Of a stretch of DNA of 64,000 bases, positions 1 through 64,000 are shown piece by piece. Below the pieces are notes generated by a model, which made no database searches, was not told where the DNA came from, and saw only the letters and a program-made list of their open reading frames with translations. Source of the DNA: Pavona decussata (taxonomy: Eukaryota); contig CDRNST010000104.1 of assembly GCA_977016875.1 (NCBI GenBank), positions 1,488,001 to 1,552,000 on the forward strand. The letters run 5' to 3'. Every line of letters starts with the position of its first letter. Position 1 is the first letter of the stretch. The translations under genes were made by a program, and so were the position numbers.

Positions 1-25577: not shown

Positions 25578-25640
25578 AATATAATATAATAATATAATAA
25601 GAATATAACAAGAATATAATAATAATAATAATAATAATAA
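25578..25640 (+). repeat. (AAT)n-like microsatellite
   Basis: aatataataag / aataataat runs. Confidence 0.8.
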
Positions 25641-25749
25641 TTCGGGATCAAGTGTCAGCCAAAAAATGGTGACGCGCTAGGCAACAATACAACAATGCAA
25701 TACAAACTTTAATGAAACTCCTTAAAGGAGACTTTTCAGGGACAATATT

Positions 25750-26401
25750 AGTTTCTCCGAGACTTCATCAACATTTTTAGCGTCATTCAGAAGAACTTCA
25801 GTGGCTCGGCACAACGCTGTGACTCTCTGCAAATACCCTGATCTGGAATTCTTTAGTTGTAAACTATCGATGGCTTCTTCTGAATGGACTCGGCATCTTC
25901 TATGTCTTTCGGATCCGGACAACCTGGCATTCATCAGATCTTTGAATGCATGTAATGGACACTGCAAGTTCAGTTTGAAATTCGCACTTTAATACTTTAA
26001 CACAATTCACTAGAACAAATGTAACGGAAGAAAAATACGGAATTAATAAACGCGAACAGAAAAAGTGAACATACAACAATCGAACAAGAAATCAAACCAA
26101 AAATTCACAATCAAAAATATAACTACTTACAAGATCTGTATGGCAACTGGGGATAAACAACAACTGCTTGCAAGGGCGGAATACAAAACCTTTATACTAA
26201 TTTGAAATGAAAAGAATAGGCCTGACGAAGTTACAAACTAAACAATAAATGATTACGTAACACGACGATGAGAAACTAAGTTGCTTGAAAAATGCGCATA
26301 TAACGTAAATTCCAAAAAGCTAAACTAAAACGCGATGACAAATATTTGCATTGATTACACAGCAATAGGAAAAAAGAAAAATTTTAACTCTCGTGGCTAC
26401 A
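25750..26401 (-). mobile_element. Probable BEL/Pao LTR plus gag N-terminus remnant
   Basis: Begins TGTAGCCACG on the minus strand and is followed by [16 protein letters not shown]...EVLL gag-like helix. No PBS seen. Confidence 0.4.
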
Positions 26402-26513
26402 ATATAATAATTATTGTTTTTCATGCTCTGAAATGCTAAATTTACAATAATTGACAACTGAATACTGTAGTCTACACAAACAGAACTGGTAGCAGTCCAT
26501 TACTTGCAATTAT

Positions 26514-27774
26514 TTAGCATAGTGTGTATAAGCAAGAACATAAGAACACAAGAACACAGACTATAGTTAACGTCTGTGGCCGGACAACTCTGAACATTTG
26601 GCCTCTTCTTGTCTGTATGCCATGGAGGAAGGTCAGCACATCTTCATCATCGCTTAGGTGTTCGCTTACATCAGAATCTGTGTCATATTCTTGCACTTGT
26701 TCTGAGTCATGGGAAATGTCAGAAGAAGCATCATCCTGTTGATCATGCGGCTGAATGTCAGAAGCTGTAGTCTCTACAACATCTGGAGAAGGTGGAATTG
26801 GAAGACTACTTTCTCTGCTGGTGTATATGAGGAATGGTACATATTGAGAGGAAGTGTCCCAGCCTTAAACCTTGTTGTCTTCTGACGCATGCTGCGCTGA
26901 TGGACGGCTCTTCCATTGTCAGAGGCCCACTCTCTTATCTGGTCTTTCTCTCTGGCATTGAGCTGCCTCATAGGCTTAAGGTGGCTCATTCTTGGTATAG
27001 TGTAAAGAGGTGTTGCTTGTTGGACAACAGGACAATACGTTGACTCATGTGTGAAATAGTCAGCAGCCCAAGGAACAACTCTTTTTATGCTTTTATAAAC
27101 AGTGTTTACCAAGTTGCGTGCATACTGTAAGGCAGTTTGCAGCTGGTCCTTAAAGTGGCTCATTGCATGGACGTTCTCCTCTTGAACTGTCAGGCATGTG
27201 TGAAGATCAACTGTATAAGCTGGATTGAGATTGTTGAGGAACTTGTGAAGATCTTAAAGACCCTTCAGAATCATGCTGACAGATGACGTCTTTTGGTGGG
27301 AAATTGTTCCATGTTGACCAGCAGGCTTGGGTGATGTGTCAAGTTGCTCGAGTACACATTTGTTTGCTTCTTTCAAGTAGCTGTGCAAAACTTCCACGTG
27401 TCTGATCGCTTCTGTTATGGAGAGCTTTGCTGTTGGTTGGTGCTTGAGATGGACTGAGAAGGCTTTGTACAACAGGCCAAGGTGTTTTAGAAATCCAATG
27501 GTGCCTTTGATGGAAGTAATAAGCTTAACGGTACCTGCTTGTGCATCTGTTACAAAGATGTTCCTGTCCATCTCAACACGTACTCCCATTGGTTGAGAGA
27601 ATGATGAATCAGTAGACTTGCCATTGGAATTCCCCTTTTTTTTCCAGTGTCCACAACAAGGACGACCTGCCCACCAGGGGCTTTGAACTTTACTTGGTGA
27701 CTTGTTGTGTCTACTATCAAAATACCTCGGTTGTATGCATCAATATGGCAGCTTTCAAGACAGTCGGCAGTTCC
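26514..27774 (-). pseudogene. SAP+NHL protein gene, 3' part (NHL repeats and helical C-terminus)
   Basis: GILIVDTTSHQVK; GNSNGKSTDSSFSQPMGVRVEMDRNIFVTDAQAGTVKLI (NHL repeat); CLTVQEENVHAMSHFK; acidic tail. Contains stops and frameshifts. Confidence 0.7.
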
Positions 27775-28460
27775 CACAGGGAAAAAATCCTTAATTCCAA
27801 TAATGGTTTTTTGAATGGTTTTATGGGTAATTCACATTCATAAAACCATTGATGGAAAATCCGAATTCTTAACATTCATGGCTTTTCGTAGAAAACCAGT
27901 AATGATATTATAAGATATAACATAATGGGTTTTACATAGAACATGTTCTTGTTTATTTGAATTCCCATCATGATTTTTCCCATCTTTAAAATTGTGGTAA
28001 ATGGTCAGTAACCCTTTATGGGAATTCCCTAGAAACACATTTATGTGTTTTTCTAATCCCTTAACGTCCTTTTGGCAAAACCCAATAATGATTCCCTGTA
28101 TTAAGATGGTGGTTTTATATAGAAACACATTCTTGTTTTTCTTATTTCACACAATGGTTTTCCAGTTTTTACCATTATGGATATACCAATAACCCTTGAC
28201 AGGATTTCCATTGTAACACAGCCATGTATTTCGTTAACTCTTTGATGGTATTTCAATGAAAGCCAGCAATGATTCTTTGAATTCCAGCAATGGTTTTTCA
28301 TTGTTTGCCATCATGGGTTAAAAAAGATATCCATCAGGAGATTTTTTTTTCAGAAACATCAATGTTTTTCCTTCAATTTCTTCAATGGTTTTTAAATAAA
28401 AGACTCCGTGAGATATCTTTAGTGGGTATTATGTAAAACCAACTGTTTCTTTTAATTACC
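27775..28460. repeat. Left subterminal repeat region of the CACTA element
   Basis: Dense aatggttt / aaaccatt motifs in both orientations. Confidence 0.7.
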
Positions 28461-29244
28461 ACAGTATCTTTCCTATTTTTATCATTGTGGATAATTATAA
28501 TTTGTAGATTTCAGAGTAAAGTTACTGCAGGGTGTATGGTAAGATTAATGCTATTGTGGAATGGACTACAATCAAAACCCTGCTTTGTTACACTTATATC
28601 AACTCTTTAATAATGTCTTTTTCCTCACAGGTTTAGAGATGTTAACGCAACATAAATAACTTACTTTTAAAAAGAAAATAAAAGTTACTTTGTTACACCA
28701 AGTAATTGTGTCATTACTTATAAAGTTATGTAGTCATGACCAATCATCTTTTAAGGTGTAAATGCTTGCAATGGGAGCGGTAACTAAGCTTGGGCCTTAT
28801 TGCATTTAACACAAATATCAATGCATGCTTTACATTGTATTTAGGGTCGATCAATTATTATCACAGAAGTTATTTGCCAATTCGGCTCTATTTAAGAAGC
28901 CAAACAACATGTGAATACTTTACATTGTTAACACAACAAACACTTCAAGAAGTTCTTGGAAACCACAAAAGGAAAAAGTTAAAACGAAATGCAATGAACA
29001 CCTCGATGGCTTAGTTGCCATTAACCCAACAGGCATTACAGTGACACTGACTGTACCAGACAAGACGTGTATTACTTTGCACTCATTTGTAATCCTTTTC
29101 CATCAGAGGTAGACATCCAATTGAACAAGTATGCATCAAACTTTGAACAAAGATAGCACCTAGCTTACAGACTAATATCAAACATGTCCCAACAATAGAA
29201 AAACAAATAAGTCACTAATTTCCTGTCCAAAATTTACAAGTCCA

Positions 29245-31967
29245 TCAGAAAGCCTTGGCCTTGGTCACATCTGCCCTTTGAAGTGCATTCAGATTTTTCT
29301 TGCCAACTACAATGATTTTCTGTGTTATGAGATACTCTGAAAGCAGTTGAGCAGCTCTTTCCTTCTCCATGCCCTGAACATCTTTTCCAGTGGCAAGGCC
29401 AAAGTTTTTCACATATGCAACAAGTTGCTTCCTTGCAACATCTTGGAAACGTAATGCATTAAATGCCACTTGAACAATTATCTTGGCAGCCAGAACTGGA
29501 ACATCCCTTTGTGCCTAAAGGGTGACATGTTAAGAAAGGACAACAAATATGGATTCAGCATGTCATATACTTTTAAGCCAGCTGTGCATGTTGGCTTCTT
29601 ATCCAAAACAAATTCTGTAAAATGGCAATGAGGGGAACATGTATTGCTGTCACTTTAGGTACAATTACATTACAAATACCAAAGGGAAAATGAACTATTC
29701 ACAACTCTGCATATTGGTTAATGTGATATTTTACTTTGCCTACAGTAGCTGTTTGAGTGTAATAAATAAATTGTCATCTTGTCTTCAGATTGAGCCTAAA
29801 TACATTTCCATATCCTTCACCCAGAAATTGGACTACAACTCAGTCAGCTTTGGGAAATCACAAAACAAAAGGAAAGTCAAAATCACTTGGTGTTACAGAC
29901 TGAAAAAAGGTCATCCTACTCAGCTGGCTGATTGACTGTTATTAATATTAAAAAAGAATATTAACAGACCATTCAAATCAAAACAGTTTTAGGAGTAGGG
30001 TCATACACCCATCCCTTCAACACCGGCTCAAAGTAAATAATGGCATCATTATATATTTCAACTTTAATGTTTTACCTCTCTGTTTTTAAATTCCTTTGTT
30101 GATATCATGTGTGATTCATGCTGAGAAGCATCTAAGTCATCATGACTACTATCACCATCTTCATTGTTGTTAGGATGTCCTCCTTTAGTTCCTGATGAGC
30201 AGTCCTCGTCTGACTCTTGGCATAGGATTATAGCGTCGGCGCAGCTAGAAGAATCACTAGTGCGTTGCCCATTACTTTCATCATCTGATTTCTTCTTCTT
30301 CAGTTTCCTTTTGTCAGTCTAGGAATAACAGTTGATGAAATGAGAGTAAATGTTAAATAGGAACTGCACATTATGCTCCAAACAGATATGCAGTGGAGAA
30401 CTTGATAGCAGTACAGTCTTCATCTTACCTAGAAAGGTCAAGGGTTCTTCCTTTCAAACAATAAACTAGGTGACTGTTCGTCAGCAATGCACGACTTAAC
30501 GTTGAAGGGTTTTCATAACCAGTCCCAAGATGCAAAAGGCAATTCCAAACAAAACAAAAAAAAAAAAGAAAGAAAGAAAGAAATATAGAAACTTCCTCTA
30601 ACCTGAGTGTAGTCATGTCCATTGCGATGTCTTCGCCTTCTTTCATTGAGGACATCAAGGATGTGCTGTTTTATGCTGTCTTTGTTAAATCCTGCGGGTT
30701 CATATGAACAGTCCTCTGCAATTGCGTCTACAAGTTCATCAAGCTCCTTTTTGGCCTCTGTGTCTTTGTTAAAAACAGGTATCTTGTTGCCCGGTCATTT
30801 TTTTACTGCTGCATCTGATACAGCTTTTCTCCTGAGGAAGAACAAAAGGCAATTTTCGCCACACTCTCCTTCAAACTCCTTAAACTAATTGCCAGTGAAG
30901 AACATGGTTCAATGAATTTTGGTAAATGGTTACTGATATAAACTGAAACTTTCTCCCGGAAATGCACTATGATCCACAAAGGAACAGTCTCTTTTCTTTT
31001 GACTGCATGCTTTGTATACATGTATGGTTATACCACCTGAGCAACTGCTAAAACAAAATAGTTAAAGAGGGGTTCAAAGGGCCATGCGAAAACAATTTCC
31101 AAATTATTCTATAATGATGCAACATAGACTCATGTAAAGGCAATAATCTCAAGTTTGAATCCTCTTAAGTGATGTTAGCTCGTTTCTTAGCGCTGTAAAT
31201 ACATGTGCCTAAATACATATGCCTTCCATTCGAAATGTACTAGCTAGAAGGAAAAGCAAATTTGGAAAGAGTAACACACTTCGCTTTGTAGATCCTTTGG
31301 CTCAACTGAGGCATTGCTTTAAGTTCGAAAATAGATGGTTTTTTGTTTCTTCGGGGGCTGTGAACAACAGGAACTTCTGCGATGAACTCTTTTAAACAGA
31401 GTTGGTCGCCCACGGTCTTAAGCCCACACGCCTCGAACTGCTGCGACGAACCGTCCTTTGCTAAAAAGATGAGTGCTTTTCCATCAATTTTCTGTTCTGA
31501 AAGTAATTAACGGAAGAGACAATTTAAATGTATAAAAACGTACGAGTAAGCTCATGTGAACGTTTCTGGCGTTTGAAAGATTACAAATTCCGCGAAAATG
31601 AAGGAGTGGTTCGTTTTCGCGCCAAACAATCCGCCCAAGATTACTAAAGTCCACCTCTTTACCATTTTCTCTCACAATGTTTCCTCCAGTGGCGGTTAGA
31701 AGCTAACGATAATGTTACTTGTGCGACTCATGCATGCAACAATCCGTACTAGATGTGCACTAGATGTAGGAATTTTAAGCTTAATACTCAGACAGCTTTG
31801 ACAGAGATCAACCCGTTGTTCGGGCGCTTGAAAGAGCCTGTTCGATTCGGTCTTTTTATTAAACTGCAACAACACAATTCAGAGTTCTCACTTTCAAACG
31901 TTTTAGCGATGTCTTCATTGTATTTTTCTTTGATTTTTTCACTTACTTCTTGCACTGTCCACTCCAT
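29245..31967 (-). pseudogene. CACTA accessory gene with N-terminal SAM domain (5 exons)
   Basis: Splicing gives MEWTVQEVSEKIKEKYNEDIAKTFEKQKIDGKALIFLAKDGSSQQFEACGLKTVGDQLCL (SAM). Exons are about 31967-31892, 31497-31280, 30831-30603, 30319-30075 and 29515-29245. One TGA at 30797-30795. Confidence 0.75.
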
Positions 31968-34950
31968 TCTGTGTTGTTTTTGAAGAAACCACAAACCTTT
32001 GCCAACCTTCAACAAGAAAATGGCGGGAACTGCGCGCAAAACCTCGTATACGTGAAGTGCCAACTCCATATACGGTAAGATCTAGAACCCATTCTTCCTC
32101 TGTTGGAGAACATTGGCGGGAAGTTTCAATCGGGGAAATCATAATTTAGTTCTTCTTCTAACTTCATGATGCTTGGAACAAAAAGACAACGTCTTTCGGA
32201 CGAATTCTGGTCTAGAAAGGACATCGTTACTTGTCGCTGCTCCAGCTTACCATATAAGCATGTTCATTGCCCCTGTAGTGAGTGCACTTTTTCTGCTGTA
32301 TCGACTTCAACGGAATACACGCATTGGAAAAGAGCTGAAGCTCTCTCCATGAGGTAAGATATAAAGCTTAAGTTAGATTTACATTTCTGTTCATGATGAC
32401 TAATTACATAGGGAAAGTTACTAACAATTTATTTATTTTGGCTTTCCTTCATAAATTATTTCTCTCCAACCCCCTTGAACGGTTATTAAATCTCTAATAT
32501 GAGAATACTGTTTCAAACACAGCATTGAAAGCTCCTCATGTCAACTCAACTCACCTGATCCTACAACTTCCTCTTGCAATAATGAATTATTGAGTGCCGA
32601 GCAAGATAATTCAGAGGATTCAGACTCGGATTCAGGGGACTTTTCAACCCATGAAGCAAGAACCAGTGACTTTGATTGTGATTCTGATACTGGTCCCAGT
32701 AGTGTTAACTCAGTAAACATGGAGATAAGCTGTGCGATACTCAAGGCATTAAACTTGGTTGACCAAATGCAAGGTTCAGTGACAGACTTTGAAGACGTCC
32801 TACGTTTTTCAAAAGAACTGTTTTGTCGAAATGATGATGAACTTAAGAAACTTTGGCCTAAAGACTGGAGAGAGACAGCGGCTCTTTTACGGAAATGTGG
32901 CTATAAAGACCCAAAAGAATTATACATCTGTCTTGATGAAAGTCACTACTGTCACTGGGATGTCATGGAGAGCCCTACAGCAGTGTGCAAGTATTGTGGA
33001 AAGCAAGGCACTATCAAGCACTACTATTTAAGTATCAGCTATAAAATACAACAATGGTGTGCCAATGAAGCAATGTGCACTAAAATGATGGCGCACTGGG
33101 AAGACAAGGGACATTGGATACGAGGAGAGGGAGCTAATTTTACACTGAAAGAGGTATGGGATGGTTCACGATTCAATGAACTGAACTGGTTCTGGAACCC
33201 CGAATCCAATTGGATGCTCCCAGTGAAGTGCACATTCTGTAAAACTGTGATTAGTGTGGATGAGATATTAGCTTTTCCTGAGAAGGATGGCAAGCATGTT
33301 ATCACCTGTGATGAATGTGGTACCCAGTGGATACATGCACCCATCTTCACAACAGGGGATCCCCGAAACATAGCCTTGATTGGTCATTGGGATGGCTGGC
33401 AGCCATTTGGTTACCCAGGAAGTCATAGTTGTGGTAAGTTTTACAGACAAGTATTTTTCTTCATTGTGCAAAAAAATGTTTATTTCTATTAATTTTCTGT
33501 ACTCTTCATTTAATTGCTCATAAATTGTTCATGAGTTATATGAATAATTATTGATGTAAATTACTTTTCACTAATTAAAATAGGAAGATCTAATTATGTT
33601 GTTGCACTTGTACATTTAGGTGCTATTGAGGTAACAATTGCAAATATGTCAAAGGCTGTAAGGAGCAGTACAGATGAGATTTATGTGGTTGGATTTGTAC
33701 CATCCTATCAATTACCAAAGTCACGACCTTGTACACTTGACCCATTCCTTCACCCTTTAATCAGTGATGTCGAGGACATTTTCATTGAAGGTAACTTTCA
33801 AAGAGTATCTATTACATTGAATGTAAACAGCACATGTTAGTATGATTAATGTATGTTGGTCATTATTGTTTTCATACCATCTGCATGTCAAATAAATTTA
33901 AATGACCAATATTCAGATGTATTTATTAACTAGCAATTCTTATTTTATTTAAATGGAGTTCATTCTGAAATAATAATTTCATTTTACGAGGGTAGAACTT
34001 TCAGTTAAAATCGATAAACCTGTGGCTCTCCCTAGCTAGATTCCAATGTCTATGAAAGGAATACATGTCGAATATAGCATTACATGTACATGTAAAGTGG
34101 GTGACAATTTAACCATATGCTTGTAAAGAGAATAACAGGAGTTTATAGAAGTAACAATTGTAACATAATTCTCTTATTCACTGAAACTTTTAGGTCTAAG
34201 GGTCAACTATGCTAGACCATTTCCTTGTCTGCCAGCTGGTGAGTTGAATATCCGTGTGTTGATCCTTCTTTGGACAGGTGATTATCCTGCCCAGCATGAA
34301 GTGGGCAAGTTCATAAAACATGGGATATTTCCATGCCGGCGGGATAAATTAAGGTGGCCGAACACAGTTTTTAGACGCCTGAACCTTATTTGCTGTTATT
34401 TTCATGCTGTTGATACTTGGGAGCCATAAATTGGAGAGTGATAAGTTTAGTCATACATATTTTTATTTTTTGCATTTTGGCCCTGCTACATGACGTTGCC
34501 ATGGTAACAGTGCTGGTTAAAAACGTAGCTAAAGACAATATTTTCGTTTGTTTATAGAAAATTCAGTCGTTAGATTTTTTTCACAAATAGCATGCAGTGA
34601 ACTCCCAAAAAATCCTTGACCTCTATAGGTGTTTAACAACATTTTAACAGACTGATTTTCTACAATTCTCTGTTTACCTTTTTCACGACAAATTTTGGAT
34701 TCTTTTGAATTTCCTCTGTTAAACTTTAATTTTTTTACGACGGGGCGCTTGCATTTTTGCTGAATTATTTTCTTGCCAAGTTTAATGAAATTCTAACGAC
34801 TGGTTCGTGAGAAATCGGCGTGTTTCCGATGTGACAATCACAAAATTTTCGGTCTCAATTTTTCAATGAATTGCGCATGCGCAACATTTAACTGGCTTTC
34901 TTGATTCCTCAGTTCGATTCTTCGAGCGGGGTCACAACAGTAATACTTCT

Positions 34951-37900
34951 TTAGTGCAGTCTTCCTTTGAAATGGCTTACGATGCGATGAAGGACAACTG
35001 GATCAGTAGTGCCACGAGGAGTGCGACGAGTGGGCAAGTTGCCTGATGATGTTGCTGGATTGGCCAGGATTGCAAGGAGGCCTTGTTCGCCATGTTTGTC
35101 AAACACGTGTTGAAGGTGTTTGTAGCCGATGCCAGAGTCAGCCAGTTTCTTCGCTAATCCATTTTTGATAATGCCAGTGTTACGGGAATTGCAGAGGGTT
35201 CCTTGGAAGGATTGTTGGAGAGAATAACTGTGGTCAAGATAGAGCATTTGTTCTACTGCTGATTCGAGCTTCGTTGTCTGGCTGTTGTTTACAATATCGC
35301 ACACGGAGGCGCCAAGAGGACAGTTTAGAAGAATTTTGTGCAACGCTTTAACATCTTCAAGAGCATCATGGCCTTCGAAGTCCTCATTAAATAAAATTCT
35401 GTATATAGCAGCTTGGTTTGGTTTCACAAATGACCCGTCTTCGGTTTTTAGCGCTTCGCATTTCTCTCGGATGAGCTTGCGAACGAAGGCAAGGCTGTCA
35501 GCAAAATGGACGTTCAGTGCCTTCATTTCAGGGATTAGATGTGGCGAATAGCGCAGCACAGCTCTCAGAAACACGGGAGTGTCGAATGAACAGGAATTGT
35601 GGCCGATCAGGATGACTGTTGTATCATTTGTCTGGTCTTTAGACTCCGCTATAAAATTAACAAACGACTCAAGACATTCGGCTTGTGAAACGGTCTCCAA
35701 GTGGATTCCACCACGGTGAAGAATTTTCTTGCCGCCGATTGTGGTTAGTTGAAATTTATTTATCCTGGACGCATGAAAAGAAATGTCTTTCGTTGGCAGA
35801 ACAAACCTTGAAAATGTTTGACCCAGTTCATTCTGTGCTGCTAATTGGATAATCTCGGCTTCTTTTCCTCCACAAGTTGTTTCAGTGTCAAATGAAATTA
35901 TAGCCAAATTTGTGCTTGGATGATCTGCATAGGAAGTGAAGATTTTTTTGGGTGGTCGCTTAGTAAAAGTAGGGACCTCTTTCTCGAACTGTTTTAATCG
36001 TTCCTTTGTGACACCAGTGGCTTGTTCAACGAGCTGGGGGTCAAGTGTTAGTGACACCCCACTTTGGTAAGTAACTCCTTCTTTGTTTTGATCGGATTGA
36101 TTTCTGGCTTTCTTTTTTATGAAATTCTCTCTTCGTCGTTTCTTGAATTCAACCGAGGACTTTCTTCTTTTTTCAGCTTCCCTTTCTTTGTCCATTGCTG
36201 AAATGTTTGTCTCCATAATATTTCCTGGTTCTACATCTAGACAGCGTAGGGTATCTAGTAAATATTGTTTCCCCAAGTTTGTTTGTGCAACACCAGAAAC
36301 CCTTTGGTCAGAACTTTCGCTCCCACCATAAAAGCGGATTTTGGGCGCTTTTGAACCAACAGTACTGTGCCAGCTCTCATTAACTTGCGAAGAAGCATTT
36401 GCGACCAGTTTGTTAACTACAAGGTCACTTGCATATATCTCGAACAAATCAGTTAACACTGTTCTTAAATTTTCACCCTGGAGATCTTTTCCATTTGGTA
36501 AATCTTTGTGATGATATTCCTCAGGATTCTTAGCATGGCCACACCAATTAAGTTTGTGCATCTGGTCGCCAAATGCATGAGGAACAATGGCTTTCATTGT
36601 CACTTTCAACCTTTCTGCTTCTCCCTTGTTTTGACTAAGACAGTAGCTAAAACACTTGCGAAAGTAGTCAATGACCTTCTGGGAAAGAGGTGATTCTCCT
36701 GGTTGTTTTTTTCTTTCAGAACTGATCTTTTGTAAATGCCCTACAACTGTCCTTGTTGCATGGCTTGTGTCAGACCACTTATCCACTTTACAGTGTACTT
36801 CTTCACGAATTTTTGCAATTGTTGCACTGTCGTCATCACCGATAAACACTGAGTACTTAACTCCATGTTTGGGTGCATGATTAAAAAGCTGCACAGCCAC
36901 AGCTGCTTCCATGGCTTTTGAAGAGCCTGACTGGTTCATTCGACAATCATGCGAAACAGGTTGCTTGCCTTTTGAATTGGCTGCTGTGCAGACTCTACAA
37001 AACTTATTTGCGCACCCATAGTCAAGAATTTTCTTGGTTTCAATCCCTATAATGGCCCCATGTCCAGTTAATGAATTGTTTGCCCTGCCCCTTTTTAGCC
37101 ACTGCATGTCATATGATACCGACAATGGCATAAGGCCATCGGTATCAGGAATTTTGCCATTTTCCTCTGCAGCATTGCTTTCATCCTGTAAAACCATTTC
37201 ACAGGAGTTTGAAGCAACTTCTTCAATGGCCCTCCCAACTTCCCTCTCCCTCTTTTTGTAGGCACTTTTGTTCAGCGTTGGCACATTTAGCGTTGTCAGA
37301 AAATTGTTCATGTGGGTAAAACCGATACCATTGTCAATGGCACCATGTGCAATTCTGGTGTTGACATCATATGCTTTTGGGCCTCGCTTCCCATGTCGGT
37401 GTTGCTCACATGTAACTACTTTATTTTGTGTCCCACAATCTTCACATACAATCGATATAATGCTTGCACTTCCTTCTTTTATTTCCTTCACAGCATTCGA
37501 GAGAGAAAGAGGTCCTAAAAGTTAAAACATATTGCGTATAAATTTTATGTTCAAGAGACAAGAACATTAACTCCAGTGAGTCTTCCAAACAAGTGACATG
37601 TTGTTCTTGCAAACTTGAAATTGATACATGTGTACCTTTGAGTTAATTTATGATTTCATTTGTTTATTTTCTTTGCTAGTTTTGTGTTGTTTTCTGTTTA
37701 TGAAATTATTGTACTTTTGTTTATTAGAAAGCATTTCTGTTTAGGAAATCTGGCAAATCTGCAAATGTTTGCAAATGCAATTTGGTGATAAGCATGTTTA
37801 TGTTCATTTTTATAAATATGAAATGATTTCTCCACGGAATAGTAAACTATAATCAGTTTTTAGCAGTTCCTTTTCACAATAGGAACTTGAAAAAATTAAC

Positions 37901-49359: not shown

Positions 49360-52300
49360 TCTTCCTCCAGCAGGTTCAACCTTGGCGGGCAGGTCGAAGG
49401 GTAGAGGCCAGACTAAAGGGTAGTCACTGGTCCTCCAGGTTGGGGGTTGGGCGTGCGGCTAATCCCCGCACCTTATAAAAAATGTCCGATTACGGAAACC
49501 GAAAAGAAGATTGACGAACTCATCCGGGGGTGTCGTCGGGCGACGTGTGAGCTACCCGATGATGGCTTCCTGAGCTGGAATTCTGGTATCGCATGTATGA
49601 CAGATGTGGGGCAAAGCCGCAAGGACCCCCGCAACATGATTAAGTCGCCTGGGACATCCCTTCTGACACCCAAAACTACCCTGAGACTTGGGTGTTGGAA
49701 TGTACGAACACTGTACCAAATAGGAAAAACTGCCAATGTCACAAAGGAATTCAGGACCTACAATCTGGACATACTTGGTCTAAGCGAAGTTCGTTGGACT
49801 GGCTTTGGAGAACTGAAAACAGCAACGGGTGAGAGCATCTTGTACTCGGGAGCAGAAGAGGTGCATCATAGAGGAGTAGGACTCATTCTGAAGAAGGATG
49901 TAAGAAGAACGCTGGTGAAGTGGAACCCTGTCAACGAGAGAATCATGAGCGCACGCTTCAACTCGCGCTTTGCAAAACTCACTGTCATCCAAGTTTACGC
50001 GCCTACCAATGATGCCGAAGAAGAATCTAAGGAAGAATTCTATGACCTGCTGCAGCGGGAGGTAGAAGCAACACCCAGACATGATGTACTGATTATAATG
50101 GGAGACCTGAACGCCAAAATTGGAGGGGACAATGAAGGATGGGAGAAGGTGATGGGTCAACATGGACTTGGAACAATGAACGAGAATGGAGAGAGGTTGG
50201 CAACTTTCTGTGGCAACAATGACTTGGTGATTGGAGGCTCTCTATTCAAGCATAGAGACATTCATAAGATCACATGGACCTCCCCAAATGCAAGAGATCA
50301 GAATCAAATCGACCATATCATCATCAATGGTAGGTACAGAGGTTCGCTGATGGATACCCGAGCAATGAGAGGGGCTGATGCCAACTCGGACCATCACATG
50401 GTGGTGGGAAAGGTTAGGCTAAAGCTATGCAGCACAAAGAAGAAGAGCAAGGAAAGGATCATCTTCGACACCACAAAGCTTCGAGATCCCTGTGTTAAAG
50501 AGGTATTTCGCCTGGAAATAAGCAACCGATTCCAGGTGTTGGCAGCAGATGACATAGAAGATATTGAGGAGAGGTGGGGGCAATTCAAGAAGGTCTACAA
50601 CGAAAGTGCCAGGAAGGTGGTGGGTGAGAAGAGGAGAGTGAAGAATGACTGGATAAGTGGAGAGACCTACAGGAAAATTGAAGAGCGACGACGATTAAAG
50701 GAAAAGATAGGAAGTACAGGGTCTGCCCGCCTAAAGGAAAGAGCTACTACTGCTTATGCAGTGAAGGATAAAGAGGTGAAGGCCAGCGCCCGTGCAGACA
50801 AGCGGAGAAGGCTTAACAACTTAGCAGAAGAAGCTGAAATAGCAGCCAGAAACAACTGCAGCGGTGACCTGTACCAGCTTACTAGAAAGATAGCTGGACA
50901 AGGAAGGAACATGACTACCATCAAAGATAGGGAGGGTAAGCGACTTGTAAATGAAGATGAAGTCTTAGAGCGGTGGAGGGAGCACTTTGAGGGAGTTCTG
51001 AATGTACCACGGCCCGATATACCACTGCCAGAAATGGGCCAAGCACCTGAAGTCATCACAAGCATAGACACTGGAGACATATCAGTTGCTGAGATCAGGA
51101 GAGCTATCCATCGTTTGAAGAATGGCAAGAGTCCGGGAATGGATGCCATCAGTGCTGAGATGCTCAAGTGCTCTGAGAATGATGCTGTGAAACAACTCCA
51201 CTTACTTTTCAACTCCATCTGGAAAGAACAACGTGTACCAGAAGACTGGAAGAAGTCACTCATAGTGAAAGTGCCGAAGAAAGGGGATCTCACTCAGTGT
51301 GATAACTATCGCGGCATATCCTTACTCTCCGTACCAAGTAAAATCTTGTGCAGGATCCTCATTGACAGGGTAAAGAGTGGTGTGGACGAAATGATTAGAC
51401 AGGAACAGGCAGGATTTCGATCTGGAAGGGGAACCTCTGAGCAGATCTTTGCTTTGCGGAACATCCTAGAGCAGTGCCAGGAATGGCAAGCACCCCTGTA
51501 CATTAACTTTGTTGACTTTTCAAAGGCATTTGATTGCATCATCAGAGAGCGACTTTGGGACATTATGGGACAGTATGGCATACTTGACATCTTTATCAGG
51601 ACTTTCAAGGCACTTTACCATCAGAGCTCAAGCTGTGTTATAGAAGGCGGAAGGTACTCCAGCTGGTTTGAAGTGAAGAGTGGCGTGCGACAAGGGTGTG
51701 TGATGTCTGGCTTCATCTTTGTCCTGATCATGGACTGGGTCATGCGGCACACAAACGATAGAAGACGCGGCTTGAGATGGAAGTTTACATCGGTTCTAGA
51801 AGACCTGGACTATGCTGATGATGTTGCTCTTCTCTCAAGCAGATTTGGTGATCTACAGGATAAGACTGACAGGCTAGTAGACATTGCTGGTATTGTGGGA
51901 CTCAAGATCAACCCACACAAAACAAAGACGCTTAGAATGAACCACAAATGCACAGACAACATCAAGGTAGAAGGAGAGGGTGTAGACGACGTGAAATCCT
52001 TTGTATACCTAGGATCGGTGCTAGACAAACATGGTGGCACACAGGCAGACATCAAGAGGCGACTAGCAGTAGCCAGAAATGCATTTACCAGACTACAGAG
52101 CATCTGGAGGTCACAGAGATTCAGCAACAAGACCAAGCTGCGTATCCTGAACTCCAATGTGCTGTCTGTGTTACTGTATGGGGCCGCTATGTGGAGAATA
52201 ACGACAGTTGATCTCAACAAACTTGATGTATTCCACCGCACATGCCTAAGAAGAGTATTAAGGAGATTTTGGCCCTACCATCTGAGCAACGAAGAGCTAT

Positions 52301-52608
52301 ATGAAGCATCAGGGAGCATGCCAGTGTCCACCCTCATACAAGTGAGAAGGTGGCGTTGGATAGGCCACATCTTGAGGAAAAGTCCTAACGACATCTCAAG
52401 GACTGCACTAACGTGGGCACCCGAAGGTAAGAGGAAGCGAGGCCGGCCAAGGGAAACGTGGAGACGAACTGTGGAGAAAGAAAGGAATCAGCTGGGTTGG
52501 CAGTCATGGGAGGCTGCTGTCGCCTCGGCGGCAGACCGGGATGGGTGGCGCAATCTTCTCGCCGGCCTTAAGAGTCCACGTGGGCCCAAAGAGGATAAGT
52601 AAGTAAGT
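49360..52608 (+). mobile_element. RTE-clade LINE, near full length
   Basis: 7-bp TSD ATAGAGA at 49353-49359 and 52609-52615. (TAAG)n tail and a single ORF. Confidence 0.93.
49447..52602 (+). CDS. APE endonuclease + reverse transcriptase (true start probably ATG ~49598)
   Basis: WNVRTL, LSEVRW, GDLNAK, NQIDH, SDH (APE); FVDFSKAFD, GVRQG, LDYADD, YLGS (RT). The ORF is uninterrupted. Confidence 0.95.
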   Translation: MGVRLIPAPYKKCPITETEKKIDELIRGCRRATCELPDDGFLSWNSGIACMTDVGQSRKDPRNMIKSPGTSLLTPKTTLRLGCWNVRTLYQIGKTANVTKEFRTYNLDILGLSEVRWTGFGELKTATGESILYSGAEEVHHRGVGLILKKDVRRTLVKWNPVNERIMSARFNSRFAKLTVIQVYAPTNDAEEESKEEFYDLLQREVEATPRHDVLIIMGDLNAKIGGDNEGWEKVMGQHGLGTMNENGERLATFCGNNDLVIGGSLFKHRDIHKITWTSPNARDQNQIDHIIINGRYRGSLMDTRAMRGADANSDHHMVVGKVRLKLCSTKKKSKERIIFDTTKLRDPCVKEVFRLEISNRFQVLAADDIEDIEERWGQFKKVYNESARKVVGEKRRVKNDWISGETYRKIEERRRLKEKIGSTGSARLKERATTAYAVKDKEVKASARADKRRRLNNLAEEAEIAARNNCSGDLYQLTRKIAGQGRNMTTIKDREGKRLVNEDEVLERWREHFEGVLNVPRPDIPLPEMGQAPEVITSIDTGDISVAEIRRAIHRLKNGKSPGMDAISAEMLKCSENDAVKQLHLLFNSIWKEQRVPEDWKKSLIVKVPKKGDLTQCDNYRGISLLSVPSKILCRILIDRVKSGVDEMIRQEQAGFRSGRGTSEQIFALRNILEQCQEWQAPLYINFVDFSKAFDCIIRERLWDIMGQYGILDIFIRTFKALYHQSSSCVIEGGRYSSWFEVKSGVRQGCVMSGFIFVLIMDWVMRHTNDRRRGLRWKFTSVLEDLDYADDVALLSSRFGDLQDKTDRLVDIAGIVGLKINPHKTKTLRMNHKCTDNIKVEGEGVDDVKSFVYLGSVLDKHGGTQADIKRRLAVARNAFTRLQSIWRSQRFSNKTKLRILNSNVLSVLLYGAAMWRITTVDLNKLDVFHRTCLRRVLRRFWPYHLSNEELYEASGSMPVSTLIQVRRWRWIGHILRKSPNDISRTALTWAPEGKRKRGRPRETWRRTVEKERNQLGWQSWEAAVASAADRDGWRNLLAGLKSPRGPKEDK

Positions 52609-54215
52609 ATAGAGAGCAAGATTACTGAATGCTGATTGGTCGAAACAGAGGGCATTTTTCTTAATGTAATTTTTTCAAAATTACTCACTCCTTATTGGTC
52701 GAGCGGCGAAAATACTTCCTCCTGATTGGCTGAGCGCACCATGCATCTTGTTGGTTTCTTCACTGATTTGTTCCTGGACAATGACTTCTTTCGGGTTCTT
52801 TGTAGTTTGGAGTTTGTGCCAAGAATACTTGGAAATCAAGTGCTACAGCTACAAAGGAAACTCCTAAAGGTGAACTTTCGTTTCTTACAAGAAGCAGCAA
52901 GAGATTATTTGTGTCAAAAGCTAAAAACGTGATCGGATTTGTTTGGTTGGAAAACTGAAAACATTCATGGCCGCTACCAAGTGTTTTCACTTCGCTATGG
53001 CTTCTTCCAATGAACGATAACCGAAGAATAATATTGCCCTTTTGATGGGAGGAAGGAGCAGTTTAAATTCGTGAACGAAATTACTCTGCATGTTCCTTCT
53101 TTGGACCCATGGTTTGCTATTTTTATCGATCTGTAATCTTGTGATTTTCAAGTGGTAGAAAGATTCACAGTGAAGGTGAATCAAAATTATTGATGCCTTA
53201 CATTTGGTTTAATTGTTGTAAGGGTTCTCATGAATTAAACTTGTATTTTCTCTTAATTACATATATAGAACAATCAACTTTTCTCGTTTTGTCTGTTTTG
53301 TACGCTAATACAGTCGAACCTGTATATAACGGCCCTGTATTAAGCGGTCACCCTCTATTAAGCGGCCAGTTTATAAAGTCCCGATTTTTCGCGCATATAA
53401 ACGCTGTATTTGTTACCTGTATTAGGCGGCCACCTCAATTAAGCGGCCGCGGCCGCGGCCACCCTGTAGCAGTCCCATGTTTGTCTTTCTTTGTTATTAT
53501 TACCTGTATTAAGCGGCCACCCTTGAATGGAAAAGCCATATGCACAGTACCATGGATAACAGGAATTGTCGCTGGGAGTGCCGACAGTCAACGACTTGCT
53601 CTGCAAACAAAAGTTTCAAATTCCGAGGTGCCAAAGGAGTCGCTGTAATTCTTACCCTATTCCTATTTTAACTTAAAGAATTTTATTATATATTGTGTTA
53701 CTTTTAATTAGCAACGTTACCGTTATAACTCCACTTCGATCGTAACAACTATGAAATGACGGAATGAGATATTTTGTTGTGAACTGCAAGTCACATAAGT
53801 AAGTGAGTTAGAAATACAGTACTGTACACCGTACAAGAGTAGAGGACAATTTATTGCACAGTGCTTTTACACAGTGTTACGTATATGATACCTTTAAGTT
53901 ACAAGTTGGCACTGAACTTTCTTTAAAGTATTGATCTCTTGAAAGAGTGTTGATTGTCCTATTGTTTCCTCGCATGAAATGTTTTTGTATGATACACCAT
54001 TAACATTGACATTAGACAACGCCCAGTGAGTATTTTTAGTGATCCTGTATTAAGCGGCCACCTGTATTAAGCGGCCAGTTCCTTAAGTCCCGAGGGTGGC
54101 CGTTATATACAGGTTCGACTGTATTTTCAAAGTTTTTGCAAATTGCCCTGGTCACTGTGCGACTCAGGCAATTTGGGAAAACTTTGAAAATATGTGTTAA
54201 AATTAATCCTTAATT
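52609..54215. mobile_element. Non-autonomous element with terminal hairpin (Crypton-like), interrupted by a MITE
   Basis: Palindrome tattttcaaagtttt..caaattgcc / ggcaatttg..aaaactttgaaaata at 54122-54192, and ctgattgg motifs at the other end. Confidence 0.4.
53311..54121. mobile_element. pogo/Tigger-like MITE (811 bp)
   Basis: Perfect 24-bp TIR CAGTCGAACCTGTATATAACGGCC, TA TSD, and multiple internal cctgtattaagcggcc repeats. Confidence 0.92.
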
Positions 54216-55132
54216 TTTGTCGGCCAAAGCGCGATGAGCATCCTCCCCGCCCTGCATTTCATATGGGAGTTCCCCCTGGGTTTCCTGGTAGGGATAGAAC
54301 CTTGCATGCTGGCAAGAAATATTTTAGGATGATCAAACATATAAAGTACAGTAGAACGATACTAATCACAACTCTTTTTACAGCTCCTCCTTTTCATACT
54401 TTCTTTAGGGAATACAAATCAATGTTTTAGCTTTTTCGTCAAAAAAGTTTCATTAAACAGATGGTATTTGATTTCCACAGAGTACACACGTTGGGAATAT
54501 AATCATGCCATGCACAAATTTAATTAAGCATAATAACTTCGCTGTTCTAAGCACCGCTTGACGAAAAATATCGAAACTGGGCTCACAGTGATCAAAACAC
54601 CACGTTTGAGATCTCTTTTTAAAGCTCTCAAAAGACTCTTCGTTCATTGATGTAAATAACAGCTTAAAATATTTTGCAAAGAACTCAAAACCATCAAATG
54701 TCTGCAGTGATTCCACAGAGTTCCTAAGAATTGCAAGAACAAAGAAATATTCTCGCAACTTCGCGGCTCAAGGCTGCTTAATTAGGCTATTGTTCCTGTC
54801 TTTTGAATTCGCTTCAGTGTCTTCCTGCAAAGTTCTCACCTTTTCTCAACCGAGTAAAAACGAACTAATTTGCATCATTCTTCGCGGCTGCCGAAGTGAA
54901 TGCCCAAAGGAATAAAGAGAGCTTTCATGCAACAAAATCCAGCGGAGTCACTCATTTCTCAATGACACACTTAAATCGGCATGAAGTTGTAATGCGAGTA
55001 GGGCCAAATTACTTGAACAGAATACCCAAAATGTGACTGGGAGTTTTCAAAATGGCCAAACAGTGAAACAATTTGGCTGTAAAATGTTAACAAGATGTGC
55101 TAGGTCAAACGTTCTAACTTAAAACATTATAT

Positions 55133-57465
55133 TAAAGCATTGGTGTTCCCTCAACGGCAGAGACAAAAATCAGATCGACCTCCTGATGATCAGCGGCACG
55201 TGGAGGAGATCGCTGCAAGACGTTAGAGTGAGGAGAGGAGCAGATGTTGGCAGTGATCACCACCTTGTCACTGCAACTCTGAAAGTGAAACTGAGAAAGA
55301 ATGGACCTGAGAAACCAAGACAACAACAGTTTGATGTGGAGAAGCTGCGCAATGCCAAAGAAAAAAGCTAAAGAACAAGTTCCAAGCTTTGGCAGATGCT
55401 GAAAACTACACCCAGACAGAGTCAGCCGGAATCGACACCGCGTGGAAGCAAGTAAGATCAGCCTACACACAAACCAGTGAAGCTTCCCTAGGAAGAGGAC
55501 GAAAGAGGAGGAAAGAGTGGATAACAATGGATACCTGGAAAGCCATTGAGAACAGGAGAACCCTTAAGAAGAGAGTGTTGGAGACCAAGTCAGAAAGGCT
55601 GGAAGAGAGGTACAAACAACAGTACAGGGAAGCTGATCAAACAGTGAAAAGAATGGTTGGGGCCAACAAGCGGGCCTACATGGAAGGCCTTGCAAGGGAA
55701 GCAGAAGAGGCCGTGGCCAGAGGAGAACAAGGACGAGTGTACAAAATCACTAAGCTCGTCAGCGGGAAGTACCGGGGATCTACAGACACACCCATCGCAG
55801 ATAAACAGGGACAGATACTAACAACAGAAGCGGAACAAGAGGCGAGATGGGCAGAACATTTCAGCGAAGTTCTAAACAGACCACCACCAATCGCTCCAGC
55901 GGATGTACAGGACCCGGCTAAAGACCTGGATGTAAACATAACGCCACCTGAGAAACAAGAAATTGTGGCAGCCATCAGATCCCTCAAAAACGGAAAGGCC
56001 CCTGGTCAAGACAGCCTCAATGCAGAACTCTTCAAGGCAGACTCAGAGCTTGCAGCGCAAGTTCTTCAGCCACTCTTTACAGCCATCTGGGACGAGAAAC
56101 AACTACCAGAGGATTGGACGGAAGGCGTCATAGTAAAGATCCCGAAAAAGGGAGCCTTGAGCAATTGTAACAACTGGAGAGGAATCACCCTCCTGTCTGT
56201 TCCAAGCAAGATCCTCGCAAAAATCATCATCAAGCGAATTGAAGAGGCAGTGGACCAGCAACTCCGAAAGGAGCAGGCCGGTTTTCGACCAGGAAGAGGG
56301 TGCACAGACCAAATATTTACTCTGCGAAACATCATCAAACAGTGCACAGAATGGCAGAGACAGTTGTACATCAACTTCGTAGACTTTGAAAAGGCCTTTG
56401 ATAGCATCCATCGAGAGAGTCTATGGCGCATTCTCAGGGCATATGGAATACCGCAGGAGATTGTTCTTGTCATCAAGAGTTTCTACAACAACTTCACATG
56501 CAGGGTAGGAAGCAGCGAGACCAGCTTCAGCGTGAAGACCGGTGTTAGACAAGGCTGTTGTATGTCTGCGATGCTCTTCAACTTGACAATTGACTGGGGG
56601 ATGAGGCAGACAACAGCAGACCAAGTGCGAGGCATCAGATGGACCCTCTTGACACAACTTGAAGATTTGGACTTTGCTGACGATCTAGCACTCATGTCGC
56701 ATACCCACCAGCACATGCAGGAGAAGACGTCCCGTCTAAATACCTTTGCACGGCAAGTAGGCTTGAAGATCAGCCAGAAGAAGACGGAGGTAATGATGCT
56801 GAACATATCAAACCCATCACCTGTCACAGTAAATGGAGAAGATCTACCAACGTCCGAAGAATTTACATACCTTGGGAGCACTGTCAGACATGACGGTGGG
56901 GCAGGCAGCGACATCAAGAACCGCCTCAGTAAGGCCAGAAATGCGTTTAGAATGATGAACAACGTTTGGAAGTCATCCCAGTACAGCACCAAGACCAAAC
57001 TAAGACTGTACCAGAGCTGCGTAATCTCCACCCTACTGTACGGCTCGGAATGTTGGAGGATTACAGAGAGCGACCTCAACAAGCTGTCCACCTTCCACAC
57101 GAAAAACCTCAGAAGAATCCTACGTATATTCTGGCCTGAAACCATCTCCAACCAAGAACTTCTTGCTCGCTGCAACCAGGACAGCATGGGGACCATCATT
57201 ATGCGAAGACGATGGAAATGGATCGGACATGTCATGCCACGGGAGGAAGACAACATCACTCGCACAGCCCTTCACTGGACACCAGAGGGGAGACGCAGGC
57301 GAGGACGACCCAAGATCACCTGGCATCGGACTGTGGAAGCAGAACTGAAGACCTTACATCATACCTGGGGAACCATTCAGAGGCTAGCTAGGGACAGACA
57401 GGAGTGGCTTAATTTTGTTGCTGCCCTACATGCCAAGCCAGCATATGGGCATGAGTGAGTGAGTG
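55133..57465 (+). mobile_element. 5'-truncated RTE-clade LINE (second family)
   Basis: 7-bp TSD ATTATAT at 55126-55132 and 57466-57472. Starts in the APE C-terminus (NQID, SDH), with a frame break at ~55370. RT ORF 55389-57458 contains LDFADD. (GTGA)n tail. Confidence 0.92.
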
Positions 57466-57877
57466 ATTATATAGCCTCCTGATGTGGGAGGAAGGAATGG
57501 CAATAGGATATACAATCGTACTAGAGTCATCAATGTTAAATTGAACATTGTTTATTGTTTCTTCATAAGAACAATGCGTACCATTTATCCTTTGATGAAA
57601 CATATTCTTTGAATAGCAGAATAACATATTTGAAGTAAACACAGAGGTTTGAGATGGGTAAACACAACAGATAACGTATCAACGTTCTTGTTTTGTTCCA
57701 AAAAGTTTTGACAACGTAAAGGTCGTCTTGGACTGGCCAAAAAAAAAAAAAAAAAAAAACCCGATATATAACAGATTACTTGAAGGGCATCTTAAGAGAC
57801 CGAGAATAATAAACCATAAATGTTCAAGATAAAGAAACATTAACATTTTTGCTTTCACTCGTACTACTGTTGGGTAT

Positions 57878-59081
57878 TTATAACTCAAACGATGAGCGAG
57901 TTGTGGTCATAGGTAACAGTGATGTTAGCAAGGAACAGGAGGGCTTCACATACTGTGGAATCAGCAGCAGTTGGTAGATCTTCGACCACTTTCTGAAGTA
58001 CTTCATTGAACACTGTAAGGTACAAGCATCTTCCATCTTCTGGATTAACAACGATGGTTGCGTACCGGCGCTTTTCACAATCGCCACTTCTCATGAAATA
58101 GCCACATTTATCACAGTGGACAATGGCAGTTGCTGTTGGCTGTATGACTTTTCTGGAGCACTTAACCCATTCAAGGAAAACTTCAACTTTCTCAATAGAA
58201 TGGATCCTGGGAATATTGATAGTGGTAGCCTTATCTTTTTGATTGTGTTTTACTGCCACAGCCTGGATGTCATCTTTGCTATCAAGTGTAAAAACTGAAG
58301 TGAAGACTGTTGAAGAGTTTTTTCTTGCCCATCCAGTTACAAACCTGAACTGAGGTAACTAAAAACACTTGCCCTTTTTTCACAGTAGATATATTGTTTA
58401 ACCACAAGTCCAGGTCAATAGTTCCTGTGTTATCTGCTACTTTAGCGGTTGCGACTTCAATATTTCTATTGGGTAACGTGGACGGTGTTCCAATGCTCGT
58501 CACCTTAAGACCAGCATTTACAAAGTCACTAATATCTGCATTGGCGATTATATCCTGTACTGAAAGAGGTAGACTGGCCTATTTCAATAAATTGGTCATT
58601 GAATTGGAACATATAGACAGTTGGTTCGGGTACGGATATTTCTGTGATATCATTCACAATGAACTTTTTGGTATCAGATGTATAGCTACATCTTTTCAGT
58701 TTGATAGCTGTATGGGACTTCTCACTGTCGGCGAGAAGGGGCCTTTTGCTCTTGGAATAAAGTAGCCCTTCTTCGATGACTGATGCTGATGTTTGTAACC
58801 TTAACGTTGAATAGTCCATTGTGTCTCTTTTGTTTCTTTTGCTTGGAGAAAGTTGATGGTCATAACCGATGATGGTATCTGCTTTTCTAGGAGAAGTTTT
58901 GGTAGCTGTAGCTGCGTTTGTCGAACCTCGTTTATGAAAAGGGCTGTTAAAGCCAGATTGCACAAGTGGAGTGGTCACTTAAAGTTGGGTTTACTGTCCC
59001 TTCAACTTTCTGAAGTTTCTTGACAGCTTTGTTTTTGGTTGAGTCGTTGGGTATTGAAGCTTTTGCGCCGGGTGTAGGCAT
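57878..59081 (-). pseudogene. RPA70-like multi-OB-fold ssDNA-binding protein with Zn ribbon (Helitron/Helentron-type accessory gene)
   Basis: VADNTGTIDLDLW (OB-fold D-x-TG motif), CSRKV...VHCDKCG, LYLTVF. Intronless and frameshifted across four ORFs. Confidence 0.65.
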
Positions 59082-59689
59082 TGTCACTTGCACGTCAGGT
59101 AACAACTAAGTGAGCGAAATGCATGTGCAACAATTCACAGTGAAATGTGCTTTAGTCATGATTGGCTACGGTAAATTACTCCATAGCCTACCGCCTGAGG
59201 AAACATCAGAAGCCTGATGCCGTTTGATTGGTTGATTTTGATTTCCGACGGCTCGTTTATGCTTATGTTGTGGTTGAACTGTGGTTGGACTTCAATATTT
59301 TCTCTACTTTTCTTGAAAATGTGAGTTTTCTACAAATTGTCAAATAATAACGGATTAGCAATGTAAATAATGCAAATATATATATATTTTTCTTTTTTTG
59401 AAAAATTAATTCATGTTTTAGACAAAGTAGAAGAAGTGCAAATATTTTGTCATAAACAGGGTCAGGGTTTGATAGACTGGGCAGCACATTTCGACTAAGA
59501 CTTGACTTTGCCTCACAAAAGTATGAGGTAGTTGAGTACAGGAGGAATCAAACAAGGAAGGCAAATTTTGGTTATGTCCTTGGGGGAGGCGTCACCATTT
59601 TTTTTTTTTTTTGTTTGTTTGTTTTGAGGACTCAAATGGTATGCAGCTGTTTGTGGCTGCCTCCTATCTTCAAATTTTTTCTTGGGGAA

Positions 59690-60006
59690 AAATCCTTCCA
59701 CAACTGCGTACCGATTATTTAAAGAAAAGTTTCTCATACAGTGGTGCTCAGTTGTGGAACAGTTTGCCAATAGAATTACGGCAAGCAAATTCCTTGAATG
59801 AGTTTAAGACTAAATTGAAACGCCACAGTTATAAGTAAGATTTTTAAACACGGCCTCCATGAAAAGCAGCATTTATTGTTTAGCTTTGTTTTATTATTTT
59901 TAACTTTTTTTAATCCTAGTCAGGTAGATAGATAGTTAGTTGATAATGATAATCTAAGTAGCTGATAGAAAAACCGTGTATAAATAAAGTTATCCTATCC
60001 TATCCT
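59690..60006 (+). mobile_element. CR1/L2 LINE 3' end
   Basis: RTDYLKKSFSYSGAQLWNSLP...FKTKL*, then AATAAA and a (tatcc)n tail. Confidence 0.75.
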
Positions 60007-60133
60007 AGATGAGAGAGTTTACTTCTTATTGATATTCTAATTATGTTCCGTTACCACAATACTTGCATAATGAGTTTTTTTTCTCACCTCAGTTTCTTTA
60101 TAATAACAGAGTTAATAGAATCGCATGTCAGCC

Positions 60134-62884
60134 AAATATGTCACCCGTCCTAGTCTTAACATAAGCTGTGAGCCGCTGAGCTATCTTTTAACTTATGAGT
60201 TATCAGTGCCTGATATTGCACAAGCCTTGGGTGTGTCAGAAAGTACCTTTTTTCAGATGCATGCGGAACTATGGGCTGTCAGTTTGGGGGAATGAGGCTG
60301 TTCTGTCTGATCAGGAGCTTGATGAGAAACTCAGAGAAATCCTTGAAGAATCTCCTAATGCAGGCTACTGCAGAGTTATTTCACAGCTTTCTGCAGCTGG
60401 CTTGAGACCACCACAACTAAAAGTTAGGGAATCAATGTGAAGGGTTGATCCCCAAGGAGTGGCCCTCAGATGGTTGACATTAACTCCACGAAGGCAGCAC
60501 AATGTTTCAGGACCATTAGCACTTTGGCATATTGATAGTAATTTTAAGCTCATTAGGTAAAAGTCTACAATTTTTTTGTGTCAGTTGTCATGCTCAACAG
60601 TTGAGAAGGAAGCCCGTATCTTTTGGGGTGGAAAAGGAGACCTCTTCCTCCTGCTCCCATGCATTCCCTGAGACAAGGGCTTCCCTACAGGATAACTAAT
60701 TTAATAATTGAAGTAATCATGATCCTTTAAAATTATATCTCTGCATGTGAAAGTTCTGTATTTATGATAGATAAGTAAGAGCTGAATGCCGAATGTTCTA
60801 CCCTTGCTTACTGTGAGGTGTTTGTACATAGTAATGAAAGAGAAATTGGTATTGAGGAGTAACTCTTTGGACAGTCTGTTAAGAAATGGTATGAGAATCA
60901 TTATATACCAGAAACAAAAATAATGTGGACAATGGTATTTGAAAGACTAAGTAATAGTAAATAAACCTAGGATAAAATATGTCGTTAAAAAGATGTATGT
61001 ACCCAAATATTATTAATAGCCAACCTGAATGTGTAATTTGATGCATTTATGTACATGCATTTACTATACGGGTGGAGATTGGACATCCATGGAGGGATAG
61101 ATGGATTCACAAGAATCCCAGTCAGTTTATTTAGAGGGCGGTGACAATAATCGAGCTGATACTGTCTTGGATGCCTTTATAAATGCAACGCAAGAGTATG
61201 GATTGCCTTCAAGACTTAGATCTGACAAGGGTGGAGAAAACACTACTGTTGATCTTTTTATGTTAGAACATCCTTTCAGGGGACCAGGAAGGGGCAGTAT
61301 GATCACGGGTAGAAGTGTTCATAATCAACGACTTGAAAGGTTGTGGCGTGATCTGTTTGAAGGAGTCACTTACATTTGCTACCACCTCCTCTATCATTTT
61401 GAGGATAATGGTGTGTTAGAAACATCAAATCCAATCCATTTGTTTTCTCTTCACTATGTGTACATCCCACGAATAAACAGGTACATTGAGAGATGGACAC
61501 AAGCTTTCATAAGGCATAGGATTAGAACGGCAGACAACAGAAGTCCCATGCAGCTTAACATTCTTGGTCTTCTCAACTAGAGGAATTTTCACCATGTAGC
61601 TGTTAATAATGTTTATGAACCAGTGACATTGGTATGAGCATTTCTATGAAAAGCAATTATTTACTACCAAGAGGCTACAATTAGCCTAAACTTGGGCCTG
61701 CAAAAATACAATTTTGTAAATTTAGCGCTAAACAAAGGAAAAGAGAGAAGTCTGTACTTCTTACATCTGGCACATTGTGCTCACTATGATGTTAGAGTCT
61801 ATTTGTTTGTACTGAATACCAATAGACCCTGTGAACACATTATCCCTTTAAAATTGGCGAACTGCTTTACAGCTGAACCATTGATAACAATAACAATGCT
61901 AGTCAAAAAATAATTTAGAAAAAGAGAAAAGGAAAAACAGCAGAAGTTGCCCCTACTGGGAATAAAACCCGAGTTATCTCCAACAGAAGCGGTTACGATG
62001 ACCACTACACTAAATACCATAAACTTAGCAAATGATGTGAAAATTAGTTATTTATTCCAAAATCACTAATAACATTGTTTACATCGATGGAAATTCATTT
62101 CTACTCAGCATTTGAGAAAGAAAACACTTATCAAACGAGGATTTATTATTTGGTCAGAGAAACCTCCAAAATTACTCATTGAAGCATGTCTCATAAAAAA
62201 ATGAAAGAGAACTGAAGCTCACTCAACTGCATGTCATGTCACTCAAATCACTTGCGCGACACGTGAAGATGACCGACTTTCTGTTAAACCCTTCTGTGCA
62301 GTTGTGCGTGTTGGACATGTGCACTTGGAAAATCGCGACACCAATACTAAAAAAGAATAACAGAACCAAATCCAAGACTTGGTGCCTTTCAGGCCCAAGT
62401 AATAATACTACTAGCTTCTATCACGAATACCATTCTCTGGTTGGCTAAGCTACTCGCTCTATTTTTCCTCCTGTCCCCAATTAGTTTACAGTAATTTAAA
62501 TTACATGAAACATGAGTATGCAAATCATACTGTAAAATGAAGTCCCCTTTGGGCTAGCTAAATTTCCCTGAGTCAATTCTAATCTTGTTTGTCCTTGGCA
62601 GAAAAGAAAGACAAAAATTGTACATGTTGTTCAAGGGTTTTCACTATTCCCCACAGGAGGACTTTCAACAGTATCGAATTGACTGGGATGGGCCACTTCC
62701 AGAAGAAGCTTCTTCAGATGGCGTGTTCATGGAGGTGCCAGAAACAGGTTGTCCATTAGGTCCAGATCAGTATCAGCAACTTGCCACCACAGTCCTTCCA
62801 CTAAGGGAAAGCAATTCTTATGCGATAGACATCTATTTAGAAACAGTAATGTTTGTTAACACTCATGCTGTAACTGCACCATAA
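60134..62884 (+). pseudogene. IS3EU-like integrase-core transposase, 3 exons, degraded
   Basis: HTH (DIAQALGVSEST), LWHIDSNFKLIR | WRLDIHGGIDGFTR, PSRLRSDKGGEN, GRSVHNQRLERLWRD, HRIRT | YRIDWDGP. Contains frameshifts and stops. Confidence 0.8.
61690..62400. mobile_element. Possible TIR element in an intron
   Basis: 11-bp inverted repeat ACTTGGGCCTG / CAGGCCCAAGT. No clear TSD. Confidence 0.35.
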
Positions 62885-63276
62885 GCTGACCTACCACTAC
62901 AACATCAGTAAAGTACATACAAATCTCCCAAGTGAACATAATGTGAGCTAGCTGATACTTCAATGGCAGGCATTGAAAGTTCTCACTTTTGTGAAAACAT
63001 TGCCAGCGATCAGTTAATGAAAAAGTGCCTAAATGAAATCAGGGAAACCTGGAGCTTTACTCAGTAATAACCTTATTACATACTTGGTACAGAAAATTCC
63101 CCCACATCGTTTAAGCAGTATGAATTCCATTTTCTGCATTCAATGTATTTTTAACTGTTGACTGTATGGCCACAACAAGAAGCATTAAAAAGTTGAGTAA
63201 GGTGACCTTTTATAGGGATAACCTCGCGGTCCCCCTTTTCAAATATGTATCGTATATCATGTTTCAAATTATAAAG

Positions 63277-63336
63277 TATTATTATTATTATATTATAAAT
63301 ATATTATTATTATTATTATTATTATTGTTGTTGTTG
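63277..63336 (+). repeat. (TAT)n/(TGT)n microsatellite
   Basis: Direct observation. Confidence 0.9.
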
Positions 63337-64000
63337 CTCTACAGGGTTTGAAATTCCAGTTAATTGCAAACAGAAATATTGAATTTCGTAGCAAAACCAA
63401 CCGTTACGTTGCGGCCTACTATGGCGATCTCGCAGGGCTCAAAGTCACGCACGACCACAACAGGTACTTCCATGGCCAGCATATTGCATGTTAATTTATT
63501 CTACGTTGGAGTGAAAGGCCAATTGAAACAACAGTGAAGTGTATTTCCTTGCAACTCTTCACAGCTAAGCACTACGGACCTTTTCTTTACAATTTATATT
63601 TACTGTTGTTTATTGTTTTTCTTCAACGAAGCAGCTTGTGGTGAATGACACTTTTTTCTTTCTTCTATGGTTATTAGGTTTTTGTCAGGGTTAGGATTAT
63701 TTATTAGTTATTAAAGGTAGTGTGTGGTGAAACGTACTTCGAATTTCAAGAGTCTGAATATGCCTTTAATCATTTTGTAATAATGTGAATGACTATAATG
63801 TAGGCAATATCTTTTTACAATGGACAACTTCCTGTATATTACAGAACTTCAAACATTTAGAAATCACGAATTAACTAAAGCATTTAACTTGTACATTTCA
63901 GCCATTAAAAACTGTAACAATTTTTACCATTAATATAAACTGTAACATTTTCAAATTTGTGCTATCCACTCCAGTCTACAAATACTTAACAACACTAAAA

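Follow-up and report, generated by a model that had tools for sequence, protein, structure and literature searches.

Contig CDRNST010000104.1 of the coral Pavona decussata carries, on its minus strand, a 5,520-bp Kolobok DNA transposon whose last exon encodes a DDE transposase and a DEDDh exonuclease in a single open frame. The element occupies positions 34353-39872 of the window, by which we mean the whole 64,000-nucleotide stretch that was analyzed. It is very probably an autonomous-type member of the KolobokD lineage, an assignment made against the published lineage description rather than against named Repbase sequences. Kojima and Bao (Mob DNA 2022;13:24, PMC9587614) gave the name KolobokD to the Kolobok lineages encoding a DEDDh nuclease, which are known from cnidarians, molluscs and arthropods and combine Exu-, TREX- or ERI1-like nucleases with a CCHC finger. 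The transposase-exonuclease fusion is not new, because its design matches this named subgroup; the original prediction had allowed for such a match.

The boundaries of the element were set by three copies, 97-100% identical and all flanked by TTAA. Its ends form a perfect 19-bp terminal inverted repeat (TIR): the repeat at 34353-34371 (minus strand), which begins with GG, is the reverse complement of the one at the 5' end (39854-39872, minus strand), so that the termini read 5'-GG...CC-3'. TTAA target-site duplications (TSDs) lie at 34349-34352 on the 3' side of the element and at 39873-39876 on its 5' side. Two paralogous empty sites, 99% identical to the host sequence, contain one TTAA with contiguous flanks, and thus the element inserted at TTAA. 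All three copies share the 3' untranslated and subterminal region (34372-34950, minus strand), and near-identical copies sit at unrelated loci. Genome-wide, TTAA followed by the TIR occurs 1,552 times (778 + 774), whereas the reversed control gave 0; a 772-bp example element has only its ~30-bp ends in common with the window element. The family has therefore been recently mobile and is the parent of hundreds of short non-autonomous (MITE-like) elements. A Pfam scan of the open reading frames flanking the element returned nothing useful.

The transposase core spans 36217-37491 (minus strand, like all coding features below) and matches PF20700 at 3e-87. Its catalytic residues lie in the motifs SYDMQW (D; 37099-37116), IGDDDS (D; 36826-36843) and NESWH (E; 36367-36381), which are kept in seven aligned proteins. 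Downstream of the first catalytic aspartate is a CCHC finger (C-x2-C…H-x-C, amino acids 165-183, 36943-36999), whose first three ligands are found in all seven proteins and whose last cysteine is found in six (P0003 reads HDF). A DxxH motif (36760-36777) follows as D-T-S-H. A Cys/His cluster is kept across the seven proteins, save for an H-x-x-C that the window copy has lost (see below); its residues were equated with the published finger by position. Between the transposase and the nuclease lies a Lys/Arg-rich linker (amino acids 434-464, 36100-36192) that resembles, and may serve as, a nuclear-localization signal (NLS).

The name of the Pfam family, ‘Mutator-like transposase’, raises the question of whether the element belongs with the MULEs, a reading that the strength of the match and the C/DxxH signature, common to Kolobok, MuDR, P and hAT (PMC9587614), both favor. 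We consider it highly improbable nonetheless: the finger after the first catalytic aspartate is a feature of KolobokD, KolobokE and KolobokP, and a TTAA TSD together with 5'-RR...YY-3' termini bearing TIRs, which differ from those of piggyBac, defines Kolobok (PMC9587614); we observed all of these here, the TTAA in three copies and at the empty sites. The duplications flanking MULE/MuDR elements measure ~8-11 bp, and we reject this reading on the 4-bp length found here. A piggyBac element, which the TTAA would fit, is rejected on the PF20700 transposase, the lack of any piggyBac domain match and the GG..CC termini. Likewise, the long open frame, the conserved fusion and the coverage of the frame by contigs that are probably RNA might indicate a host gene, that is, a fusion recruited by the coral and no longer mobile. 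Against such domestication, which appears extremely unlikely, stand the perfect TIRs, the TSDs, the empty sites, the near-identical copies at unrelated loci, the frameshifted sister copies and the MITE-like relatives, and on this TSD, TIR and copy evidence we discard it. The Kolobok identity given in the original prediction thus stands, despite the Pfam label.

The nuclease follows the linker. Its DEDDh 3'-5' exonuclease domain (EXO; ExoI D-x-E, ExoII D, ExoIII H-x4-D) extends over 35266-35913 and contains FDTETT (ExoI, 35875-35892), HNSCSFD (ExoII, 35581-35601) and HDALED (ExoIII, 35353-35370); a SAM-like C-terminal subdomain, assigned from fold and from matches to Pfam PML_C and, weakly, SAM_Exu, occupies 34969-35175. 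Besides the transposase, a Pfam search with the 846-residue frame returned Exu_RNase_H_like (6e-8), RNase_T (3e-5) and, in the tail, PML_C (1e-5), matches well outside what chance would give. RNase_T (PF00929; cut-off 24 bits) scored 25.2-27.6 bits, and PML_C, with the domain scanned alone, scored 27.1 bits, exactly at its cut-off. A sequence search of the PDB matched Plex9-type enzymes (9l8b, 2.7e-11; 9mrc, 5e-10), and the DEDDh motifs align to those of Plex9.1 residue for residue. The AF2 model of amino acids 500-846 (pLDDT 89, pTM 0.86), in which the C-terminal subdomain is helical, is closest to Plex9.1 (Z 24.1, rmsd 1.8 Å), then to the EXO and SAM domains of Exuperantia (Z 22.9; 5l80_A aligned over model residues 17-346, 281 residues) and to TREX1 (Z 20.4). 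By these comparisons, the nuclease part is modeled as EXO plus a SAM-like module, whose nearest solved relative is zebrafish Plex9.1, followed by Exuperantia and TREX1. All fused open reading frames of the coral's own subfamilies retain the catalytic residues, as do most database homologues; one of the latter, P0003, has A/I in the ExoI box. Sequence and model together thus predict a complete, active-looking DEDDh enzyme.

These results bear out most of what had been read from the letters alone. The transposase triad, the basic linker, the three Exo motifs and the helical tail all lie in one frame where they had been placed, and motifs and fold agree that the DEDDh set is complete and of the Plex9/PML/Exu/TREX kind, as the proposed structural modeling of the nuclease also indicated. 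The description as TREX1/PML-like holds in its second half, since sequence and fold both support kinship with PML and Plex9; TREX1 is a structural cousin only.

The open frame (34951-37491, 846 codons) stays open from 37521 and corresponds to the last exon of the element, the third of three. Exon 3 (34951-37514; stop codon at 34951-34953) comprises the transposase core, the linker, EXO and the SAM-like tail, and two putative upstream exons encode ~212 N-terminal residues. Putative exon 1 (39282-39794) starts with an ATG at 39794, runs for 171 codons to a donor GT at 39281-39280, and is 35% identical over 171 amino acids to the upstream exon of the L023/L024 subfamily (E ~1e-20). Putative exon 2 (39062-39185) is where the transposase domain begins at its N-terminal side (…GYRIVDLG…CQQCNS); it is 49% identical to the equivalent exon of L023/L024 and colinear with the intronless L022/L025. 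The second putative intron (37515-39061) has its donor GT at 39061-39060 and its acceptor AG at 37516-37515, and the exon 2/3 junction is again colinear with the intronless subfamily. Short repeated pieces lie within this intron at 37814-37865 and 38776-38811. The exons were searched singly rather than as a joined protein, and Pfam gave no matches for exon 1 alone or for exon 2 alone, the latter being too short. We saw no splice joint among the contigs that four runs yielded on the element, three of these runs being RNA by guess only. Contigs of runs X1, X2 and X6 cross the proposed acceptor unspliced, extending from ~34905 to ~38165, and leave the 3' region at 34372-34950 uncovered (coverage begins at ~34905). 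Because no spliced contig was seen, the three-exon model derives from comparison. As the best explanation, and as part of a reading that we hold with high confidence as a whole, a single three-exon gene would encode a predicted polypeptide of ~1,065 amino acids, in which a conserved leader precedes the CCHC-bearing transposase, the basic linker, the exonuclease and the SAM-like domain.

The fused design recurs within the same genome. Four further long fused open reading frames (862-895 amino acids), which represent three further subfamilies, contain the same three domains, with 33-56% identity in EXO-SAM. A fifth (583 amino acids), from a ~29% subfamily, contains only the transposase C-terminus and EXO and has no PML_C match. 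Across subfamilies, the seven aligned proteins agree in their DDE, CCHC and DEDDh residues, apart from the last CCHC cysteine and the ExoI box of P0003. Between subfamilies, dN is 0.22-0.79 and dS is saturated, and dN/dS is ~0.12-0.31 where it can be computed; since dS is saturated or undefined for most domains, we claim purifying selection only qualitatively. In this qualitative sense, sequence comparison shows that purifying selection has preserved the fused architecture and all its catalytic residues across four or more subfamilies, deeply diverged from one another, within one genome. Similar fused proteins occur in a second coral and in a wasp, and clusters of EXO+PML_C proteins are commonest in molluscs.

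The window copy itself has suffered damage. A private, in-frame 12-nt deletion at ~36566 removes four codons, H-R-E-C, and with them a zinc-finger-type H-x-x-C, leaving a remnant of a Cys/His cluster (PHAFGD..HKLNWCGH, 36535-36582). Both sister copies retain these 12 nt, and H-x-x-C is kept in all six other proteins of the alignment, which covers four subfamilies. In line with this loss, the PF20700 match ends at profile position 346 of 357 in the window copy, whereas it reaches 357 in other subfamilies; one further codon is also missing. Because the private deletion removes the conserved H-x-x-C, the window copy is probably not autonomous. Both sister copies are frameshifted, and we found no fully wild-type copy of the window subfamily in the assembly. 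The transposase had been called intact, which is right insofar as the frame is open and its motifs are complete; the term does not extend to the N-terminus, which lies on upstream exons, or to the deleted H-x-x-C.

What might a transposon gain from an exonuclease? The original prediction offered three candidate roles: the trimming of transposition intermediates, the concealment of DNA from innate sensors and the antagonism of retroelements. Placed in cis with the transposase, the nuclease may act as a DNA-end-processing module, a role already proposed by Kojima and Bao (PMC9587614). Its targets could be 3' nucleotides or flaps, trimmed either from the excised element or at the donor and target gaps, and the SAM-like part might assist nucleic-acid binding. 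By analogy, such a role would parallel that of the modules carried by other Kolobok lineages, namely lambda-exonuclease, RecQ and His-Me. Alternatively, the exonuclease could work outside the chemistry of transposition, in counter-defense or competition, by degrading excised or cytosolic DNA that cGAS-STING-type sensing would detect, or by degrading retroelement cDNA. The closest solved relative, Plex9.1, lends this idea some weight: Plex9 and TREX1 both repress the retrotransposition of LINEs, Plex9 can stand in for a knocked-out TREX1, and cGAS-STING is conserved in metazoans (PMC10123124). We nevertheless think it unlikely, as in every subfamily the nuclease is fused in translation to the transposase behind the NLS-like linker, an arrangement in keeping with a role on the DNA of the transposon itself, and as the enzymes borne by the other Kolobok lineages are of end-processing or recombination types. 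Processing of the element's own ends remains our preferred reading, and the family is recent enough in its activity for the part of the nuclease in cut-and-paste transposition to be probed.

The kinship of the module with vertebrate proteins points at a further connection, as this active-looking nuclease may be the closest active relative known for the Plex9/PML module of vertebrates. The same genome contains a second Kolobok-linked EXO-SAM lineage (L021 type), which matches PML_C at 2e-22 over the full profile length and shares 40-42% identity with teleost ‘protein PML-like’/Plex9-type sequences (E 1e-25 to 1e-28); the nuclease of the window element is far less close to it, at only 26-27% identity. 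In an unrooted EXO tree, built with no outgroup, the fish clade falls among Kolobok-associated sequences (node support 81-91). Because the L021 type lies near the teleost Plex9-like proteins and matches PML_C, vertebrate Plex9 and the PML C-terminus may descend from such a transposon. Tentatively, and with somewhat more doubt than conviction, we suggest that KolobokD EXO-SAM could be the source of vertebrate PML exon 9 (PXL/CDE) and of Plex9, possibly also of arthropod Exuperantia, through exon capture or domestication; the direction of transfer is unproven, since the tree lacks an outgroup and its support is only 81-91. Vertebrate genes have taken up a Kolobok-encoded domain before: P2X7 captured a KolX exon (Kojima and Bao). 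In the literature searched, we found neither a Kolobok-PML/Plex9 link nor EXO-SAM capture by either, and a 2026 paper on the PXL of PML-1 (PMC13659232) asks for an evolutionary analysis of EXO-SAM proteins. An active-looking, transposon-borne EXO-SAM thus provides a testable candidate origin for the PML C-terminal module and for the anti-retroelement nucleases of fishes.

Compared with known systems, the element resembles KolobokD in its TTAA TSD, its RR..YY termini, its CCHC-bearing DDE transposase, its Exu/TREX-like DEDDh (DnaQ-like) exonuclease and its cnidarian host. The published account of KolobokD is a single paragraph that mentions neither the SAM-like/PML_C tail nor the kinship with Plex9 and PML and does not state whether nuclease and transposase are fused. 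To that account, our analysis of one coral adds the fusion itself, a three-exon model of the gene, the MITEs descended from the family and a set of at least four subfamilies; it supplies a well-documented example of a named lineage that is useful for the annotation of transposable elements. KolobokE (lambda-exonuclease-like), KolobokH (RecQ) and KolobokP (His-Me) likewise carry a DNA-processing module, of a different enzyme class. Among the nucleases, Plex9.1 (PDB 9MRC/9MRD; PMC10123124) is the best match in sequence and in fold, at 28% identity, with five identical DEDDh residues and a β-hairpin that is also present in the model of the coral module; by contrast, Plex9 (~195 amino acids) comes from a host gene of its own, is found only in fishes and lacks the SAM-like tail. 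In PML, the module is joined to a RING/B-box/coiled-coil, whereas in the coral it makes up the C-terminal part of a transposase that a mobile element encodes. Neither host-gene context, syntenic and stand-alone or behind an RBCC/TRIM N-terminus, is found here, where the partner is a Kolobok transposase within TIRs. The coral nuclease is hence predicted to work like the Plex9/PML exonucleases and is not a member of their family. Exuperantia (PDB 5L80) and the PXL of human PML-1 (PMC13659232) share its two-subdomain EXO-SAM layout and the Pfam matches to Exu_RNase_H_like and PML_C, yet both are pseudo-nucleases whose ligands are RNA or other nucleic acid, whereas the DEDDh set of the coral protein is complete and conserved. 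TREX1 and TREX2 share the DEDDh fold (Z ~20 over 190-200 residues, 16-20% identity) and lack a SAM-like domain; none of their chains is among the PDB sequence matches at E<=1, so that this likeness is one of structure.

Six motifs quoted in the original prediction lie on the reverse strand where it had placed them: SYDMQW (37099-37116), IGDDDS (36826-36843) and NESWH (36367-36381) of the transposase, and ExoI FDTETT (35875-35892), ExoII HNSCSFD (35581-35601) and ExoIII HDALED (35353-35370) of the exonuclease (EXO). All fall within one 846-codon frame, 34951..37491, which stays open back to 37521 and carries a Lys/Arg-rich, NLS-like linker at amino acids 434-464. In Pfam, the frame matches PF20700 ('Mutator-like transposase'; 3e-87, amino acids 2-312, from profile position 35), Exu_RNase_H_like (6e-8), RNase_T (3e-5) and, over its final 70 residues, PML_C (1e-5). 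Because the motifs are in place and these profiles match, the transposase-exonuclease frame is real and far from a chance product.

A DNA search of the coral's own 602-Mb genome revealed two more full-length copies, 98% and 97% identical (the sisters, on contigs C46 and C15). Matches in coral proteomes and a public run labelled 'coral metagenome' agree with a coral host. Alignment of the sisters' 20-kb surroundings to the window delimits a common unit of ~5.5 kb, in the window 34353-39872 on the reverse strand, with a perfect inverted repeat of 19 bp at its ends (5'-GGTGGCC…) and, in all three copies, TTAA on either side. The window copy is nested inside another repeat (33646-34352 and 39877 onward) that occurs in three copies at 99% identity. 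In its two paralogues (C67:3243290-3243941 and C343:432564-433202), the left flank continues directly into the right one across one TTAA; these are classical empty sites. The insertion breaks one ORF of this host repeat, whose ORFs we take to resemble a CACTA/tnp2-type transposase. The name of PF20700 would point to a Mutator-like element (MULE); the target-site duplications of MULEs are much longer, and TTAA argues against this identity. 'Mutator-like' is therefore a label, not a superfamily, since a TTAA duplication with RR..YY termini is the published distinction of Kolobok from piggyBac (PMC9587614), and on both features the Kolobok assignment of the original prediction was right.

The genome contains 778 + 774 sites at which TTAA is joined to the terminal repeat with at most two mismatches, against 0 for a reversed control. 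One sampled pair encloses a MITE-like element of 772 bp (L027, C36:3857104-3857875) with the same TTAA and 19-bp repeat and an unrelated interior, so that only the ~30-bp ends are common with the window element; the pair is one of ~775 terminal-repeat pairs in the genome. The family has thus produced hundreds of MITE-like derivatives. Elsewhere in the window, 50001-58000 differs from the remainder in its GC content (up to 0.42-0.47) and strong positive AT skew (about 0.19-0.21).

The interval originally singled out, 34951-37514, is only the last exon of a putative three-exon gene, with two more exons upstream on the same strand. Exon 1 would comprise 171 codons between an ATG at 39794 and a GT donor at 39281-39280, and exon 2 would extend from 39185 to 39062 (124 nt), followed by an acceptor at 37516-37515. 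This model is based on comparison between subfamilies, each exon being compared separately. At equivalent relative positions, exons 1 and 2 are 35% (E about 1e-20) and 49% identical to loci L023/L024 of the 56% subfamily, and joining exon 2 to exon 3 through a split Gly codon (…CQQCNS-G-PLSLSN…) gives a reading colinear with the intronless subfamily L022/L025 of the same genome (…CQACKQGPLALTD…). Among contigs from four public sequencing runs, three of them only guessed to be RNA, none contains a splice joint of the element; those from X1, X2 and X6 are unspliced from ~34905 to ~38165. The exon 1 leader (39282-39794) contains a hydrophobic stretch and has no Pfam match. Within putative intron 2, pieces of 52 bp (37814-37865) and 36 bp (38776-38811) recur in many unrelated public-run contigs with different flanks and higher depth, and resemble fragments of a further abundant repeat.

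The description of the transposase as intact overstates the window copy: its DEDDh residues are complete, but the interval is a last exon only, and two private in-frame deletions distinguish this copy from both sisters. The first removes 12 nt at ~36566, where the sisters read PHAFGDHRECQMHKLNWC, and with them H-R-E-C; the second removes 3 nt at 36298. The H-x-x-C of this Cys/His cluster is kept in 6/6 other aligned proteins, which come from two further subfamilies of the same genome and from close homologues in the database and whose nuclease parts are as little as 33% identical, leaving the window copy alone without it. Its PF20700 match ends at this deletion, whereas other subfamilies reach the profile end. 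In the X1, X2 and X6 contigs, the 3-nt insert is present and the gap letters add up to 15 (12 + 3); therefore a deletion-free version exists in the sequenced samples. The sisters are more damaged still, with open frames of 404 and 451 amino acids: C46 has +1 and -7 indels, and C15 carries, beside a -4 indel, an insertion of 734 bp (in putative intron 2, at window position 37938).

Searched at the protein level with the nuclease part, the genome yielded 104 matches. Further subfamilies, about 56%, 39% and 33% identical to the window's nuclease part, have uninterrupted frames of 862-895 amino acids with the same transposase, EXO and PML_C architecture; in a ~29% subfamily, the 583-amino-acid frame of L025 comprises the transposase C-terminus and EXO only, with no PML_C match. 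The DDE residues and D-x-x-H are kept in 7/7 aligned proteins, as are the first three ligands of a CCHC finger, whose last Cys is kept in 6/7. All five DEDDh residues persist in the fused ORFs of the coral genome, and almost every database homologue keeps them too; in P0003, A/I stands in the ExoI box. Comparisons between subfamilies give a dN of 0.22-0.79 at saturated dS; dN/dS, where computable, is about 0.12-0.31. Qualitatively, nuclease and tail have thus long evolved under purifying selection as a part of the transposase.

Among proteins of solved structure, the closest in sequence are the Plex9-type exonuclease 9l8b (2.7e-11) and zebrafish Plex9.1 (9mrc; 5e-10), followed by Exuperantia (Exu; 7e-4). 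A confident AF2 model of amino acids 500-846 (pLDDT 89, pTM 0.86) matches Plex9.1 best (Z 24.1; rmsd 1.8 Å over 184/185 residues), then Exu EXO+SAM (Z 22.9), where the 281 matched residues span both subdomains. TREX1 and TREX2 match in structure (Z 20.4 and 20.2) without a sequence match in the PDB search. The complete active site and the Plex9-type matches in sequence and structure bear out the DEDDh reading. The ~130-residue helical tail noted originally is present, and the structural matches, Exu EXO+SAM included, predict that it is a SAM-like subdomain.

What would such a nuclease do? As a stand-alone module, it could serve immune evasion or act against retroelements, which the known actions of Plex9 and TREX1 would fit (PMC10123124). 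Against this possibility speaks the conserved fusion behind an NLS-like linker, as do the lambda-exonuclease-like, RecQ or His-Me modules of other Kolobok lineages (PMC9587614). Both observations favor DNA-end processing in cis with the transposase as the likelier role.

By the original prediction's own terms, the novelty of the fusion falls, because the design is already known: Kolobok lineages with a DEDDh exonuclease were named KolobokD by Kojima & Bao in 2022, from molluscs, arthropods and cnidarians (PMC9587614). The window element matches this description in its nuclease, its cnidarian host and its CCHC finger, which is counted among KolobokD features. The authors noted the resemblance of the nuclease to Exu, TREX and ERI1; in their proposal, it digests DNA intermediates during transposition, starting at the 3' end.

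A second EXO-SAM lineage in the same genome leads beyond this description. Its 285-amino-acid frame (L021:3876-4730, that is G000:C10:3733375-3734229; also L026 on C471, and further loci on C186 and C93) is preceded, on its own strand, by Kolobok transposase fragments. It matches PML_C across the whole profile (2e-22), shares 40-42% identity with teleost 'protein PML-like'/Plex9-type proteins (E 1e-25 to 1e-28), and also matches transposase-fused proteins of one coral and one wasp. The 99.5% identity of L021 and L026 across 8.2 kb suggests that they belong to a large element or represent a segmental duplicate or a haplotig. When 41 EXO domains were placed in an unrooted tree, which had no outgroup and intervening nodes at only 81-91 support, the fish clade (100/100) fell on the side of the L021 lineage, away from the window's clade, and Kolobok-fused sequences occupied both sides. 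A literature search found no paper that connects Kolobok with either PML or Plex9; Kojima & Bao documented that P2X7 captured KolX, a Kolobok domain. Given the L021 kinship, the tree and this precedent, it is plausible, but unproven, that PML exon 9 and Plex9 derive from a transposon. The 2026 PXL paper on human PML-1 gives the EXO-SAM arrangement only for Exu and PML-1 (PMC13659232). The window nuclease has this arrangement in common with both, with a complete active site, and its kinship with Plex9, PML and Exu is the most interesting remainder of the finding.
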